Shown in pieces: positions 1 through 64,000 of a stretch of 64,000 nucleotides of DNA. Position 1 is the stretch's first letter; each line of letters starts with the position of its first letter. The position numbers and the translations under genes are program-made. Under the pieces are notes generated by a model. It was not told where the DNA came from, did no database searches, and saw only the letters and a list, made by a program, of their open reading frames with translations. Source of the stretch: Nannocystis bainbridge (GTDB lineage Bacteria; Myxococcota_A; Polyangia; Nannocystales; Nannocystaceae); the NCBI RefSeq assembly GCF_028368995.1, contig NZ_JAQNDL010000001.1, forward strand, positions 1,632,001 through 1,696,000, in the 5' to 3' direction.

Positions 1-541
1 CAGCGGCGCGCACCTCAACCCGGCGGTCACCCTGGCGCTGGCGCTGCGCGGCAAGTTCCTGTGGCAGGATGTCCCTTCGTACATGTGCGCCCAATTGCTC
101 GGCGCCTTCGTCGGCGCCACGATCGTGTGGCTCGCCTATCGGCGCCAGTTCGACGCCACCGCCGACCCCGCGACCGTGCGCGGGGTGTTCTGCACCGCGC
201 CGGCGATCCGCGACCTCGGCAGCAACTTCCTCACCGAGGCGATCGCCACCTGCGTGTTCGTGCTCGGGGTGCTGCAGATCGCCGCGCCGACGCACGGGCT
301 CGGGGCCCTCGACGCCCTGCCGGTCGCGCTGCTGGTGCTGGCGATCGGCCTGTCGCTCGGCGGCCCGACCGGCTACGCCATCAACCCGGCGCGCGACCTC
401 GGGCCGCGGCTGGCCCACGCGATCCTGCCGCTGCGCGGCAAGGGCGACAGCGACTGGGGCTACGCGTGGGTGCCGATCGCCGGCCCGCTGGTGGGCGCGA
501 CCGCGGCGGCGCTGCTGCACGGGGCCCTGTTCGGGGGGTGA
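1..541 (+). CDS. glpF: MIP family aquaporin/glycerol uptake facilitator (5' truncated by window edge)
   Basis: Frame 2 reads SGAHLNPAVT at the window start and GGPTGYAINPARDLGPRL later, giving both NPA motifs with the GlpF-type NPARD; stop at 541. Confidence 0.9.
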   Translation, partial: SGAHLNPAVTLALALRGKFLWQDVPSYMCAQLLGAFVGATIVWLAYRRQFDATADPATVRGVFCTAPAIRDLGSNFLTEAIATCVFVLGVLQIAAPTHGLGALDALPVALLVLAIGLSLGGPTGYAINPARDLGPRLAHAILPLRGKGDSDWGYAWVPIAGPLVGATAAALLHGALFGG

Positions 542-551
542 CACCTCGCGC

Positions 552-580
552 CCGCGTCGCCGCGGGCTCCGGCGACGCGG
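552..580 (+). terminator. GC-rich hairpin after glpF
   Basis: ccgcgtcgccg-7nt-cggcgacgcgg, perfect 11-bp stem 10 nt after the stop; no U-tract. Confidence 0.5.
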
Positions 581-1030
581 ACGCGTGGCATCACAGCGCG
601 GAGAGGACTCGGAGCGTCACGAAGGCCGCGACGCGGATGCATCGCCGATCTGCCAGTGGAGCTCGCTCCGAGAGGCATCGATGCGAAGTTCACGGCGGTC
701 CCGCGCGCGAATGCGAGGACCTGGACAGTCGCGCCGCTGATCGGTCGGACCTGACGGTCCGTGGCCGGGCCAGCGGGCGCGAGCTCGGGGGCGATAAGGG
801 GAGTGTGAATAGAGGGAGTGTCGGCCCCGGCGTCGAAGATAGCGGCGACGACGAGGTCTTCCCATAACGCGGACCGCGGCAGCGCGGGCGGATACAGATA
901 CTGCGCATGACGGACCCTCGGTATCGCCAAGGATGAACAGCCTCGGACGGACTGCCACCGCCCTCGCCTACCTGTGTGATACCCGCCGCGCCTCGGCGGC
1001 ACGGACCTGCACGCCGCCACAGCCCTGGCC

Positions 1031-2968
1031 TCAGGGGCCCTGTTCGAGCACGAATTCGGCCGGCAGCGTCGGCCCCCCCACGACCCGGATAAACCCCGTT
1101 TCGTCGCCCTCGACCGGCTCGCGCTCGATCTGGCAATCGATGTTCGCGACCTCGCTGCGGCAGCGCAGCTCCTGCAACCAGTGAAATCGCAGCACCAGCT
1201 CCTGCGTGCCGGGCGCCGGCTTCGCCGCCGACACGGCGATCCGTCCGAGCCCCGCCTCGACGCGGGCGCTGCCGCGGACCAGGTACCCGGCCGGCTTGCG
1301 CACGCGGTAGGCGCGATAGCGGCCGCCGACGATCCCGCGCGGCTCGAGCAGGTCGAGGCGGCGCTCGATCGCCGGGATGTGCGGCACCGACATCAGCACG
1401 TACGCGACGTTGAAGGTCTGCAGATAGCGCTCGAGGCCCTCGTTGTAGCGCTCGTCGCTGTCGAGCCAGTGGAACAGGTTGGCCTGCTCGTGGATGGTCC
1501 GGCGATCGGGGAAGCCGCCGAGGATCGGCCGGTCGGTGGCCCAGCGCAGGTACTCGCCGAGGGCCCAGTAGTGCACGAGGAACCGGCCCTCGTCGGGCTG
1601 CGCGGCGACCCACGCGGCGACCTCCTGGAAATCGTCGCTGATCGGCTTCAGGCGCATGCTCGGGAAGAACTGCTCCTCCTGCACCACGCTCTTGAGGAAG
1701 CCCATCGGCGACACGTCGACGCCGGGCAAGAAGGTCGCCAGCTGGGCGTAGACCCGCGGCGCCAGCAGCACGAGCAGGCCGATCGCCAGCCCGCGCAGGC
1801 CCGCGGGGATCTGCGACCATGTCCTTCGGGTCAGGTTGTCGGCGAGCCACGGCCCGGCCAGCACCGCGGCCCAGCAGGCCATCGGCGCCGCGAACCGGTA
1901 CGGCTCGGTGGCCGGCACCAGCGGCAGCAGGGCGCCTATGTAGCTGAGCCCGAACAGCCACGCCAGCGTGCCGCCGGCGAAGCCGAGCGCCGGTTCGCGC
2001 GTGCGTCGCCAGGCCAGCAAGGTCCCGATCGCGGCCAGCACCGCGATGGTGCGCACGAACGTGCGCTGGCGGACGAACCCGGTCGTCAGCGGATCGACGA
2101 ACACCTCGAGCAGGTCGTAGAAGAAGAACGCGGGCGTGGCCTGGCCGAGCTTGTGCGACGGCGCCATCAGCTCCATGTGCGTCAGGGCGGGCCACAGCCA
2201 GTAAGCATTGACGGCGATCGTCAGCGCCGCCAGGCCCCACACGCGCGCGTGGCCGGCGAGCGCGAGCCCGCGGGCGCGCGCGACGTAGAGGCCGATCATC
2301 GGCCCCGCGAGCGCGGCGAAGCTCCACACGTGGGTCAGCAGCGTCAGCGGCAGCAGCACCAGCAGCGCCGCCCAGCCGCCGCGTGCCGGTGCGGCGCCGA
2401 GCTGGCGCCAGAACAGCGCCAGCACCAGCACGCACAGGTGCGAGACGGTCGCGAACGAGATCATGCCGCCGCCCCAGAAGAAGCGGATCAGCGACTCGAA
2501 GTGCCACAGCAGCACGCCGAGCCCGAACGTCCACGCCTGCGACCGGGCCGACACGCCGAGCAGCCGCGCCGCCAGCGTCAGCGAGATCGGCATGGCGATC
2601 GCCGAGACCAGCGTGTAGAGGTTGAACGCCATCGTCAGCGGCAGGCCCAGCCGGTGCAGCACGGTGCAGAACAGGAAGTGGGCCTTGTTGTCGACGTCGA
2701 AGAACAGGCCCGCCGGATAGCCGGCCAGCATCATCGGGTCGTAGACCCACAGCCGACCCTCGGCCAGCGCCCGCGTCAGCGTGTGCGTGTGCTGAAAGTG
2801 GGTCTGGTAGTCGGGCCCGCTGAACGGCTGGGCGCCGAACACCACCCGCAGCGGGATGGCGTTGAGCACCAGACCGGCGTGGATCGCCGCGAACCCGAGG
2901 AACATGCCCCGGTGCCCGCGCAGCCAGGCCCAGCGCGTGCTCCCGGCCGCTGCGGTGGGGTCGGTCAT
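1031..2968 (-). CDS. Polytopic membrane protein, GT-C/YfhO-like glycosyltransferase-related
   Basis: 645 aa, many TM helices, N-terminal D...H and YDP...AGYP segment, soluble C-terminal domain. Confidence 0.6.
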   Translation of the reverse strand: MTDPTAAAGSTRWAWLRGHRGMFLGFAAIHAGLVLNAIPLRVVFGAQPFSGPDYQTHFQHTHTLTRALAEGRLWVYDPMMLAGYPAGLFFDVDNKAHFLFCTVLHRLGLPLTMAFNLYTLVSAIAMPISLTLAARLLGVSARSQAWTFGLGVLLWHFESLIRFFWGGGMISFATVSHLCVLVLALFWRQLGAAPARGGWAALLVLLPLTLLTHVWSFAALAGPMIGLYVARARGLALAGHARVWGLAALTIAVNAYWLWPALTHMELMAPSHKLGQATPAFFFYDLLEVFVDPLTTGFVRQRTFVRTIAVLAAIGTLLAWRRTREPALGFAGGTLAWLFGLSYIGALLPLVPATEPYRFAAPMACWAAVLAGPWLADNLTRRTWSQIPAGLRGLAIGLLVLLAPRVYAQLATFLPGVDVSPMGFLKSVVQEEQFFPSMRLKPISDDFQEVAAWVAAQPDEGRFLVHYWALGEYLRWATDRPILGGFPDRRTIHEQANLFHWLDSDERYNEGLERYLQTFNVAYVLMSVPHIPAIERRLDLLEPRGIVGGRYRAYRVRKPAGYLVRGSARVEAGLGRIAVSAAKPAPGTQELVLRFHWLQELRCRSEVANIDCQIEREPVEGDETGFIRVVGGPTLPAEFVLEQGP

Positions 2969-3145
2969 CGGCGGCGCGACGATACGCCGGGCCCGCCCGC
3001 GGCGTCAAAGGTGGCGCGGCCCGGCCGCGAAGATCGGCGGCGCCGACCGCTGGATCCCGGCGCGCCCGACGAGCACGACCTCACCGCAGCCCGGGCTCGC
3101 CTCCAGCGCCCTCGCCGCGGGCCGTCGCCCGCCGACCCATTGCCA

Positions 3146-3167
3146 TCACATGTCCTTCAGGACAGCA
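3146..3167. repeat. 14-bp-period CATG element (1.5 units)
   Basis: cacatgtccttcaggacagc; CATG at 3149, degenerate CAGC at 3163. Confidence 0.55.
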
Positions 3168-3295
3168 CGAAGCACGAGCGCCGCCGGTATACGCCCGGCG
3201 CGGACCTGCGCGCGTGACCGCCCCCGCCGGCCCGCCCTCCGAGGACGCGAGGAGCCGGCCTTGCCGGGCATCCGCCGGCCATCCATCCTTGCAGC

Positions 3296-4258
3296 ATGAC
3301 CTTCGCTTGTGCTCGCCTGGCCTCGTGCGCCTTGCTGCTCATCCTCTCCTGTGGCCCGGGCGTCGGTGAATCCGACACCTCGTCCACCGGGACGCCCGGG
3401 CCCTCGACCACCTCCTCGAGCGACCCCGCGAGTTCGTCCGACAGCAGCACCTCCGCTCCCACGAGCGACAGCGACGGCGCCACCTCCTCCTCCGCGAGCG
3501 ACAGCGACGCCACCGCCTCCACCTACACGAGCGACGCCACCACCACCTCCTCCACCAGCGACGCCACCGCCTCGACCAGCGAGCCCTCCACCGTCACCGG
3601 CGATCCCCCTGGCCCGGCCCTGCCAGCCGGCTGCGAGTCGACCGATCCCGAGGTCGCCGCCGGGTTCGCCATCGCGCTGCCCGGCTGGCCCCCCGACCAC
3701 ACGCTGCCACCGCTCGAGTTCGTCACCTGCGTCATCGACGAGGTCATCGTCGACGTCATCGTCGACGTCGACGTCGTGACCACGAAGTTGACTTGCGACA
3801 TCGCCGGCACCCTGCGGCCGGTCGAAGTCACCATCGACGCCGGGCCCGAGGGCCCGGTCGCCTGGGGCGCCGGGCAGTCCGTGCGTCTGCGTCACGCCGA
3901 CATCGAGGGCGACAGCATCCGCCGTTCCCTCCACATGAAGCCGATCGATGACGACGACGCCGTCCTGATCCTCGCGCTCGACATGTTGAACGGCGACGGC
4001 CTCGACGTGTTGGGGTCGCCGCTGCAGATCGACGTCGAGCTCGCCTGCGATCCGGAGATGACAGGCGAGTCCCGCCCGACCCTGCTGCGCTTCGGCCTGC
4101 CCGACGACTCGGACGCTCTGGAGCTGTTCAACGGCCACCGCGGGGTCCTCGCTATCGACGACGCCTTCGCCTACGCCATCGACCTGGCCGAGTCCCGCGG
4201 CAATGCCCTCCATCCCGACGGTCGCGTCCAATTCCTGATCCGCAGGGTCGCCGACTGA
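3296..4258 (+). CDS. Hypothetical lipoprotein with Ser/Thr/Asp-rich linker
   Basis: LLLILSC lipobox-like signal, low-complexity S/T linker, globular C-terminus. Confidence 0.7.
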   Translation: MTFACARLASCALLLILSCGPGVGESDTSSTGTPGPSTTSSSDPASSSDSSTSAPTSDSDGATSSSASDSDATASTYTSDATTTSSTSDATASTSEPSTVTGDPPGPALPAGCESTDPEVAAGFAIALPGWPPDHTLPPLEFVTCVIDEVIVDVIVDVDVVTTKLTCDIAGTLRPVEVTIDAGPEGPVAWGAGQSVRLRHADIEGDSIRRSLHMKPIDDDDAVLILALDMLNGDGLDVLGSPLQIDVELACDPEMTGESRPTLLRFGLPDDSDALELFNGHRGVLAIDDAFAYAIDLAESRGNALHPDGRVQFLIRRVAD

Positions 4259-4304
4259 CCCTCGCGTAGCGTGAACCCTCCTGGTTCTTCTAACAATGCC
4301 AATA

Positions 4305-4328
4305 GGACATGCTCCAAGAGACATGTCC
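4305..4328. repeat. 14-bp-period CATG element (2 units)
   Basis: ggacatgctccaagagacatgtcc; CATG at 4308 and 4322; between convergent genes. Confidence 0.75.
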
Positions 4329-4341
4329 TCGAGGCCAGCCA

Positions 4342-4986
4342 TCACCGCGGCACCTGCCCGCCGTAGATCGTCGCCAGCCAGATCTCGAGCAGCACGTCCA
4401 CCACCCGCGCCTCGTCGATCATCGGCGCGTGGTCGGCGAAGCCGGCGTGCAGCACCCGCTCGTTCATCCAGTTGAGCGCGACGGCGAGGTCGCGCGCCGG
4501 GGCCCCGCAGCGCGCCGCTCCACGCGCGCGCTCGGCCTCGATCGCCGCCGCCGTCTCCTCCACCAGCCCCGTCATCACCTGCGACCACAGCGCGCGGACC
4601 TCCGGGTTCGTCACGCGCGCGTCCGCGGCTGCCACGCTGACGGCCCGGTGGGCGCGGAAGATCCGGTAGTACGTCTCGATCGCCGCTCGCCACCCCCGCG
4701 CCGGATCCCCGGCTGCGCTCGCCAGCGCCGCGTCGCGCTCGGCCCGCGCCTGCTCGACCATGCGATCGAGCAGCGACAGCAGCACCGCGTCCTTCGACGG
4801 GAAGTAAAAGTAGAACGTCGGCCGCGAGATGCCGGCCCCGCGGGCGATGTCGTCGATCGAGATCTCGGGCAGCGCGCGCTGCTCGAGCAGCTTCTCGAAG
4901 CTCGTAAGGATCGCCTGCTCGCGGTCGTCACCGCTCGGGCGGCGGGCCCGGCGGCCGCGCGACGGGCGGTCCTTGCCCTCGCTCAT
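4342..4986 (-). CDS. ethR: TetR family repressor, EthR-like
   Basis: RGRRARRPSGDDREQAIL, GAGISRPTFYFYFPSK, ALNWMNER and IWLATIYG closely recall M. tuberculosis EthR; divergent from an ethA-like gene. Confidence 0.85.
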   Translation of the reverse strand: MSEGKDRPSRGRRARRPSGDDREQAILTSFEKLLEQRALPEISIDDIARGAGISRPTFYFYFPSKDAVLLSLLDRMVEQARAERDAALASAAGDPARGWRAAIETYYRIFRAHRAVSVAAADARVTNPEVRALWSQVMTGLVEETAAAIEAERARGAARCGAPARDLAVALNWMNERVLHAGFADHAPMIDEARVVDVLLEIWLATIYGGQVPR

Positions 4987-5060
4987 GGCCGACCTCGCCC
5001 GGTCGCCGATTTGCCGAAAAACGCGCTCACGGCGGCAATCTGGACCCATCCGGCCCGCCA

Positions 5061-5106
5061 GTCAACACCATGTTGACACACTCGACACGGTGTTGAACAC
5101 TGTCGG
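5061..5106. promoter_or_regulatory. EthR-type operator (overlapping inverted repeats)
   Basis: gtcaaca-cca-tgttgac perfect IR (5061-5077) followed by tcgacac-g-gtgttga, in the divergent intergenic region. Confidence 0.75.
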
Positions 5107-5110
5107 GGTC

Positions 5111-6586
5111 ATGACGCCCGAACACCTCGACGTGCTGATCATCGGCGCTGGTCTGTCCGGCATCGGCGCCGCCTATCACTTGCAGCACGGGTGCCCCGGC
5201 AAGCGCTTCGCCTTGCTTGAGGGTCGGGCCGACCTCGGCGGCACCTGGGACCTGTTCCGTTACCCCGGCGTGCGCTCCGACTCCGACATGCACACGCTCG
5301 GCTACAGCTTCCGCCCGTGGGCCGAGGCGCGGGCAATCGCCGACGGCCCCTCGATCCTCAAGTACCTGCGCGACACCGCCGTCGCCTACGGCATCGATCG
5401 CAAGATCCGGTTTCATCATCGCGTCGTCGCGGCGCGTTACGCCACAGCCGACGCCCGCTGGACCGTCGACATCGTGCGCGGCGACACCGGCGAGGCCTCG
5501 CAGCTCACCTGCGATTTCCTGCTCGGGTGCACCGGCTACTACCGCTACGACGAGGGCTACACCCCGCAATTCGCCGGCACCGAGCGGTTCGCCGGTCGCA
5601 TCGTGCACCCGCAGCACTGGCCGGCCGACCTCGACTACGCCGGCAAGCGGATCGTCGTCATCGGCAGCGGCGCGACCGCGGTAACGCTCGTCCCGGCGAT
5701 GGCCGGGACCGCCTCGCACGTCACCATGCTGCAGCGTTCGCCGACCTGGATCTCCAGCCTGCCGACCGACGATCGCATCGCCGGCTCGCTGCGCCGCTGG
5801 TTGCCCGAGGCCGCCGCCGCCGCCGCCGTGCGCTGGAAGAACATCCTGTTTCAGCTCGGCATTTATCAGACCTCGCGCCGGCGCCCGCACCTCATCAAGC
5901 GCGTGCTGCGGAAGGCGCTCGAGCGCCAGCTGCCCGCCGGTTACGACATCGACCGTCACTTCACCCCGCGCTACGACCCGTGGGATCAGCGGCTGTGCCT
6001 CGCGCCCGACGGCGACTTTTTCAAGGCCATCCGTCGCGGTCACGCCTCGGTGGTCACCGACGAGATCGAGAGCTTCACCGAGACCGGCCTGCGCCTCAAG
6101 TCGGGCGACGAGCTCGCCGCCGACATCATCGTCACCGCGACCGGCCTCAACCTGCTGCTGTTCGGGGGCATCCGCGTGTTCGTCGATGGCGCCGAGGTCC
6201 CGGTCTCCGCGCGCAAGACCTACAAGGGGCTGATGCTCGAGGGCGTGCCCAACTTCGCGTTCGCGCTCGGCTACACCAACGCCTCGTGGACCCTCAAGGC
6301 CGACCTCACCGGCGCGTACGTGTGCCGCCTGCTCAAGCACATGGAGGCCCGCGGCCACCGCCAGTGCGTGCCCGTCAACGACGACGCCAACATGGCCGAG
6401 CGGCCGCTGCTCGACTTCGGCGCCGGCTACGTGCTGCGCTCGCTGGCGATGCTGCCCAAGCAGGGCGCGCACGCGCCGTGGCGGCTGCGCATGAACTACC
6501 CGTCCGACCTGCTGGCCCTGCGCCTCGGGCCCGTGACCGACAGGGCGATGCGGTTCTCGAGCCCCGAGCCCAGCGCTCGCGCGTGA
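5111..6586 (+). CDS. ethA: FAD-dependent Baeyer-Villiger monooxygenase, EthA-like
   Basis: GAGLSG, GGTWDLFRYPGVRSDSD, FAGRIVHPQHWP, GSGATA, YDPWDQRLC, GYTNASWTLKADL. Confidence 0.9.
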   Translation: MTPEHLDVLIIGAGLSGIGAAYHLQHGCPGKRFALLEGRADLGGTWDLFRYPGVRSDSDMHTLGYSFRPWAEARAIADGPSILKYLRDTAVAYGIDRKIRFHHRVVAARYATADARWTVDIVRGDTGEASQLTCDFLLGCTGYYRYDEGYTPQFAGTERFAGRIVHPQHWPADLDYAGKRIVVIGSGATAVTLVPAMAGTASHVTMLQRSPTWISSLPTDDRIAGSLRRWLPEAAAAAAVRWKNILFQLGIYQTSRRRPHLIKRVLRKALERQLPAGYDIDRHFTPRYDPWDQRLCLAPDGDFFKAIRRGHASVVTDEIESFTETGLRLKSGDELAADIIVTATGLNLLLFGGIRVFVDGAEVPVSARKTYKGLMLEGVPNFAFALGYTNASWTLKADLTGAYVCRLLKHMEARGHRQCVPVNDDANMAERPLLDFGAGYVLRSLAMLPKQGAHAPWRLRMNYPSDLLALRLGPVTDRAMRFSSPEPSARA

Positions 6587-6601
6587 GCGCGACCGCGAGC
6601 C

Positions 6602-7583
6602 TCAATCGCAGCCCATGCAATACCGGTAGACGACCGCCGCGCCGTCGACCAGCACCGTCAGCGCGGAGGGACCGCCCGGCGCGCTGGCGTGGGTGAACGC
6701 GTACGCCGGCAGGTCGAGCCAGTGCGTCCGCGTCAGCCCGCCCTCGGCCTCGTGCCAGGCCCACAGCCCGCCCTCGGCCAGGATCGTGGCCGACAGCAGG
6801 GTCGCGCCGTCGACCTCGTACCCGCCGACGTGGATCTGCCGGATCGGCGGCGTGAACCCGGGGTTGATGCGATCCCAGGTCTCGCCGTCGTCTCGACTCA
6901 CCAGCAGCGCGCCGTCAGCCGCGCCGATCATGCCCATGGCGGGGCCTCCGCCGCTCGAGGTGAGCGCCACCGTCCGCAGATCGGCGGTCGTGTCGACGGG
7001 GACAGGCGCCCAGGTCTCGCCCTCGTCGCCGCTGCGCACGATCGTGCCGCCGTCGCCGACCGCGACGGCGACCGGCCGCGCGAGCGCCACTGCCTGCAGA
7101 CGCTGGTCCGTGCCGCTGACGCGCGCTCGCCACGTCTCCAGATCGCCGCTCGCCACCAGCACCGTGCCGTCGTCGCCGACGGCGATGCCGATCCGGAACG
7201 GGCAGTGTGCCACCAGCCCGCGCAGCGCCGCCGCGGTCGCCGGAGAAGTCGGCGCATGCCAGGTCTCGCCGAGATCGTCCGACACGCGGATCGTCCCGCG
7301 ATCGCCGACGACGACATACGGACACATGGGATCGATCGAGCCGAGCGCGAACACCCCGTGCAGATCGGCGTCGGTCCCGGCGTCGCGCGGCTCGTAGCGG
7401 AAATGCCACCGCCAGCGCTCCGCCCGCCCCGACCGCGACCACGGACTCGGCCACGCGCAGCGGCTGCTCGTGGTCGAGCCGGAACCACCGATCGCAGTCG
7501 TCCTCGCGCGGGCACACGTGGCAGCTCGCCAGCGCCACGGCGACGCCCGCGACGGCGACCCGCCCGCTCGCCCCGGAGCGCAT
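6602..7583 (-). pseudogene. YCF48/BNR-repeat beta-propeller lipoprotein, frameshifted near 7400
   Basis: Signal and lipobox (MRSG...VALASC) in one frame; VGDxGTI..SxDxGxTW repeats in another frame. Confidence 0.6.
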
Positions 7584-7787
7584 CGATGCGCCGCGTCTCG
7601 CTCGCGCTGCTGGCACTCGACCTCCGGGGACGGAGTCGCCGGGGCCGCAATAAAAATTGCGGCAGCGCGACGAATGCTCGCGCGTCCGTGGGCGCCGCCA
7701 CGGCCGCCCACGACCTCGTTCACGCGTCACCGAGTGCGCTCGGCGCGTCCGGGGAGCCTCAGCGCACCCGGTCGTCCGCGACTGCGG

Positions 7788-8213
7788 TTATGTGATACAC
7801 CGATCGCCCGCCTTCTTCCTGGGCGGACTGCGGTCGCGGTGGAACACGAACACCTTGCCGAACACGCCAATGGCGAGGGTCGAATGCCCGGTCGTGGCCG
7901 AGACGACCAGGTAGTCGCCGTGGATGAGCACGGGGGCGTTCAGCAGGTCCGCCGCGCGCAGCGCCGTCGCGTGCTGCGCCCGGTCCGGCTTCGTCAGGAG
8001 GGCCAGCAGGAGCAACGTCACCACGGCCACCCTGTCGATCCAGCGCGAGCGGCCGACGAACCGGCCCCGGAGCGCGACCAGGAAGAGCAGCACGAAGCCG
8101 GCGAGGACGGGGAGCACCACCGCCTGCCGCAGCAGAGGGCTGAGGGCGTCTCCAGCCACCACCGTGTTGATAAGGGTCGGTGCGGACACGAGGTCCAGCA
8201 GGTCTGGTTGCAT
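7788..8213 (-). CDS. Hypothetical small membrane protein
   Basis: ORF with two hydrophobic segments; no recognisable motif. Confidence 0.4.
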   Translation of the reverse strand: MQPDLLDLVSAPTLINTVVAGDALSPLLRQAVVLPVLAGFVLLFLVALRGRFVGRSRWIDRVAVVTLLLLALLTKPDRAQHATALRAADLLNAPVLIHGDYLVVSATTGHSTLAIGVFGKVFVFHRDRSPPRKKAGDRCIT

Positions 8214-8708
8214 CGAGAATGTCTTCCGCGATCGCGCTTGCGATCTGCGGAATGGCGGCCCGACCACTCCAGAACCTGTGACGGAACTCCCGTCACACCC
8301 TACGCGGATACGCACCGCGCACTACGTAGATAACCCACCATGGCTCAGCATGCAAGGGGCCCGCGGGCCAAAGACGGCACGGCGCGTCTGGCGCCCGAGC
8401 ATTGGCCGCCTGTCTTCAGATTACAAGGAGTTCATCTGTGACGCCCTGTCGCTCCCCGGCGCGCGGCCGGGGCGCCCGCGGCGGGGTCTTCTCCCTCGGG
8501 CTCACGACCACCGCCCGGCGCGTCCCTGGAATCGTGCCCTCCCTGCCAATGGAACACCCCACGCAATCGGTCCGAGCAATGTTTGGCCACACTGCGATGG
8601 GCGAGTTCACGCATCTCCCCCACCGCCGAACGGCCCTCGTGATTCTCGTCGCCGGCCGCGCCCCCGCCCGGCTCCCGGGCTTATCGTCCGGGGCGACTGT
8701 CCCTCGCC

Positions 8709-9203
8709 ATGCCCGTCATCGCCGAACCCGACCGCCTGCCCGCCCTGCGCCGCCTCGGCCTGTCGCCGGCCCTGCTCCGCCTCGCGGCCGGTCAAGCGCC
8801 GCACCCGGCCCTGGCGCGCTGCCTGAGCGGTCCGCCCTTCTATCTCTACCGCGGCGCCCACTCGCCGCCTGGCTCGCCGCTGGTGCCGCTGTGGGATCTG
8901 CACGACCAGGCGCTCGCCGTACGCGCCGCGACCGACGCCCTGGAATTCCTGCGCTTCAGTATCGAGGCACCGGCGCACCCCGAACACCTGGCCCGCACCG
9001 AGGCTGGCTTCTGGGCCACCCAGTTCGACGCCCTGTACGAGCTGGACCTCGACCTCGACGCCCTGCACGCCGCCGCCCAGGCCGTCGGCTACCGCCACCT
9101 GGCGCTGCAACTGGGGGCCCGCGACGCGTACGAGCGGGAGGACGCCGCCCATCCCGCATGGCTCTCGGGCCTGGTCGCGCGCATCGACGCCCTGCAGGTC
9201 TGA
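8709..9203 (+). CDS. Hypothetical protein
   Basis: 164 aa, GC3-rich codon usage, globular composition. Confidence 0.65.
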   Translation: MPVIAEPDRLPALRRLGLSPALLRLAAGQAPHPALARCLSGPPFYLYRGAHSPPGSPLVPLWDLHDQALAVRAATDALEFLRFSIEAPAHPEHLARTEAGFWATQFDALYELDLDLDALHAAAQAVGYRHLALQLGARDAYEREDAAHPAWLSGLVARIDALQV

Positions 9204-9336
9204 GCCCGCGCCCGCGCCCCCGAATGCCACGACACCGCGGTCCATGGCAATGGCATGACTCTGTCGAGCGCGGCGGTACCTGCCGCGGAGCGCCAAGAAT
9301 CGGGCGCCCCGACTGCGACACCGCCGGCCAATGGCC

Positions 9337-10482
9337 TCACGCGCCGGCGACCTTGAGGCGGATCCGGTACACGCGGGCCTGGGCGGTGATGAACAGCGCC
9401 TTGCCGTCGGGGTCGCCGAACTTGCAGTTGGTCACCTGCTCCGGCACCTCGATCGTGCCGAGCAGCTGGCCCGCCGGCGTGACCACGCGGACGCCGCCGC
9501 CGCCGCTGACGAACAGGTCGCCGAAGCTGTCGACCGCCATGCCGTCGGGGTTGCCCGGCAGATCGCTCTGCAGGTCGATGAACACCTCGCCGCCCATCGC
9601 CTGGCCGTCGGGCTGGACCTCGAACACGCGCACGTGCTCGCCGTTGGTGTCGGCGACGTACAGCCGCGTCTCGTCGGGCGACAGGGCGATGCCGTTGGGG
9701 CGGTCGAAGTCGTCGGCGATCAGCGACAGCTGGCCCTGCGGGTCGACGCGGAACACGCCCTGGAAATCGAGCTCCTGCTGGTTGGGCTGGATGCCGTAGG
9801 GCGGGTCGGTGAAGTAGATCGTGCCGTCGGAGCGGACCGCGATGTCGTTGGGGCTGTTGAGGCTGTTGCCCTCGAACTCGCCGGCCACCGTCTCGGCGTT
9901 GGCCTCGCCGACGACCCGGCGCGACAGCCGACGCCCGCCGTGCTCCGCCGCCAGGAGCCGCCCCTCGAGGTCGAACGCGAGGCCGTTCGAGTTGCCGCTC
10001 GGGTTGATGAACGGCGCCGCCTGCTCGCCCTCGGCCCAGCGGAAGATCGTGTTGGCCGGGATGTCGCTGAACAGCAGGAAGCCCTCGGGGCTCCAGATCG
10101 GGCCCTCGGTGAACTGATGCCCGTCGGAGATCAGCTCGAGCTCGCCGTCGACGATGTCGTCGAGCGACATCGGCGGGTCGACGGCGCCGGTGGTGGTAGT
10201 CGTGGTCCCGTCGGTGGCAGGTTCGGTGCTCGCGTCGGTGGTCGTGCTCGTCGTCGTCGCGTCGGTGGTGGAGGTCGGGTCGCTCGTGCTCGTCGGCGCG
10301 ATCGAGGTCGACGCCTCGGTGGTGTCGGTGCCGACCGTGGTGCCGGTCGCGTCGGTGCTCGTGGCGTCGGTGCCGGTCCCGGTCGGATCGGTGCCGGTCC
10401 CGGTGTCCGTGGTGGTCTCGCCGGAGCCGCCGCCGCACGCGAGCGCGAGTGAAAACATCCAACCTGAGGCGCGCTTCATCAT
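9337..10482 (-). CDS. SMP-30/gluconolactonase family lipoprotein
   Basis: FTEGPIW, LLFSDIP, NSPND, YFTDPPYG, PNGIALSPD, PDGMAVD; LALAC lipobox, T-rich linker, GGAGG SD. Confidence 0.9.
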   Translation of the reverse strand: MMKRASGWMFSLALACGGGSGETTTDTGTGTDPTGTGTDATSTDATGTTVGTDTTEASTSIAPTSTSDPTSTTDATTTSTTTDASTEPATDGTTTTTTGAVDPPMSLDDIVDGELELISDGHQFTEGPIWSPEGFLLFSDIPANTIFRWAEGEQAAPFINPSGNSNGLAFDLEGRLLAAEHGGRRLSRRVVGEANAETVAGEFEGNSLNSPNDIAVRSDGTIYFTDPPYGIQPNQQELDFQGVFRVDPQGQLSLIADDFDRPNGIALSPDETRLYVADTNGEHVRVFEVQPDGQAMGGEVFIDLQSDLPGNPDGMAVDSFGDLFVSGGGGVRVVTPAGQLLGTIEVPEQVTNCKFGDPDGKALFITAQARVYRIRLKVAGA

Positions 10483-10841
10483 GCCTCCGGGGGTATCACG
10501 CCGACCGCACGAGCACCAGGCGCGTGGCGATCGCGCGACCCTCACGCGGCCCTCGCATCACCGCGAAGGCAGGCTGCTCGCGCGCATCGACATCGACGCC
10601 GTCCCGCTCGTCACGGCGCGCTCGTGCGCGATCGGGAGGGCCTTCGGGGGCCCGCCGATCCGCGGCTGGGTGACGATGACGACAACCTCGCGCGGGCGAG
10701 CCCGGTGGCGTGCGAGCGGCGCGTGCGATGCGTTCGCCGGGCTGCGCGGGCGAGCTCCACGGAGCGCGAATGCTTGCAGCGGCCACGCGCGTCCGTCGGC
10801 CATGGCCCGGCGAGCCGAGACCGCCGAGCGTACGACGATCG

Positions 10842-10921
10842 TGCCATGACTCATGGGACATGCCCTTTCGAGCATGTCCGATACGCCATGCTCGAGAGAG
10901 CATGCCCGTTTCGCCAGGTCC
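10842..10921. repeat. 14-bp-period CATG array (6 units)
   Basis: CATG at 10845, 10859, 10873, 10887, 10901 and CAGG at 10915. Confidence 0.85.
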
Positions 10922-11048
10922 TGGGTTCGCCCTTCGCCGCGCCCGCGATCGGCGCGGCTGGCGGGCTCGCCGGGGCGCCGCTCGCCATTCGCCGGCCGGC
11001 GAACGACTTCTCGTTGTAATCCGCCGCGGGTGCGGCATCATCCCGCGG

Positions 11049-12878
11049 GTGTCCGACCCGCGCAGCGAGTACCAGCGCCGGCTCGCCGCGCGGCAGGCCG
11101 CGGTCGCCGTCGTCGACGGCCAGATCCGCCGGATCTCCGACTGGCGGCTCGGTGTCTTCCTCGGCTTCCTCGTGCTGCTCGGGTTCGGCCTCGCCGACCG
11201 GCCCGCGGTGCTGGCCGCCGCTCTCGCGCCGCTGCTGGGCTTCGTCGCCCTCGTCGTCGTCCACGAGGGCGCCTACCGCCGCCGCGCCCGCGCCCAGTTG
11301 GCCGTCGAGCACTACCTGCGGGCGCTCCGGCGCCTCGACGACGCGTGGCGCGGCGAGGGCGTGCAGCACCGCGAGTTCGTGCCGCCCGAGCACCCCTACG
11401 CCGCCGACCTCGACCTGTTCGGTCCCGGCTCGCTGTTCGCCCTGCTGTGCACCGCGCGCACGCGCGGCGGCGAGGCCACGCTGGCGCGCTGGCTGCTGCA
11501 GCCGGCCGGCGTCGACGAGGTCCTCGCGCGTCAGGAGGCCGTGCTGGCGCTGCGCGAGCGGCTCGACCTGCGCGAGGATCTGGCGCTGCTCGGCGGCGAC
11601 GTGCGGGCCGCGGTCGCGCCCGAGGCCCTGGTCGCCTGGGGCACCGCGCCGCCGCGCATCGACGCCGCGCGGTTCGGGCGGCTGCGCCTGCTGGCCATCG
11701 CGCTGGGGCTGGCGGCGATCGTCACCGCGGTGCTCGCGTTCGCCGGCGACCTCGGCTTCGTGCCGCTGCTGATCGTCGCCGTGCTCGAGGCGCTGGTGAT
11801 GCGCACGCTGAGGCCGAGCACCGGGGCGATCGTCACCGCGGTCGAGGGCCCGCGGCGCGACCTCGAGGTCATCGCGCAACTGCTCGCTCGCGTCGAGCGC
11901 GAGCCGACCACGGGCAGCCGGCGACTGACCGAGCTCGCGGCGGACCTGCGCACCGGCACGGCGGCGACGGAGCGCACCGGCGCCGTCACGGCCTCGACGG
12001 CGATCGCCGGGCTGGCGCGCGCGGTCGACTGGCTCGAGGCGCGCAAGAGCGGCCTGTTCGCGCCGATCGCCTTCTTGTTGATGTGGGAGCTGCACGGGGC
12101 GCTGACGGTCGAGCGCTGGCGTCAGACCCATGGCCCGGCGATCGCACGCTGGCTGGCCGCGCTCGGTCAGCTCGAGGCGCTGGCGTCGCTGGCGACCTAC
12201 GCGTACGAGCGCCCGGGCGACCCGATGCCGACGGTGACGGGCGAAGGCCCGCGCGTCGAGGGCGAGGCGCTGCGCCACCCGCTGCTGCGCGCCTCGGTGC
12301 CCAACTCGGTGACGCTCGGCTCGCCGCTGCGCGTGCTGATGGTCAGCGGCTCGAACATGTCGGGCAAGAGCACGCTGATGCGCACGCTCGGGGTCAACGT
12401 GGTGCTGGCGCTGGCCGGCGCGCCGGTGTCGGCCCGGTCGATGACGCTGAGCCCGCTGCAGATCGGCGCGACCCTGCGGATCGAGGACTCGCTGCAGAAC
12501 GCGAGCTCGCGCTTTTACAGCGAGCTGCGACGCTTGCTGCAGCTGCGCGACCTGGCCCGCGCGGGCGACCCACCGCTGCTGTTCCTGCTCGACGAGATCT
12601 TCCACGGCACCAACTCGCACGACCGCAAGATCGGCGCCGAGGCGGTGCTGCGCGCGCTGGTCGAGGAGGGTGCGATCGGTCTGTGCACGACCCACGACCT
12701 GGCCCTCGCCGAGGCGATCGCCGACCTCGGCGAGCGCGCCCGCAACGTGCACTTCGCCGACGAGGTGGTCGAGGGCAAGCTGGTCTTCGATTACACGATG
12801 CGCCCGGGCCTGGTCGGCCGCAGCAACGCGATCGCGCTGATGCGCGCGATCGGGCTGCTGCCGGCGAGCGAGGCGTGA
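11049..12878 (+). CDS. Membrane-anchored MutS-domain-V family ATPase
   Basis: N-terminal TM helices, HPYAADLDLFG, Walker A SGSNMSGKST, SRFYSELRRL, LLDEIFHGTNS, TTHDL; GTG start inferred. Confidence 0.85.
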   Translation: MSDPRSEYQRRLAARQAAVAVVDGQIRRISDWRLGVFLGFLVLLGFGLADRPAVLAAALAPLLGFVALVVVHEGAYRRRARAQLAVEHYLRALRRLDDAWRGEGVQHREFVPPEHPYAADLDLFGPGSLFALLCTARTRGGEATLARWLLQPAGVDEVLARQEAVLALRERLDLREDLALLGGDVRAAVAPEALVAWGTAPPRIDAARFGRLRLLAIALGLAAIVTAVLAFAGDLGFVPLLIVAVLEALVMRTLRPSTGAIVTAVEGPRRDLEVIAQLLARVEREPTTGSRRLTELAADLRTGTAATERTGAVTASTAIAGLARAVDWLEARKSGLFAPIAFLLMWELHGALTVERWRQTHGPAIARWLAALGQLEALASLATYAYERPGDPMPTVTGEGPRVEGEALRHPLLRASVPNSVTLGSPLRVLMVSGSNMSGKSTLMRTLGVNVVLALAGAPVSARSMTLSPLQIGATLRIEDSLQNASSRFYSELRRLLQLRDLARAGDPPLLFLLDEIFHGTNSHDRKIGAEAVLRALVEEGAIGLCTTHDLALAEAIADLGERARNVHFADEVVEGKLVFDYTMRPGLVGRSNAIALMRAIGLLPASEA

Positions 12879-12946
12879 ACGAAGAAGATGACCGATCGGA
12901 CATGTGCGAACGAGCTCCAGCCCGAGGAACCGGGTAAGCTGCGGAC

Positions 12947-13678
12947 ATGCCTTGTCTTCGCGCGAATTTCTTACTCCTGAGCCTCCTGCTGGCCGCCTGC
13001 GGCGAAAAGGGCGGCGAGACCGAAAGCGTCGGCGGCAGCTCGACCACCACCGAACCGCCCGGCACCGGCAGCACCCTCGGCGAGAGCTCGACCACCGACG
13101 CGCCCACCACCGGTGAGCCGGCAGCTTGCGTCGATCCCTCGCTCGTCGAATTCGGCCCCGCCGTGCAGATCACGCTGCACAACGCCGGCGCGACCCGCCT
13201 GTTCGTCAACCTCCAGGAGGAATGCACCCGCGTCCTCCCGATCGAGCTGCGCGACGCCGACGACGTCGCGGTCGACGTCAACCGGAGCGACTGCGAATTC
13301 AGCTGCGAGACCGCGCTGGCCGGCAACTGCGGCTGCCCGGCCGGCTGCGGGCTCGGCAGCGTCATCCAGCTCGAGCCCGGCGGCACCTGGCCGCTGCAGT
13401 GGAGCGGCCAGCGCTGGGTCGAGGCCGAGCTGCCGGCCGAGTGCCCCGCGGAAGACTGCTCACCGAGCTGCCTCGCCGCCGATCAGGCCCCCGACGGCGC
13501 CTACACCGTGAGCGCGCGCGCCTTCGACACGGCCACCGAGTGCGACACGTGCACCTGCGAACCTGGCCCCGAGGGCAGCTGCGAGCTCATGTTCGCGTTC
13601 GCCAGCGGCGCCGAGGCCCTCGCCACCGCCGCGCTCGACTACCCGGCCCAGACCGCCGTCGAGCTGGTGTTCGAGTGA
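12947..13678 (+). CDS. Cys-rich hypothetical lipoprotein
   Basis: LLLAAC lipobox, S/T linker, many Cys pairs. Confidence 0.75.
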   Translation: MPCLRANFLLLSLLLAACGEKGGETESVGGSSTTTEPPGTGSTLGESSTTDAPTTGEPAACVDPSLVEFGPAVQITLHNAGATRLFVNLQEECTRVLPIELRDADDVAVDVNRSDCEFSCETALAGNCGCPAGCGLGSVIQLEPGGTWPLQWSGQRWVEAELPAECPAEDCSPSCLAADQAPDGAYTVSARAFDTATECDTCTCEPGPEGSCELMFAFASGAEALATAALDYPAQTAVELVFE

Positions 13679-13688
13679 TTCGCGGGCG

Positions 13689-14561
13689 TCAGCGATCGAA
13701 GTAGGCTGCGCTTTCGAGATCGGCGAGCAGGCCCTGCTCGGTCGGCTGCCAGCCCAGCAGCTTCTGCGTCGCCTCGCTCGCGGTCGGGGCGTCGCGCGCG
13801 AACATGGGGCCGATCCATCCGAAATGCTCGACCGGCATCGCCTTCACCGGCAGGCCCAGGCGCTTGCCGATGACCGCCGCGATCTCTCGCGTCGGGACCC
13901 CGACCTCGGCGACCGCGTGCACCCGCGTCCCCGCCGGCGCCTTCTCGACCGCGAGCCGGAACGCTCGCGCCGCGTCGAGCCGATGGACCGCGGGCCAGCG
14001 GTTGGCGCCGTCGCCCACGAAGCCCGCCACGCCCGTCTCGCGCGCGACGCGGATCAGCTCGGGCACGAAGCCGTGATCGCCGGCGCCGTGCACCGTCGGC
14101 GGCAGGCGCACGATCGACACCCGCACGTCGCGGGCCCCGAACGGCAGCGCCGCGGCCTCCGAGCGGCGGGGAAACGCCGAGCCGTCCGGCATGTCCTCGG
14201 TGGCGACCACGCCCCCCGCCGCGCCCAGCACCCCCGACGTCACCACCAGCGGCCGGCCCGAGCCCGCCAGCGCCTCGCCGAGCGCCTCGATCGCCCGCAC
14301 GTCGACCGCGACCGACGCCGCGTAGCGGGTGAAGTCGTGGATGAACGCCAGGTGAATGACGCCGTCGGCGTCCGCGGCCGCGCGCGCCAGGCTCTCGTGG
14401 TCCTCGAGCGCGCCGCGATGCGGCCGCGCGCCGGCCTCGGTGATCGCCTTCGCGGCGGCTTCGGAGCGCGCGAGGCCGATCACCGCGTGACCGGCCCCGA
14501 TCAGTTCATTGACGACGGCGCTGCCGACGAAGCCGGAGGCGCCCGTGACGAAGATCTTCAT
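13689..14561 (-). CDS. NAD-dependent epimerase/dehydratase (extended/atypical SDR)
   Basis: MKIFVTGASGFVG, VIHLAFIHDF, RLPPTVHG, WPAVHRLDAA. Confidence 0.9.
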   Translation of the reverse strand: MKIFVTGASGFVGSAVVNELIGAGHAVIGLARSEAAAKAITEAGARPHRGALEDHESLARAAADADGVIHLAFIHDFTRYAASVAVDVRAIEALGEALAGSGRPLVVTSGVLGAAGGVVATEDMPDGSAFPRRSEAAALPFGARDVRVSIVRLPPTVHGAGDHGFVPELIRVARETGVAGFVGDGANRWPAVHRLDAARAFRLAVEKAPAGTRVHAVAEVGVPTREIAAVIGKRLGLPVKAMPVEHFGWIGPMFARDAPTASEATQKLLGWQPTEQGLLADLESAAYFDR

Positions 14562-14571
14562 GCCTGGCAAG

Positions 14572-15345
14572 CTACCGACCGGCGACCGCCGCGGCTTGGC
14601 GGTTCTTGGCGGAAAACTGGCCCGGCGTCATGCCGACGATCCGACGAAAGTGCCGATTGAGCTGGCTCTGATCGTAGAGCCCCACCTGCGGCGCGATGTC
14701 TTTCGGCTTCGCGCCGGCCGCCAGCAGCTGCTTGGCTCGCGCGATCCGCAGCTGCGTCAGGTAAGCGTGCGGCGGCATCCCGACCTGGGCCCGGAACGCC
14801 CGGCACAGGTGAAACTTGTCGAGGCCGGCATACTCCGCCAGCTCGTCCAGCGTCACGGCCTCGCTCGCGCGCTCGCGCAGCAGCCCCAACGCGCGCCGCA
14901 CCGGCCGCGTCGGCTCGAACCGCGACTCCTCGATCGCCCGCATCGCGTCGATCGCCTCGGCCAGCGCACACTCGAGCGTGAAGCGATCGGCGCCTGCCGC
15001 CACGGCGTCGTGGAGCCGCTGAAACGGCAGCCCGCGCCGATCATCCACCGCCAGGCACGACTGCACCGCCAGCGCCTCGATGTGCGGCGTCGAGAAGCCG
15101 ATGAGTTGATACGTCACCGGCCCGTCGCGCTTGAGGTCGCGGTGCACGTCGCCGGGCGCGAACACGACGACCGAGCCGGGGGCGCCTCGCCACGCGCGGC
15201 CATGCGCCCAGAACTCCGAGCGGCCGGCCTCGAACCTGCTGATCATGAAGGTCTCCTTCATGCCCACGAACGGCGCGTCGTTGGCCACCCGCGTCGCTCG
15301 CAGCCCCGGCAATGATACGGAGACAGGCTCGGCCCGCGACGCCAT
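14572..15345 (-). CDS. AraC family transcriptional regulator
   Basis: LDKFHLCRAFRAQVGMPPHAY...GLYDQSQLNRHFRRIVGMTPG. Confidence 0.9.
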   Translation of the reverse strand: MASRAEPVSVSLPGLRATRVANDAPFVGMKETFMISRFEAGRSEFWAHGRAWRGAPGSVVVFAPGDVHRDLKRDGPVTYQLIGFSTPHIEALAVQSCLAVDDRRGLPFQRLHDAVAAGADRFTLECALAEAIDAMRAIEESRFEPTRPVRRALGLLRERASEAVTLDELAEYAGLDKFHLCRAFRAQVGMPPHAYLTQLRIARAKQLLAAGAKPKDIAPQVGLYDQSQLNRHFRRIVGMTPGQFSAKNRQAAAVAGR

Positions 15346-15456
15346 GCCCCGAGCATAGCCTGGACCCCGCCCCGGCCTTGGGCATTCTTGGCGGTTCTTC
15401 GTCCTGCAGCCCCGCCGTGCGAGCCGCGGGTCCGCGGATGCGGTCGCGGGCGGCGC

Positions 15457-16071
15457 TCACTCGAGCTTGACCGAGCCGCAGATCTTCTCGGCCCACGCGC
15501 GCGTGGCCGCGAAGCTCGGGATCGGCTTGTCGTCCGGCCTGCCCGTGCCGGTGCGCTGGATCACCGTGCAGCGCACCGCCTTGTCGCCCGCGCGATGGAT
15601 CGCCTCGACCTTGAAGAACTGGCCGTCGCTGCGCTCGGACACGCCGATCATGCCGCCGTCCGGCAGCTCCTCCTTGCGGGCCACCACCAGCGGCGGCTTG
15701 TCGTTGCCGGGCGAGACCAGGCTGCGGGCGAACGCCTCGAGGTCGCGCGGCAGCATCATCGGCTCGACGACCTTGGCGGTGATCGAGGGCTCGATGAAGG
15801 GGTTACCGTCGGCGAAGGTCCAGTTGACGTACTTGTCGCGGTCGTTCACGTCGCGCTTGAGGTCGGCCGGGAGGTCGATGCTGAACGCCACGCCGGCCAT
15901 CGTCTCCTTGGTGGTGGTGAGCGCGGCCTGGCTGCGGTCCTTGGGCTGCGGCTTCTCCGAGTCGGCGGGCTTGGCCGCCGGCTTGTCGGCGGGCTTGTCG
16001 GCGGCCGGCGGAGAGCCGCCGTCGCAGGCGACCAGCAGGGCGAACGAACAGAGGGTGAGGAGTCGAAGCAT
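15457..16071 (-). CDS. Hypothetical lipoprotein
   Basis: MLRLLTLCSFALLVAC lipobox followed by PADK repeats. Confidence 0.7.
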   Translation of the reverse strand: MLRLLTLCSFALLVACDGGSPPAADKPADKPAAKPADSEKPQPKDRSQAALTTTKETMAGVAFSIDLPADLKRDVNDRDKYVNWTFADGNPFIEPSITAKVVEPMMLPRDLEAFARSLVSPGNDKPPLVVARKEELPDGGMIGVSERSDGQFFKVEAIHRAGDKAVRCTVIQRTGTGRPDDKPIPSFAATRAWAEKICGSVKLE

Positions 16072-16277
16072 GGCGCGCAGGATGGCACGCGGCCGCGGCG
16101 TCGTGATGCCGAAGCGCGCCGGAGGCCGCCGGGACCTGTCCCGTGCGCCAGGCGTGAAACGTGCCTCGATCGGGCCCCGATCGGGCCTCGCGTGCAGCGC
16201 GGCCCGGGGTTCGCAATCATGCAATCATGACTCGCATGGATGCGAGGATTCCGGGGGCGCGAGGGCCGGCCCCGCGA

Positions 16278-16913
16278 TCACGAGACGAGGACGTCGTACG
16301 TGAGGGTCACGCTCGCGGCGCTGCGCTCGATCTCGAGGGCATAGTCCGTCTCCCCGACGACGTACCACAGGGCGATGATCGCCAGCCACACCTCGTATTC
16401 GCTCCCCAGCGAGTACCCGTTCAGCGCGACCATCACGTCACCGTTGCGCAGGCCCAGCTCGTAGAGGGTGTCGCCGGCGGCCGCGTTGGCGACCTGGAAC
16501 CCGACCGTGCTGCTGTAGGTGAAGACCGCGGAGTCGCACTCCCACAGCGGCGTCGGGTCGAGCATCAGCTCGGAGACCAGGCCCGCGTCGACCTCGTGGA
16601 CCGAGCTGACCACGGTGATGTCGTCGGCCGGATCCCAGCGCTCGCAGTAGCTGGGCCCGCTGGTGGGCCCAGGACAGTAGACGGCCTCGGCATCCCAGTC
16701 ATGAGACCCGATACAGGCGCCGGCACACCCGCCCGGGTCGCACGGCGTCGGATTGTCGGCCTGCGAGCTGTCGTCGCAGTCGCAGACGGGGTAGGCGTAC
16801 GTACCGATCTCGCACTGGTTGCAAGCTTCGGGGTGCCAGCCTCCGAGGCCGCAGCCGGTGGTCAGGGTGACGAGCATGGAGAACGAAGCGGTGATGAACG
16901 ATGGAACACGCAT
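16278..16913 (-). CDS. Cys-rich lipoprotein with C-terminal GspC-type PDZ domain
   Basis: LTTGC lipobox-like motif; LYELGLRNGDVMVALNG...LEIER PDZ signature. Confidence 0.7.
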   Translation of the reverse strand: MRVPSFITASFSMLVTLTTGCGLGGWHPEACNQCEIGTYAYPVCDCDDSSQADNPTPCDPGGCAGACIGSHDWDAEAVYCPGPTSGPSYCERWDPADDITVVSSVHEVDAGLVSELMLDPTPLWECDSAVFTYSSTVGFQVANAAAGDTLYELGLRNGDVMVALNGYSLGSEYEVWLAIIALWYVVGETDYALEIERSAASVTLTYDVLVS

Positions 16914-16928
16914 GATGGCTGTCCCTGC

Positions 16929-16944
16929 AGCAATCAGCGTGCCC
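16929..16944 (-). promoter_or_regulatory. sigma54 -24/-12 promoter
   Basis: GGGCAC-GCTGA-TTGCT on the minus strand, 15 nt before the ATG. Confidence 0.65.
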
Positions 16945-16993
16945 GCGATTTCTTCAGTGTTCTTCCGCGGCGCCCCGATGCGTCCCTGCCCTC

Positions 16994-17027
16994 GCCGCAT
17001 GGGACATAGCGTCATGCCCCATGCGGC
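16994..17027. promoter_or_regulatory. 14-bp inverted repeat in a divergent promoter region
   Basis: gccgcatgggacat-agcgtc-atgccccatgcggc (1 mismatch). Confidence 0.5.
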
Positions 17028-17138
17028 ACCCGGCGGCGGAGGGTGACGATGGCCCGGCGCCTTCACGCCGTCCGCAAGCGCGCCCACGCGCCGGCCTTGC
17101 CGTCCCCGTCGCGATTCGCATACACGTGTTCCGGCTGC

Positions 17139-18536
17139 ATGATCCTCGAGCTCCCCGACCTGACGCTCACGCGGCCTCCAGCGAGCTCGAGCCCCTCGAC
17201 CGCGCCGTGCTCGATCTCCGCTGCCCCGCCGTGCGTGCCCACCTCGGCCCGGCTACCCGCGGCGCTGGGCCTGCTCGCGGCGCTCGTCTCCGGCTGCGCC
17301 AGCGCGCGCTTCGAGGCGGCGCACCGCGCCTGTGACCCGGCTGCCGAGGCCGACCGGGCCGACGCGCTCGGCTACGCCGGCCCGCCCGACGACAGCGAAT
17401 TGCGTGACCGGGCCGCGCGCAACCACGCCGCCGCCCCCCCGTGGGTCGTCGGCCAGTCGCGCGTCTATCCGCTCGATCCGTCGTTCCGCTACGAGGCGCT
17501 GTGGCCCGCCAGCGCCGGCGCCAGCACCCCGCTGCTGTGCCGGCTGACCTACGACGCTGGTCGTCGGCGCGGCCTGTTCGCCGCCGATCCGCTGACCGCG
17601 GTCGAGCTCACGACGGTCTACGAGGTCCCCGGCAAGACGCCGCCGCAGCGGGTGCTCGGGCCGGACGGCGTGCCGCAGATGTTCGTGCTCGACAGCGTGA
17701 CCGAGTTCGCGCCGGGTGACGCGCTGCGGATGGCGGTGGTCGATCGTGACGTGCAGTGGGGCGGCAGCTCGGCCACCGACGATCCGCTCATCACATTCAC
17801 CCTGCCGTACCGTTCGGGGGCCGCGCTCACCGGCACCAGCGGGACGATGTGGCGCGGCACCGTCGATGTCCGCTGCGAACACCTCGACGCCCTCGCGGCC
17901 CAGTCGGCCTACGTCGACGCGCTGATGCAGCTCGACGCGCGCCTGCAGCGGTGGGCGCCGCGGCTCGATCCCGACGACTGGGACTTCGGCCTCGCGGGCA
18001 GCGGCATGACGGACCTGCGCGCGGCGCTGGAGCGGGCGGCGTCGCTGCGCGGCTGGGACGCCCCGGAGGTGCGCGAGCGGACCGGCCGCTTGCTGGGTGC
18101 GCAGCTCTGCTTCGAGCGGGCCGCCGCGCCCGAGGTCGCGCGCCGGGCCCGCCGCTCCCACGCCGGCCGCCTCGGCGAGCTGCAGCTCGCCGCCACCGAC
18201 TATCGCTGCGAGGCCGCGTCGAGCGCCCAAACCGCGTGTCGGCTCACCGTCGACATCGCCAATCCTACGAGCAATTCGCAGCTGATCCCCGCGTATCCAC
18301 GCCTGGTGCTCGCCGGGGGCCGCGAGGTCGGGCTGCTCGTCGAGCGAGTCACGATCGCCGGACGCGAGGTCCGGGAGCTGGCGGCGAGCAGCACCGCCAC
18401 GGTGATCTACCGGCTCGATGTCCCGCTGCGCGCCGATCGGGCGCTCGCCCGCCCGCTGCTGCTGCGCGAGCGCAGGCGCCAGTTGTTCTCCGCGAGCTAT
18501 CGCGTCGAAGATGTGCCGCTGCGACTCGCGGATTGA
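17139..18536 (+). CDS. Hypothetical lipoprotein (start uncertain)
   Basis: ALGLLAALVSGC lipobox; long ORF with coding-like GC3. Confidence 0.6.
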   Translation: MILELPDLTLTRPPASSSPSTAPCSISAAPPCVPTSARLPAALGLLAALVSGCASARFEAAHRACDPAAEADRADALGYAGPPDDSELRDRAARNHAAAPPWVVGQSRVYPLDPSFRYEALWPASAGASTPLLCRLTYDAGRRRGLFAADPLTAVELTTVYEVPGKTPPQRVLGPDGVPQMFVLDSVTEFAPGDALRMAVVDRDVQWGGSSATDDPLITFTLPYRSGAALTGTSGTMWRGTVDVRCEHLDALAAQSAYVDALMQLDARLQRWAPRLDPDDWDFGLAGSGMTDLRAALERAASLRGWDAPEVRERTGRLLGAQLCFERAAAPEVARRARRSHAGRLGELQLAATDYRCEAASSAQTACRLTVDIANPTSNSQLIPAYPRLVLAGGREVGLLVERVTIAGREVRELAASSTATVIYRLDVPLRADRALARPLLLRERRRQLFSASYRVEDVPLRLAD

Positions 18537-18539
18537 GCC

Positions 18540-18576
18540 GCGGCTCGACGACACCTGCAGCGCGTCGTCGAGCCGC
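18540..18576. terminator. Bidirectional hairpin between convergent genes
   Basis: gcggctcgacgac-11nt-gtcgtcgagccgc, perfect 13-bp stem. Confidence 0.65.
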
Positions 18577-18590
18577 CCGCCGGATTGCGC

Positions 18591-20084
18591 TCAGTCGATC
18601 TCGACGCCGAGGTTGGTCTCGAGGAAGACGGACAGCGCGGCGCGGTCGGCCTCCGACAGCGACGAGAAGGTGGCGACGTGGTTGCCGTCGGTGACGTCGA
18701 AGCGCACGTTGCCGCTGGTCGCCTCCGGGGTGACCGCGCCGGCCGCCCACGGGTCCTGCTCGGAGTAGACGAAGGCGACGCCCTCGCCGAGGCGGGCGAA
18801 CTCCGCCAGCGCGCTGTTCTCGGCGGCGTCGAACGTCGGCACGGCCACGCCCTCGGGCACCAGCCCGCGCTCCATGTCGACGAGGTCGGCGGGGATGAGG
18901 CCCTCGGCGACCAGCGCCTCGCGCGGCAGGGCCGGCCAGCCGCTGCTCTGCTGCGCCTCGTAGAAGTAGGCGCCGAAGAACGCCAGGTAGGCGTCGGACA
19001 TCGGGTAGGCGCCGAAGATGCTGGTGACGCCGTAGAACGCCGAGCTCAGCTCCTCCGCGGTCGCGGTCGCCGGGTCGGGCAGCTCGGCGCAGTCGTCAGG
19101 GGTGCCGTAGTACTGCCAGAACAGCCACGGGTACGACAGCGCGGCGGCCTCGAAGGCCCGCGCCGGCTCGACGCGCGTGAAGGTGTCGCCCAACTCGTCC
19201 GCGGCCGAGGCCAGCACGACGGGCTCGACGGCCGCGCGCTGGCTGCCGAGCGCGGCCCGCTGGATGGCCTCGAGGCGGTCCTGGCACGCGGCGTCGACGG
19301 TGTCGAAGAACGCCAGGAAGCGGGCGTCCTCGGGCCCCTTGAACGGCGCGCCGAAAGCGACGGTGACCGCGACGTCGTCGGGGTAGTGCCGGCGGAAGCT
19401 GACCATGTCGACGCCGCCGTTGCTGAAGCCCGAGCCGAGCCACGGGCCGGTGTAGTGGTCGCGCAGGCGGACCACCACGTCGTGGGCGTCGTCCGCGACC
19501 TGCTTGCGCGTGAAGTGAGCGTAGTCGTCGCCGTTGCCGTTGTGGAACCGCTTGTCGAGGACCAACTGGTTGCCCTTCACGAGCGTGGTCAGCTCGTCCT
19601 CGGCGAACCCGAGGTAGTTGCTGTAGCCCGTGGAGATCAGGTTCATCGGCAGGCCGAAGCCGCGATGGATGAGCGTGAGGTGCTGCTCGTGGGTGCCCGC
19701 GTTCGGGTCCTGGTGATCGTTCTGCTGCAGGAGCGTGAGGTCGTAGAGCTCGGCGCCGTCGTCGCTGGTGCCGGCCGGGCTGACGATGAAGCCGGCCGCC
19801 TCGAGCGCCGCGGTCACGCTGACGCACGCCTGCGCCTCGCCCTCGCCGTCGACGCAGACGTCGCAGACGGGGTTGTCGACGCCGGTGCCCGGCTCCGCCG
19901 CGCCGCCGCCGTCGCAGTCCGGATCGGGCACGCCGCAGCCGCAGTCGCAGGCGTCGCCGTCGTCGTAGCGCGCGGCGTCGCAGGTCCACTCCGCCGGCGG
20001 CGTCACGGGGGTCCCGCCCGGGCCGTCGCAGCCGTGGGCGAAAGAGAGGAGGAACAGCGGTGCCAACAATGCGATCGATCTCAT
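18591..20084 (-). CDS. S37/S28 family serine peptidase lipoprotein with N-terminal Cys-rich module
   Basis: QQNDHQDP...HEQHLTLIHRG, nucleophile elbow GFSNGG, YSEQDPW, GNH; WTC...YDDGDACDCGCGVPDPDC module. Confidence 0.75.
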   Translation of the reverse strand: MRSIALLAPLFLLSFAHGCDGPGGTPVTPPAEWTCDAARYDDGDACDCGCGVPDPDCDGGGAAEPGTGVDNPVCDVCVDGEGEAQACVSVTAALEAAGFIVSPAGTSDDGAELYDLTLLQQNDHQDPNAGTHEQHLTLIHRGFGLPMNLISTGYSNYLGFAEDELTTLVKGNQLVLDKRFHNGNGDDYAHFTRKQVADDAHDVVVRLRDHYTGPWLGSGFSNGGVDMVSFRRHYPDDVAVTVAFGAPFKGPEDARFLAFFDTVDAACQDRLEAIQRAALGSQRAAVEPVVLASAADELGDTFTRVEPARAFEAAALSYPWLFWQYYGTPDDCAELPDPATATAEELSSAFYGVTSIFGAYPMSDAYLAFFGAYFYEAQQSSGWPALPREALVAEGLIPADLVDMERGLVPEGVAVPTFDAAENSALAEFARLGEGVAFVYSEQDPWAAGAVTPEATSGNVRFDVTDGNHVATFSSLSEADRAALSVFLETNLGVEID

Positions 20085-20414
20085 GGGAAAGCGTCCTGAA
20101 GGCGTGAACCGTACTCAAGACCCTCCCCTGTGCCAGTCGCATCCACGCCAGCGGGGCTGGCAAATCTGCGAGCGCTCGCCGCAGCGCGCCGCCCTCCCCG
20201 CCCGGCTGTGAGGGCCGCAGCGCCCGCGGGGCCGATCAAGGCCCGGTCGCGCGTCGGCGCCGCGCCCCTCGAATCCGCGCCCAGGCGATCGCTCGTGGAC
20301 GGACTTCGAACTGCGCGCGAAACATGACTGCCAATATCGTGAGCGGCTGCGCGCGCCCGGGGTCGTCGCACCGTCGACCTGGCCCCGAGGCCAGGTCGGC
20401 GACGCCCGCCGCGC

Positions 20415-21041
20415 TCACTGCTGGTTCTTGAACCGCGCGCCGGCGAACCACGCCTCGATCGCGCTCGCCTCGGCGTCGAACACGGCGGGCAGGCCCTCGG
20501 CGCTGACGACGAACACGTGGTTGCCGGCGGTCTGGACCAGCTCACGCTTGCGGATCTCGCCCATGCTGGCGTGCACGGCCGAGATCCGCAGCTCGTGACC
20601 GGGGCCGCCGGCGCGGGTGGTCGGCTTCGACTCGACGACCTCGAACTTCTGGAACAGCTGCTGGTAGGTGGCCGGGAACACGTCGGTCGCCAGCTGCTCG
20701 GCGCTGCGGACCTGGTCGGGCGGGACCACGTAATCCTTGGCCAGCAGGAAGAAGAACCGGGTCCGGTCGGTGTAGCGGCACTTGATCAGCGTCGCCTCCT
20801 GCCCCGGCTCGGTCGCGGTCTGCTCGACGCACTCCCAGCCGTCGCCGGCCGGCCGCGGCGCGGCGACCAGGCCGTCCTTGCTGGCGAACAGCGCGGGATC
20901 GGCCGCGGCGGCCGGACCCGTCGGGGCGGCCGGCGCCGGCTTGGCTGTCTCTACGGGCATGGCCGAAGGGCCAGGTTGTCCGCCGTCGCACGCAACGGCC
21001 AGGAGGACGGGGAGGAGGGCGTGTGCGCGGAGAGGCCTCAT
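20415..21041 (-). CDS. Hypothetical lipoprotein
   Basis: MRPLRAHALLPVLLAVAC lipobox, P/A linker, PsbP-like composition in the C-terminus. Confidence 0.7.
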   Translation of the reverse strand: MRPLRAHALLPVLLAVACDGGQPGPSAMPVETAKPAPAAPTGPAAAADPALFASKDGLVAAPRPAGDGWECVEQTATEPGQEATLIKCRYTDRTRFFFLLAKDYVVPPDQVRSAEQLATDVFPATYQQLFQKFEVVESKPTTRAGGPGHELRISAVHASMGEIRKRELVQTAGNHVFVVSAEGLPAVFDAEASAIEAWFAGARFKNQQ

Positions 21042-21349
21042 GAACCAGCGATACTGAACCGCACGGCCGCAGCGGGTCAAGCGGTGGCGCGTGCGCCTCC
21101 GGCTCAGGCCGCTCGCAATGCGTCTGCCTGGCCCCGCGTCGGCGCGACGCTGTTCGTCGACGAGGCGCGGCGTATTCGGAGATCCCCGCGAAGGTCGTGG
21201 CGCCCGCTCGTGGCGCTCGCCGACGACCGCTGCGGACTCCGAGGCGCTTGCACGCGCCACGCCGGCGGCGATGCCGTCGCTCGAAACTGGCAGCCCCGCT
21301 CGTGGCATCGGGTCCGGGCGCCGCGGGTAGCGAGCGCCGTGACGGTCGT

Positions 21350-22018
21350 TCACGCGTCGTCGGCGAGCGGTCCGTCGGGCGTCCAGCCCTGCTGCGCGCG
21401 GACCTCGGCGGCCCACGCCTCGAGGTCCGCGAGCGAGACGGTGACGGGAGTCGCGTTCGCCCGCGCGGCGAGGTGGGCCGCGATGGCGGCGCGCAGGCGC
21501 TCCTTGCCGCGCGCGAGCTGGCTGCGCAGCGTCGGCTCGGCGACGGCGAGCAGCAGCGCCGACTCGCGGCTCGTCAGGCCGCTGAAGTACCGCAGCTCGA
21601 GCACCACCTGGTCGTGGAGCGGGAGCTGGCGCAGGGCGTCGACGAGGGCCTGGGCCTGGCGTCGACTCATGATGATGGAGCTCGGCGAGGCCGGGGACAG
21701 GTCGTCGACGCACACCCCGGAGAAATCGAGGTGCTCCCGCGCGCGCTTGTATCGCTTGCGGATGTAGCCGTGGAGCACGTTGTGGGCGACCGCGTAGAGG
21801 TAGCGACGGAAGCTGGTCTCGCCGCGGAACCCCGGCAGCGACTCGAGCGCGCCGAGGAAGGTCTGATGCACGAGGTCGGCCGCGTCGTCGCCGCTGGCGA
21901 CCTTGTTGCAGAAGAACCGCGACATCTCGCGGTAGTGCCGGGAGATCAACGCATCGCCGGCCCCCGGCTGCCGGTCCCGCCAGGCCGCCGCGAGCTCCCA
22001 GTCACTCGGCTCGGACAT
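21350..22018 (-). CDS. ECF sigma-70 factor
   Basis: DAADLVHQTFL, SFRRYLYAVAHN, region 4 LELRYFSGLT...TLRSQLARGKERL. Confidence 0.9.
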   Translation of the reverse strand: MSEPSDWELAAAWRDRQPGAGDALISRHYREMSRFFCNKVASGDDAADLVHQTFLGALESLPGFRGETSFRRYLYAVAHNVLHGYIRKRYKRAREHLDFSGVCVDDLSPASPSSIIMSRRQAQALVDALRQLPLHDQVVLELRYFSGLTSRESALLLAVAEPTLRSQLARGKERLRAAIAAHLAARANATPVTVSLADLEAWAAEVRAQQGWTPDGPLADDA

Positions 22019-22366
22019 CGGCGCGAGTATACCTCGCACGCGCCGGCCGCACGAGGCCGTGCCCGAGCCGGCCGCGCCAGGCGAACGCCGCGAGCGTCCG
22101 CCCCACGTCGTCGCCCTGCGCGCGCGTCGAGGGCGTGAGCGCGATCCAGGAGGCGCTCGGGGCTGGCGATCGGGCACATCGCCGGCCGACCGAGCTCGGC
22201 GGTTGCCGCGAGTGCCCATTGCAAGAGGTGCTTCGCGCCCGCGCGCACGTGATCGAAGCGCGCCCGCTGGCGGCGGACCTGCGAATCGTTCGCGTCGACC
22301 GCGGTGGCGAGTGCCGCGGCGGTGGCACGTGCGACGAGGATCCGGAGGGTCCGCTCGCCGCGTCGT

Positions 22367-23116
22367 TCACACCTCGCTGAGCGCGTACTGAACGTACTCG
22401 GTGCACGCCTCGACCGCATCGCCCGCGGTCGCGTCCTTCAGGCACGCGGTCTTGGCCTCCACCGAGTCGGCCGCGAGGCAATCGGTGAAGAAGCTGGCCG
22501 GCTTCAGCGCGCGATGCTCGACCGCCCCGACATAGCCCCCGAAGTCGAGGAAGCCCTCGGCGTAATGAAACACGGTCCCGTCGCCGAGCACATAGAAGTG
22601 GAGGGTGTCCGACCAGTAGCCCGGGAACTCGGTGTTATAGAGCTCGACCCGCAGCGAGCCGGGCACTTTCGCGGCCAGCGCCTCGAGCACGCAGTCGAGC
22701 GCGGCGTCGTCGCTGGCCGATGTGCACGGCTCCTGGCTCTGGTAATCGTCCGGACCGCCGCACGAGAGGGTGACGCTCGGGCACAGGCTCTCGCCGCCGC
22801 AGCTCACCTCGACCTCGGGCGGCGTCGGCCTGACGCCGGGGATGAGCTCGAAGCAGCAGCAGGCGTCGACGCGGCCGTGGTCCGCACAATCGCCGTCGGT
22901 CTCGGCGGCGGTGCTCGCGTCGGTGCCCGGATCGGTGGGGGCGTTCACGGTGGACGACCCTGAATCGGTGGCGCTCTCCGTCGTGGTGGTGGCGTCGTCG
23001 GTCGCGCTCCCGGCCGTCGTGTCGTTCTTCGAATCGCAGGCGACGAGGCACAGCAGCGCGCCGAGCAGAGCAGCACGGGGCGCGGACGAAGAGGCAAAAA
23101 TCGAGGTCTTATGCAT
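22367..23116 (-). CDS. Cys-rich hypothetical lipoprotein
   Basis: LLCLVAC lipobox, T/S/D linker. Confidence 0.7.
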   Translation of the reverse strand: MHKTSIFASSSAPRAALLGALLCLVACDSKNDTTAGSATDDATTTTESATDSGSSTVNAPTDPGTDASTAAETDGDCADHGRVDACCCFELIPGVRPTPPEVEVSCGGESLCPSVTLSCGGPDDYQSQEPCTSASDDAALDCVLEALAAKVPGSLRVELYNTEFPGYWSDTLHFYVLGDGTVFHYAEGFLDFGGYVGAVEHRALKPASFFTDCLAADSVEAKTACLKDATAGDAVEACTEYVQYALSEV

Positions 23117-23309
23117 GGTCGGCTCCAATGAAAGTAGTTCGGCGGCGCGAGAGCTCGTGGGCCGAGCCTCGTCGCTGCGGATCGACGAGTGTCGACCTCC
23201 CGGGCTTTGATCGGAGCGCGACGAAAACTTTTTTCGCGCCGCGTCGCGCGGCGAGCGCGCCGTTGTCGCCGCACACCCACGGCGATACCCTGCGGTCCGA
23301 TCTGGCGAC

Positions 23310-26300
23310 GTGGGCACCGAACGGCCGAATCTGCTTGAGCGCATCGACCAGGGCCGCGTCAAGTTCGAGCTCCTGGGCACTCCCCAGTCGCTGGCGCGGC
23401 TCGACCGCTTCGTCGTGTTCGCCCGGCTCGGCGCCGGGGGGATGGGCGTCATCTATCACGCCTACGATCCACGGCTCGATCGCGGCGTCGCCATCAAGCT
23501 GCTCCGGCCGGCCGTCACGGCCCACGGCCGCCACCGCCGGCTGTTGCGCGAGGCCCGGGCGATGGCGCGGCTGGCTCATCCCAACGTCGTCCAGGTGTTC
23601 GAGGTCGGCGAGCTCGAGGAGCACATCTACCTGGTCATGGAGTACGTCGCCGGCCAGACGCTGCGGGCCTGGCTCGCCGAGTCGCCGCGCACCTGGCGAG
23701 AGGTGGTCTCGGTGTTCCTCCAGGCCGCCGACGGCCTCGCCGCGACCCACGCCCACGGGCTGGTGCACTGCGACTTCAAGCCCGAGAACGTGCTGATCGG
23801 CGCCGATGGGCGCGCGCGCGTCGGCGACTTCGGGCTCGTGCAGGCCGAGGCCGACGCGCCCGACGAGGCGGTCGTCGCCCGCGTGCGGGTCCGCGAGCGC
23901 CCGCCGGAGACCACGTCGACGAGCACCAGCCTGGGCGGAGGCACGCCGCGGTACATGGCGCCGGAGCAGCACGAGGGGCGCGCGGCGGATGCTCGCAGCG
24001 ACCAGTACGGCTTCTGCGCCGCGTTGCTCGAGGCGCTCGCGCCGGCGCGGTTCGAATCGTTCGTGCGCGAGGCGCCGCTCGGCCTGCGCGCGCTGCGAGG
24101 CGAATCGCCGGCGCCCTTGACGGTCGCGGGCGCACCGCCGGAGCTCGGCCGCGTCCTCGCCCGCGGCCTCGAGCCCGACCCCGAGCGCCGGTGGCCGTCG
24201 ATGTCCGCGCTGCGCGAGGCGCTCGCCAGGCTCGCCGAGCCGCGGTCGCGCGGCCTCGGCTGGCGGTGGGCCCTGGCCATCGGCGTGGCGGTCGGGCTGC
24301 TCGCGGGCGCCGGCTATGGCTTCGCGGTCACCGACGCGGCCCCCTGCGACGGCGGAGCCGCCGAGCTCGCCGCGGTGTGGGGCGAGCCGCAGCGCCAGCA
24401 GCTCCGGGCCGCGGTCACGGCGACGGGCCTCGGGTTCGCGGCCGAGACCGGCGCGCGGATCGAGGCCCACCTCGACGCCCACGCGCAAGCCTGGTCTCAG
24501 GCCCATCGAGCCGCCTGCGAGGCGCACCGCGACGGGCACAGTTCGGCCGCCCTGCTCGACCGGACCATGCTGTGCCTCGCCGCCGACCGGGTCGCGCTCG
24601 CCGGCCTGGTGCAGCGCCTCGTCGCGGCCGACGCCGCCGATCTCGAGCGGGCGATGGGGGCGACGCTGGCGCTGCCGGAGCTCGCCCGCTGCCGCGACGC
24701 CCAGGCCCTGCTGGCCGAGGTCGCCCCGCCGACCGACGCCGCGACGACCCTGGCCGTGCAGGCCGTGCGGTCCCAGCTGGGCACCGTCCGCGCCGAGTGG
24801 TCGCTCGGGCACCTCGACGACGCCGCGCGCCACGCCGCCGAGGCGTTCGCGCGGGCCCTGGCCACCGGTCACGCGCCGCTGATCGTCCAGGCTCTCTATC
24901 ACCTCGGCAAGCTCCACCACTCCCGCGACGCGCGGGCCGAGGCCGAGGCCACGTTGACCCGAGCCGCGTGGATGGCCGCGGAGATCGGCGACGACGAGCA
25001 GCTCGGCCTCGTCGCCGCGGCGCTGGCCCACGTGGTCGCGCTGCCCGGCGACCGTGGGCCCGAAGCCCGCACGTGGGTGCAACTGGCGCGCGCGATGACC
25101 CACCGGACGGCCCCGCGCGGCCGCTCGTACTTCGAGGCGCTGTTCGCCTCCGGCCAGGTCGAGCACCGCGCCGGGCGCTTCGCCGCGGCCGAGGAGTGGT
25201 TCGTGCAGGCCCTCGCCCACGCCGAGCAGCACCTCGGGTCGCGCAGCCACTCGACGCTGCTCGCGCGCGGGATGGTCGCGCTGGTGCAGGGCGAGCGCGG
25301 CGAGTACGACGCCGCGCTGGCGCAGTTCGAACGGCTCGCCGAGGTCCAGGCGGAGGTGTTCGGCCCGTCGCATCCGGCGGTCGCCACCCATCACAACAAC
25401 CGGGCCGCGCTCCTCCGCCAGTCCGGCCGCGAGGACGAGGCCCTGGCCGAGTTCTCGCAAGCGCTGGCGATCTGGCGCGCCGCTTATGGGCCGGACCACC
25501 CCGACGTCGGCATGGCCCACGGCAACATCGCCTCGGCGTTGCTCACCCGCGGCCTGCCGGGCGACTTCGAGCTGGCCGAGCCGCATCTGCGTCGGGCCAT
25601 CGCCACCCGCGAGCGGAGCCTCGGCCCCGACGACCCCGATCTGGCGGTCGAGCTCAGCAACCTCGGGAGCCTGCACCTGTTCCGCCTCGAGCTCGACGAG
25701 GCGGAGCGGCAGCTCGTCCGCGCCCTCGAGATCTGCGAGCGGACCGCGGGCGCCGAGCATCCGCGGGTCGTGCTGCCGCTCCTGGTGCTCGCCGAGGCGG
25801 CCGGGCTGCGCGGCGACCTGGCGGCGCAGCGGCGGCATTACGAGCGCGCCCTGAAGATCCAGGAGGCGTCGCTCGGACCGGAGCACCCCGACCTCGCCTG
25901 GACCCTGCGTGGGCTCGCCGAGGTGGCTCTCCGCGAGGGCGCGCTCGACCTTGCCGAGGGCCTCCTCGCCCGCGCCGAGGCCCTCGACGCCAGGGCCGGC
26001 GCGGACGAAGAGCGAGCGCTCGCGGCCCTGGGCCTGCGGGGACGACTCGCGCTCCGCCGCGGCGACGTCGCGACCGCGTGCGACCTGCTGGCTCGCTCGC
26101 TCCCCGGCAGCGCACGCACCTTCGATCCGGCCCGCGCCGAGCTCTCGAGCGAGCTCGCGCGCTGCCTGGTGGCCGCGGGGCGAGCCGACGAGGCGCGCCC
26201 GCTGGCCGAGCAGGCCGCCGCGTTCTACCGCCGGGGCGGCCCGGCGCTGGCGTGGCGGGTCGACGCCCTCGCGGCGCTGGCGAGCGGTCCAGGGCCCCGT

Positions 26301-26333
26301 GGGCAGCCTCGGGCCGATGTCCGAGCCCAGTGA
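23310..26333 (+). CDS. Membrane Ser/Thr kinase with C-terminal TPR repeats
   Basis: GAGGMG, VAIKLL, HPNVV, HCDFKPEN, DFG, GTPRYMAPEQ, TM helix, GPxHP TPR repeats. Confidence 0.92.
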   Translation: MGTERPNLLERIDQGRVKFELLGTPQSLARLDRFVVFARLGAGGMGVIYHAYDPRLDRGVAIKLLRPAVTAHGRHRRLLREARAMARLAHPNVVQVFEVGELEEHIYLVMEYVAGQTLRAWLAESPRTWREVVSVFLQAADGLAATHAHGLVHCDFKPENVLIGADGRARVGDFGLVQAEADAPDEAVVARVRVRERPPETTSTSTSLGGGTPRYMAPEQHEGRAADARSDQYGFCAALLEALAPARFESFVREAPLGLRALRGESPAPLTVAGAPPELGRVLARGLEPDPERRWPSMSALREALARLAEPRSRGLGWRWALAIGVAVGLLAGAGYGFAVTDAAPCDGGAAELAAVWGEPQRQQLRAAVTATGLGFAAETGARIEAHLDAHAQAWSQAHRAACEAHRDGHSSAALLDRTMLCLAADRVALAGLVQRLVAADAADLERAMGATLALPELARCRDAQALLAEVAPPTDAATTLAVQAVRSQLGTVRAEWSLGHLDDAARHAAEAFARALATGHAPLIVQALYHLGKLHHSRDARAEAEATLTRAAWMAAEIGDDEQLGLVAAALAHVVALPGDRGPEARTWVQLARAMTHRTAPRGRSYFEALFASGQVEHRAGRFAAAEEWFVQALAHAEQHLGSRSHSTLLARGMVALVQGERGEYDAALAQFERLAEVQAEVFGPSHPAVATHHNNRAALLRQSGREDEALAEFSQALAIWRAAYGPDHPDVGMAHGNIASALLTRGLPGDFELAEPHLRRAIATRERSLGPDDPDLAVELSNLGSLHLFRLELDEAERQLVRALEICERTAGAEHPRVVLPLLVLAEAAGLRGDLAAQRRHYERALKIQEASLGPEHPDLAWTLRGLAEVALREGALDLAEGLLARAEALDARAGADEERALAALGLRGRLALRRGDVATACDLLARSLPGSARTFDPARAELSSELARCLVAAGRADEARPLAEQAAAFYRRGGPALAWRVDALAALASGPGPRGQPRADVRAQ

Positions 26334-26727
26334 CTGCAGCCCGCGCAGGCCCCGGCGCGCCACGTAGCCGGCCCGCGGGCCCGCCGACCCCGACGCACGC
26401 GCGCCTCCGCCGATACCCGCGCGGTCGCCACGATCGCCGAAGCGCTGCCGCCGGCTGCCGCGCCCCAGCCTTCGGCCCACGTCCCCGCGGCGGCATTGTC
26501 CGCGCCTTCGCCCTCGGGGCGTCCGGGATGCGCCCGGCTAGGCCGGCCGAACCAGAACGCCTGCCGGCGGCGGACCCGTGATCGCAGCCACCGAAGCTCG
26601 CGGCGCAGCTTGAAGGGGAGCGGCTCGGAGTCATGCTCCGGACGCGACAGCGCCCGTCTCGGATGCGTGCGGTGGCCCTGTTCCATGCCGCCGCGTCGCC
26701 ACTCCCGGAGCAGACAGGAGCGCCACG

Positions 26728-28011
26728 ATGCGAGACGAGAGTGAACGTGAGGACCACGGAAAGCTGTTCGTGACGAGCAGGTGTTGCGGCGCGGCGACGT
26801 GTCGCAACTTTGCGCCCGAACTCCTGGGCGAGGTGGCGACGGCGGGCGCCGTCCGTGACGGGCATCGGCTCGCTGTGTTGCCCGGGTCCTACGAGGATGG
26901 TGCCTTCACGGGGGTGCTGCGACAGCCGCACAGCGAGGAGGACCTGATCGCCGCGCGCACCGCAGTCGCGGCCTGCCCGGTCGGCGCCATCAAGCTCCTG
27001 CGTGGTGCCTCGCGGGTGCGCCGCGGCGCGTTGGGATCGCCCTGGCGCGGGTATCCCCGCCCCATCGAGGACAACGTGTGGATCGTCGGGCCTCCGTCCA
27101 TGAAGAACATCGGCGCCACGACTTACTTCATCGAGCGCGACGGCGGCGGCGTGTTGATCGACCCGCCACGACCGAGCGAGGCGCTGTTCCGCTGGCTCGC
27201 GGACCACGGCGGCGTCCGGTGGCTGTTCCTGACGCACCGCGACCACGCCCACCACCACGCCGAGATCGCCGCCCGCTTCCCCGATTGCCGCCGGCTCATC
27301 GGCGCAGCCGACGTGAACCTCCGCGAGAACAGCTTCCTCGCGACGACCGGCGACGTCGAGATCAAGCTCGGCAGCGAGCTTCGTCCGTGCACCCTCGAAG
27401 GACAGCCGCTCTCGGAAGCAGAGGCCCGACAGGCCGAACTCGTGGTGCTGCCTCAACCGGGACACACCGCAGGATCGATCTGCCTGCTGTACCGCGGTCG
27501 CTTCCTGTTCACCGGCGACCACCTCGCCTGGTCGCGCGTCCTCGGCCACATCGTGGCGTTCCGGGTGCAGTGCTGGGAGGACTGGGAGCGCCAGACCCAC
27601 TCCGTCCGTTATCTCGCCGCGGCCGCGGAGGCGGGCTGGCTGCGATTCACGTGGATCCTCCCCGGCCACGGAGAGTGGCAGCGTCTCCCGAGCGACGGCA
27701 GCGCGGCCGAGACAGCCGCGGCGCTGCGCCGCACGGTCGAGTGGATGGAGCGGCAGCCGAAGGGCCACATGCGGGCGATCCACTGGACCCCGTTCATCAT
27801 GGCCCGGTTGAAGCCGAAGAGCGCGCTGGGCCGCCTGGTGCGCGCCATCGGCCGCGGGAGCGACCTCTGGGTGTTGCCGCGTGACGTGTGGAGCTCGTTG
27901 CCCGCGCACGATCGTCGCCGCCTCGAAGCGGCGGTTCGCCGGCTTCGCGTGCTCGGGACCGTCGTGCTAGCAATCGCGGCGTTGATCGTGTGGTTCGTGG
28001 GTCGCAGATGA
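26728..28011 (+). CDS. Ferredoxin-MBL-fold metallohydrolase fusion with C-terminal TM helix
   Basis: CCGAATCRNFAPE...ACPVGAI ferredoxin; LTHRDH, PGHTAGS, FTGDHL, ILPGHG; AGGAG SD. Confidence 0.85.
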   Translation: MRDESEREDHGKLFVTSRCCGAATCRNFAPELLGEVATAGAVRDGHRLAVLPGSYEDGAFTGVLRQPHSEEDLIAARTAVAACPVGAIKLLRGASRVRRGALGSPWRGYPRPIEDNVWIVGPPSMKNIGATTYFIERDGGGVLIDPPRPSEALFRWLADHGGVRWLFLTHRDHAHHHAEIAARFPDCRRLIGAADVNLRENSFLATTGDVEIKLGSELRPCTLEGQPLSEAEARQAELVVLPQPGHTAGSICLLYRGRFLFTGDHLAWSRVLGHIVAFRVQCWEDWERQTHSVRYLAAAAEAGWLRFTWILPGHGEWQRLPSDGSAAETAAALRRTVEWMERQPKGHMRAIHWTPFIMARLKPKSALGRLVRAIGRGSDLWVLPRDVWSSLPAHDRRRLEAAVRRLRVLGTVVLAIAALIVWFVGRR

Positions 28012-28085
28012 TTCGTGACCCACGACCCACGCGACTCAGAGCCACCTGCAATTCGGCCCGGCGAGCGACAGGCCGGCCGCCGACA

Positions 28086-28109
28086 TGACCTGTCTTGAAG
28101 GTCAGGTCG
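28086..28109. repeat. Variant 14-bp-period element (CCTG/CAGG cores)
   Basis: gacctgtcttgaaggtcaggtc; cores at 28089 and 28103; between convergent genes. Confidence 0.45.
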
Positions 28110-28139
28110 GCGACCTCGCCGACGCGGCAGTCGCCGCGC

Positions 28140-30347
28140 TCACCCGGTCGTCTCGGCCGAGGCCGCGACGACCTGTGCGCGTGCGTACTCGAGCACCATT
28201 GCGTTGTCGGTGCGCAGCGCCCACTCCGCGGCGAGCACCGGAGTCGCCGCCCAGCGCTCCGCGGCGTGATCGACCAGGCGCGGCCATGTCGCCCCGCCCG
28301 CCCGCACGAAGCGCTCGACCAACTGCTCGAGCGCCGGCCGCCCGAAGCAGCCGAGGAACATCGCCAGGTCGACCGAGGGATCGGTCACCCGCGCCTCCGT
28401 CCAGTCGAGGATCCCGACCACGCTCCCGTCTGTCTCGAGGAGCATGTGCCCCGGGTGCAGGTCCCCGTGCACCAGCGCGACGTGCTGCGGCCACATCGTA
28501 TCGTCGGCGAGCCAGCGCTGCCAGCGCTGCCACACCGCCTCCGAGGGCTGCAGCGCCTCGCGGGTCGCGTCCATCGACCGCGACAGCGCCGCGCGCACCT
28601 CTGCGATCGTCGTCGTCGGCGCGCCCGCGCGGCTCGCCGTCTCCGGCGCGATCGACTGCAACGCCGCCAGCGCCCGCGCGAACGACTCGAGGAACGCCTC
28701 GCAGGGCGCCGCTGGATCGAGGATGTTCCACCGCGGGCCCTCCGGCGTCACCGTCACTGCCGGCGTACCGGAGAGCCGCGGGTACGCGATCACGTCGGGT
28801 GCGTGCACCCGCCAGTCGGGCGCGGCCACCGGCAGGCGCGGGCGCACCAGCCGGAGCACCCGCGCCTCCACGTAGGTCGACGCCGTCACCTCGAGGCGAC
28901 GCGGCGTCCGCACGATCCACGGCGTGCCCGCCTCGTCGCGCGCGTGCACGACCAGGAAATCGAGCCCCATGCGATCGAAGTCGGCGTCCTCGGCCTGCAG
29001 CTCGAGCCCGTGCCGGCGGACGACCGCCAGCAGCTCCGACGGGCTGGTGATCGGCCGCACCGTCGACAGCAGGCCGCGCCAGCGCTCGAGCGCAGCCGGC
29101 TGCGCGCGCACCCGAAGCAGCGTCCCGGCCTCGGTGTAATTCTCCGCGAGCACGCGGGCGTGCGCGCGCACCTCCCCGAGCAGATGCCCGTCCGTGAAGG
29201 GCACCTCGAGCACATCGTCGACCTGTGTCGCGTCGAACGCCTCGATCAGCGCCGCGCGCAGGCGTGCGACGTCCGCGGGGTCGTGCGCGCAGACCTGCAG
29301 CGCCGCCGGCAGCTCCTCGGCCAGCGCCGCGCGCGTCGCCGCGTCGACCCGGTCGATCTTGTTGAAGATCACCAGCGAGGGCACCGCCGCCGCGCCGATC
29401 GTCGCCAGCGCCTCGCGGGTCACCGCGAGCTGCGTGCGCCACTGCAGATCCGACGCATCGACGACGACGAGCAGGAGCCCCGCGTCGCGCGCCTCGGCGA
29501 GGGTCGCGTGGAACGACGCGACCAGCTCGTGCGGCAATTCGCGGATGAAGCCGACCGTGTCCGACACCAGGATCCGCGGCGCCGTCTCCGGCGAGAGCGC
29601 CCGCACCGTGGTGTCGAGGGTCGCGAAGAGCCGGTCCTCGACCAGCACTTCACTCCCGGTCAGCGCGCGCATCAGCGACGACTTGCCAGCGTTGGTGTAG
29701 CCGACCAGCGCCGCGCGAGGCTGATCCTTGCGGCGCGCCCGCTGCGTCTCCTCGGCGGCGCGCAGGCCCGCGAGCTCGCGGCGCAGCCCGGCGATCCGTT
29801 CACGGAGCTCTCGCTTCTTCAGGGTCACGTTGCTGTGACCGCGCTCGCCCCGGCCGCCGCCGCCGCCCTCGCGCCCGCCGAGCGACCTGTCCTCGCGGAC
29901 ACGCGGGAGCGCGTGCGTGAGCGCGGCGATCTCGACCTCGAGCTGCGCGACCCGGGTCCGCGCGTGTCGCTCGAAGATCCGGAGGATCACGCTCGCGCGG
30001 TCGATCACCTCGACGCCCGCGAGCGCCTCCTCGAGGGCGCGGAGCTGGACGGGGCTGCGCGAGTCGCTGACGACGAGGAGGAGCTGCTCCTCCTCGGCGT
30101 CACCGCGGACCTCGGCGACGCGCGCCGCGAGCTCCGCGAGCTTGCCCTCGCCGATCGACGGATCGGCGGTCCGGTGGCGCTGGATCACCGAGGCGACGAC
30201 GCGGATCCCGAGCTGGGCGAGCAGGTTCTCGAGCTCGCTCATGGCCGCCTGCAAGGACGCTTCGGTGTCGCCGGGGAACTGCCGGCCGAGCACGACGGCC
30301 CGCGGCGTGGGGCGCACGGTGGATGGATGCCTGGAATGTTTGGTCAT
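28140..30347 (-). CDS. hflX-mph: HflX GTPase fused to macrolide 2'-phosphotransferase (Mph)
   Basis: N-terminal ~430 aa: IDRASVILRIFERHART, GYTNAGKS, FATLDT, DTVGFI, NKID. C-terminal ~300 aa: RHGL, MGLDF, WIVRTPRR, WQRWL, HGDLHPGH, ILDWTEARVTDP. AGGAG SD. Confidence 0.9.
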   Translation of the reverse strand: MTKHSRHPSTVRPTPRAVVLGRQFPGDTEASLQAAMSELENLLAQLGIRVVASVIQRHRTADPSIGEGKLAELAARVAEVRGDAEEEQLLLVVSDSRSPVQLRALEEALAGVEVIDRASVILRIFERHARTRVAQLEVEIAALTHALPRVREDRSLGGREGGGGGRGERGHSNVTLKKRELRERIAGLRRELAGLRAAEETQRARRKDQPRAALVGYTNAGKSSLMRALTGSEVLVEDRLFATLDTTVRALSPETAPRILVSDTVGFIRELPHELVASFHATLAEARDAGLLLVVVDASDLQWRTQLAVTREALATIGAAAVPSLVIFNKIDRVDAATRAALAEELPAALQVCAHDPADVARLRAALIEAFDATQVDDVLEVPFTDGHLLGEVRAHARVLAENYTEAGTLLRVRAQPAALERWRGLLSTVRPITSPSELLAVVRRHGLELQAEDADFDRMGLDFLVVHARDEAGTPWIVRTPRRLEVTASTYVEARVLRLVRPRLPVAAPDWRVHAPDVIAYPRLSGTPAVTVTPEGPRWNILDPAAPCEAFLESFARALAALQSIAPETASRAGAPTTTIAEVRAALSRSMDATREALQPSEAVWQRWQRWLADDTMWPQHVALVHGDLHPGHMLLETDGSVVGILDWTEARVTDPSVDLAMFLGCFGRPALEQLVERFVRAGGATWPRLVDHAAERWAATPVLAAEWALRTDNAMVLEYARAQVVAASAETTG

Positions 30348-30524
30348 ACGAAGGACTCCTGCGCTCGCGGCCCGTAGGCCCGAGCGAGCTGGGAAGCCCG
30401 TGCGCGCGGCTCATGTGCCCGGCGCGGCGAGACGACGTCTCGACGCGACTGCTTCTTCCGGCGGCATGAGACGCCGCGCCCGGGCATTCCGTGGGACTGA
30501 AAGGACGGAGATGCGGGCACGACG

Positions 30525-30595
30525 CCGCAGCACTCGCACTCGCACCGTGCGCGCCGGATCTGCCGGAACACGCGGTCTGCGAGCGGGTACTGCGG
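30525..30595 (-). promoter_or_regulatory. Long leader hairpin (putative attenuator)
   Basis: On the minus strand ccgcagtac..ctcgca..accg pairs with cggt..tgcgag..gtgctgcgg, starting 3 nt after the leader ORF stop. Confidence 0.6.
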
Positions 30596-30598
30596 AGC

Positions 30599-30625
30599 TC
30601 AGCGCAGGCGGATGAAGAAAACCAT
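30599..30625 (-). CDS. Putative macrolide-sensing leader peptide MVFFIRLR
   Basis: ATG GTT TTC TTC ATC CGC CTG CGC TGA about 250 nt upstream of hflX-mph; ends in the RLR arrest motif. Confidence 0.7.
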   Translation of the reverse strand: MVFFIRLR

Positions 30626-30634
30626 GTCGCGGCC

Positions 30635-30664
30635 AGAATGCCACCACTCGCCCCCGCCGCGCAA
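30635..30664 (-). promoter_or_regulatory. sigma70-like promoter for the leader/hflX-mph transcript
   Basis: TTGCGC-18nt-CATTCT with TGn extension, 9 nt before the leader ATG. Confidence 0.5.
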
Positions 30665-30743
30665 GCGCCTTGTGTCGTCCCCCTGTCCTTCGCGGCGAAA
30701 CACCGCGAACGCGCGGGCGGCCAGCGGGCCGAAGCAGAGAGCG

Positions 30744-31211
30744 TCACTCGATGTCGACTCGCAGGATCGTCGCCTGGCCGTCGCGCTCGATGGCGAAGCG
30801 GCTGGTGCCCGCGCTCCGCAGGTGCTCGAAGGCCGCCTCGACGTCGGCGACGTCGACCACGGGGGCGTCATCGACCGCCGTGAACAGGTCGCCGTTCTTG
30901 AGGCCGACGAGCCCTGGCAGGCTGCCCGCGCGCAGGCCGTAGACGAAGACGCCGCGAGGGACGCCGTCGTCGAGGAAGGGGATCAGCCGGGCCTGCTTTC
31001 GCACGGGCAGCGCGTTGACGGCGAGCGTGTCGACGAATCGTTGATCGAGGGTGCACCGGACGTCGCGGCAGCGCGCGAGCAGTGAGACATCGCCCATCTG
31101 GGCGGCGGCGTCAGCGGACGGATCGGCGCCGGAGATGAGGAAGAACAGCACGCCGGCGCAGGAGAGGCCGGCGCAGAACGAACCGAGAGCGGAGCGGAAG
31201 GAATTGCCCAT
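30744..31211 (-). CDS. Small GspC-type PDZ domain protein with N-terminal TM/signal
   Basis: ARLIPFLDDGVPRGVFVYGLRAGSLPGLVGLKNGDLFTAVD...IERDGQ. Confidence 0.75.
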   Translation of the reverse strand: MGNSFRSALGSFCAGLSCAGVLFFLISGADPSADAAAQMGDVSLLARCRDVRCTLDQRFVDTLAVNALPVRKQARLIPFLDDGVPRGVFVYGLRAGSLPGLVGLKNGDLFTAVDDAPVVDVADVEAAFEHLRSAGTSRFAIERDGQATILRVDIE

Positions 31212-31223
31212 GCGGCGAGGCTT

Positions 31224-31239
31224 AGCAATTCCGGTGCCA
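31224..31239 (-). promoter_or_regulatory. sigma54 -24/-12 promoter
   Basis: TGGCAC-CGGAA-TTGCT on the minus strand, 12 nt before the ATG. Confidence 0.75.
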
Positions 31240-31375
31240 CCATCACGCAGGCCCATCTGCCGAGCGAATCGCCTGCAGACGCCGTGAGAAGTCGACATTT
31301 TGTCATGCGCACGCCGTCGCCCGCGACGAAGCGAGCTCGACGCCCCGCCGGCGAGCCGGCGGAGAGAGTCTTTCA

Positions 31376-31399
31376 GGACATGTCCCGAAGAACATGCCC
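31376..31399. repeat. 14-bp-period CATG element (2 units)
   Basis: ggacatgtcccgaagaacatgccc; CATG at 31379 and 31393. Confidence 0.75.
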
Positions 31400-31423
31400 C
31401 GAGAGCCACCCGGCGAGCACGAT

Positions 31424-33142
31424 TCACTGCGCCGCGGCGGCGAAGCGCACCGCCACCAGGCTGTGCGGCGGCAGCGTCAATTGCACGCGCTCGCCGTCCT
31501 GCACGAACGGGGCCGGCTCGACGGCGACCGGCTGGTACATCGTATTGTGCTCGGCCGACGGCGGGGCCCACTGGCTGGCGGCGGTCGCGGTCCAGCCGGG
31601 CGGGAGGTCGACGGTGAACGTGTGGCTCTGCTGGAGGTCGCGGTGGAGGGCGACCAGGCTGCCGGTCTCGCTGGCGGGGTCGACGAAGGCGGCGGCGTGG
31701 ACCAGCGGGACCTTGATCGTCTCGTCTGGTCCGAAGGACATGTCCCTCTCGACCTGCTTGGTGAACTCGAGCGGGGCGGCGCGCTCGAGCAGGTGCTCGC
31801 CGACGAGGCGGGTGGCGACATAGCTGGCCATCGGCGCGGCGGTGGCCTCGGGGCCGGCGCGGAACGGGTTGTACCAGGGCTCGAGCAGCGGGTCGCGGTC
31901 CGGGCGCTCGAGGCTCTCGAACTCGAGGGCGGCTTGCTGGCAGGCCGCCTCGACGCCGAGCTGGGCGTAGAGCAGCAACATGCCGGCGACGCCGAGGCCG
32001 ACGGCCGCCTGCTGCCCGCGCGTGAACTCGCCGCGCGAGGCCGTGCCAGCCACGTGGTATTCGGTGACGACCAGCTCGAGCCCGGGCCGCACGCCGTCGA
32101 GGGCCGCCCGCGCGCGCGCGAAGCCGGGGCGGAACGCCTCGGCGCCGGCCAGCGTGAAGAACAGATCGCCGGGCCCGGACCAGCCGAGAGTGCGCGCGTC
32201 GTCGAGGAGGTAGTGATGGACGACGGCCCCGGCGACCGATGGATCGCGCAAGAGCGGCGCGAGGCCCTCGACGGCCGCCTCGACGCCGCCCCACCCGTCC
32301 ATCGACGCCTGCGCGAGCGGGACCCAGAAGCGCGCCTCGGGCTCGACGGCCTTGACCGCGGCCACGTATTCGAGCGCGCGCGCGGCGTAGTCGGCCGCCG
32401 CGGCGCTCGGCTTGCCGGCCCACGCCGGATCGCCGCCGTGCTTGGCCTCGGGGTTGGCGTACGCATAGTCGCCGTCCGCGGAATGGCCGGTGTTCCACGG
32501 GCCGTAGCTCTCGCTGCCGAGCTCGAACAGGGTCTGCCGATACGGCTGGTCCTGACCCCAGTGCAGGCGCGCGGCGACGTTGATGTCGTCGGCGTCGGCG
32601 CCGTTGAGGTGGGCGACGTAGGCCGCGGCCTCGGCGGCCGTACCTGACCCAAAGTTCAGGGTCACGATCGGCGCGGCGTCGGCGTCCTGCATCAGCGCGA
32701 AGTACTCGAAGGTGGCCATGGCGTCGCCGGGCGCCGCGGCGCGGCCGGGCTCGACCCACTTGTAAAAGTGGTAGCCGTCGCCGCCGCGGGCGCCGTCGAT
32801 CGGCAGGCCGGCGAAGCGCATCCACGGCGCGCGCCCGTGGCCCGGCCGCGCCTCCGCCAGCGCCTGCGCGGCCGCGACCTTGACCGGCGTGCGCCATTCG
32901 GGGTGCAGCGGGTCGTTCTCGGGCGCGTAGCGGGTGCCAGGGCCGAGGTTCCAGCCGACCAGGTCGCCGACGGGCTCGCCCGGCCGCGTGAAGTCGAGGT
33001 TGGCGTGCACGTCGCCGGTCATCACGGGGGCGTCGCCGGTCGACGTGCTGAGCACGCCGAAGGTGGTCACGGGCGGCGCGATCGAGTTGCACGCGAGCAG
33101 CCACAGCCCGGGGACCAGCGACGCCGCACCACGCACCTGCAT
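31424..33142 (-). CDS. GH-A clan glycoside hydrolase lipoprotein (GH51 arabinofuranosidase-like)
   Basis: LNFGSGTAAEAAAYVAHLN, ELGSESYGPW, VTEY, C-terminal TLPPHSL. Confidence 0.75.
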   Translation of the reverse strand: MQVRGAASLVPGLWLLACNSIAPPVTTFGVLSTSTGDAPVMTGDVHANLDFTRPGEPVGDLVGWNLGPGTRYAPENDPLHPEWRTPVKVAAAQALAEARPGHGRAPWMRFAGLPIDGARGGDGYHFYKWVEPGRAAAPGDAMATFEYFALMQDADAAPIVTLNFGSGTAAEAAAYVAHLNGADADDINVAARLHWGQDQPYRQTLFELGSESYGPWNTGHSADGDYAYANPEAKHGGDPAWAGKPSAAAADYAARALEYVAAVKAVEPEARFWVPLAQASMDGWGGVEAAVEGLAPLLRDPSVAGAVVHHYLLDDARTLGWSGPGDLFFTLAGAEAFRPGFARARAALDGVRPGLELVVTEYHVAGTASRGEFTRGQQAAVGLGVAGMLLLYAQLGVEAACQQAALEFESLERPDRDPLLEPWYNPFRAGPEATAAPMASYVATRLVGEHLLERAAPLEFTKQVERDMSFGPDETIKVPLVHAAAFVDPASETGSLVALHRDLQQSHTFTVDLPPGWTATAASQWAPPSAEHNTMYQPVAVEPAPFVQDGERVQLTLPPHSLVAVRFAAAAQ

Positions 33143-33247
33143 CGACCGTCGATACCACGATCAGGGATCGCCGTAGAAGCGCTTTCGCACGGCTCCGCGC
33201 GGCCGCGGCGTCTCTCTGTCCCGGAAGTCATGTGGTATCGGGGGCCC

Positions 33248-35116
33248 ATGCTGCCTCGCCCGCCCCGCACGGTCCTCACATTCGCGGCCCTGGCCCTGCT
33301 GGGTTGTCCGCGGCCGCCGGCGAGCGAGGCGCCGGCGCGGACCTCCCCGCCGATCGCGGCGGAGCTGGTGATCCGCGACGTCCGGCTGTTCGACGGCGAA
33401 ACGGTGGTCGCCCGCACGTCGGTCGCGGTCCAGCGCGGCACCATCGTCGCGGTCGGGCCCGACCTCGTGGTCGCCGACGGGGCGGTCGTGATCGACGGCG
33501 CCGGCCGGACCCTGCTGCCGGGCCTCATCGACGCGCACACGCACATTCAGTCGGGCGACCAGCTGCGCCAGGCGCTGGTGTTCGGGGTGACCACCGAGCT
33601 CGACATGTTCACCCTGCCGGCGGTGACCGGGCCGCTGCGCAAGGCCGTCGCCGGGGCCGGTGGGCGCGCCATGGCCGACTTTCGCAGCGCCGGGATCCTC
33701 GCCACCGCGCCGGGCGGGCACGGCACCGAGTACGGCTTCGCCATCCCGACCCTCACCGGCCCCGACCAGGCCCCCGCGTTCGTCGCGGCCCGCCTGTCCG
33801 AAGGGTCCGATTACCTCAAGATCGTGCTCGACGACGGCTCCGGCTTCGGCCGCACGAGCCCCACCCTCGCCGTCGACACCGTCCGGGCCCTCGTCGCCGC
33901 CGCGCGCTCGCAAGGCCTGACGACGCTGGTCCACGTCAGCAGCCAGCGCGAGGCCACCGCGGCGATCGAGGCCGGCGCCGACGGCCTGGCTCACGTGTTC
34001 GTCGACGCCCCCGCGACCGACGCGTTCGTGGCCCTGGCCCGCGACAAGCGGGTGTTCGTGACCGACACGCTGGCGGTGATCATGGGGCTGTGCGAGCGCG
34101 ACCACGGCAAGGCGCTGGCCGCCGATCCGGAGCTGGCGCCGTTCCTCGGGCCGGGCGAAGAGCGGGCGCTGAAGACCGGCTGGCCGGTCACCGTGCCGGC
34201 GGCGACGTGCGAGGCGGCGCTGGCGAGCGTCGGCGCCCTGCACCGCGCGGGCGTGCCGCTGCTCGCCAGCACCGACGCGCCCAACCCCGGCACCGTGCAC
34301 GGCGCCTCGCTTCACGACGAGCTGGCGCTGCTGGTGCGCGCCGGCCTGCCGGCGACCGCGGCGCTGGCGGCGGCCACGTCTGTCCCGGCGGACAGCTTCA
34401 AGGCGATCCTCGGCGATCGCGGCCGCGTGGCCGTGGGCAAGCGCGCCGACCTGCTGCTGGTGCGCGGCGACCCGACGGTCGACATCACGAGCACGCGGGC
34501 GATCGAGGCGGTGTGGAAGGCCGGGCAGCGGCTCGACCGCGACAGCTACCGCCGGGCCGTGGCCGAGGAGCGGGCGGCCGTCGAGGCCCAGCGCTCCGCC
34601 GCGCCGCCGCCCGGCGCGGAGTCGGGCAAGATCGCCGCGTTCGAGGCCGGCAAGCTGGCGGCGGAGTTCGGCGCCGGCTGGCAGCCCGGCACCGACGCGC
34701 TGATCGGCGGCGCCTCGACGGTCGAGCTCGGGCTCGCCAAGAAGGGCGCGCGCAAGAGCAAGGGCGCGCTGCGCATGACCGGCAGCGTGGTCGAGGCCGA
34801 GCGGCCGAAGTGGGCCGGGGCGATGTTCTTCCCCGGCGACGAGCCGATGCAGCCGGCCAACCTGCGCAAGTTCACCCGCCTGGTGTTCGCCGCCCGCGGC
34901 GACGCGCCGGGCGCGATGACGGTGATGCTGTTCGCGACCCAGTTCGGCATCGCCCCGGTGCGCAAGGAGCTCGCCGTCAGCCGCGAGTGGAGCGAGTTCT
35001 CGGTCGATTTCGCCGCGCTCGGCCTGACCGAGGCCCACGACCTGACCGGCCTGTTCTTCGGCGCGACCCAGGCCGGCGCGTTCGCGCTCGAGCTCGACGA
35101 CGTCCGGCTCGAGTAG
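33248..35116 (+). CDS. Amidohydrolase lipoprotein with C-terminal CIA30/CBM11-like domain
   Basis: LLPGLIDAHTH, LKI, TDAPNPG, GKRADLLLV; C-terminal beta-sandwich ending LELDDVRLE. Confidence 0.85.
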   Translation: MLPRPPRTVLTFAALALLGCPRPPASEAPARTSPPIAAELVIRDVRLFDGETVVARTSVAVQRGTIVAVGPDLVVADGAVVIDGAGRTLLPGLIDAHTHIQSGDQLRQALVFGVTTELDMFTLPAVTGPLRKAVAGAGGRAMADFRSAGILATAPGGHGTEYGFAIPTLTGPDQAPAFVAARLSEGSDYLKIVLDDGSGFGRTSPTLAVDTVRALVAAARSQGLTTLVHVSSQREATAAIEAGADGLAHVFVDAPATDAFVALARDKRVFVTDTLAVIMGLCERDHGKALAADPELAPFLGPGEERALKTGWPVTVPAATCEAALASVGALHRAGVPLLASTDAPNPGTVHGASLHDELALLVRAGLPATAALAAATSVPADSFKAILGDRGRVAVGKRADLLLVRGDPTVDITSTRAIEAVWKAGQRLDRDSYRRAVAEERAAVEAQRSAAPPPGAESGKIAAFEAGKLAAEFGAGWQPGTDALIGGASTVELGLAKKGARKSKGALRMTGSVVEAERPKWAGAMFFPGDEPMQPANLRKFTRLVFAARGDAPGAMTVMLFATQFGIAPVRKELAVSREWSEFSVDFAALGLTEAHDLTGLFFGATQAGAFALELDDVRLE

Positions 35117-35166
35117 CGCTGTCCCCGAGGACATGCTCCGCGGGACATGTCCTATCTGACATGTCC
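35115..35166. repeat. 14-bp-period CATG array (3 clear units plus degenerate flanks)
   Basis: CATG at 35132, 35146, 35160; gctgtcc at 35118. Confidence 0.85.
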
Positions 35167-35214
35167 CGAAGGCATCCTCGCGCCGTCGCGGGCGCTTGAC
35201 TCGCGCCCGCACGA

Positions 35215-35244
35215 CATTTAGACGTTAACCTAAACGTCCAAATG
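35215..35244. promoter_or_regulatory. AT-rich inverted repeat, putative ArsR operator (copy 1)
   Basis: catttagacgtt-aaccta-aacgtccaaatg (1 mismatch). Confidence 0.6.
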
Positions 35245-35265
35245 AACGCAAGCACGACCGGTGCT

Positions 35266-35547
35266 TCACAGCTCGGCCAGGCGGGCCAGGTAGGCTCGCC
35301 AGACGTCGCGCTGGAACACCACGTGGGCGAATTTGCCGTCGCGCACGATCTCGACCAGCCCGGCGGTCTCGAGCTCCTTGAGGTGGTGCGAGATCGTCGC
35401 CTGACTGACCGCGTGACACTCGACGATCGCGGCGCAGGGCATCTGCTGCGCGCGGTCGGCCGCCAGGTCTTGCAAGATCTTGAAGCGCCGCGGCTCGGCC
35501 AGGGCGCTCGAGATCCGCTGGACCTGCTTGTCCGTCAAGCGAGTCAT
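35266..35547 (-). CDS. ArsR/SmtB family regulator
   Basis: [11 protein letters not shown]...[19 protein letters not shown]. Confidence 0.9.
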
Positions 35548-35682
35548 CGCCAGGGCAGCGTAACACGGGGACCGCCGCGACCCTAGCCCGGCGGGCGGCC
35601 GTGTGCGCGGTCACGGCGACACGGCGGTCCGGGCGCGCGGCGACGAAAAACAGCGACGGTGATTTGCGCCCGGCTCATTCGT

Positions 35683-35712
35683 CATTTAGATTTTCATCGA
35701 AACGTCGAACTG
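35683..35712 (+). promoter_or_regulatory. Putative ArsR operator (copy 2) upstream of the SDR gene
   Basis: catttagatttt-catcga-aacgtcgaactg aligns ungapped with copy 1. Confidence 0.6.
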
Positions 35713-35735
35713 ATAACACGACGGGGAGAGCGGAC

Positions 35736-36488
35736 ATGGTCGAGTCATTGAAGAACAAGGTCGCGGTCGTCACCGGGGCGTCCAAGGGCATCGGCGCGGG
35801 CATCGCTCGCGCGCTGGCGGGCGCTGGCGCGGCGGTGGTCGTCAACTACGCCGGCGACCGGGCGGGCGCCGAGCGGGTCGTCCGCGAGATCGTCGAGCGC
35901 GACGGCAAGGCCGTCGCGGTCCAGGCCGACGTGGCCAAGGCGGCGGACGTGCGGCGGCTGCTGGCCGAGGCCCGGCGTCAGTTCGGCCGGCTCGACATCC
36001 TCGTCAACAACGCCGGGGTGTTCCGCTTCGATCCGCTCGAGGCCGTCACCGAGGCCGAGTTCCACCGCGAGTTCGGCGTCAACGTGCTCGGGCCGCTGCT
36101 GGCCGTGCAAGAGGCGCTGAAGTACTTCGGGCCCGAGGGCGGCAGCGTGATCAACATCGGCTCCTCGGTGACGCGCCGGCCGGCCCCGCAGTCGGTCGTC
36201 TACACCGCCAGCAAGCACGCGCTCGACGGCATCACCCAGGCCCTCGCGGCCGAGCTCGGGCCGCGGAAGATCCGCGTCAACTCGATCAACCCCGGCCCGG
36301 TCGACACCGAGGGCGCGCGCACGCTCGCCGTGATCGGCAGCGAGTTCGAGCGCCAGATGGTCGCCGCCACCCCGCTCGGGCGCGTCGGCCAGCCGGACGA
36401 CATCGCCGCGGTGGCGCTGTTCCTGGCCTCGCCGGCGTCCGGGTGGCTGACCGGCGAGATCCTCACCGCCTCCGGCGGGCTGCGCTGA
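35736..36488 (+). CDS. Classical SDR oxidoreductase (glucose 1-dehydrogenase/FabG-like)
   Basis: [23 protein letters not shown]. Confidence 0.92.
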
Positions 36489-36580
36489 CCGGCGGGTGGG
36501 CAGGCCCGCTCGCCGGGCTTCGATCTGGTGCCACGCCGGCCACGGCTGCGGTGGCGCGCGAATCGGCGTAGCATGATCGA

Positions 36581-37084
36581 ATGCATGGTTTGCGATGCGA
36601 CGCTCCGGGCTTCAGCCCCCCGATCTCGCGGTGCGGCGCGGCGCTGTTGGGGGCCCTGCTGGTGGCCAGCCAGGCCGGCTGCGAGAGCTGCTCCTTCAAC
36701 CACGGCGGCATCGAGCTCGAGGTCGCCGTGCAGCTCGTCGACGAGGCCGGCCAGCCGCTGACGGCCGCCGAGTTCGAGAAGCGGCGGGCCGCGGCGACGG
36801 TCACCACCTGCGTGCACGGTCGGGACGTCGAGCAGTGCGACACCGACCCCACGTATTACGCGACGCCGCACCCCGAGCCGGCGATCGCAACCTTTTACGT
36901 CGGGGTCGGCGGCGAGGCGTACGAGCCCTCGGCCGTGTCGCGCCGCTGTTACTTCCCGTCGCTGCGGGTCAAGGTCGAGATCCCCGGCTGCGACACCGGC
37001 GAGCACGAGGTCCCCGGCGCGCGCACCGACGGCTACGGCCCGATGCTCGTCGAGACGCTCAAGCTCACCTGCGGCGCGGCGTAG
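36581..37084 (+). CDS. Hypothetical Cys-containing secreted/lipoprotein
   Basis: Hydrophobic signal ending SQAGC. Confidence 0.55.
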   Translation: MHGLRCDAPGFSPPISRCGAALLGALLVASQAGCESCSFNHGGIELEVAVQLVDEAGQPLTAAEFEKRRAAATVTTCVHGRDVEQCDTDPTYYATPHPEPAIATFYVGVGGEAYEPSAVSRRCYFPSLRVKVEIPGCDTGEHEVPGARTDGYGPMLVETLKLTCGAA

Positions 37085-37106
37085 ACATGTGCCTCGGGAC
37101 ATGTCC
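37083..37106. repeat. 14-bp-period CATG element (2 units)
   Basis: agacatgtgcctcgggacatgtcc; CATG at 37086 and 37100; fills the 27-nt gap between convergent stops. Confidence 0.75.
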
Positions 37107-37111
37107 GGCGA

Positions 37112-37486
37112 TCACGGCCACACGTTGGAGCCCGGCGCGCCGGCCAGCGGGCGGCGGGCGTCGATGACACAGAAGCGCTGGCCGGTCGGCGCCTCCATCA
37201 CCACCCAGCGCGGGCCCCGGGCGACCTGCCGGGCACCGAGGCGCTCGAGCCGGGCGACCTCGGCCGACTGGTCGTCGGTCTCGATGTCGAGGTGGAGGCG
37301 GCTCGGGTGGCTGACCCGCTGGACCTCGATGTGCAGGTCGCGGGCGCTGGCGTCGAGCACGGCGTAACCGTGGCCGTCGTCGCCCTCGGAGGCCATGCCG
37401 AGCGCGCGGCTCCAAAACGCGGCGGCGTCGTCGGGCGGGGTGTCCTGGCAATCGATGATGAATCCGGCGAGGCGGCTGTGGTGCAT
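37112..37486 (-). CDS. VOC/glyoxalase family protein
   Basis: AAAFWSRALG, RLHLDIET, EVARLERLGA, WVVMEAPTGQRFCV. Confidence 0.88.
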   Translation of the reverse strand: MHHSRLAGFIIDCQDTPPDDAAAFWSRALGMASEGDDGHGYAVLDASARDLHIEVQRVSHPSRLHLDIETDDQSAEVARLERLGARQVARGPRWVVMEAPTGQRFCVIDARRPLAGAPGSNVWP

Positions 37487-37566
37487 CGCGAGGGTGTACC
37501 AGAGCCGCCCGCGCGAGGACCACGGCGAATGCGGCGAGTCGCCGAGCGGGCTCGACGGTATGCGGC

Positions 37567-38013
37567 TCAGCGGCGATGGCCGTAGTAGAACCGTGGAAAG
37601 GCGCGGGCCTGAAACTCGGCGATCAGCTCGCGCGGGAAGAACGGCAAGGTGTGGAGCTCGGCCAGCGGGACCCATACGATGCCGCTCTGCCAAGCGTCCG
37701 GCGAGAGCATGCGCAGGGTCTGGCCGGGCAGCAGGCGGCCGTGCACGAACACCTCGACCTGATGGAAGCCGGGCGGCAGGTTGGTGACGGCCAGGCGGTC
37801 GGCGATGATCTCGCGGATGAAGGCGACCGCGCCGAACTCGGCCTGCGCCCCGAGCTCCTCCTGCAGCTCGCGGTGGAACGCCTCCTCGAGGGTCTCGTTG
37901 TCCTGGACGCCGCCGCCGGGGGTCACGTACCACGGCCCGCCGGCGTCCTCGAATTGCTCGAGCAGGATGTTGTCGTCCTCGACGAGGATGGCGCGCACGG
38001 CGAGACGCGGCAT
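37567..38013 (-). CDS. NUDIX hydrolase
   Basis: Nudix box PGGGVQDNETLEEAFHRELQEELG. Confidence 0.9.
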   Translation of the reverse strand: MPRLAVRAILVEDDNILLEQFEDAGGPWYVTPGGGVQDNETLEEAFHRELQEELGAQAEFGAVAFIREIIADRLAVTNLPPGFHQVEVFVHGRLLPGQTLRMLSPDAWQSGIVWVPLAELHTLPFFPRELIAEFQARAFPRFYYGHRR

Positions 38014-38201
38014 GGTGCGCGCGACGATAGCGGATCGCCGGCGCGGCGCATACGTCCGCGGCGACGGCCCGAGCCGACGCCGGGGCCGGACGCGAGGGCG
38101 TCACGAGTTCGACGGCCGGCGGCGCCCGCAGGAGGACCCGCGCGAGGCGCGAGGCGACGGGTCACGTCGTCGCGGCGGGCCGTCGAGCACGGATCGGCGG
38201 A

Positions 38202-38267
38202 AAGCATGGCTTTTACGACATGCCCCGATAGACATGTCTTTTCGGACATGTACACGGGAACATGCCC
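38202..38267. repeat. 14-bp-period CATG array (5 units)
   Basis: CATG at 38205, 38219, 38233, 38247, 38261. Confidence 0.88.
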
Positions 38268-38282
38268 TTTTTAAAAAGCATC

Positions 38283-39191
38283 TCAGTCGCGCCCGCGCAG
38301 CGCCCGGCGGTAGGCTTGCGGCGGGGTCCCGCGCGCGCGCACGAAGGCGCGGGTGAACGCGGGTTCGCTGGCGTAGCCGACGCGGGCGGCGATCGCCTTG
38401 ACCGGGGCGTCGGTGGTAGCGAGCAGGCTGGCGGCGCGGTCGAGGCGGAGGCGGCGGAGGTAGCTGCCGACCGGCTCGCCGAGCAGCGCGGTGGCACGGG
38501 CGGCCAGCACCGAGCGCGACATCCCGACCTCGGCCGCCAGCTCGCCGAGCGCCCACGGCTTCTCCGGCTCGGCGCGCAGCCGCAGCAGCGCCGCCACCAC
38601 CCGGTCGTCGCGCAGCGCCTCGGCGCCCGGCAGCGCCGCGCCCTCGACCCGCAGCGCGTGGGCGAACAGCGCCTGCGCCCACGCGGCGGTGATCGTCTCG
38701 CGCAGCGACGGCGACAGCGCCCGGGCCCGCCCGAGCAGCGCCAGCGTGTCCGCCAACCAGCCGCCGAGCTCGCGGTCGTCGTGGGTGACGTGCACCACCG
38801 CCGGCAGCAGCGACAGCCACGGCGCGTCGGCGTGATCGATCTGCAGGTCGACGATCACGAGGCTCGTCGTCGCCGCCGCCGCGCTGGCCCACACGTCCGC
38901 CGCCGTCTGGTGCATGCCGACGCAGGCGCTGCCGCCCGGCGGCACCAGGGTGCCGGGGCCGTCGCGGATCACGTGCTCGTCGGCGCGCGGGAGGAAGGCG
39001 AGCTCACCTGGCCCGAGAGACAGGCTCTTGCCCGCGACTCGCAGCTCGCCGCCGCCGTGCAGCGCGGCGTACAGCTTGGCGCTGCCGCACGCGGCCCGAC
39101 GATGCTTGCCCCACCGCCCGCCGAGCTCGAGGGTGTTGACCTCGCTGCCGAGGACGACGAGAGAGCGCGCCAGCGCGTCGAGCCCGGTCAT
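38283..39191 (-). CDS. Cupin-AraC family transcriptional regulator
   Basis: PEKPWALGELAAEVGMSRS...VGYASEPAFTRAF. Confidence 0.88.
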   Translation of the reverse strand: MTGLDALARSLVVLGSEVNTLELGGRWGKHRRAACGSAKLYAALHGGGELRVAGKSLSLGPGELAFLPRADEHVIRDGPGTLVPPGGSACVGMHQTAADVWASAAAATTSLVIVDLQIDHADAPWLSLLPAVVHVTHDDRELGGWLADTLALLGRARALSPSLRETITAAWAQALFAHALRVEGAALPGAEALRDDRVVAALLRLRAEPEKPWALGELAAEVGMSRSVLAARATALLGEPVGSYLRRLRLDRAASLLATTDAPVKAIAARVGYASEPAFTRAFVRARGTPPQAYRRALRGRD

Positions 39192-39202
39192 CGCCGCGAA
39201 GC

Positions 39203-39294
39203 ATACCCCACGGCGGCTCGCCTGGCCCGTCCGCGGGCACGCCGGCCTATAACCCACGGCGGCTCGCCTGGCCCGTCCGCGGGCACGCCGGCCT
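39203..39294. repeat. 46-bp tandem duplication
   Basis: cccacggcggctcgcctggcccgtccgcgggcacgccggcct identical at 39207-39248 and 39253-39294. Confidence 0.9.
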
Positions 39295-39407
39295 GTCGCA
39301 GAGTCGCGCCGGCGCACCTCGCTGGCCCCTCGCTCAGGACGCGCGGATCGGCGATCCGGACGCGCGGTGCGGCCGGCCGCATTAGCCTCACGACCATGGG
39401 AGACGCC

Positions 39408-39857
39408 ATGCAAGACCTTGCACAGGATCCACCGCGCCGCGCGACCGAGCTGCTCGCGGATCACCTCGAGTGGATCGCCCGCGACATCGAGCGCTGGCTG
39501 CAGCTGTTCGCCGACGACGCGGTCGTCGAGTTCCCTTACGCCGTGCGCCTCGGGATGCCGACGCGGCTGACCGGCAAGACCGCGATCGCCGAGTACTTCC
39601 GACGCACGCCGGGCGTGTTCCGCGACCTGCGCTTCCGCGACCTGCAGGTCCACGCGACCACGAACCCCGAGGTCGTGCTCGGCGAGGTCCACGGCTCGGC
39701 GACGCTGGCCCCGGGCGGCGAGGTCTACGAGCAGGACTACGTGATGGTGCTGGAGTGCCGCGCGGGGCAGATCGTGCGCTACCGCGAGTACTGGGATCCG
39801 TCCGCGGCGAGCGGGTTCCGCGACGGCCCGGTCCGCGCCGCGCTGGGAGGTGGGTGA
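39408..39857 (+). CDS. SnoaL/NTF2-like protein
   Basis: LFADDAVVEFPY, YEQDYV, GQIVRYREYWDP. Confidence 0.85.
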   Translation: MQDLAQDPPRRATELLADHLEWIARDIERWLQLFADDAVVEFPYAVRLGMPTRLTGKTAIAEYFRRTPGVFRDLRFRDLQVHATTNPEVVLGEVHGSATLAPGGEVYEQDYVMVLECRAGQIVRYREYWDPSAASGFRDGPVRAALGGG

Positions 39858-40675
39858 TGCGCGCGCTCGTCACGGGAGGCACCGGCAAGACCGGCAGCGC
39901 GGTGGTCCGCGGGCTGCGAGCCCGCGGCGCGGTGGTGAAGATCGCCAGCCGTCACCCGCGCGACCCGGACGCCGTCGGCTTCGACTGGGCCGATGTCTCC
40001 TCACACGACGCGGCGCTCGCGGGCGTCGACGCCGTCTACCTGGTGGCGCCGGGGCTGGTCAGCGATCCCGAGCGACTCATGGTGCCGTTCATCGACCGCG
40101 CGGTGGCCGGCGGCGTCCAGCGCTTCGCGCTGCTCAGCTCCTCCGCCATCGAAGCGGGGACGCCCGGCCTCGGCGCGGTGCATGCGGCCCTGCGGGCACG
40201 CGCGCCGGCGTGGACCGTGCTGCGCCCGTCGTGGTTCATGCAGAACTTCGTCGACCCGCAGCACGGGATCGGCCGCGGCGTCCGTGAAGCGCGAGCGTTC
40301 GTCAGCGCCAGCGGCGCGGGGCGGATCGGCTTCATCGACGCGGAGGACATCGCCGCCGTCGCCGTGGCGACCCTGTTCGCCCCGGCCGACGCCGACCTGA
40401 TCCTCACCGGCCCGCAGGCGCTGTCCTACGACGAGGCCGCGGCGATCCTCTCGGAGGTGCTCGGCGAGCCGGTGACCCACCGCGCCATCACGGTCGAAGC
40501 CTGGTGCGCCCGCCTCGTCGCCGCCGGCATGCCCGCCCCGTACGCGGCGATGCTCGGCGCGCTCGAGCAGGCGATCGCGGGCGGGGCCGAGGACCGCGTG
40601 ACCGACGAGGTCCTGCGCCGCACCGGCCGCCCGCCCCGCTCGCTGCGAGCGTTCGCGCAGGCGGCGTTACAGTGA
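39857..40675 (+). CDS. NmrA-like NAD(P)-binding protein
   Basis: VTGGTGKTG, LRPSWFMQNF, LTGPQALSY; TGATG coupling to the upstream gene. Confidence 0.88.
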   Translation: MRALVTGGTGKTGSAVVRGLRARGAVVKIASRHPRDPDAVGFDWADVSSHDAALAGVDAVYLVAPGLVSDPERLMVPFIDRAVAGGVQRFALLSSSAIEAGTPGLGAVHAALRARAPAWTVLRPSWFMQNFVDPQHGIGRGVREARAFVSASGAGRIGFIDAEDIAAVAVATLFAPADADLILTGPQALSYDEAAAILSEVLGEPVTHRAITVEAWCARLVAAGMPAPYAAMLGALEQAIAGGAEDRVTDEVLRRTGRPPRSLRAFAQAALQ

Positions 40676-40696
40676 CGCGGCAGTCGTGACTTGTTC

Positions 40697-40745
40697 TCGA
40701 ATGACCTGAAGGACATGTCCTATACGACATGTCCTTCGGACACTG
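40697..40745. repeat. 14-bp-period CATG element (2 perfect units plus degenerate flanks)
   Basis: ggacatgtcctatacgacatgtccttcggacac; CATG at 40714 and 40728, AATG at 40700. Confidence 0.8.
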
Positions 40746-40880
40746 CGCCGCAGCGGCACGGTCTGCGAGCTGGAGCAGGCCCGGCGGCCCCCCAAAGCCA
40801 GTACCCAACCGCGGTTGGAGCGACCAACGCGGCCTGCCCGTTCGAGCCCCGGAACCACAGGAATCGCGGCCCGTGGAGCC

Positions 40881-40896
40881 TGGCACGCCGCTTGCC
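40881..40896 (+). promoter_or_regulatory. sigma54 -24/-12 promoter
   Basis: TGGCAC-GCCGC-TTGCC 14 nt before ATG 40911. Confidence 0.7.
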
Positions 40897-40910
40897 TTGG
40901 CCGGTACAGC

Positions 40911-42815
40911 ATGTCGAACCGCGCCCGCCTCTATCCGCTCCTCACGCTCTGCACCCTCGGTTGCTCTCTGCCCGCCGACTCCGGCGATATGGCCGCCACG
41001 ACCGACGATTCGAGCTCGAGCACCTTCGCCGAGCCACCGTCGCTCACCGATTCGCTGATCTCGACGACGCTCGCGGACGCCACGACCACCGGCGACGGTG
41101 ACGACATCGGGGCGCCTCCCGGCGCGCCGGGCCTCGTCCTCGATTATGCGCCGATCAAGCAGTTCATGTTCTCGTGGGACCCGGTCGACGGCGCCGACTA
41201 TTATCAATTGCTGGAGCGCCCCTACCCCGAGGTCCCGGGCTGGTCGCAGTTCGGCGCGGACCAATTCGAGACCTCGCTCGCCCTGACGATGCCGATCCAC
41301 CGCCGGCTGTCCGCGGCTTACAAGCTGCGCGCCTGCAATCGCTTCGGCTGCAGCGAATCGGAGCCGGTGCCGGTCGGCCCCGCGGTCGACGCCGCGATCG
41401 GCTATTTCAAGGCCTCCAACGCCGAGAGCCACGACAACTTCGGCCACAGCCTCGCCATCTCGGCCGACGGCTCGACCATGGTCGTCGGGGCCCCGTACGA
41501 GGACAGCGGTGCGCGCGGCGTCGGCGGCGACGAGCTCCACAACTATGCGCCGGACAGCGGCGCCGCCTACGTGTTCGTCCGCGACGGCGACACCTGGAAG
41601 CAGCAGGCCTACCTCAAGTCCGCCAACGCCGAGGCGGATGACCAGTTCGGCGCGGTCGCCATCTCCGCGGACGGCGACACCATCGCCGTCGGCGCTCCGC
41701 GCGAAGCCAGCGCGGCGACCGGCGTCGGCGGCGATGCCAAGGACAACAGCATGGCCGCCGCGGGCGCGGTCTACGTATTCGAACGCACGGCCGGGGTGTG
41801 GAAGCAGGCGGCGTACGTCAAGGCCAGCCATACCCGGGAGCTGAGCCAGTTCGGCGAGGCGCTGGCGCTCTCCGCCGATGGCCACACCCTCGCGGTCGGG
41901 GCGCCGGGCGAGGACAGCGCCGCCACCGGCGTCGACGGCGACCCGTGGCAAGGGCTCGCCGAGGACTCCGGCGCTGTGTATGTCTATTCGCGTGAGGGCG
42001 GCGATTGGCAGCACCGCGCGTACCTCAAGGCCGCCAATGCCGGCGCGGCGGATCGGTTCGGCGTCGACCTCGCGCTGTCCGCCAACGGCGCCACCCTGGC
42101 TGTCGGCGCCCCTTACGAGGCCAGCAATTCCGCGGGCATCGACGGCGACATGTCCGACGATTCGCAGAGCTCGGGCGCGGTCTATGTGTTCACCGCGAAG
42201 ACCGGCGCCTGGTCGCAGGAGGCATACATCAAGGCGTCGAACCCGGGCCTGGGGGACTGGTTCGGGTACTCGGTGGCGCTGACGCCCGACGGGGACATGC
42301 TGGCCGTCGGCGCGCCGGCCGAGTCCTCCGCCGCCACCGAGATCGACGGCGACCCGTGGAACGACGCGGCGCCGAGCGCCGGGGCCGTCTACATGTTCTC
42401 GCGCCTGGGGCAGACCTGGCAGCAGGATGCCTATCTCAAGACCCCGAACGCGGGGGCGGGCCACTCGTTCGGCGCCTCGGTGGCGCTGTCGGCCGACGGG
42501 GGCGTGCTCGCCGCGGGTGCCGCGACGCAGGACGGCGGCGGCGTGGGCAGCTTCCCCGCCTCAGCCGGGGCGAGCGCGCCCGAGTCCGGCGCGGCCTATG
42601 TGTTCTCGCGCGTGGCCGGCACCTGGAAGCACCAGCGCTACCTCAAGGCGCCGAACTCCCGCCACGACATCCACTTCGGCGGGTCCATCGGGCTCACGTC
42701 CGACGCCGGCACTCTGGTGATCGGGGCGCCCCTCGAAGACAGCGCTGCCACCGGCGTCGGCGGCGATCTCCACGACGCCTCCGGCTCGCGGGTCGGCGCG
42801 GTGTACATGTATTGA
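40911..42815 (+). CDS. FG-GAP/integrin-alpha repeat surface lipoprotein with FN3-like domain
   Basis: About 6 repeats of YxKASN...DxFG.SxALSxDG.TLAVGAP.E...SGAVYVF; SWDPV...YKLRACN.FGCS. Confidence 0.88.
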   Translation: MSNRARLYPLLTLCTLGCSLPADSGDMAATTDDSSSSTFAEPPSLTDSLISTTLADATTTGDGDDIGAPPGAPGLVLDYAPIKQFMFSWDPVDGADYYQLLERPYPEVPGWSQFGADQFETSLALTMPIHRRLSAAYKLRACNRFGCSESEPVPVGPAVDAAIGYFKASNAESHDNFGHSLAISADGSTMVVGAPYEDSGARGVGGDELHNYAPDSGAAYVFVRDGDTWKQQAYLKSANAEADDQFGAVAISADGDTIAVGAPREASAATGVGGDAKDNSMAAAGAVYVFERTAGVWKQAAYVKASHTRELSQFGEALALSADGHTLAVGAPGEDSAATGVDGDPWQGLAEDSGAVYVYSREGGDWQHRAYLKAANAGAADRFGVDLALSANGATLAVGAPYEASNSAGIDGDMSDDSQSSGAVYVFTAKTGAWSQEAYIKASNPGLGDWFGYSVALTPDGDMLAVGAPAESSAATEIDGDPWNDAAPSAGAVYMFSRLGQTWQQDAYLKTPNAGAGHSFGASVALSADGGVLAAGAATQDGGGVGSFPASAGASAPESGAAYVFSRVAGTWKHQRYLKAPNSRHDIHFGGSIGLTSDAGTLVIGAPLEDSAATGVGGDLHDASGSRVGAVYMY

Positions 42816-42944
42816 TTGCGCTCACGCTGCACGCGTGCGCAGATTGCTACCATGCCGAGGGCCGCGGCGACCGGTGATACCCACCGGCCCGCCGCGGCCC
42901 CTGGCCTGATTCATAGCGACGATACAATCACCGCGCCGCGCCCA

Positions 42945-44459
42945 TCACAGCGCCCCCAGGATCTGGCGGATCTCCGCCAGGTCGGCGTCGCCGGGCAGCG
43001 CCGCCTCGGCCCGCGCCAGCGCGGCGGAGGCCGCATCGAGCATCTCCTTGGAGGACTTGCCGTCGCGCACCGCCTTGAGCGCCTCGGCGTAGGCGAACAC
43101 GGCCGCGCCCTTCTTGAGCATCGCCGACTCGGCGGCCAGCACCTCGCCGAGCTGCAGCGACACCTGGGTCTCGCGCTGGGCGAAGGTGACCGCGTCCTTC
43201 CACTGGGCGACCACGGTGAAGCTGGTGTTGGGGTCGAACTGCTCCGGCGCGCAGGTCTCGATCACCTGGTGGAACACCATCGCGTCGTTGGGCGCGAGGT
43301 GCTGCGGCTCGATGTCGGCCGGGTCGGCGGAGAACTCCTCGCCGCTGAACTTGACGATCGAGAAGCCGGGCGGCATCTCGAGGCGCACGCGCACGTCGCG
43401 GGCGGCGACCGCCATGGTCTGCACGAACCGCTCGCCGAACATCCGCTGGGCCTCTTCGACGGACGAGACGAACAGCGAGGCGCCGCGGCCGACATCGGTG
43501 ACGGCGTCCATCAGCGAGTCGTTGTAGGCGTCGGGCAGGCCGACGCCGACGCCGACGAGGTAGATGCCCTCCTGATCCTGGGCGCCCGCGCCGGCGCCGA
43601 TGATCTCGCTGTCGGTGATGCCCGCGTTGGCGCCGCCGTCGCTGACGAGCACCACGCGGTTGATCCGCGAGGCGTCGAAGTACTGGTGCGCGAGCTCGTA
43701 GCCGGCCGTCAGCCCGCCGTGGAGGTCGGTGCCGCCGCCGGCCTGCAGACCGTCGCACACGCCCACCAGCGCCGGATCGTCGGCGCCGGCGATCTCGTGG
43801 CCGGCCAGCTTGATCGCGTTCTCGATGTCCCAGCCGACCACCGAGACGACGTCGCCGGCGCGCAGGCTGCCGGCGATCCGGCGACACACCTCCTGCTGCA
43901 TCGCCATCGCCTCGCCCTCCATGGAGCCCGACTCGTCGAGCACGAGGGTGACGTTCATCAGCCGCCGGTCGGCGTTGCCGATCGCCTCGCCGGCGACGCC
44001 GATCTGCATGACGAACTGACCCTCCGGCATGCCTTCGATGCGCGTGAGCTCGGTCGTCAGCGTCAGCTCGCCAGGCTTGGCCGCCGGGTAATTGAACGCG
44101 TAGTAGTTGAGGAATTCCCAGGTCCGCAGCGGCACCGACCCGAGGCGGCGGCCGCTCAGGATCGCCTCGCGGGCCTGCACCGGCGAGGAGGTCGAGTTCG
44201 AGTCGTCGGGCGACAGGAAGAGCGTCACCGGGCTGTCCATGTCGCACGCGGGCTGCTCCTCGGCCTCGGCGTCGTCCGGCATCGGCTTGGGCGCCGGCTC
44301 CTCCCCGGGCGGCTCGCCGTAACCGTCGTAGCCGCCGCTGGCGTAGTAGGCGCCGTCGTCCCCGCACGCGCCCGTGAGCGCGGCCAGGAGCGGGAGGATC
44401 AGCGCGCCGGGACGACCGGCGCGCGCGAGCAGAGAGCGATTTAAGTTCAAGCCAAGCAT
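42945..44459 (-). CDS. VWA domain lipoprotein (YfbK-like)
   Basis: MIDAS LVLDESGSM, GGTDL, LVSDGGANAG; LTGAC lipobox; GGAGG SD. Confidence 0.85.
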   Translation of the reverse strand: MLGLNLNRSLLARAGRPGALILPLLAALTGACGDDGAYYASGGYDGYGEPPGEEPAPKPMPDDAEAEEQPACDMDSPVTLFLSPDDSNSTSSPVQAREAILSGRRLGSVPLRTWEFLNYYAFNYPAAKPGELTLTTELTRIEGMPEGQFVMQIGVAGEAIGNADRRLMNVTLVLDESGSMEGEAMAMQQEVCRRIAGSLRAGDVVSVVGWDIENAIKLAGHEIAGADDPALVGVCDGLQAGGGTDLHGGLTAGYELAHQYFDASRINRVVLVSDGGANAGITDSEIIGAGAGAQDQEGIYLVGVGVGLPDAYNDSLMDAVTDVGRGASLFVSSVEEAQRMFGERFVQTMAVAARDVRVRLEMPPGFSIVKFSGEEFSADPADIEPQHLAPNDAMVFHQVIETCAPEQFDPNTSFTVVAQWKDAVTFAQRETQVSLQLGEVLAAESAMLKKGAAVFAYAEALKAVRDGKSSKEMLDAASAALARAEAALPGDADLAEIRQILGAL

Positions 44460-44780
44460 GTTCGTGCCTCCGCGATGGGAGTAACCGCGGCGGCCGATCG
44501 AATTGCGGGGGCGAGAAGAAACCCGCGCCACGGGCCGAGGCTTTGCGGCGGACCGCGGTGGCGAAGCGTGCTCTGCCTCGATTCGGCGCTGCCGAAGCCG
44601 CCGCACGCCTGCCGCAGCCATGGCGCGCGCTCGGGCTTCGGCCCATGCGCGATCGTCAGCCGGGGCGGACCCGCGATCAGGGTCGGCGCCGGCCCCCGGG
44701 ACCGCGGCGTCGGCGAGCGCGCGGGCCGCTCCGGGGCGGTTCTTGCGAGCGGACGCGCGGGTCTGTTACGGTGCCCGCCC

Positions 44781-45392
44781 GTGGCGGAAGCCAGCGATTC
44801 GCAGCTGCTCACGGCCTGGCGCGCGGGCGATCAGGCGGCCGGCGAGGCTCTGTTCGCCCGCCATTTCGCGTCGATCGCCCGCTTCTTCCGCAACAAGATC
44901 CACGGCGACATCGAGGAGCTGATCCAGCGGACCTTCCTCGGCTGTCTCGAAGGCCAGCAGCGATTCAGCGGCGAGGGCAGCTTCCGCGGCTTCCTGTTCG
45001 GGATCGCCCGCAACGTGCTCTACAACCAGCTGCGGTCCAACCACCGCCACGGCGCGCCGCTCGACCTCGACGAGGTGTCGCTGTGCGAGCTGGGCCCGAC
45101 GGCCAGCGCGGTGGTGGCCAAGGAGCAGGAGGAGCAGCTGCTGCTCGACGCGCTGTTCCGCCTGCCGCTGGCCCACCAGCTGGTGATCGAGCTGTTCTAC
45201 TGGGAGGAGCTCAGCGTCGCCGAGATCGCCGAGGCGCTGGCGGTGCCGGTCGGCACGGCGGCGACCCGGCTGCGGCGCGCGCGACAGCTGCTCGAGGAGC
45301 AGATGGGGCTGCTGACCCGCTCGCAGGCGGTGCGCGAGCGCATCCCGTTCGGCTTCGAGACGTGGGCCCGCAACCTGCGGGACCAGCAATAG
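44781..45392 (+). CDS. ECF sigma-70 factor
   Basis: LLTAWRAGD, ELIQRTFL, FLFGIARN, ELFYWEELSVAEIA...GTAATRLRRAR; GTG start inferred. Confidence 0.9.
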   Translation: MAEASDSQLLTAWRAGDQAAGEALFARHFASIARFFRNKIHGDIEELIQRTFLGCLEGQQRFSGEGSFRGFLFGIARNVLYNQLRSNHRHGAPLDLDEVSLCELGPTASAVVAKEQEEQLLLDALFRLPLAHQLVIELFYWEELSVAEIAEALAVPVGTAATRLRRARQLLEEQMGLLTRSQAVRERIPFGFETWARNLRDQQ

Positions 45393-45397
45393 CCGCC

Positions 45398-48370
45398 ATG
45401 GACCCCGAGCGCCCAGGCCCGCGCCCCGGCGCGCTGTCGGACCTCGAGGCGAAGCTGCTGGCGGCCAGGGTCGGCGGGCGCCTGTTCCAGCGGCCCGCCG
45501 AGCCGGTCCAGCTGGGCCGCTACCGCCTGCTCGGGCGCCTCGGCCAGGGCGGGATGAGCGTGGTGTTCCGCGCCCACGACCCGCAGCTGCGCCGCGAGGT
45601 CGCGGTCAAGCTGCTGCACGCGCCGCGCGGCCAGCCCGACCCGGAGCAGTTGGCCCGCCTGCGCCGCGAGGCCCAGGCGCTGGGCCGGCTGTCGCACCCC
45701 AACGTGGTCCAGGTGTTCGAGATCGGCGAGGCCGAGGGGCAGTCGTTCGTGGTGATGGAGCTGGTCCGCGGGACGACGCTGCGCGAGTGGCTGGCCGAGC
45801 GCCCGCGGACGCCGGCAGAGACGGTGGCGATGGTGTCGCAGGCCGGGCGCGGGCTGGCGGCGGCCCACGCGGCGGGGATCATCCACCGCGACTTCAAGCC
45901 GGAGAACGTGTTGGTCGGCGCCGACGGGCGTGCGCGCGTGGTCGATTTCGGGCTGGCGCGCGCGAACCCGGGGGCGCCGGCGGACACGGCGACGGGCAGC
46001 CTCGACGCGCCGCTCACGAAATCGGGCACGGTGCTGGGCACGCCGGCGTTCATGGCCCCGGAGCAGCTGCGCGACCCGGGCCGCGCCGACGCCCGGGCCG
46101 ACCAGTTCAGCTTCTGCGTGATGGCCTGGGAGGCGCTGCACGGCGAGCGGCCGTTCGAGGACCTGGCCGCGGTGGCGGCCGGCCGAATGCGGCCGCCGCC
46201 GCCCGGGACGCCAGTGCCGGCGGCCCTGCGCGAGGCGCTGGCCCGCGGGCTGCGGACCGACCCTGCCGAGCGCTGGCCGACGATGGACGCGCTGCTGGCG
46301 GCGCTGGCGGCCGCGGACGGCCGACGGGCTGCCGGCGGCCGCCGACGCTGGCTGCTGGCGGCCGGGGCCCTGGCGCTGGTGACGGGGGCGCTGCTGGGCG
46401 GCCGGGCCTGGTCGGCGCACCGCGAGGCGCGGGCGGCCGAGGAGCTGGCGGCGGCGCTCGAGCAGCGGCTGGCAGGGCTGCTGGCGGCCGGCCAGGTCGA
46501 GCGCGCCGGCCACGTGCTGGCCGAGGCGAGCGAGGCGCAGGCCGCTCGCGCCTGGGCGAGCTGGGCCCGGCTGATCGAGCAGACGCCCGGGCAGCCAGCG
46601 CGCGAGGCGTGGGCCCACGCGTACGTGTTCGCGCGCGCGGACGCGCAGGCCCGGGAGACGGCCCTGCTCGGGCTGGCGCGGGCGACCCTGGCGAGGCGCG
46701 AGGATGGGCGCAGGCGCGCGCCCGGTCAGGCAGCCGCGCTGCTGGCCTTGATCGGCGCCGAGGCGCCGGGCCTGCTCGCTACCCCCGAGCTGGCGCCGCT
46801 GCACGCCGCCGCCCGGACGGCCGGCGAGGCCTCCCCGCGGCTCGACCTGGCCCAGCGGCTCGCCGAAGCCGAGGCGCCGCCCGAGGTGGTCGCGCTGGCC
46901 CGGGCCGGGTTGCTCGACCTGGCGGCGGCCACCCTGCTGACCCTGGCGGACCGGGCCGAGGCGCCCACCCGCGCGCGCTGGCGCCTGGCGGCGGCCACCC
47001 TGCTCGCGGCCGCGCACGACTCGCCGCGCGCCCTCGCCCTCGCCCTGGCGGCCGCCGAGGAGCCCACGATCCGCGACGCCGCGCTGGCCGAGCTGGTCGC
47101 CCTCCATGCGCGCGACGGCCACCTCGAGGCCGCTGCCGAGGCTCTGGCGACCCGGCTGCGCGAGTCGAGCGCGGCGGGCCCCGAGGCCCAGGCGCTGCGG
47201 GAGCGTCTGGCGACGACCCTGGCCGCCCGCGCGCGCCTGTCGCTGCGCTTCGGCGAGGCCGACGCGTGGACCGTGGTCGACCCCGCGGCCGTGCGCGGCG
47301 ACCCCATCGATCGCGCGCTGCTGGTCACGGCCGACGCCGGTGTGCTCGCGGCCTGGCCGCTCGAGCTCCGCGGCGATCGCCTGCTCGTGGAGGTGACGCT
47401 GAGCCCGTCCTCGCTGGTCGCCGGCGCCGCCTTCACGCTGGCCGTGACCCAGGGCGACGCGACGGCCCAGGTCGGCCTGCGCGTCGAGCACGAGCTGACG
47501 CTGACCTGCGCCGGACCTGCTCCTGGCGCCGCCGCCGTCACGCCGCTCGGCTCCGTGCACGCCGACCAGACCTTCCCCGGGCTCGGCCTGCAGCTCGACC
47601 TCGACATCACCGGCGGCACCGCCACCTGTCGCGGACTCGACCCCGCGCGCACGATCGTCGCCCGCGACATCGTCGCTCTGCGCGGCACCTGGTCGCCCGG
47701 GCCGGCCGCCCTCGAGCTGCGCGGCGCGGACACCCCGCTGGCGCCGCGCATGCGCCTGCGAATCACCGCCATCGACCTGCTCGGCGCCACTCTCGGCGCC
47801 TCGCCGGCCGCCTCGCCGTGGCTGCGAGCCGCCGCCTCGCTGGTCGACGGCGACGCCCACGCGGCGAGCGAACAGCTCGCGCAGATCCCCGAACCACGCG
47901 CTCGCTTGTGGCAGGCGATCGCCGCCATCCGTCTCGGTCGCGCGCAGGCCGTCGCCGCTTCGCTGGAGCGCGCTCTCGTCGAAGCCCCCGACCTCGAGCT
48001 CGAGCTGCAGCGATGGTTGCGCGACGATCCCGACGGCCTCGCGCCGGGCCTGCGGCACGCGCTCGGCGAGGCGCGCTACCTCCAGCTGTTCGCGCGCGCG
48101 TGGAGTCACGAGCTCGGCGCACCGATCCTCGAGCCCGCGCTCGTGCGGCGGATCCTCGCCGAGCTCGGCGGCCTCGACGGGCGCTGCTCCGGCGCTGCCG
48201 CGTGCGCCGAGCTGCACCGCGCGCACGGCAGGGCGCTGGCGCAGATCGGCGAACCAGCGCGCGCTCGCCGGGCCTTCGAGGCGGCGCTCGCGGTCGCGCC
48301 GGCCGACGCTCCGGGTCGTGCGCTGGCCAGCCAGCTCGTCCTCGACCTCGCTCTGGTCAACGCACCATGA
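45398..48370 (+). CDS. Membrane Ser/Thr kinase with helical and beta-rich extracytoplasmic region
   Basis: GQGGMS, VAVK, HRDFKPEN, DFG, GTPAFMAPEQ, TM helix. Confidence 0.9.
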   Translation: MDPERPGPRPGALSDLEAKLLAARVGGRLFQRPAEPVQLGRYRLLGRLGQGGMSVVFRAHDPQLRREVAVKLLHAPRGQPDPEQLARLRREAQALGRLSHPNVVQVFEIGEAEGQSFVVMELVRGTTLREWLAERPRTPAETVAMVSQAGRGLAAAHAAGIIHRDFKPENVLVGADGRARVVDFGLARANPGAPADTATGSLDAPLTKSGTVLGTPAFMAPEQLRDPGRADARADQFSFCVMAWEALHGERPFEDLAAVAAGRMRPPPPGTPVPAALREALARGLRTDPAERWPTMDALLAALAAADGRRAAGGRRRWLLAAGALALVTGALLGGRAWSAHREARAAEELAAALEQRLAGLLAAGQVERAGHVLAEASEAQAARAWASWARLIEQTPGQPAREAWAHAYVFARADAQARETALLGLARATLARREDGRRRAPGQAAALLALIGAEAPGLLATPELAPLHAAARTAGEASPRLDLAQRLAEAEAPPEVVALARAGLLDLAAATLLTLADRAEAPTRARWRLAAATLLAAAHDSPRALALALAAAEEPTIRDAALAELVALHARDGHLEAAAEALATRLRESSAAGPEAQALRERLATTLAARARLSLRFGEADAWTVVDPAAVRGDPIDRALLVTADAGVLAAWPLELRGDRLLVEVTLSPSSLVAGAAFTLAVTQGDATAQVGLRVEHELTLTCAGPAPGAAAVTPLGSVHADQTFPGLGLQLDLDITGGTATCRGLDPARTIVARDIVALRGTWSPGPAALELRGADTPLAPRMRLRITAIDLLGATLGASPAASPWLRAAASLVDGDAHAASEQLAQIPEPRARLWQAIAAIRLGRAQAVAASLERALVEAPDLELELQRWLRDDPDGLAPGLRHALGEARYLQLFARAWSHELGAPILEPALVRRILAELGGLDGRCSGAAACAELHRAHGRALAQIGEPARARRAFEAALAVAPADAPGRALASQLVLDLALVNAP

Positions 48371-48471
48371 CACCAGAGTCGCGGCGCATCGCCGTGATCG
48401 TTCCTCGATCGCCGCGATCGTCTCCGCCGCAGTTGACGGGCCCGCACCCGCGTGCTGTGCTCCCCCGAGTG

Positions 48472-49410
48472 ATGCGCGGATCGTCCTGGTTGTGGGGCCT
48501 GTGTGGTGGAGCGCTGCTGTGCGGCTGCGGCGACGACGGCGACACCTCGACCGGTGGGCAGATGATGTACACCACCCACGGCAGCGTCAGCGACGGCCTC
48601 TCGCAGGTCGGTGACATCATCGCCGCGCCTGGCGACGGCGTGTTCGGCGTCCAGAGCGGCACCGGGGTCGGCCAGATCCGCGACGGCTGGACCGTCGAAT
48701 ACCAGAAGGTCCTCGTCTCGCTCGGCAGCGTCACCCTCAGCACCGCCGGCGCCAGCGACGTCGAGATCGTCGCCGACTACGTGATCGACCTGCAGAGCCT
48801 GCCGACGAGCGGCGCCCTCCTCGATCACGCCGATGGCCGCCCGCGCCCGTCCTCGATCGGCTTCACGTTGACGCAGGCGGACCCCGATCGGGTCCGGCCG
48901 CTGTCGCCCTTCACCCTCGAGCAGGACGCCGCGCTGATGGCCAAGAACGGTTATGCGGTCTACGTCGAGGGCACGATCGAGAAGGCCGACGGCAGGTCGT
49001 GTCGGCCCGAAGCGCCGGCCGACTGCGCGCCGGCGCCGAGCGTCAAGTTCCGCTGGGGTCTGCCGAACGGCGTGGCCTACGACGATTGCGTATGGACCGA
49101 CCCCGCCGCCGCCAGCCAGAGCGTCAGGCTGGCGTTCCCGGCCGTGACCTGGCTGCAGACCTCGATCGGCGCCGAGCGCCCGACCCTGCGCGCGCAGTGG
49201 ATCGCCGACGCCGACCTCGACCGCGACGGCGAGACGACCCTCGCCGAGCTGCAGCAGATCGACGCCACCACCCTGCTGACGCGCCGCCGCGGCTACGACC
49301 TCGCCGGCGCGGCCGGCCCGGTCGCCACGGTCCACGATTTCCTGCGCGAGCAGGTGCGGGCCATGGCGGTGCGCAGCTGGGGCGAGTGCGGCACGATCCG
49401 CGACCTCTGA
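48472..49410 (+). CDS. Hypothetical lipoprotein
   Basis: LLCGC lipobox; DGWTVEYQKVLVSLG; EF-hand-like DLDRDGETTLAEL. Confidence 0.7.
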   Translation: MRGSSWLWGLCGGALLCGCGDDGDTSTGGQMMYTTHGSVSDGLSQVGDIIAAPGDGVFGVQSGTGVGQIRDGWTVEYQKVLVSLGSVTLSTAGASDVEIVADYVIDLQSLPTSGALLDHADGRPRPSSIGFTLTQADPDRVRPLSPFTLEQDAALMAKNGYAVYVEGTIEKADGRSCRPEAPADCAPAPSVKFRWGLPNGVAYDDCVWTDPAAASQSVRLAFPAVTWLQTSIGAERPTLRAQWIADADLDRDGETTLAELQQIDATTLLTRRRGYDLAGAAGPVATVHDFLREQVRAMAVRSWGECGTIRDL

Positions 49411-49578
49411 CAGCACGTTTCACGTGGCTCGATGCGAGGATGACCTGCGCGCGGCGGCTCCAGCCGTCGCGCGCTCGCTGTGAGGCACGGACACTGCCGG
49501 TAGCGAGCCGGGCGAACGTGCAGAGCGCGCCCCGTCGCTGGAGCGCGCTTTCACGGGCGTAGCGGTTTGCGGCCGGTT

Positions 49579-49750
49579 GCCGCAATTCGTGGTTCCCCTG
49601 CGCGGCCGGTCACCGCGAATCGCGGCTCACCCCGGCGCTGATGATTGCGGCGATTCTCGGTTCGCTGCCTTCTCGGCCTTTTGCCACGATTCGCGGCTCA
49701 CCCTTCGCGGCCCTCCGCCACGATTCACGCTGCGACCCGCACGGCCCTCC
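49579..49750. repeat. Degenerate ~34-bp tandem repeat, 5 units
   Basis: Units with a GCCRCGATTCGCGGYTC-like head begin at 49579, 49612, 49647, 49683, 49717. Confidence 0.55.
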
Positions 49751-49769
49751 GGGCCACGCCGACGAATCA

Positions 49770-49790
49770 CTGCATGTCCCGAGAGACACC
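49770..49790. repeat. 14-bp-period CATG element (1.5 units)
   Basis: gcatgtcccgagagacac; CATG at 49773, CACC at 49787. Confidence 0.5.
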
Positions 49791-49814
49791 CGTCCTTCGC
49801 CGCCGCGCCCTGCG

Positions 49815-51281
49815 TCACTCCGCCGCCTGGTGGTGCCCCTCGCCTTGCGAGCCGAACGGCTCCAGCGCCAGCGCCAGCTCGTCGACCGAGGCGAAGCGCT
49901 TGTTGCGGTCCTTTTGCAGGCAGCGCACCACGACCTGCGCCAGCGCCTCCGGCACGTCGGGCCGGTGCAGCGGGAGGCGCGGCGGTTGGGCCGTCAGCAG
50001 CTGCGCGCACACCTCGACCACCGACTCGGCCTCGAACGGGCGGAAGCCTGCAAGCATCTCGAACAAGATCACCCCGAGCGACCACACGTCGCTGCGGACA
50101 TCGACCGTCGAGCTCTCCACCAATTGTTCGGGCGACATGTAATGCGGCGAGCCGGCCCGGCTCAGCTTGGACGCCGCGTCCTCGGGCCCCTCCTCCTGTC
50201 GCCACGGCCGCGCCACCCCGAAATCGAGCACCTTGACGATCGGGGGGCCGGCCTCGCTGCGCGTCAAGAACAGGTTCGAGGGCTTCAGGTCGAGGTGCAA
50301 GATGCCCGCCGCGTGCACCTGCGCCACCCCCGCGCACGCCTGCAGCATCAGGTCCGCCACCTCGTGCGACGGCAGCCCGCCGCGTCGGTCCAGCAGCGAG
50401 TCGAGGTCCTCGCCGTCGAGCCGCTCCATGACGATGAAGGGCGCCCCGTTGCCGAGGTTGCCGGCGTCGAGGATCCGCGTGATGTGGTCGCCGCGCAGGC
50501 GCATGAGCACGCGCGCCTCGTGGACGAATTTCTCGAGCATCTCGGCGTCGCTGCGGGTCGCGGGCAGCAGGAACTTGATCGCCACCGGGCTCTTGGTCTC
50601 GAGATCGGTCGCCCCGACCACCAGGCCCATGCCGCCCACGCCGATGATGTCGCCGAGCCGGTAGCGGCCCGCGATCGTGTCGAGCGGCAGCGGCGTCTCG
50701 CGCAGGACGTCGCTCAGCACCGTGCGGCTGGCCGAGGGCGAGCGCGGCAGCTCCGACGGCCCCGTGAGCTGGTGCTTGAGCGCCGACAGCTGCCGGCGCA
50801 GGCGCAGCTCGGTCGACAGCTGGCGGGCCAGCAGCGCCAGCGCCTCGAGCTGTTTGGCCGACAGCTGGCGCGGCACGCGGTCGATCACGCAGAGGGTGCC
50901 GACCGCGACCCCGTCGTCGAGCACCAGCGGGACGCCGGCGTAGAAGCGAATGCTCGGATCGGAGGTGACCAGCGGATTGTCGGCGAAGCGGGCGTCCTTC
51001 AGCGCGTCGGGGACCACCAGCGGGTCGGCCGGATCGAGGATCGCGTGGGCGCAGAACGCCTGCTCGCGCGGCGTCTCCGACACGCTCAGGCCGATCCGCG
51101 ACTTGAACCATTGCCGCTTGTCGTCGACCAGGGTGACGAGCCCGATCGGCGTCGAGCACACCTGCGTGGCCAGGCGGGCGATATCGTCGTACGCGGGCTC
51201 GGGCTCGCTGTCGAGGACTCCGCACCGCTCGAGCGCCTCCAGGCGCTCGCGCTCGTTGATCGGCTTGGACGGGACCAGCAT
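49815..51281 (-). CDS. GAF-domain Ser/Thr protein kinase (cytoplasmic)
   Basis: NERERLEAL...AFCAHAIL...DARFADNPLV..IRFYAGVPL GAF; GVGGMG, HLDLKPSN, DFG, YMSPEQ. Confidence 0.92.
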   Translation of the reverse strand: MLVPSKPINERERLEALERCGVLDSEPEPAYDDIARLATQVCSTPIGLVTLVDDKRQWFKSRIGLSVSETPREQAFCAHAILDPADPLVVPDALKDARFADNPLVTSDPSIRFYAGVPLVLDDGVAVGTLCVIDRVPRQLSAKQLEALALLARQLSTELRLRRQLSALKHQLTGPSELPRSPSASRTVLSDVLRETPLPLDTIAGRYRLGDIIGVGGMGLVVGATDLETKSPVAIKFLLPATRSDAEMLEKFVHEARVLMRLRGDHITRILDAGNLGNGAPFIVMERLDGEDLDSLLDRRGGLPSHEVADLMLQACAGVAQVHAAGILHLDLKPSNLFLTRSEAGPPIVKVLDFGVARPWRQEEGPEDAASKLSRAGSPHYMSPEQLVESSTVDVRSDVWSLGVILFEMLAGFRPFEAESVVEVCAQLLTAQPPRLPLHRPDVPEALAQVVVRCLQKDRNKRFASVDELALALEPFGSQGEGHHQAAE

Positions 51282-51674
51282 TCCGGGAGCAAGTCTATGG
51301 CACGTCTCCGGCCCGCGGGAGACACCTCGCATTGGCGTCTGCTGCAGCGGTCCAGCTCGCCGCACGCCTGCACTGGACTCCGCGCCCGGACGCGAGCGTC
51401 GTTCCATTGGACATAAAACATTGTATGGAGGGCACGGCCGTCGGCCCGTACCACACCGACCGAACGCAGAGACGCGCGCGTCGGCGCGCAATCACCGGTC
51501 CGCGCGGCCCTGCAGATCCGGCTCGGCTCGCCGGCGGCGGCGCGGCGCGGCGGATGCGACGGGTGGTGATTGGTGGTACTGACAGTCACATCGGTGCATT
51601 GACGGGCGCCTCACCGGCCGTCGGGTGCGGCCAATGCAGGTCGCGGGCGCGAGTGATTCGCGGCGCCCCGGACC

Positions 51675-55001
<3,327 letters not shown>

Positions 55002-55169
55002 GCGGACCTTAGCCCGGACGGAGTACCCGCCGCCCGGGAAAAAATTGCCCGCCGGCCACAAAACCCCCGCTCGCGGATCCGCCCACCCGTGGACGCCCTC
55101 GCGGCGGGGCGCCGCCTCGCCGTGAAGCGCTCGCCCGTCTTGCGAGCGGCGCCCAGACCGCTGCGCACG

Positions 55170-55206
55170 TCACATGTCCCCATGAGCATGTCCTGAGGAC
55201 CAGGCC
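55170..55206. repeat. 14-bp-period CATG element (3 units)
   Basis: CATG at 55173 and 55187, CAGG at 55201. Confidence 0.7.
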
Positions 55207-55303
55207 GAAAATTCACGAGAGTCGATACCCGTCGACGGCCCCCGCGGGACCGAAGATTGACCTCGATCCAGGCGCGGCGGCTCGCGCCGTCACGCCCTCG
55301 GGC

Positions 55304-56398
55304 TCACGGCGGCGGGCCCACGAACGCGAGCCTGAGCTTCGCCTCCCCGCGCAAGCCATCGTCCGCCGGGAATCGCAGCAGCAGCACGTGCTCCCCCGCC
55401 TCCAGCGAGCCGCGGATCGTCTGCCCCCCGTGCGAGCCGAGGCTCTGGCTCATCGTCGCCGACGCGCAGGCTTGCAGGACCCCCTCCACCCCCGCCCCCT
55501 CGATCGTAAAATCATGAAGCCCCGCCCTGGCCACCTCGACCACGAAGGTCGCCTCGAACGCGGGCTGGCCGTCCACCAGACCGGGGCCGAAGAACGTCCC
55601 GTCGCCGCACTGACTGACCACCGACCGATCGATCGAACCTTCCGCGTCCCACGCCAGCGGCTCGCCCTCCCCGCAGCCGAGCGGTCGGTTCAGCCCGTAA
55701 ATCGGCTCGTCCATCGCCGCCAGCGCCTCGCCCCACGAGCGCCCGTAGATCGATTCGAACACCTCCACGAATTGAGGCAGCCGCGCGTCCCCCGGCAAGG
55801 CCACACGAAACGCCCGATACTTGGCGGCGCCGTCGCGCGCCACGATCGACCCGACGAAATGCTGCGCCAGCAGATAATCGAGCTCGCCGCGCTCCACCAT
55901 CGCCTCGAACGCCGCGGGGAAGCCCGCCACCACGCCCGCCGTCGACGTGCCCGACCCCAGGTGCTCCGCCAGCCCCTCGCCGAGCACCTTCGACCCCGCC
56001 TGTCCCAGCGCCGGGACCTCGACCGCGTGCACGAGCTCGTGACGATTGACGACGGTGCGCGAGACGATCAGCCCCGAGTCGCGCGATTCATCATACCGGT
56101 AGCAATCGCGCGAACGCTCGCAGGCCCACGGTTCGCCCGAGGCCGCGAACGCATCCCACACATAGCGAATCCGTCCGGTCGGGACCCCGACCCCGACCGC
56201 CCCGGCGACCGCCGCGACGAACCGCTCCTCGCGCGCGAGGAAATCATCCATGCACAGCAGCGACGCGTCGGCGTCGGTGTGAAAATCGATGAATCGGCCG
56301 CTCGCCACCAACGGTGGCAGATCCTCGCCCGCACAACCCGCCGACCCGCCGAGCAGCGCCGCCGCCGTGATCACCAGCCTCGCGCGATTGTTCGGCAC
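55304..56398 (-). CDS. Lipoprotein, putative gluzincin metallopeptidase
   Basis: SAGC lipobox; HELVH followed by EGLAEH. Confidence 0.7.
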   Translation of the reverse strand: MPNNRARLVITAAALLGGSAGCAGEDLPPLVASGRFIDFHTDADASLLCMDDFLAREERFVAAVAGAVGVGVPTGRIRYVWDAFAASGEPWACERSRDCYRYDESRDSGLIVSRTVVNRHELVHAVEVPALGQAGSKVLGEGLAEHLGSGTSTAGVVAGFPAAFEAMVERGELDYLLAQHFVGSIVARDGAAKYRAFRVALPGDARLPQFVEVFESIYGRSWGEALAAMDEPIYGLNRPLGCGEGEPLAWDAEGSIDRSVVSQCGDGTFFGPGLVDGQPAFEATFVVEVARAGLHDFTIEGAGVEGVLQACASATMSQSLGSHGGQTIRGSLEAGEHVLLLRFPADDGLRGEAKLRLAFVGPPP

Positions 56399-56816
56399 GC
56401 GTGAACGTTACTCGAAGGCGAGCCTCTCGCCCGCGCCGGCCGCACTCGCGGTCGTGCATCGGCGTGCGCCCGTGCTCGCGAGAGCGATCGCCCCGCTCGC
56501 CGCTTTCCCTGCCAACCATCGCACCACTCGGCGAATGCGCTCATGGATCCTCGGAGGCGCTGCCTGTCTCGCCTGACAGCGCATCCCTCGCCACACGCTC
56601 CCGCCATCGCACCCGCAGCGCCGGCCAGCGAATCGCCATTGCCCACGCGCCACGATCGGCCCGCGCACATGCGTAAGTCGAGGTAAGCAAGCAGCGACAC
56701 GCCCCCCTGCGCAGCGACGCGCACTGGGGCCACGAGACCTCAGGCAAGCTCGCATCCCCGGGGGGCGCATGCATCGCCCGTGGATCCACCGCATATGCTC
56801 AAGTCGTCGCGAGCCG

Positions 56817-58100
56817 ATGAGTGAAAACGCCGAGATCGCCCGCCTACAGGCGGAGAACGCCGCTCTCCGTCGCCGGGTCGCCGAGCAGGACGATCAGCGC
56901 CAGCGGCTCGAGCGCCTGCTGCAGACCACCATCGACCACGTCGATTCGCTGATCTATCTGCGCGACGCCGACGGCCTCTTCACGCACATCAATACCACCT
57001 ACGAGCGCCTGACCAGCCTCTCGCCCGCCGCCGTGATCGGCCGCCGCGACTCCGACGTGTTCCCCAAGGAGGTCTACGAGGCGTTCCGGATCGCCGACCG
57101 GCAGGTCGCCGAGTCCCTCGCCACCGTCACCCAGGAGGAGCTGCTGCCGCAGGACGACGGCATGCATTTCTTCCGCTCTTACAAGTTCCCGGTGCTCGGC
57201 GCCGACGGGCGGATGATCGCGCAAGGCGGGATCTCGACCGACCTGACCCAGCAGCGGCGCGCCGAGGCCAAGCTGCAGGCCACCAAGTCGATCTTGCAGG
57301 CGATCGTCGAGAACGCCCCGCTGGCGATCCTCGCCACCGACAGCAGCCACAAATACGTGCTGGCCAGCAACGAGGCCGCGCGCCAGGTCGGCCTCAAGCC
57401 CGAGGACGTGCTCGGCAAATACGTCACCGACATCCTCCCGCCCGGCGCGGCCGAGGCCATGCAGGACACCACCGCCCAGGTGTTCCGCACCGGCACCACC
57501 CTGGTGCTCGAGCAGAAGGTCCCGTGGGAGGGCTCCTTCAAGGTGTTCCTCACCCACATGTTCCCGATCCGCGACGACGACGGCCAGGTCGGCGCCGTCG
57601 GCACGATCGCCACCGACGTCACCGATATGCGCCGCGCCGAGAGCGAGCACCTCCGCCTGCAGGAGGAGGTCATTCACGCCCAGCGCTCGGCGCTGCTCGA
57701 GCTCTCGACCCCGATCGTCCCGATCGTCGACGGCGTGCTGGCCGTGCCGCTCATCGGCGCCATCGACCGCGAGCGCAACCAGCAGATCGCCGTCGCCGTC
57801 CTGCAGCACGTCGCGGCCACCCGCGCCGCCGTCGTCATCCTCGACCTCACCGGCGTGCGCCACGTCGAGGCCGACATCGTCGACGCCTTGATGCAGACCG
57901 TCCGGGCCATGGGCATGCTCGGCGCCGAGGCGGTCCTGACCGGCATCTCGCCCGACCTCGCCGCGATGATGGCCGACCTCGACGAGCCGCTGCGGCACAT
58001 CACCGTCCGCCAGACCTTGCAGCACGGCATCGGCCACGCCCTCACCAAGCTCCGCGAACGTCGGACCGGTCATCGCCGCAGCGCGGCAGGAGAGCATTGA
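56817..58100 (+). CDS. PAS-PAS-STAS protein (RsbR-like)
   Basis: Two PAS/PAC domains; ELSTPIVPI...PLIGAID, ILDLTGV, LTGISP. Confidence 0.9.
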   Translation: MSENAEIARLQAENAALRRRVAEQDDQRQRLERLLQTTIDHVDSLIYLRDADGLFTHINTTYERLTSLSPAAVIGRRDSDVFPKEVYEAFRIADRQVAESLATVTQEELLPQDDGMHFFRSYKFPVLGADGRMIAQGGISTDLTQQRRAEAKLQATKSILQAIVENAPLAILATDSSHKYVLASNEAARQVGLKPEDVLGKYVTDILPPGAAEAMQDTTAQVFRTGTTLVLEQKVPWEGSFKVFLTHMFPIRDDDGQVGAVGTIATDVTDMRRAESEHLRLQEEVIHAQRSALLELSTPIVPIVDGVLAVPLIGAIDRERNQQIAVAVLQHVAATRAAVVILDLTGVRHVEADIVDALMQTVRAMGMLGAEAVLTGISPDLAAMMADLDEPLRHITVRQTLQHGIGHALTKLRERRTGHRRSAAGEH

Positions 58101-58101
58101 C

Positions 58102-59103
58102 ATGAGCAGCGCCCCTTCCTCGGAGATCCCGGTCATCGACATCGGCCCGTTCGGCGACGGCGACGGCCCCGGCGCGGCCGCCGTCGCCGCGGCGTTCGAC
58201 CGCGCCTGCCGCGACCTCGGCTTCGTCGTCGTCGTCGGCCACGGGGTCCCGCAAGCGGCGATCGACGCGGCGCACCGCAGCTCCCGCGCCTTCTTCGACC
58301 TCGAGCTGGCGCAGCGCGACCGCTACGCCGCCCCGCCCGGCGGCTTCGTCGGCTACCGCGGCCTCGGGGCCGAGGGCCTGTCGTATTCGCTCGACCAGGA
58401 GACGGTGCCCGACTTCAAGGAGGCGTTCACCGTCGGCCGCATCGAGCGCGGCGACGAGCCCTACTTCACGTCGGAGATCGGTCGCATGTACATGCCCGAC
58501 CTGTCGTGGCCGACCGAGGTCCCCGAGTTCGCCGCCACCTGGACCGAGCTGTATCGCCACATGGACCGCGTCGCCTGGCGACTCATGCGCGTGTTCGCGG
58601 CCGCGCTGGCGCTCCCGCTCGGTTTCTTCGACGACAAGGTCGACCGCAACATCAGCTGCCTGCGCGCCATCAATTACCCGCACCAGTCGACCCCCGCGCA
58701 GCCGAACCAGCTCCGCGCCGGCGCCCACACCGACTACGGCAGCTTGACCCTGCTCAGCATGGAGGACGCCCCCGGCGGCCTCGAGGTCCAGCGCGCCGAC
58801 GGCTCGTGGGTGCCCGTGCGCGTCCCCTCCGACGCGTTCGTGATGAACGTCGCCGACCTCATGGCCCAGTGGACCAATGACCAGTGGCGCTCGTCGATGC
58901 ACCGGGTCGCCAATCCGCCGCCCGACGCCAATGGCAACACCCGCCGGCAATCGCTGGTGTTCTTCCACCAGCCGAATTACGACGCCGAGGTCATCCCCCT
59001 GGCGAGCTGCTGCGGCCCCGACACCCCGCCCAAGTACGCCCGCACGACCTCCGGCGAGCACCTGTTCATGAAGATGACCAAGGCCAAGAACATCAACGTG
59101 TGA
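58102..59103 (+). CDS. 2OG-Fe(II) oxygenase, isopenicillin N synthase family
   Basis: IPVIDI, ACRDLGF, HTDYGSLT, HRV, RQS. Confidence 0.92.
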   Translation: MSSAPSSEIPVIDIGPFGDGDGPGAAAVAAAFDRACRDLGFVVVVGHGVPQAAIDAAHRSSRAFFDLELAQRDRYAAPPGGFVGYRGLGAEGLSYSLDQETVPDFKEAFTVGRIERGDEPYFTSEIGRMYMPDLSWPTEVPEFAATWTELYRHMDRVAWRLMRVFAAALALPLGFFDDKVDRNISCLRAINYPHQSTPAQPNQLRAGAHTDYGSLTLLSMEDAPGGLEVQRADGSWVPVRVPSDAFVMNVADLMAQWTNDQWRSSMHRVANPPPDANGNTRRQSLVFFHQPNYDAEVIPLASCCGPDTPPKYARTTSGEHLFMKMTKAKNINV

Positions 59104-59138
59104 CCGGCCCGGGTCAGCGCGCGTAGAGACGCAGGACT

Positions 59139-59892
59139 TCAGCTGCGAGCCGCGCTGCCGGGCGCCGAAGGCTGCGGCACCGCGCCGCGAATGCGCCCGT
59201 CCGGGTGCGCGCGCAGGCGATCGAGCGCGTGGCGGTAGAGCTTCCCGGGCCCGTTCGGGTAGAGAAACGCGATCGCACCCAGCGCGCGCAGCACCTCCGT
59301 CTGCTCGCTCGATGAGGTCGGGGACCGCCGGCTTCGTGTCCGGTTCGCGGCGCAGCGACCGTGGGTCGCTGCGGAAGGCCTGCGCGTGCGCCGGGCTGTA
59401 GCCGTGGGTCGCGTGCGGCGAGCGGGCCTGCAGCTCGTCCAGGAGCGCCTGCCGGTCGTCGTCGTTCAGGTGCGTCGTCTGCAGCTCGACGCGGGTCCCG
59501 TCCTCCAGCCCGAGGGTCACATAGTCGTGGGTCCCGCGACGATTTCCGTGCGTGGTATGGCCGTAGATCCACACGATCTCGTCGCTGAGCAGCTGTTCGC
59601 GCCGGCCGGTGGCGGCCTGCCGGGGCCGAGCCGCGCGGCGCGAAGCGGCCGCCCGCACGCGGCGGACCATCGGCCACACGTGCGAGAGCTGCACGGCGAG
59701 CGCCATCAGCAGGATCATCGGAATCACGAAGATCGCCAGCGCGACCCCCATCTTCCAGCCGACGACCGCGCCGAGGCCCAGGCAGCCCACCGCCGCGATC
59801 GGCGTGAGGGAGACGAGGAAGACTCGCGTCGCGCCGTGCGTGGAGATCGATCGGAGGCAGCGCTCGAGCGCGGGCGAGGAGCTGACGGCCAT
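59139..59892 (-). pseudogene. Membrane protein, apparently frameshifted near 59310
   Basis: Two-TM ORF from 59892 has no stop before 58042; coding-like sequence continues in another frame to TGA at 59139. Confidence 0.45.
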
Positions 59893-60128
59893 GCCCGATG
59901 GTAAGGGCCCGTGGGGACTTTGAAGCGGTAATTCAGGGCCGCGACGGCGGGGGGTAGGGAAGCGCGCGTGGGTTCGTTCGCTCGCCAGCGGGACGAGCAT
60001 CGGCGGCGCTCGAGCCTCGCGCCCGACAGGTGCCGACGGCGAGGGTCCGGGCGGGCGTCGATGGCACGGCCGCCGCGGACGCGCCGGGCCGGCTTGCCGG
60101 CTCGCGCCGCTGGCATACACCCGCTCGG

Positions 60129-61475
60129 GTGTCGCCCTCGCGCCCTCGACCCGACCCGCTCCGCGCCCGCTCCGCCGCGCGCGTGATCGTCGTCGCGGCG
60201 GCGCTCGGCTGGCCTTCGGACCAGGCGAGCGCGGCGCCCCCGGGCGCGGACGGGCCGCCGGTCGGGCCGTCCGCGGTCGAGCGCATGGACGTCGACGCGG
60301 CGGTCGCGGAGGCGCTGCGGCTCAACCTGCAGCTGCTGGCGCAGATGCACGAGGTGCCGCTGGCGCGCGCGGAGGTGATCACGGCGCGGCTGCGGCTCAA
60401 CCCCACCCTGAGCCTCGGCGCCGATCACCTCGACCTGCTCGGCACCCACTACGACAACGTCAACCACGCCGGGCCGCAGGAGTTCTTCGCCCGCACCGAC
60501 GTGATGATCCGCGGCGGGCGCAAGCGACAGCGGCGGATCGAGGTCGCGGAGACCGGCGTGGCCGTCGCCGAGCAGCAGCTGCGCGACGCGGCGCGGCGGC
60601 TGATCCGCGACGTGCAGTGCGCCTGCGTCGACGTGCAGTACGCGGCCGCGGCGGTCCAGCTCGCCGGCACCAACCGCGAGCTGTACGCCCGGGTCATCGC
60701 GCTCAACGAGCTCCGCGTCGGCACCGGCGACCTGGCCCGGGTCGACCTGACGCGCGCGCAGATCGCCGAGCTGCAGGCGCGCAACGAGCTGCGGCAGGCG
60801 CAGGGGGCGCAACAGGTGGCGGCGAACAACCTGGCGCTGCTGCTCGGCCGCACGCGCGTCGCGGCTGCGATCTTCGTCACGGGCGAGATGCGGGCCGACG
60901 CCGGGGCGTACGCGCTGACCGACATCCGCGCGCAGGCGCTGCGACAGCGGCCCGATCTGCAGGCGGCCCGCACGGAGCTGCGCTTCACCGAGTCCGACAT
61001 CCGCCGCCAGATCGCCGAGGGCAAGGTCGACCTCTCGCTCGGCGTCGAGGCGCGCCGCCAGCAAGGCCTGGCCGGCACCGGCAACTCGCTCGGGTTCTTC
61101 TTCGTGGTGCCGCTGCGGCTGTTCGATCGCAACCAGGGGCAGATCGAGCGCGCGCGCCAGCTGGCGGCCCAGTCCGAGCAACGGGCGCGGGCGGTCGAGC
61201 AGTCGATCCGGATCGAGGTCGAGAACGTCCACGTCGACTACGAGGTGGCGCGCGACCTGCTGCGCAGCTTCGAGGGCGGGATGCTGGCCAAGGCCGAGCA
61301 GGTACTGGCGACCGCGGAGTACGCCTACGAGCGCGGCGAGGCCGGGCTGATCGAGCTGATCGACGCGCAGCGGGCCTTCAACGACACGCGGCGGACCTAC
61401 AACGAGGCCCGGGCGGCCTACGCCAAGGCGCTGTACGTGATCGACGCCGTGACGGCGCGGGAGACCCCGCAGTGA
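60129..61475 (+). CDS. TolC-family outer membrane factor (CzcC-like), start uncertain
   Basis: NPTL, QRPDLQAAR, PLRLFDRNQG, YERGEAGLIELIDAQR. Confidence 0.88.
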   Translation: MSPSRPRPDPLRARSAARVIVVAAALGWPSDQASAAPPGADGPPVGPSAVERMDVDAAVAEALRLNLQLLAQMHEVPLARAEVITARLRLNPTLSLGADHLDLLGTHYDNVNHAGPQEFFARTDVMIRGGRKRQRRIEVAETGVAVAEQQLRDAARRLIRDVQCACVDVQYAAAAVQLAGTNRELYARVIALNELRVGTGDLARVDLTRAQIAELQARNELRQAQGAQQVAANNLALLLGRTRVAAAIFVTGEMRADAGAYALTDIRAQALRQRPDLQAARTELRFTESDIRRQIAEGKVDLSLGVEARRQQGLAGTGNSLGFFFVVPLRLFDRNQGQIERARQLAAQSEQRARAVEQSIRIEVENVHVDYEVARDLLRSFEGGMLAKAEQVLATAEYAYERGEAGLIELIDAQRAFNDTRRTYNEARAAYAKALYVIDAVTARETPQ

Positions 61476-62638
61476 CGACGCGAGCGTGGCTCGTGATGTT
61501 GGCGGCGGGCTGGCTCGGGCCGTGCCAACCACGGGCGCCGCAGCGCGAGACGGCGGCCGTGTCGGCGACGTCGCCGCAGCCGGGCCAGCCGACGCAGATC
61601 GAGCTGCCGCCCGACTCGCCGATGCTGCAGGCGGTGCGGATCGGCGAGGTCACCGCGCGCGAGCTGCCGTCCGACGAGGTCGTGTCGCCGGCGCAGATCG
61701 AGATCGATCCGAGCCGGCTGTCGCACGTGCTGCTGCCGGTGACCGGGCGCGTACGCGCGGTCGAGGTGAGGGTCGGCGATCACGTGCGCGCCGGTCAGAG
61801 GTTGCTCGAGCTCGACAGCCCCGAGGCCGATGCGGCGATCGCCCACTTCGAGCAGGCGGGGGCCGACGTGCTGGCGGCGCGGGCGGGGCTGGCCAAGGCG
61901 AACGCCGACCGCGCGCGCGTGCTCGGGCTGTTTCAGCACGACGCGGTGGCCCGCAAGGAGGTCGACAACGTCGAGGCGGCGCACGCCGAGGCCCGCGCGC
62001 AGCTGGTGCGCAGCACGGCCGATCGCAAGCAGGCGCGCCGCCGCCTCGAGCTGCTCGGTCTGAGGGTCGGCGACCCGCGCGACACGATCGCGGTCGAGGC
62101 GCCGATCTCGGGGACGGTGCTCGAGCTGCACGTGGCGCCCGGCGAGTTCCACTCCGACACGGCGCAGCCGCTGATGACGATCGCCGACCTCAGCGCGGTG
62201 CTCGTCACCGCCGACGTGCCGGAGAACCTGGTCCGTCTGGTCACGCTCGGCGAGTCGATGCAGCTCGAGCTGGGGGCGTATCCAGGCGAGACGTTCGCGG
62301 CGCGGGTGGTGCGGATCGCCGACACGGTGGAGCCGAAGACCCGGACGATCAAGGTGCAGGCGGCGCTGCCGAACCCCGAAGGCCGGCTGCGCCCGGAGAT
62401 GTTCGGGCGGGTCCGCCACGCGCGGGCGTCGGCGGCGATGCCGGCGGTGCCGCAATCGGCCGTGCTCCACCGCGACGGCGGCGACGTCGTGCTGGTCGAG
62501 CGGGGCGCGGGGAGCTTCGAGGTGCGGCCGGTGACGATCGGGGCGCGCAGCGGCGAGTGGCTCGGGCTCACCGAGGGCGGGAAGGTCGGCGACAAGGTGG
62601 TGATCGACGGCGGGCTGCTGCTGCTGCCGCCGGAGTGA
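61472..62638 (+). CDS. RND membrane fusion protein (CzcB-like)
   Basis: VEVRVGDHV, APISGTV, TRTIKV...NPEGRLRPEMFG; GTGA overlap with the upstream gene. Confidence 0.9.
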   Translation: MTTRAWLVMLAAGWLGPCQPRAPQRETAAVSATSPQPGQPTQIELPPDSPMLQAVRIGEVTARELPSDEVVSPAQIEIDPSRLSHVLLPVTGRVRAVEVRVGDHVRAGQRLLELDSPEADAAIAHFEQAGADVLAARAGLAKANADRARVLGLFQHDAVARKEVDNVEAAHAEARAQLVRSTADRKQARRRLELLGLRVGDPRDTIAVEAPISGTVLELHVAPGEFHSDTAQPLMTIADLSAVLVTADVPENLVRLVTLGESMQLELGAYPGETFAARVVRIADTVEPKTRTIKVQAALPNPEGRLRPEMFGRVRHARASAAMPAVPQSAVLHRDGGDVVLVERGAGSFEVRPVTIGARSGEWLGLTEGGKVGDKVVIDGGLLLLPPE

Positions 62639-62644
62639 CAGGCG

Positions 62645-64000
62645 ATGCTGACGCGACTCCCGACGCTGGCCCTGCGCTTCCGCCTCGCGGTGCTGTTCGC
62701 GGCGGTCCTGTGGATCGCGGCCGGGACGTACGCGCTGCTGACGCTCAAGATCGAGGCGTACCCCGACGTCTCGGACACGCAGGTGGTCGTCGTCACGACC
62801 TTGCCCGGCTACGCGGCCGAGGAGGTCGAGCAGCTGGTGACGGTGCCGATCGAGCGGGCCCTCGGCAGCGTGCCGCACGTGATCGGCCGGCGCTCGCGGA
62901 CGATCTTCGGCCTGTCGGTGGTCGAGCTGACGTTCGACGACCGCATCGACGACCTGGTGGCGCGCCAGGTGGTGCTGGAGAAGCTGCGTGACGCCGATCT
63001 GCCGCCGGGGGTGTCCTCGTCGCTCGGACCGATGTCGTCGGCGATCGGCGAGATGTACCGCTATCACCTCGTCAGCGACACGCTGACGCCGATGCGACTG
63101 CGGACCCTGCAGGACTGGGTGGTGGCGCCGCGGCTGCTGCAGGCGCCGGGGGTGGCCGATGTCGTCACGTTCGGCGGCGAGGTCCGGCAGTACCAGGTCG
63201 AGCTCGACCCGCTCGCGCTCGAGAAGTACCACCTGTCGATCGAGGACATCGACGGCGCGATCGAGGACAACAACGCCAACGCCGGCGGCGGGGTGATCGA
63301 CAACGGGCAGCAGGCGATCGCGGTGCGCAGCGTGGGTCAGCTGCAGTCGGCGGAGGACATCGCGTCGACGCTGGTGGGCGTCGACGACGGGGTGCCGATC
63401 TTCGTCCGCGACGTCGCCACGGTGCGGATCGGGGCCGCGCCGCCGACAGGCATCTTCGGCATCGACGCGACGCAGGGCGGGGTCGAGGGGCTGGTGCTGA
63501 TGCGCCGGTGGGAGAACCCGAGCGAGGTGCTGGCGGGGATCCACGCCCGCGTCGACGCGCTCAACGCCGGCGAGGAGCTGGCGGGGGCCCGCATCGTCGG
63601 GTTCTACGACCGCAGCGAGATGGTCGGCCGGACGCTGCGCACGGTGTCGCGCACGCTCGCCGAGGGCGTGAGCATCGTCGTGCTGGTGCTGGTGTTCCTG
63701 CTCGGCAGCGTGCGCGCGGCGTTGCTGACGGCGCTGACGATCCCGATGTCGCTGCTGTTCGCGTTCGTGTGCATGAAGCTGGCGGGGGTCGCGGCCAACC
63801 TGCTCAGCCTCGGCGCGCTCGACTTCGGCATCATCGTCGACGGTACGCTGGTGATGGTCGAGGCGCTGGTGCACCGGCTGCAGCGCCGCCCCGACCCGGG
63901 GGCGCCGGCGACGGTGGCGGAGCTCGACGAAGCGGCGTGCGCGACGGCGCGGCCGATCGTGTTCTCGCTGGCGATCATCATCGCCGCGTACCTGCCGCTG
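62645..64000 (+). CDS. czcA: CzcA/CusA family heavy-metal RND permease (3' truncated by window edge)
   Basis: IEAYPDV, AAEEVEQLVTVPIE, SRTIFGLS, ANLLSLGALDFGIIVDG; absent from the ORF track because it runs off the window. Confidence 0.88.
   Translation, partial: MLTRLPTLALRFRLAVLFAAVLWIAAGTYALLTLKIEAYPDVSDTQVVVVTTLPGYAAEEVEQLVTVPIERALGSVPHVIGRRSRTIFGLSVVELTFDDRIDDLVARQVVLEKLRDADLPPGVSSSLGPMSSAIGEMYRYHLVSDTLTPMRLRTLQDWVVAPRLLQAPGVADVVTFGGEVRQYQVELDPLALEKYHLSIEDIDGAIEDNNANAGGGVIDNGQQAIAVRSVGQLQSAEDIASTLVGVDDGVPIFVRDVATVRIGAAPPTGIFGIDATQGGVEGLVLMRRWENPSEVLAGIHARVDALNAGEELAGARIVGFYDRSEMVGRTLRTVSRTLAEGVSIVVLVLVFLLGSVRAALLTALTIPMSLLFAFVCMKLAGVAANLLSLGALDFGIIVDGTLVMVEALVHRLQRRPDPGAPATVAELDEAACATARPIVFSLAIIIAAYLPL

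What the first reader, a model, noticed from the sequence alone, without database searches (positions are those of the whole stretch)
28140..30347. Single-polypeptide HflX-macrolide phosphotransferase fusion: possible 'rescue-and-inactivate' resistance enzyme
Seen: one uninterrupted 735-aa ORF. The N-terminal ~430 aa form a complete HflX (G1 GYTNAGKS, G2 FATLDT, G3 DTVG, G4 NKID, C-terminal domain). From about 29050 it continues in frame, with no stop, ATG or SD at the junction, into a full Mph-type kinase (RHGL, GLDF, WIVRTPRR, HGDLHPGH, DWTEA..TDP). Established: Listeria HflXr and mycobacterial HflX give macrolide/lincosamide resistance by acting on drug-stalled ribosomes, and MphA/B-family enzymes phosphorylate the macrolide 2'-OH. 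Inference: tethering could let the kinase inactivate drug as it leaves the rescued 50S, which would suit a predator of macrolide-producing actinomycetes. I know of no described fusion of this kind.
Basis: partly seen in the sequence, partly recalled or inferred. Interest (0 to 1): 0.92.

Follow-up and report, generated by a model that had tools for sequence, protein, structure and literature searches.

The report
Macrolide-inducible HflX–Mph fusion resistance gene
A soil myxobacterium has one gene that joins a ribosome-rescue GTPase to a macrolide-inactivating kinase, placed behind a short drug-sensing leader peptide, which suggests the two resistance strategies work together.

Summary
Window 28140-30347 (minus strand) is one 735-aa ORF. 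Residues 1-427 are a complete HflX (TIGR03156 above its cutoff). A 9-residue linker leads to a full Mph-type macrolide 2'-phosphotransferase domain (E 1e-62 to MphA, model TM 0.87-0.91 to solved Mph structures). It is not an assembly artefact: 69 of the 120 best database hits share the architecture, and an independent metagenome contig crosses the junction unchanged. New here: an 8-codon mini-ORF, MVFFIRLR-stop, lies 278 nt upstream. A mini-ORF ending R-L-R-stop precedes 16 of 18 fused loci, against about 75-fold fewer in background DNA. RLR is the published macrolide/ketolide ribosome-arrest motif and also controls Listeria hflXr and mefA. The same leader precedes unfused HflX genes with the same unusual PTC loop (11 of 15 loci, against 0 of 22 with canonical loops) and many standalone mph genes. 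Trees and an AU test reject a single origin of the fusion. Best reading: a macrolide-induced bifunctional resistance protein, analogous to msr-mph operons. No activity, induction or benefit of tethering has been tested. Four literature searches found no description of this fusion.

The parts
30635..30664 (-). Possible promoter: TTGCGC (30664-30659), 18-nt spacer, CATTCT (30640-30635). Sequence conservation among six Nannocystis genomes begins here.
   Evidence: alignment and blastn boundaries at 30665-30669. Inference only: the consensus scan did not call it.
30599..30625 (-). Leader mini-ORF ATG GTT TTC TTC ATC CGC CTG CGC TGA, encoding MVFFIRLR-stop (a '+x+' arrest motif directly before the stop codon)
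   Evidence: An RLR-stop mini-ORF is present in 16 of 18 unique fused loci. Enrichment is 44 hits in 81 kb of upstream zones against 9 in 1247 kb of background. The motif's role comes from Duval 2018, Beckert 2021 and the MsrD preprint.
30348..30598 (-). Structured, highly conserved leader RNA between the mini-ORF and the main start codon
   Evidence: MFE -158.2 kcal/mol, z -3.09, 0 of 100 shuffles fold as well; 92.6% nt identity across six Nannocystis, equal to the CDS, against 54% for the 120 nt upstream of the mini-ORF; consensus fold, but only 2 of 115 pairs show compensatory changes.
30391..30399 (-). GGGCTTCCC, predicted anti-SD arm that pairs with the SD region
   Evidence: consensus structure (columns 266-274 pair with 303-312); the SD zone has unpaired probability 0.2-0.3. 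A stalled-ribosome constraint did not open it, so its role is unresolved.
30356..30360 (-). Shine-Dalgarno AGGAG of the fused gene
   Evidence: All 12 leaders examined have a GGAG-type SD 6-9 nt before the ATG (printout).
28140..30347 (-). hflX-mph fused CDS, 735 aa plus stop
29067..30347 (-). HflX module, residues 1-427: N-terminal domain, helical NTD2, G domain and C-terminal domain
   Evidence: TIGR03156 above cutoff; PRK11058 aligned to residues 34-416; mycobacterial HflX 8vkw E 2.6e-66 over residues 16-419. TM 0.79 (normalised to target) to 50S-bound Listeria HflXr.
29838..29891 (-). NTD2 (PTC-reaching) loop, residues 153-170, with the family-specific sequence GGGGGRGERGHSNV in place of the canonical GGIGxRGPGETxLE
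   Evidence: AF2 pLDDT is below 50 here. G162-G165 and R166 are invariant in 58 fused proteins.
29232..29720 (-). G domain, residues ~210-372, with G1-G4 motifs
   Evidence: G216, Y217, T218, N219, G221, K222, S223, D263, T264, G266, K330 and D332 are invariant.
29040..29066 (-). Short interdomain linker, residues 428-436 (STVRPITSP)
   Evidence: junction alignment (few gaps in most homologs); pLDDT about 76..
28143..29039 (-). Mph-type macrolide 2'-phosphotransferase domain, residues 437-735
   Evidence: MphA 5igh E 1e-62 over residues 8-300 of 301; the next family is at 3e-6. TM 0.87-0.91 and rmsd 2.1-2.5 A to Mph structures; 40% identity to Mph(A).
28446..28469 (-). Catalytic loop HGDLHPGH, residues 627-634
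   Evidence: aligns with HGDLYVGH of MphA and HGDVHAGH of MphB. H627 invariant; G628 and H634 at least 90% conserved.
28392..28406 (-). DWTEA metal-binding motif, residues 648-652
   Evidence: D648 and W649 at least 90% conserved.
28074..28139 (-). Conserved 3' tail with two short hairpins, a possible terminator. Inter-species homology ends here.
   Evidence: The terminator role is inference; the consensus scan found none.

Best explanation
This is a chromosomal, drug-inducible, bifunctional macrolide-resistance gene. In outline: (1) The 278-nt leader begins with the mini-ORF MVFFIRLR-stop. (2) When a macrolide or ketolide sits in the exit tunnel, the ribosome translating this ORF should arrest with Leu in the P site and Arg in the A site, as shown for ErmDL. 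That arrest would remodel the highly structured leader and switch on the downstream gene by attenuation; whether this is transcriptional or translational is not resolved. (3) The product has two GTP-using halves. Residues 1-427 are an HflX-type ribosome-associated GTPase of a Myxococcota-specific subfamily. It is the third HflX paralog in this genome and has a distinctive PTC-loop sequence. By homology it binds the 50S/70S, splits drug-stalled ribosomes and places its NTD2 loop at the peptidyl-transferase centre. (4) Residues 437-735 are an Mph-family kinase that should phosphorylate the 2'-OH of the macrolide's desosamine so the drug cannot rebind. (5) The fusion guarantees 1:1 co-production and puts the kinase at the site where ribosomes are being freed. 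This is the same functional pairing as the msr(E)-mph(E) and msr(A)-mph(C) operons, but in one polypeptide. Shown here: the ORF, the domain identities, conservation of catalytic motifs, recurrence of the fusion, and conservation and specificity of the leader. Inferred: induction, both enzymatic activities, substrate range, and any gain from tethering.
For: Domains. Both halves are under constraint in 58-70 fused homologs at 38-91% identity (G1-G4, loop GGGGR, HGD...H and DW are invariant or nearly so). The fusion recurs: 69 of 120 listed hits, 7 full-length fused clusters among the best 150 of 1.84e9 representatives at 50% identity, and named genomes of five Nannocystis species plus Chondromyces apiculatus. 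The kinase tree and AU test reject a single clade for all fused kinase domains (p-AU 8.6e-06), and the HflX halves of the same two groups also separate. This fits at least two independent fusions, i.e. repeated selection for the pairing. Leader: RLR-stop mini-ORF in 16 of 18 unique fused loci and a +x+-stop in 17 of 18, with 44 hits in 81 kb against 9 in 1247 kb of background. The leader RNA is as conserved as the CDS and strongly structured. Among HflX genes, the leader tracks the special loop: 11 of 15 loci against 0 of 22 with canonical loops. Literature (passages read): RLR ORF and attenuation control Listeria hflXr, and RLR is called a signature of macrolide-resistance leaders (Duval 2018). 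Stalling occurs at R-L-R with Leu in the P site (Beckert 2021). MefAL is MTASMRLR (MsrD preprint). Mph enzymes are GTP-dependent 2'-OH kinases (Pawlowski 2018). Koller 2022 proposes that HflXr releases drug and needs a downstream sink. mph(C) and mph(E) lie directly downstream of ABC-F ribosome-protection genes.
Against: There are no functional data of any kind. The NTD2 loop is not extended (same length as E. coli HflX, 2 residues shorter than Listeria HflXr, 8 shorter than mycobacterial HflX), whereas Koller 2022 links resistance to longer loops. Scores against every named Mph model are far below their cutoffs, and Pawlowski 2018 reports that substrate range cannot be read from contact residues, so the true substrate is unknown. 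A subclade of at least 13 of 70 fused proteins has Glu in place of the catalytic Asp, so kinase activity may not be universal in the family. Folding with a stalled-ribosome footprint did not open the SD in 10 of 12 leaders. No intrinsic terminator was found in the window's leader. Covariation support is negligible at 2 of 115 pairs. One fused locus (L057, same contig as L010) has no +x+ leader. In Listeria, the RLR leader also responds to lincomycin, so the inducer need not be a macrolide.
Confidence: 0.7

Rival explanations
1. Genetic linkage only. Both halves are active resistance functions that act independently, as the separate genes of msr-mph operons do. The fusion merely fixes co-expression, and physical tethering adds nothing.
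For: Standalone mph genes with the same leader are common: 33 of 68 loci, including a second copy in this genome. Unfused special-loop HflX genes with the leader also exist (L025, L036). Fused and unfused forms interleave in both trees, so fission appears to be tolerated. By the published 50S complexes, the HflX C-terminal domain sits at the uL11 stalk base, far from the tunnel.
Against: The fusion seems to have arisen more than once and persists from 38% to 91% identity with a short, low-gap linker. AF2 gives pTM 0.77 for the whole chain, which hints at a defined arrangement. None of this is decisive.
Confidence: 0.35
2. Only the kinase confers resistance. The HflX half is a general stress or ribosome-recycling paralog, or a targeting or regulatory module, and is not itself a resistance determinant.
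For: The NTD2 loop is short, like the non-resistance HflX proteins in Koller 2022. HflX-mediated macrolide resistance is weak where it has been measured (ERY 64-128 mg/L against 512-2048 for other mechanisms, PMC5776109).
Against: Unfused members of the same HflX subfamily carry the RLR leader without any mph within 1.5 kb, so the HflX module alone appears to be drug-regulated. The loop sequence is specific to the subfamily and invariant. GTPase motifs are fully conserved.
Confidence: 0.15
3. The physiological substrate or inducer is not a classical macrolide. It could be another tunnel- or PTC-binding natural product with an amino sugar, or the kinase could act on a non-drug target.
For: Identity to characterised Mphs is only 32-40%. 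Scores are below all named-family cutoffs. Specificity cannot be predicted from sequence. Beckert 2021 shows the +x+ motif is most critical for ketolides, and the Listeria RLR leader responds to lincomycin.
Against: There is full-length fold and motif agreement with macrolide-bound Mph structures. The nearest other kinase families are far weaker (capreomycin phosphotransferase 3e-6, APH(2'') TM 0.72-0.78). The same leader type regulates known macrolide genes.
Confidence: 0.1
4. Artefact: two adjacent genes joined by a sequencing or assembly error, or a decaying pseudogene.
For: None found.
Against: The same frame is seen in six Nannocystis genomes and dozens of metagenomic clusters. A junction contig from an independent run is identical. 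Motif conservation is consistent with purifying selection.
Confidence: 0.01

Closest known systems
Listeria monocytogenes HflXr (lmo0762) with its rli80 attenuator (Duval 2018; Koller 2022)
   Same: An extra HflX paralog beside a housekeeping copy. The upstream small ORF carries an RLR arrest motif. Four-domain HflX fold (model TM 0.79 to 8a57_D). Presumed ribosome splitting in the presence of macrolides.
   Different: No kinase domain in HflXr. The HflXr NTD2 loop is 2 residues longer. The host is a Firmicute. The Listeria leader ORF is 14 aa with a demonstrated intrinsic terminator, whereas here it is 8 aa ending in RLR-stop and no terminator was found. Membership of the HflXr clade was not tested by a tree.
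Mycobacterial HflX (M. smegmatis / M. abscessus; macrolide-lincosamide resistance)
   Same: Best sequence match of the N-terminal half among solved structures (8vkw, E 2.6e-66). Implicated in macrolide resistance according to Koller 2022.
   Different: The mycobacterial loop has an 8-residue insertion that is absent here. There it is the single housekeeping copy. No kinase domain.
Mph macrolide 2'-phosphotransferases: Mph(A), (B), (C), (E), MphH
   Same: End-to-end alignment, HGDxxxxH and DW(T/S)E motifs, and the same fold. The family is GTP-dependent.
   Different: 32-40% identity only. Below all named-allele cutoffs. Fused to HflX. Chromosomal in Myxococcota rather than plasmid-borne.
msr(E)-mph(E) and msr(A)-mph(C) operons
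   Same: They pair a ribosome-acting factor that dislodges or protects against macrolide with an Mph kinase, transcribed together.
   Different: The ribosome factor there is an ABC-F ATPase, not HflX. They are two separate proteins, not one chain.
MefAL (MTASMRLR) and ErmDL (MTHSMRLRFPTLNQ) leader peptides
   Same: A short upstream ORF with the R-L-R '+x+' arrest motif. MefAL is likewise 8 residues ending in RLR-stop. Relatives found here read MTASIRLR, MTAAIRLR and MTAFIRLR.
   Different: They regulate efflux or methylase genes in Firmicutes. The N-terminal residues differ. Stalling on the myxobacterial peptides is untested.
AAC(6')-Ie-APH(2'')-Ia bifunctional aminoglycoside enzyme (recalled from memory; no call)
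   Same: A natural fusion of two resistance activities in one polypeptide.
   Different: Both of its halves modify the drug. Here one half acts on the target (the ribosome) and the other on the drug.

Membership tests
HflX GTPase (TIGR03156) | Score above the curated equivalog cutoff | tested here: met
   304.6 bits against a cutoff of 216.75, residues 18-369.
HflX GTPase (TIGR03156) | N-terminal domain + helical NTD2 + G domain + C-terminal domain architecture | tested here: met
   Pfam GTP-bdg_N, GTP-bdg_M and MMR_HSR1. PRK11058 aligned to residues 34-416. Model TM 0.72-0.79 to ribosome-bound HflX chains.
HflX GTPase (TIGR03156) | Intact G1-G4 nucleotide-binding motifs | tested here: met
   GYTNAGKS, DTVG and NKID are invariant or nearly so in 58-70 homologs.
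HflX GTPase (TIGR03156) | 50S binding and 70S splitting | not testable with these tools
   Needs biochemistry or cryo-EM.
HflXr (resistance-type HflX, sensu Duval 2018 / Koller 2022) | NTD2 loop extended relative to E. coli HflX | tested here: not met
   phmmer alignments: same length as E. coli 5ady/7yla, 2 residues shorter than 8a57 HflXr, 8 shorter than mycobacterial HflX.
HflXr (resistance-type HflX, sensu Duval 2018 / Koller 2022) | Conserved Arg/Gln at the loop tip (R149 in Listeria HflXr) | tested here: inconclusive
   R166 is invariant in the loop and aligns near the E. coli LRG Arg, but the loop alignment is gapped and the model is disordered here.
HflXr (resistance-type HflX, sensu Duval 2018 / Koller 2022) | Extra paralog beside a housekeeping hflX | tested here: met
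   Three matches above the TIGR03156 cutoff in the genome. The other two have canonical-type loops.
HflXr (resistance-type HflX, sensu Duval 2018 / Koller 2022) | Upstream RLR-containing small ORF / attenuator | tested here: met
   MVFFIRLR-stop at 30625-30599; conserved in orthologs. Attenuator function is not tested.
HflXr (resistance-type HflX, sensu Duval 2018 / Koller 2022) | Placement inside the HflXr clade in a phylogeny | not tested
   No HflXr sequences were included in my trees. One search contains only Myxococcota-type relatives.
Mph macrolide 2'-phosphotransferase family | Full-length homology to characterised Mphs, clearly above other APH families | tested here: met
   E 1e-62 to 8e-50 for eight Mph sequences against 3e-6 for the next family. 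TM 0.87-0.91 against 0.72-0.78 for APH(2'').
Mph macrolide 2'-phosphotransferase family | Score above the curated cutoff of a named Mph (A, B, C, E, F, L, M) | tested here: not met
   158.8-213 bits against cutoffs of 500-650. These are allele-level 'exception' models, so it is not any named Mph.
Mph macrolide 2'-phosphotransferase family | Catalytic HGDxxxxH loop and DW(T/S)E metal-binding motif | tested here: met
   HGDLHPGH 627-634 and DWTEA 648-652 align with those of MphA and MphB.
Mph macrolide 2'-phosphotransferase family | GTP-dependent phosphorylation of the desosamine 2'-OH; resistance phenotype | not testable with these tools
   Needs an enzyme assay, LC-MS and MICs.
'+x+' drug-sensing leader peptides (ErmDL / MefAL type) | Short upstream ORF containing Arg/Lys-X-Arg/Lys | tested here: met
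'+x+' drug-sensing leader peptides (ErmDL / MefAL type) | Mutually exclusive RNA structures coupling the stall to expression | tested here: inconclusive
   The leader is strongly structured and an SD-pairing hairpin is predicted. A footprint constraint did not open the SD in 10 of 12 leaders. No terminator was called in the window. Covariation is seen in 2 of 115 pairs.
'+x+' drug-sensing leader peptides (ErmDL / MefAL type) | Drug-dependent ribosome arrest | not testable with these tools
   Needs toeprinting or reporter assays.

The most novel reading that the evidence does not exclude
The fusion is a physically coupled 'eject-and-inactivate' machine. The HflX half docks on the drug-stalled ribosome, splits it and loosens the macrolide. 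The tethered GTP-dependent kinase phosphorylates the drug at the point of release, before it can rebind. This would supply the missing 'sink' that Koller 2022 postulated for HflXr. Independent origins of the fusion would then reflect selection for proximity, and the special-loop HflX subfamily would be a previously unrecognised family of macrolide-induced ribosome-rescue resistance factors in a Gram-negative phylum.
Probability: 0.25. Interest if true: 0.85.

Novelty: new variant of a known kind. Interest (0 to 1): 0.72.

Why it matters
How HflX-type factors confer macrolide resistance is still debated: mere ribosome recycling, or active drug release that needs a downstream sink. A natural fusion of HflX to the enzyme that destroys the drug has these properties:
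- It is conserved over deep divergence.
- It appears to have arisen more than once.
- It sits behind the same RLR sensor that controls Listeria hflXr.

That is 'Rosetta-stone' evidence that the two activities belong to one pathway, and it gives a single protein on which the coupling can be tested directly.

It also extends drug-induced HflX resistance factors from Firmicutes and Actinobacteria to Myxococcota. It defines a recognisable subfamily by its loop, GGGGRGxRG[H/N][T/S]N. It shows that environmental mph genes widely share a MefAL-like leader.

One fused protein's kinase domain is 57% identical to clinical Mph(A). These genes are therefore part of the environmental reservoir from which mobile macrolide kinases could derive. 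All are currently annotated only as 'GTPase HflX', so resistome screens that rely on names may miss them.

Tried and rejected
- Consensus promoter/terminator scan of 27900-31400 found 0 sites. The proposed -35/-10 pair and the 3' hairpins are therefore my reading of conservation boundaries only.
- Rfam with permissive thresholds over 30200-30900 gave only sub-threshold chance-level hits (CC3513 E 0.084, P4 E 0.41).
- Covariation in the leader: the six Nannocystis leaders are too similar. Only 2 of 115 predicted pairs show double changes.
- SD-unmasking model: forcing the stalled-ribosome footprint unpaired left SD accessibility unchanged in 6 of 6 Nannocystis leaders. It raised accessibility by at least 0.1 in only 2 of 12 leaders overall, L011 and L013. 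Simple translational attenuation is therefore not supported.
- Terminator scans in lower-GC relatives found only one weak 5-bp candidate, in L013, and none in L011 or L012. The attenuation mode is left open.
- No RNA holder was listed for the stretch, so nothing can be said about expression.
- The laid metagenome contigs are short and fragmentary. Only the pieces named above were used. The depth peak at 29602-29773 reflects cross-mapping of the conserved G domain.
- Adjacent mph next to unfused special-loop hflX genes: none within the ~1.5-kb flanks of L018-L038.
- Resistance island or biosynthetic cluster around the gene: the neighbours are a Fer4+metallo-beta-lactamase-fold protein, a Ser/Thr kinase with TPR repeats, and three ORFs with no Pfam hit. 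Nothing suggestive was found.
- Synteny: none of four neighbour proteins is found in the flanks of L039-L044.
- Terminal repeats around the conserved 2.6-kb block: none convincing.
- My first mini-ORF filter wrongly required a nearby upstream in-frame stop and missed most leaders. One search replaced it.
- The second AU test (24 'main' fused domains as one clade, p 0.031) used a group named after I had seen the tree. It should not be over-read.
- Trees have no outgroup, so I cannot say whether the fusion is ancestral with later fissions or the reverse.
Duval 2018 SI Table S3 (list of RLR leaders) and Koller 2022 Data S1 (HflX alignment and accessions) could already contain myxobacterial or fused sequences that I could not see.
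- Novelty rests on searches and on term look-ups in the texts. Subscription journals are not covered.


Full report
**What is there.** Window 28140-30347 holds one 735-aa ORF on the minus strand. It has an AGGAG Shine-Dalgarno 8 nt before its ATG. Pfam finds the three HflX domains (GTP-bdg_N 34-125, GTP-bdg_M 128-206, MMR_HSR1 212-330) followed by an APH phosphotransferase domain at 460-691. NCBIfam scores TIGR03156 (HflX) at 304.6 bits against a cutoff of 216.75. It aligns every named Mph model end to end over residues ~435-727, at 159-213 bits. Those scores are far below the allele-level cutoffs of 500-650, so the domain is an Mph-family relative and not a named Mph.

Against solved structures:
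- The C-terminal 306 residues match MphA (5igh) at E 1e-62 over residues 8-300 of 301. All other Mph entries score 6e-60 to 8e-50. The next family, capreomycin phosphotransferase, scores 3e-6.
- The N-terminal 429 residues match mycobacterial HflX (2.6e-66, residues 16-419), Listeria HflXr (2.6e-57) and E. coli HflX (6e-51). The match includes the C-terminal domain.

An AlphaFold2 model built on 58 fused homologs is confident (mean pLDDT 86.3, pTM 0.77). Only residues 1-11 and the NTD2 loop (153-170) fall below 50. Foldseek superposes its halves on 50S-bound HflXr (TM 0.79) and on macrolide-bound Mph structures (TM 0.87-0.91, rmsd 2.1-2.5 A). No solved chain covers both halves.

**The fusion is real and recurrent.** The junction DNA has no stop, ATG or SD; it has one GTG. 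A contig from an independent soil-metagenome run covers 29024-29186 with no difference and no gap. Further evidence:
- Of the 120 best database proteins, 69 are 716-766 aa with the same four Pfam domains at 38-91% identity. Named sources include Chondromyces apiculatus, Sandaracinus amylolyticus, Lujinxingia and Bradymonadaceae. All are annotated only as 'GTPase HflX'.
- Five named Nannocystis species carry a 756-757-codon frame that is 87-91% identical in the kinase part. The window's organism is therefore probably a Nannocystis. That is inferred from this gene and the 11-Mb genome, not tested with marker genes.
- In a sample of 401 genomes of the phylum, full-length fused matches appear in 10 (only two candidates were scored per genome).
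- An exhaustive search of 1.84 billion representatives at 50% identity gives 7 full-length fused clusters among the best 150.
- In alignments of 58-70 fused proteins, G1-G4, the loop glycines and Arg166, His627, Asp648/Trp649 and Asp656 are invariant or nearly so.
- A subclade of at least 13 of 70 has HGE in place of HGD.

**The main new result is the leader.** The 397-nt intergenic region upstream contains an AT-rich mini-ORF at 30625-30599 that encodes MVFFIRLR-stop. I looked upstream of every fused gene for which I held DNA. That is 18 unique loci: the window, L039-L044, L049, L057 (=L010), L064, L080 (=L011), L084 (=L012), L093 (=L013), L014-L017 and L019.
- A mini-ORF ending in R-L-R-stop is present in 16 of the 18. 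Examples are MFAFIRLR, MVKSIRLR, MIDCFHIRLR, MRLFYYIRLR and MWTLLYARLR.
- L049 has the +x+ variant MFLFMRFR.
- Only L057 has none.
- In the 80 loci, such mini-ORFs number 44 in 81 kb of upstream zones against 9 in 1247 kb of all other sequence on both strands.

Across six Nannocystis genomes the 275-278-nt leader is 92.6% identical. That equals the coding sequence, while the 120 nt before the mini-ORF are 54% identical. The leader RNA folds far better than shuffles (z -3.09).

The literature supports the reading (passages read in each case):
- Beckert 2021: ErmDL stalls at Arg6-Leu7-Arg8 with Leu in the P site, and the motif is critical for telithromycin.
- MsrD preprint: the mefA leader is MTASMRLR, the same 8-residue RLR-stop format.

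**What the leader tracks.** Among HflX genes of the phylum, the leader goes with a particular NTD2-loop sequence, GGGGRGxRG[H/N][T/S]N. It is present at 11 of 15 unique loci with that loop, whether fused or not. It is present at 0 of 22 loci with canonical-type loops. Neither of this genome's other two HflX paralogs has it. It also precedes 33 of 68 standalone mph-like genes (Sorangium, Polyangium, Labilithrix, Kofleriaceae, Paenibacillus, Brevibacillus) and this genome's own standalone mph on contig 5 (MFAFIRLR). So both modules are separately found under this sensor, and the fusion places both behind one copy.

**Evolution.** In the HflX-half tree, the fused proteins and 39 unfused ones form a 100-supported clade that excludes the genome's two other paralogs. 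In the kinase tree, the window's domain lies in a Myxococcota clade where fused and standalone forms interleave. A second fused group (P0069 plus the HGE subclade) sits with clinical Mph(A) and Mph(E) instead. Holding all 29 fused domains as one clade costs 246 log-likelihood units (p-AU 8.6e-06). The HflX halves of the same second group also separate from the rest. The simplest reading is at least two independent fusions. Domain replacement and long-branch effects are not excluded, and the trees are unrooted.

**How it probably works.** Drug-bound ribosomes stall on the mini-ORF. The leader refolds and the gene is expressed. The HflX half rescues stalled ribosomes, and the kinase half inactivates the drug using GTP (Mph enzymes are GTP-dependent, Pawlowski 2018). 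The pairing mirrors the known operons: in the plasmids I fetched, mph(C) and mph(E) lie directly downstream of the ABC-F ribosome-protection genes msr(A) and msr(E). It also fits Koller 2022's proposal that HflXr-released drug needs a sink. I put 0.7 on 'macrolide-induced bifunctional resistance protein'. I put only about 0.25 on a real kinetic advantage from tethering.

**Evidence against, and gaps.**
- The NTD2 loop is not extended. It is the same length as in E. coli, 2 residues shorter than HflXr and 8 shorter than mycobacterial HflX.
- The substrate range cannot be predicted.
- The attenuation mode is unresolved. No terminator was found in the window. The predicted SD-pairing hairpin does not open under a stalled-ribosome constraint in 10 of 12 leaders. 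Covariation is uninformative.
- No RNA data were available.
- Nothing has been assayed.

**Novelty.** Each component is known. The single-chain architecture and the loop-defined, RLR-controlled HflX subfamily in Myxococcota were not found in four full-text searches. They were also not found in the texts of the most relevant papers. Supplements and subscription journals were not visible. I rate it a new variant of a known kind.

Noticed in passing
G000 contig 5, 57002-57904 (minus strand); locus L151: The same genome has a standalone mph-like gene, 62% identical to residues 431-731 of the fused protein. It has its own near-identical leader mini-ORF, MFAFIRLR-stop, about 110 nt before the frame start.
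   Followed up: partly
L045-L118: RLR-stop mini-ORFs precede 33 of 68 standalone mph-like genes in Sorangium (VAFSRLR with a GTG start), Polyangium (MAFIRLR), Labilithrix (MAFVRLR), Kofleriaceae (MTASIRLR), Brevibacillus (MGIASMRLR) and Paenibacillus (MVIHYIRLR, MGIGYIRLR). This looks like a widespread MefAL-like sensor for environmental macrolide kinases.
   Followed up: partly
L025, L036, L018: Unfused HflX genes with the special loop GGGGRGxRGH also carry RLR-stop leaders (MATASLRLR, MIFYTRLR, MLNHTSTRLR) and have no mph within 1.5 kb. L018 is cut by a contig end. This suggests a drug-induced HflX subfamily in Myxococcota that is independent of the kinase.
   Followed up: partly
P0069 residues 449-730 compared with L119:374-1276: The kinase domain of one metagenomic fused protein is 57% identical (162 of 282) to clinical Mph(A) and is its sister in both trees (support 99-100). 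My sampling was biased towards relatives of the window, so closer standalone relatives of Mph(A) may exist.
   Followed up: partly
P0054-P0067 (and probably P0070, P0072); A fused subclade has HGELYAAH in place of HGDLHPGH (catalytic Asp replaced by Glu) and a linker about 20 residues longer. The kinase may be altered or inactive there, while the HflX motifs stay intact.
   Followed up: no
window ~28074-30669 compared with L039-L043: Nucleotide homology among six Nannocystis genomes (89.6-93.9% identity) is confined to a ~2.6-kb block running from ~40 nt before the mini-ORF to ~66 nt after the stop. The flanks are unalignable in every pair, and none of four neighbour proteins is shared. No terminal repeats or mobility genes were identified, so how the unit relocates is unexplained.
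   Followed up: partly
P0025 compared with L042: A Nannocystis pusilla database protein of 410 aa, annotated 'phosphotransferase / macrolide 2'-phosphotransferase', is 87% identical to only the C-terminal 56% of the query. Yet N. pusilla Na p29 DNA shows an intact 757-codon fused frame. This is probably a truncated gene call or a strain difference.
   Followed up: no
L001 817-2565 (G000 contig 1, ~81.3-83.1 kb): The genome's best-scoring HflX (434 bits) is 582 aa, with an N-terminal extension of about 190 residues before the canonical HflX domains and a canonical GGIGGRGPGETKLE loop.
   Followed up: no
window 26728-28011 (+): The convergent downstream neighbour is a 427-aa protein that combines a 4Fe-4S ferredoxin-like segment with a metallo-beta-lactamase-fold domain and a C-terminal hydrophobic tail. 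It is not conserved next to the fused gene in the other Nannocystis genomes.
   Followed up: partly
L011 2570-2599 and L013 3993-4022 (minus strand): Good sigma-70-like promoter matches (10 of 12; TTGACA, 18 nt, TATTTT or TATCGT) lie about 80-90 nt upstream of the leader mini-ORF in two distant fused loci. This is consistent with the mini-ORF being part of the transcribed leader.
   Followed up: no

Follow-up and report, generated by a model that had tools for sequence, protein, structure and literature searches.

A conserved R-L-R-stop leader reading frame, very probably a drug sensor, upstream of an hflX-mph fusion gene in Nannocystis bainbridge

Why should a reading frame of only eight codons, ending in Arg-Leu-Arg, precede a gene that joins an HflX GTPase to a macrolide-kinase-like (Mph-like) domain? 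The frame in question (hereafter uORF), which reads MVFFIRLR-stop, is found in Nannocystis bainbridge (GCF_028368995.1, contig NZ_JAQNDL010000001.1; 'the window' denotes the whole 64-kb stretch of this contig that was analysed), 278 nt upstream of the hflX-mph ATG and separated from the gene by a leader of 251 nt. Judged on sequence and comparative evidence, the uORF probably makes expression of hflX-mph depend on macrolide- or ketolide-bound ribosomes (probability about 0.78).

The locus and its leader reading frame

The 735-aa fusion protein has an HflX half that matches TIGR03156 over residues 18–369 (E 8e-91) and an Mph-like half, residues 435–727, that matches the Mph families with ~200–213 bits but misses all named families, the cut-offs of which are 500–650. 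Orthologues with 88–90% identity are present in five sister genomes, and the hflX paralogues of the window's own genome are located elsewhere. The features of the locus, all on the minus strand, are as follows.

30659–30664, minus strand: -35-like hexamer TTGCGC, within the conserved GGGGCTTGCGCG
30635–30640, minus strand: -10-like hexamer CATTCT, after an 18-nt spacer and 9–10 nt upstream of the uORF ATG
30599–30625, minus strand: eight-codon uORF, MVFFIRLR-stop (ATG at 30625, TGA at 30601–30599)
30522–30598, minus strand: hairpin H1, in the consensus fold of six orthologues
30472–30524, minus strand: hairpin H2; tract ctccgtcctttc lies within the 5' arm and loop; purine-rich 3' arm ACGGAAUGCCCGGGCGCG (decoy-SD side)
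30452–30470, minus strand: segment 2, CUCAUGCCGCCGGAAGAAG, predicted partner of uORF RNA 30617–30598 (helix P0) in the minimum free energy (MFE) fold; also complementary to segment 3
30424–30446, minus strand: small hairpin H3 (9 pairs, 94% of cells paired)
30400–30423, minus strand: segment 3, CCGGGCACAUGAGCCGCGCGCA, which can pair with segment 2 instead (consensus fold)
30393–30399, minus strand: anti-SD GGGCUUC, predicted to pair with 30359–30353 (7/7 pairs invariant in six sequences)
30363–30389, minus strand: hairpin H4, lying inside the SD helix (folds)
30353–30362, minus strand: Shine–Dalgarno (SD) region of hflX-mph, GCAGGAGUCC, with AGGAG at 30360–30356
28140–30347, minus strand: hflX-mph fusion gene (open reading frame and profile matches)

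The promoter-like TTGCGC-18-CATTCT, the 9-nt gap and a uORF without an SD, all three described previously, are present on the minus strand. Within the uORF, Arg6 occupies 30610–30608, Leu7 30607–30605 and Arg8 30604–30602. No SD precedes its ATG in GGCCGCGAC, and because of this the transcription start is predicted to lie at the ATG or a few nucleotides upstream. A generic sigma-70 scan called no promoter in the leader, TTGCGC-18-CATTCT included. Conservation across the six orthologous loci starts exactly at CTTGCGCG, the -35-like TTGCGC, and the -10-like hexamer reads CATCCT in one orthologue. In more distant loci with GTG-start uORFs a -10-like hexamer lies 6–7 nt upstream of the start (TATCTC in L133, CATGGT in L135, CATCCT in L132).

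Conservation of the leader peptide

The preliminary description proposed looking for an R-L-R uORF upstream of homologues, and this comparison is what carries the argument. Amongst 18 fusion loci, all chosen by protein similarity alone, 17 have a short uORF ending R-L-R-stop, and they span eight genus-level lineages of Myxococcota at 45–90% protein identity; in the remaining locus, L124, such a uORF is absent. All six same-genus orthologues keep the ATG, the eight codons and the TGA in the form M-x-x-F-I-R-L-R-stop, with codons 2 and 3 variable and Ile written ATC or ATT, a synonymous change. The uORFs of distant fusions (45–61% identity) read MWTLLYARLR, MRLFYYIRLR, MRKFCFYIRLR and MWISHYIRLR, four further distant loci carry M(TTM)ID[CSL]F[HY]IRLR, and those with a GTG start read (M)LKSLRLR, (M)LNSVRLR and (M)DILFYVRLR, a stop codon ending each of them. 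Across the lineages Arg6 is encoded by CGC, CGA or CGT, Leu7 by CTG, TTG, CTT or TTA and Arg8 by CGC or CGT, followed by TGA, TAA or TAG, whilst the start is always found 8–13 codons upstream of the fixed C-terminus, in frame and with no stop between. It is because these codons change synonymously at Arg6, Leu7, Arg8 and the stop, and because length varies around a fixed C-terminus, that the peptide itself, and not the RNA alone, appears to be under selection. At the nucleotide level the leader is 0.91 identical and the gene 0.93, with both flanks unrelated (0.37–0.42). The distance of 200–400 nt from the uORF to the resistance-type gene and a hairpin immediately 3' of the uORF stop are likewise conserved across distant Myxococcota.

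A second copy of the arrangement is found in the same genome, where MFAFIRLR-stop and the same CTTGCGCG motif, including CTTGCGC, stand upstream of a stand-alone mph paralogue. The orthologues of this mph leader read MVASIRFR-stop in three genomes and MVASVRLR-stop in one; R-x-R is therefore kept in the mph leaders. Indeed, a uORF ending in R-L-R or R-F-R and a stop precedes the stand-alone mph gene in 5/5 mph loci, and the stop follows R-x-R directly in these five leaders as well as in all 17 uORF-bearing fusion leaders.

Such frames are otherwise scarce. The uORF is the sole R-L-R-stop frame of ≤15 codons on either strand of the 64-kb window, and the whole genome holds 93 in 22,097 kb-strands (0.0042 per kb-strand). 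Only four frames in the genome end in [FYHWL][IVAL]RLR, two of them being the fusion and mph leaders. Searching the five sister genomes with the pattern ATG-N12-CGCYTSCGYTGAGC gave nine matches, namely five fusion leaders and four mph leaders, and a reversed control gave none. When the leader was searched as DNA against its own genome it found only itself, the mph-paralogue leader being recovered through the peptide scan. A third R-L-R-stop frame, C1:261636-261677, was rejected as a leader because no gene-like frame lies downstream of it. Also set aside was a possible second uORF within the leader, 30467–30411, which is open in all six orthologues but whose variable codons alter amino acids; it therefore probably encodes no peptide. 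A profile search of genome contigs with a full-length fusion alignment yielded a list filled by plain HflX through its GTPase motifs, with the fusion absent. Metagenome scanning recovered one locus, L135, when a smaller alignment was used, and gave no matches with the conserved leader core as bait.

Leader RNA and the fate of the Shine–Dalgarno sequence

The hairpin expected shortly 3' of the uORF is present at 30598–30522, starting 1 nt after the stop. Its folding energy of -48.9 kcal/mol compares with -35.7 ± 3.6 for 200 shuffles (z -3.7, no shuffle as good), and amongst its pairs in the six orthologues 19/29 are invariant, five show one-sided changes and none a two-sided change. H2 comprises 19 pairs, with 100% of cells paired in the six-sequence alignment, and H2-like hairpins with a pyrimidine-rich loop are found in L132, L133 and L135. 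For helix P0, 16 pairs are predicted, of which one is compensatory (column 61:214, C-G in four sequences and U-A in two, in the window's clade), and family f30 offers another compensatory pair between uORF TC[C/T]ACATC and the conserved island GATGT[G/A]GA. The energy of the uORF–leader duplex is no better than 8% of random 24-mers, which is not distinctive, and the best duplex partners of the uORF by energy lie at ~30430 and ~30391, not at 30470. The leader as a whole folds better than shuffles; covariation over the whole structure is weak, 38/500 shuffles reaching the score in a set of only six close sequences.

How, then, might a ribosome arrested on the uORF act on the gene? The preliminary description had the pyrimidine tract ctccgtcctttc, which is indeed present at 30510–30499, as a possible pairing partner of the AGGAG of hflX-mph, and had the stalled ribosome cover the 5' arm of the hairpin and so switch expression on. 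Neither step is borne out. The pairing CUCC:GGAG is feasible on paper but is predicted by no fold; the tract forms stem and loop of H2, its CTCC reads TTCC in 5/6 orthologues, and the partner of the SD in the folds is GGGCUUC (30399–30393). By arithmetic the ribosome footprint reaches only ~3–9 nt of the 33-nt arm of H1. Folding with and without a footprint on the uORF left the SD as closed when blocked as before, the cost of opening it being 5.4 and 4.8 kcal/mol in the two conditions (10–12 in orthologues). Masking of the SD was considered as evidence in its own right and discarded as undistinctive: when 250 strong-SD genes from this genome are ranked, an opening cost of 5.0–5.4 kcal/mol in the models falls at the 59th percentile, the orthologues at the 86–90th in four cases and the 59th in L012. 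An extended helix, in which the H2 3' arm and segment 2 pair with segment 3 and the anti-SD, was rejected too, since its duplex energy of -43 to -46 kcal/mol does not make it populated in ensembles; structures containing it lie 1.6–10 kcal/mol above the blocked MFE, and its probability in truncated transcripts is ≤0.09. The mph leader has its uORF partner immediately next to the anti-SD, and two pairs of its SD helix differ on both sides. With the uORF blocked, the anti-SD shifts to the decoy in 2/5 mph leaders, with little change in 3/5, and the unpaired probability of the SD rises by only 0.05–0.10.

The sequence of events that we favour keeps the sensor and revises the switch. By analogy with ErmDL and Mef(E)L, transcription would start at the uORF ATG or a few nucleotides before it, and in the absence of drug a ribosome would complete the eight codons and depart. 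With drug in the exit tunnel, translation would halt either once Leu7 has reached the P site and Arg8 the A site or at the adjoining stop codon, leaving the ribosome on the first ~35–40 nt of the mRNA. The uORF RNA 30617–30598 may form one strand of a long-range helix with 30470–30452, in which case its occupation by the ribosome could release the distal segment and let the leader refold. The likely output would be better initiation at the SD, which is masked in the helix 30399–30393 : 30359–30353, and its unmasking might come about if the anti-SD changed partner to the purine-rich arm of H2. Almost equally likely outputs are that premature termination is relieved or that the 5' end is shielded from decay.

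The latter outputs together make up the most serious alternative: the sensor would be the same, but the stalled ribosome would prevent loss of the transcript, either through Rho or a non-canonical terminator in the untranslated leader or through RNA stability. We regard it as a real, if minority, possibility. Equilibrium folds give no coupling between uORF and SD, and the degree of SD masking is normal for this genome. A run of U6 follows the distal uORF partner in L127, one of U4 follows it in L128, L130 and L131, and the H2 loop is C-rich and G-poor, a composition conserved in L132, L133 and L135 and one that we take to resemble a Rho loading site. It also fits that the closest characterised relatives, Mef(E)L, hflXr and MsrDL, act in this way. 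Against it, a terminator scan found no terminator-like site in the window's leader, a local hairpin with a U-run was found in none of 11 other leaders (four of which have no U-run of four or more), and L129 does not have the U-run of its relatives.

A search for RNA runs found none of this organism. Assembled metagenome RNA from relatives ~92% alike contains single low-depth contigs on 30314–30594, in three libraries of one study, and in one run that is probably DNA the contigs cover the leader and part of the gene. That the RNA libraries leave the gene uncovered is not evidence of attenuation, as contigs reveal no transcript ends or levels and may stem from carried-over DNA.

Known leaders and the nature of the signal

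A short frame on the same strand, upstream of a gene of macrolide-resistance type and with Arg/Lys-x-Arg/Lys in its peptide, is what marks leaders of the +x+ class, and by its sequence the hflX-mph uORF is a member of this (RLR) macrolide-arrest class. The two precedents that the preliminary description had drawn upon were both confirmed in the literature: on ErmDL the ribosome halts at Arg6-Leu7-Arg8, and structures place Leu7 in its P site and Arg8 in its A site (PMC8298421), and Listeria hflXr is controlled by transcription attenuation through a 14-aa RLR frame (PMC6310831). In ErmDL/ErmKL (MTHSMRLRFPTLNQ) the RLR stands at positions 6–8 as it does here, although ErmDL runs six codons past it and here the stop follows at once. 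For this leader type the minimal inducing peptide is MTHSMRLR (PMC4335068).

The nearest likeness is to Mef(E)L/MefAL and Msr(A)L, which serve mef/mel(msrD) and msr(A) of streptococci and staphylococci. Their peptides, MTASMRLR for Mef(E)L and MTASMRLK for Msr(A)L, are of eight codons each, and Mef(E)L works by transcription attenuation and mRNA protection (PMC4335068); MsrDL likewise uses transcription attenuation (PMC10314930). Shared with the leader described here are the eight codons, RL[RK] at positions 6–8 with the stop directly after, and a structured leader of ~300 nt with several stem-loops before a macrolide resistance gene. In the Mef(E)L/Msr(A)L leaders a consensus SD (AGGAGG) precedes the uORF and a Rho-independent terminator is present, neither of which was found here, where the uORF is probably near-leaderless. 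Residues 2–5 are unrelated (TASM as against x-x-F-I), the hosts are Firmicutes and Myxococcota, respectively, and the regulated genes encode an efflux pump or ABC-F protein there, and a kinase and an HflX-kinase fusion here.

The rli80 leader of Listeria hflXr (lmo0762) resembles the present one in that an RLR small frame controls a resistance GTPase of HflX type. It differs in having 14 codons, an intrinsic terminator with antiterminator and a low GC content, and no sequence or Rfam relation to the leader here was found; nor is its HflX fused to a Mph-like kinase, with the same leader also on a stand-alone mph, as is the case in N. bainbridge. With the ermC-type translational attenuator the leader shares a leader peptide and an SD held in a helix. 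The ermC stall site lies inside segment 1 of the 1:2 hairpin, whereas in the present leader the footprint extends hardly at all into H1, and the SD stays closed in the models when the uORF is masked.

Could the uORF be regulatory but answer to lincosamides, streptogramins, pleuromutilins or general translation stress, and not to macrolides or ketolides specifically? The RLR leader of Listeria hflXr is induced by lincomycin besides erythromycin (PMC6310831), the fusion's HflX half has no specificity for macrolides, and the Mph half falls below every curated Mph cut-off. This reading is nonetheless improbable, as what is kept is precisely +x+ (R-L-R or R-F-R), a motif linked by structures to macrolides and ketolides (PMC8298421), as the leader occurs within the genus only ahead of genes with a Mph-like domain (9/9 pattern matches), and as the only two leader-like matches in the window's genome precede the fusion and the mph paralogue.

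That the leader is an untranslated structured regulatory RNA, its open frame a by-product of a conserved helix strand, is very unlikely. Within the genus the uORF's 3' half is conserved at the nucleotide level and predicted to pair distally, and the leader fold exceeds shuffles at z -3.6, but across clades the nucleotides differ whilst R-L-R-stop stays constant through three Arg codons, four Leu codons and all three stops, the in-frame start is never lost, and Rfam 15 gave no match (best scores 12–25 bits against gathering scores of 37–90, all for unrelated families). A functionless chance frame in GC-rich intergenic DNA, for which one might cite the long mechanical frames common here (that of the uORF is open back to 30871), is already contradicted by the conservation data and can be practically dismissed, ~0.002 such uORFs being expected by arithmetic per 400-nt upstream region as against 17/18 fusion and 5/5 mph loci.

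A macrolide-sensing function thus agrees best with what is conserved. The near-leaderless RLR macrolide-sensing leader put forward for hflX-mph in the preliminary description stands as regards its sensor core, which conservation strongly supports, and fails as regards its switch. Because an R-L-R-stop uORF is kept in almost every related locus, the eight codons are very probably a drug sensor of the erm/mef/msr leader kind in soil myxobacteria. The leader would then constitute independent regulatory evidence that HflX-Mph fusions act against macrolide-type ribosome inhibitors, and would carry RLR leader logic beyond the resistance genes of Firmicutes and Actinobacteria, into mph genes and Gram-negative soil predators; a literature search found no description of a leader peptide for an mph gene of its own. 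More tentatively, the leader may be the first example of an old, phylum-wide myxobacterial drug sensor, in which the RNA of a leaderless R-x-R-stop mini-gene itself supplies one strand of the sensor helix and which works by decoy-SD/anti-SD exchange without a terminator, serving both the kinase and the fused GTPase-kinase. If so, the fusion would rescue the stalled ribosome (ribosome-splitting GTPase) and inactivate the drug (kinase) in one protein, and the expression platform would be distinct from the erm, mef, msr and hflXr attenuators.

Together, the strict R-x-R-stop and the SD-less start make a compact natural system for asking whether +x+ arrest works at or next to termination, and in what manner a 5'-terminal stalled ribosome is read out where the leader is very rich in GC and has no canonical terminator. 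A literature search found no paper on HflX-Mph fusion proteins of Myxococcota. The two-part HflX and Mph-like architecture is present in 69 of the best 120 listed protein clusters, and databases carry these fusions only as 'GTPase HflX'.

The leader and gene of the fusion

The gene hflX-mph is preceded on the minus strand by a leader in which the promoter-like motif, the nine-nucleotide gap and the small upstream ORF (uORF) MVFFIRLR*, which has no Shine-Dalgarno (SD) sequence, are all present as the preliminary description had them. The hexamers and the uORF were read from the sequence, and the hairpins come from a consensus fold built from six orthologues.

Elements of the leader and its gene
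30664-30659, minus strand: -35-like hexamer TTGCGC, with an 18-nt spacer to CATTCT
30640-30635, minus strand: -10-like hexamer CATTCT
30625-30599, minus strand: uORF ATG GTT TTC TTC ATC CGC CTG CGC TGA = MVFFIRLR*
30598-30522, minus strand: hairpin H1
30524-30505 paired with 30492-30472, minus strand: hairpin H2, whose stem and loop hold the pyrimidine tract
Minus strand: small hairpin H3
30399-30393 (GGGCUUC) paired with the SD region 30359-30353, minus strand: SD helix around hairpin H4
28140-30347, minus strand: hflX-mph fusion, 735 aa, from family matches to both halves

The nine nucleotides GGCCGCGAC lie between CATTCT and the uORF ATG, and a further 251 nt separate the end of the uORF from the ATG (30347) of the 735-codon ORF. 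In the fusion protein aa 18-369 match TIGR03156 (GTPase HflX, E 8e-91), and aa 435-727 match macrolide 2'-phosphotransferase families at ~200-213 bits; by sequence the kinase half is clearly related to these enzymes, although it lies below all of their curated cut-offs (500-650 bits). The hairpin proposed after the uORF is real, H1 having a dG of -48.9 kcal/mol (z -3.7 against 200 shuffles), and the entire leader also folds better than its shuffles (z -3.6). Generic scans of the leader found neither a sigma-70 consensus promoter nor an intrinsic terminator, and an Rfam search of it returned nothing similar. A 90-codon mechanical ORF in the uORF frame (30871-30599) is put down to the high GC content and was set aside as an artefact. 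Upstream of 30665 the sequence is unconserved. A second small frame in the leader (30467-30411, minus strand) starts with ATG at 30467 and runs for 18 codons (MPPEEAVASRRRLAAPGT*), uninterrupted in each of the six orthologues. It lacks an SD, and where its codons vary the amino acid changes too, so it is unlikely to be a peptide gene.

Conservation of the leader peptide

The fusion is found in six of the 11 genomes of the genus, counting the window's own (11 Mb), and the five genomes in which it was not found are fragmented assemblies that are 64-88% complete. When the six upstream regions are aligned, similarity begins abruptly at CTTGCGCG and extends to the start codon. The ATG, exactly eight codons, F-I-R-L-R and the TGA are kept in all six, the peptides being MVFFIRLR, MAMFIRLR, MFAFIRLR (in three) and MVAFIRLR; codons 2-3 vary freely without indels, and Ile is encoded by ATC in four of them and by ATT in the other two. 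Mean pairwise identity is 0.91 for the leader vs 0.93 for the gene, and the DNA flanking this unit on both sides is unrelated (identity 0.37-0.42). From these alignments the leader and hflX-mph together look like a cassette placed or moved independently. Compared with the orthologous loci of the five sister genomes (L009-L013), the unit spans 28140-30665 and is 91-93% identical in six species-level genomes, its edges being the promoter motif and the gene end.

More distant fusions were gathered solely through protein search. Sampling 400 genomes across the phylum yielded eight with a fusion, every one from a single family (f30). A class-level sample of 400 genomes added two, a further one came from f30, and another lies on a metagenome contig. 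An uORF ending R-L-R-stop precedes 17 of the 18 fusion loci, in seven of eight genus-level lineages, so that its conservation upstream of homologues is borne out.

uORFs of the more distant fusion loci
L125: MWTLLYARLR*
L126: MRLFYYIRLR*
L127: MRKFCFYIRLR*
L128: M(TTM)IDCFHIRLR*
L129: ...IDSFYIRLR*
L130, L131: ...IDLFHIRLR*
L132: (M)LKSLRLR*, GTG start, 8 codons
L133: (M)DILFYVRLR*, GTG start
L134: MWISHYIRLR*
L135: (M)LNSVRLR*, GTG start, 8 codons

Among the lineages Arg6 is encoded by CGC, CGA or CGT, Leu7 by CTG, TTG, CTT or TTA, and Arg8 by CGC or CGT, and the stop is TGA, TAA or TAG. Since the nucleotides vary between lineages while the peptide end stays, the pattern is, as read from the alignments, a signature of selection on the translated peptide. 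The sole fusion locus of the 18 without an RLR uORF is L124 (f30, genus g102), the expression of which may be constitutive or under different control; its leader is short (~130 nt) and lies behind a good sigma-70-like promoter, TTGACG-17-TAATTC.

No SD was found before the uORFs, with GGGTGA in L127 as a possible exception, and strong SDs stand before all of the main genes downstream. A -10-like hexamer precedes the uORF ATG by 9-10 nt in the window's genus; in L132, L133 and L135, whose uORFs start with GTG, the spacing is 6-7 nt. Together, the SD-less uORFs and close hexamers would fit a start codon that is 5'-terminal or near-terminal.

Across the whole genome, ORFs of <=15 codons ending RLR-stop number 93 in 22,097 kb-strands (0.0042 per kb-strand), and four of these, the window's uORF among them, end [FYHWL][IVAL]RLR. 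The same scan located a second leader:

C5:58141-58167 (locus L002:2640-2666), minus strand: MFAFIRLR*, on another contig of the genome

The CTTGCGCG motif precedes this leader as well, and the gene downstream of it is a stand-alone mph paralogue sharing 62% identity with the fusion's kinase half. The mph orthologues in four sister genomes are preceded by MVASIRFR* (three) or MVASVRLR* (one), in which eight codons and R-x-R are retained, with Ser codons TCC/TCG and Arg8 codons CGC/CGT. Searching the five sister genomes (12-13 Mb) for ATG-N12-CGCYTSCGYTGAGC gave nine matches, all of them leaders (five before fusions, four before mph genes), and the reversed control gave none. Standing before both kinds of gene, the leader travels with the kinase domain and is thereby linked more closely to macrolides than to HflX. 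It is notable for the breadth of its conservation, for preceding both kinase and HflX-kinase fusion, and for lacking both SD and terminator within a very GC-rich sequence.

Known leader peptides and how a stall might be read out

In the cited papers, ErmDL is described as stalling at Arg6-Leu7-Arg8 while Leu7 occupies the P site (PMC8298421), MsrDL as arresting at the stop codon itself (PMC10314930), and the Listeria hflXr switch as a 14-codon RLR ORF acting via a terminator/antiterminator (PMC6310831). The mef(E)/mel and msr(A) peptides, MTASMRLR and MTASMRLK, are there given as eight codons long, their motif filling positions 6-8 ahead of the stop, and they precede a 327-nt multi-hairpin leader that acts by transcription attenuation and mRNA protection (PMC4335068). 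The window's uORF shares this format, but it has no SD, differs at residues 2-5 and stands on an unrelated RNA scaffold with no recognisable terminator. The stop follows R-x-R immediately in 22 of 22 leaders having the uORF, whereas ErmDL and rli80 do not need it there. Either it counts where the ribosome stands with respect to H1, or termination takes part in the arrest. Judged by sequence, the uORF joins the well-known +x+ class of leader peptides as a new member, and the sensor role of the peptide is well supported. The preliminary description was right as to what the element is, a macrolide-type RLR leader peptide, and not as to how it switches.

The switch it proposed, in which the pyrimidine tract could pair with the SD and a stalled ribosome would cover the 5' arm of the hairpin and turn expression on, fails. 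As an anti-SD the CTCC of the tract is not borne out, being unconserved (TTCC in five of six orthologues). Counted from the coordinates, a ribosome stalled at codons 7-8 would extend only ~3-9 nt into H1. Folding with and without the ribosome footprint leaves the SD equally closed: with the uORF + 5 nt blocked, opening costs 5.4 vs 4.8 kcal/mol in the window and, in the same comparison, 10-12 kcal/mol in the orthologues, and in nine distant leaders blocking likewise changes it by 0-5 kcal/mol. The predicted masking of the SD is not special for the genome: measured against 250 of its strong-SD genes picked at random, the opening cost of 5.0 kcal/mol (-150..+30 context) ranks at the 59th percentile.

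A stalled ribosome would instead occupy the uORF RNA as one strand of a helix with a distal segment, and a refolding that improves initiation is a candidate transducer in these models. In minimum-energy folds 30617-30598 pairs with 30470-30452 (segment 2), with one covarying pair (C-G in four sequences, U-A in two) in which a synonymous ATC->ATT in the uORF is offset by G->A in its partner. Such compensation recurs in f30. The partner of the uORF there is an island, GATGT[G/A]GA, conserved amid a variable stretch, and CAC->TAC in the uORF is offset by G->A in the island. The helix with segment 2 is, however, energetically no better than 8% of random 24-mers, and covariation is weak overall, 38 of 500 shuffles reaching its score with six close sequences only. 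In the mph-paralogue leader the uORF partner directly adjoins the anti-SD, and in two pairs of the SD helix both partners have changed. Each of the genus's two leader families has an anti-SD region complementary to the purine-rich 3' arm of H2, and in two of five mph leaders blocking the uORF makes the anti-SD leave the SD for this decoy (probability 0->0.86 and 0->0.67), although the gain in SD accessibility is small; in the fusion leader the extended duplex reaches -43 to -46 kcal/mol, but the extended helix is unpopulated. Non-canonical or Rho-dependent attenuation is a further candidate: canonical terminators were found neither in the window's leader nor in 11 others, and among those 11 a U-run directly follows the distal uORF partner in four (U6 in one, U4 in three). 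Protection of the 5' end is also a candidate.

Related proteins and neighbouring loci

Proteins with HflX and APH-family domains (717-766 aa) make up 69 of the best 120 protein clusters, and by its sequences this architecture is common in Myxococcota; in the sources, for example for Chondromyces, Sandaracinus and Lujinxingia, they are named just 'GTPase HflX'. A full-text literature search found no publication on an HflX-Mph fusion or on Sorangium mph genes; leader peptides and mph are mentioned together in one review, for staphylococci.

The neighbouring genes (a ferredoxin-domain protein, an amidohydrolase and a 155-aa protein without family) do not have the look of resistance genes. The last, upstream at 30744-31211 (minus strand), is hydrophobic near its N terminus and matches no Pfam family; the 804-codon mechanical ORF enclosing it consists mainly of wrong-frame, Arg-rich artefact. 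The sequencing runs covered included no RNA of the organism itself. A ~92%-alike relative has short low-depth contigs over the leader (30314-30616) in three RNA libraries, all from a single root-metagenome study, and in one soil run, probably of DNA; such contigs show neither transcript ends nor levels. The stand-alone hflX paralogue (C3:1235541-1236941) is matched in two pieces, aa 10-75 and 80-429 of the query, ~150 nt apart. An inserted stretch or a change of frame within the N-terminal domain may lie behind this two-piece match, which is seen again in several of the genus's genomes and also outside it.
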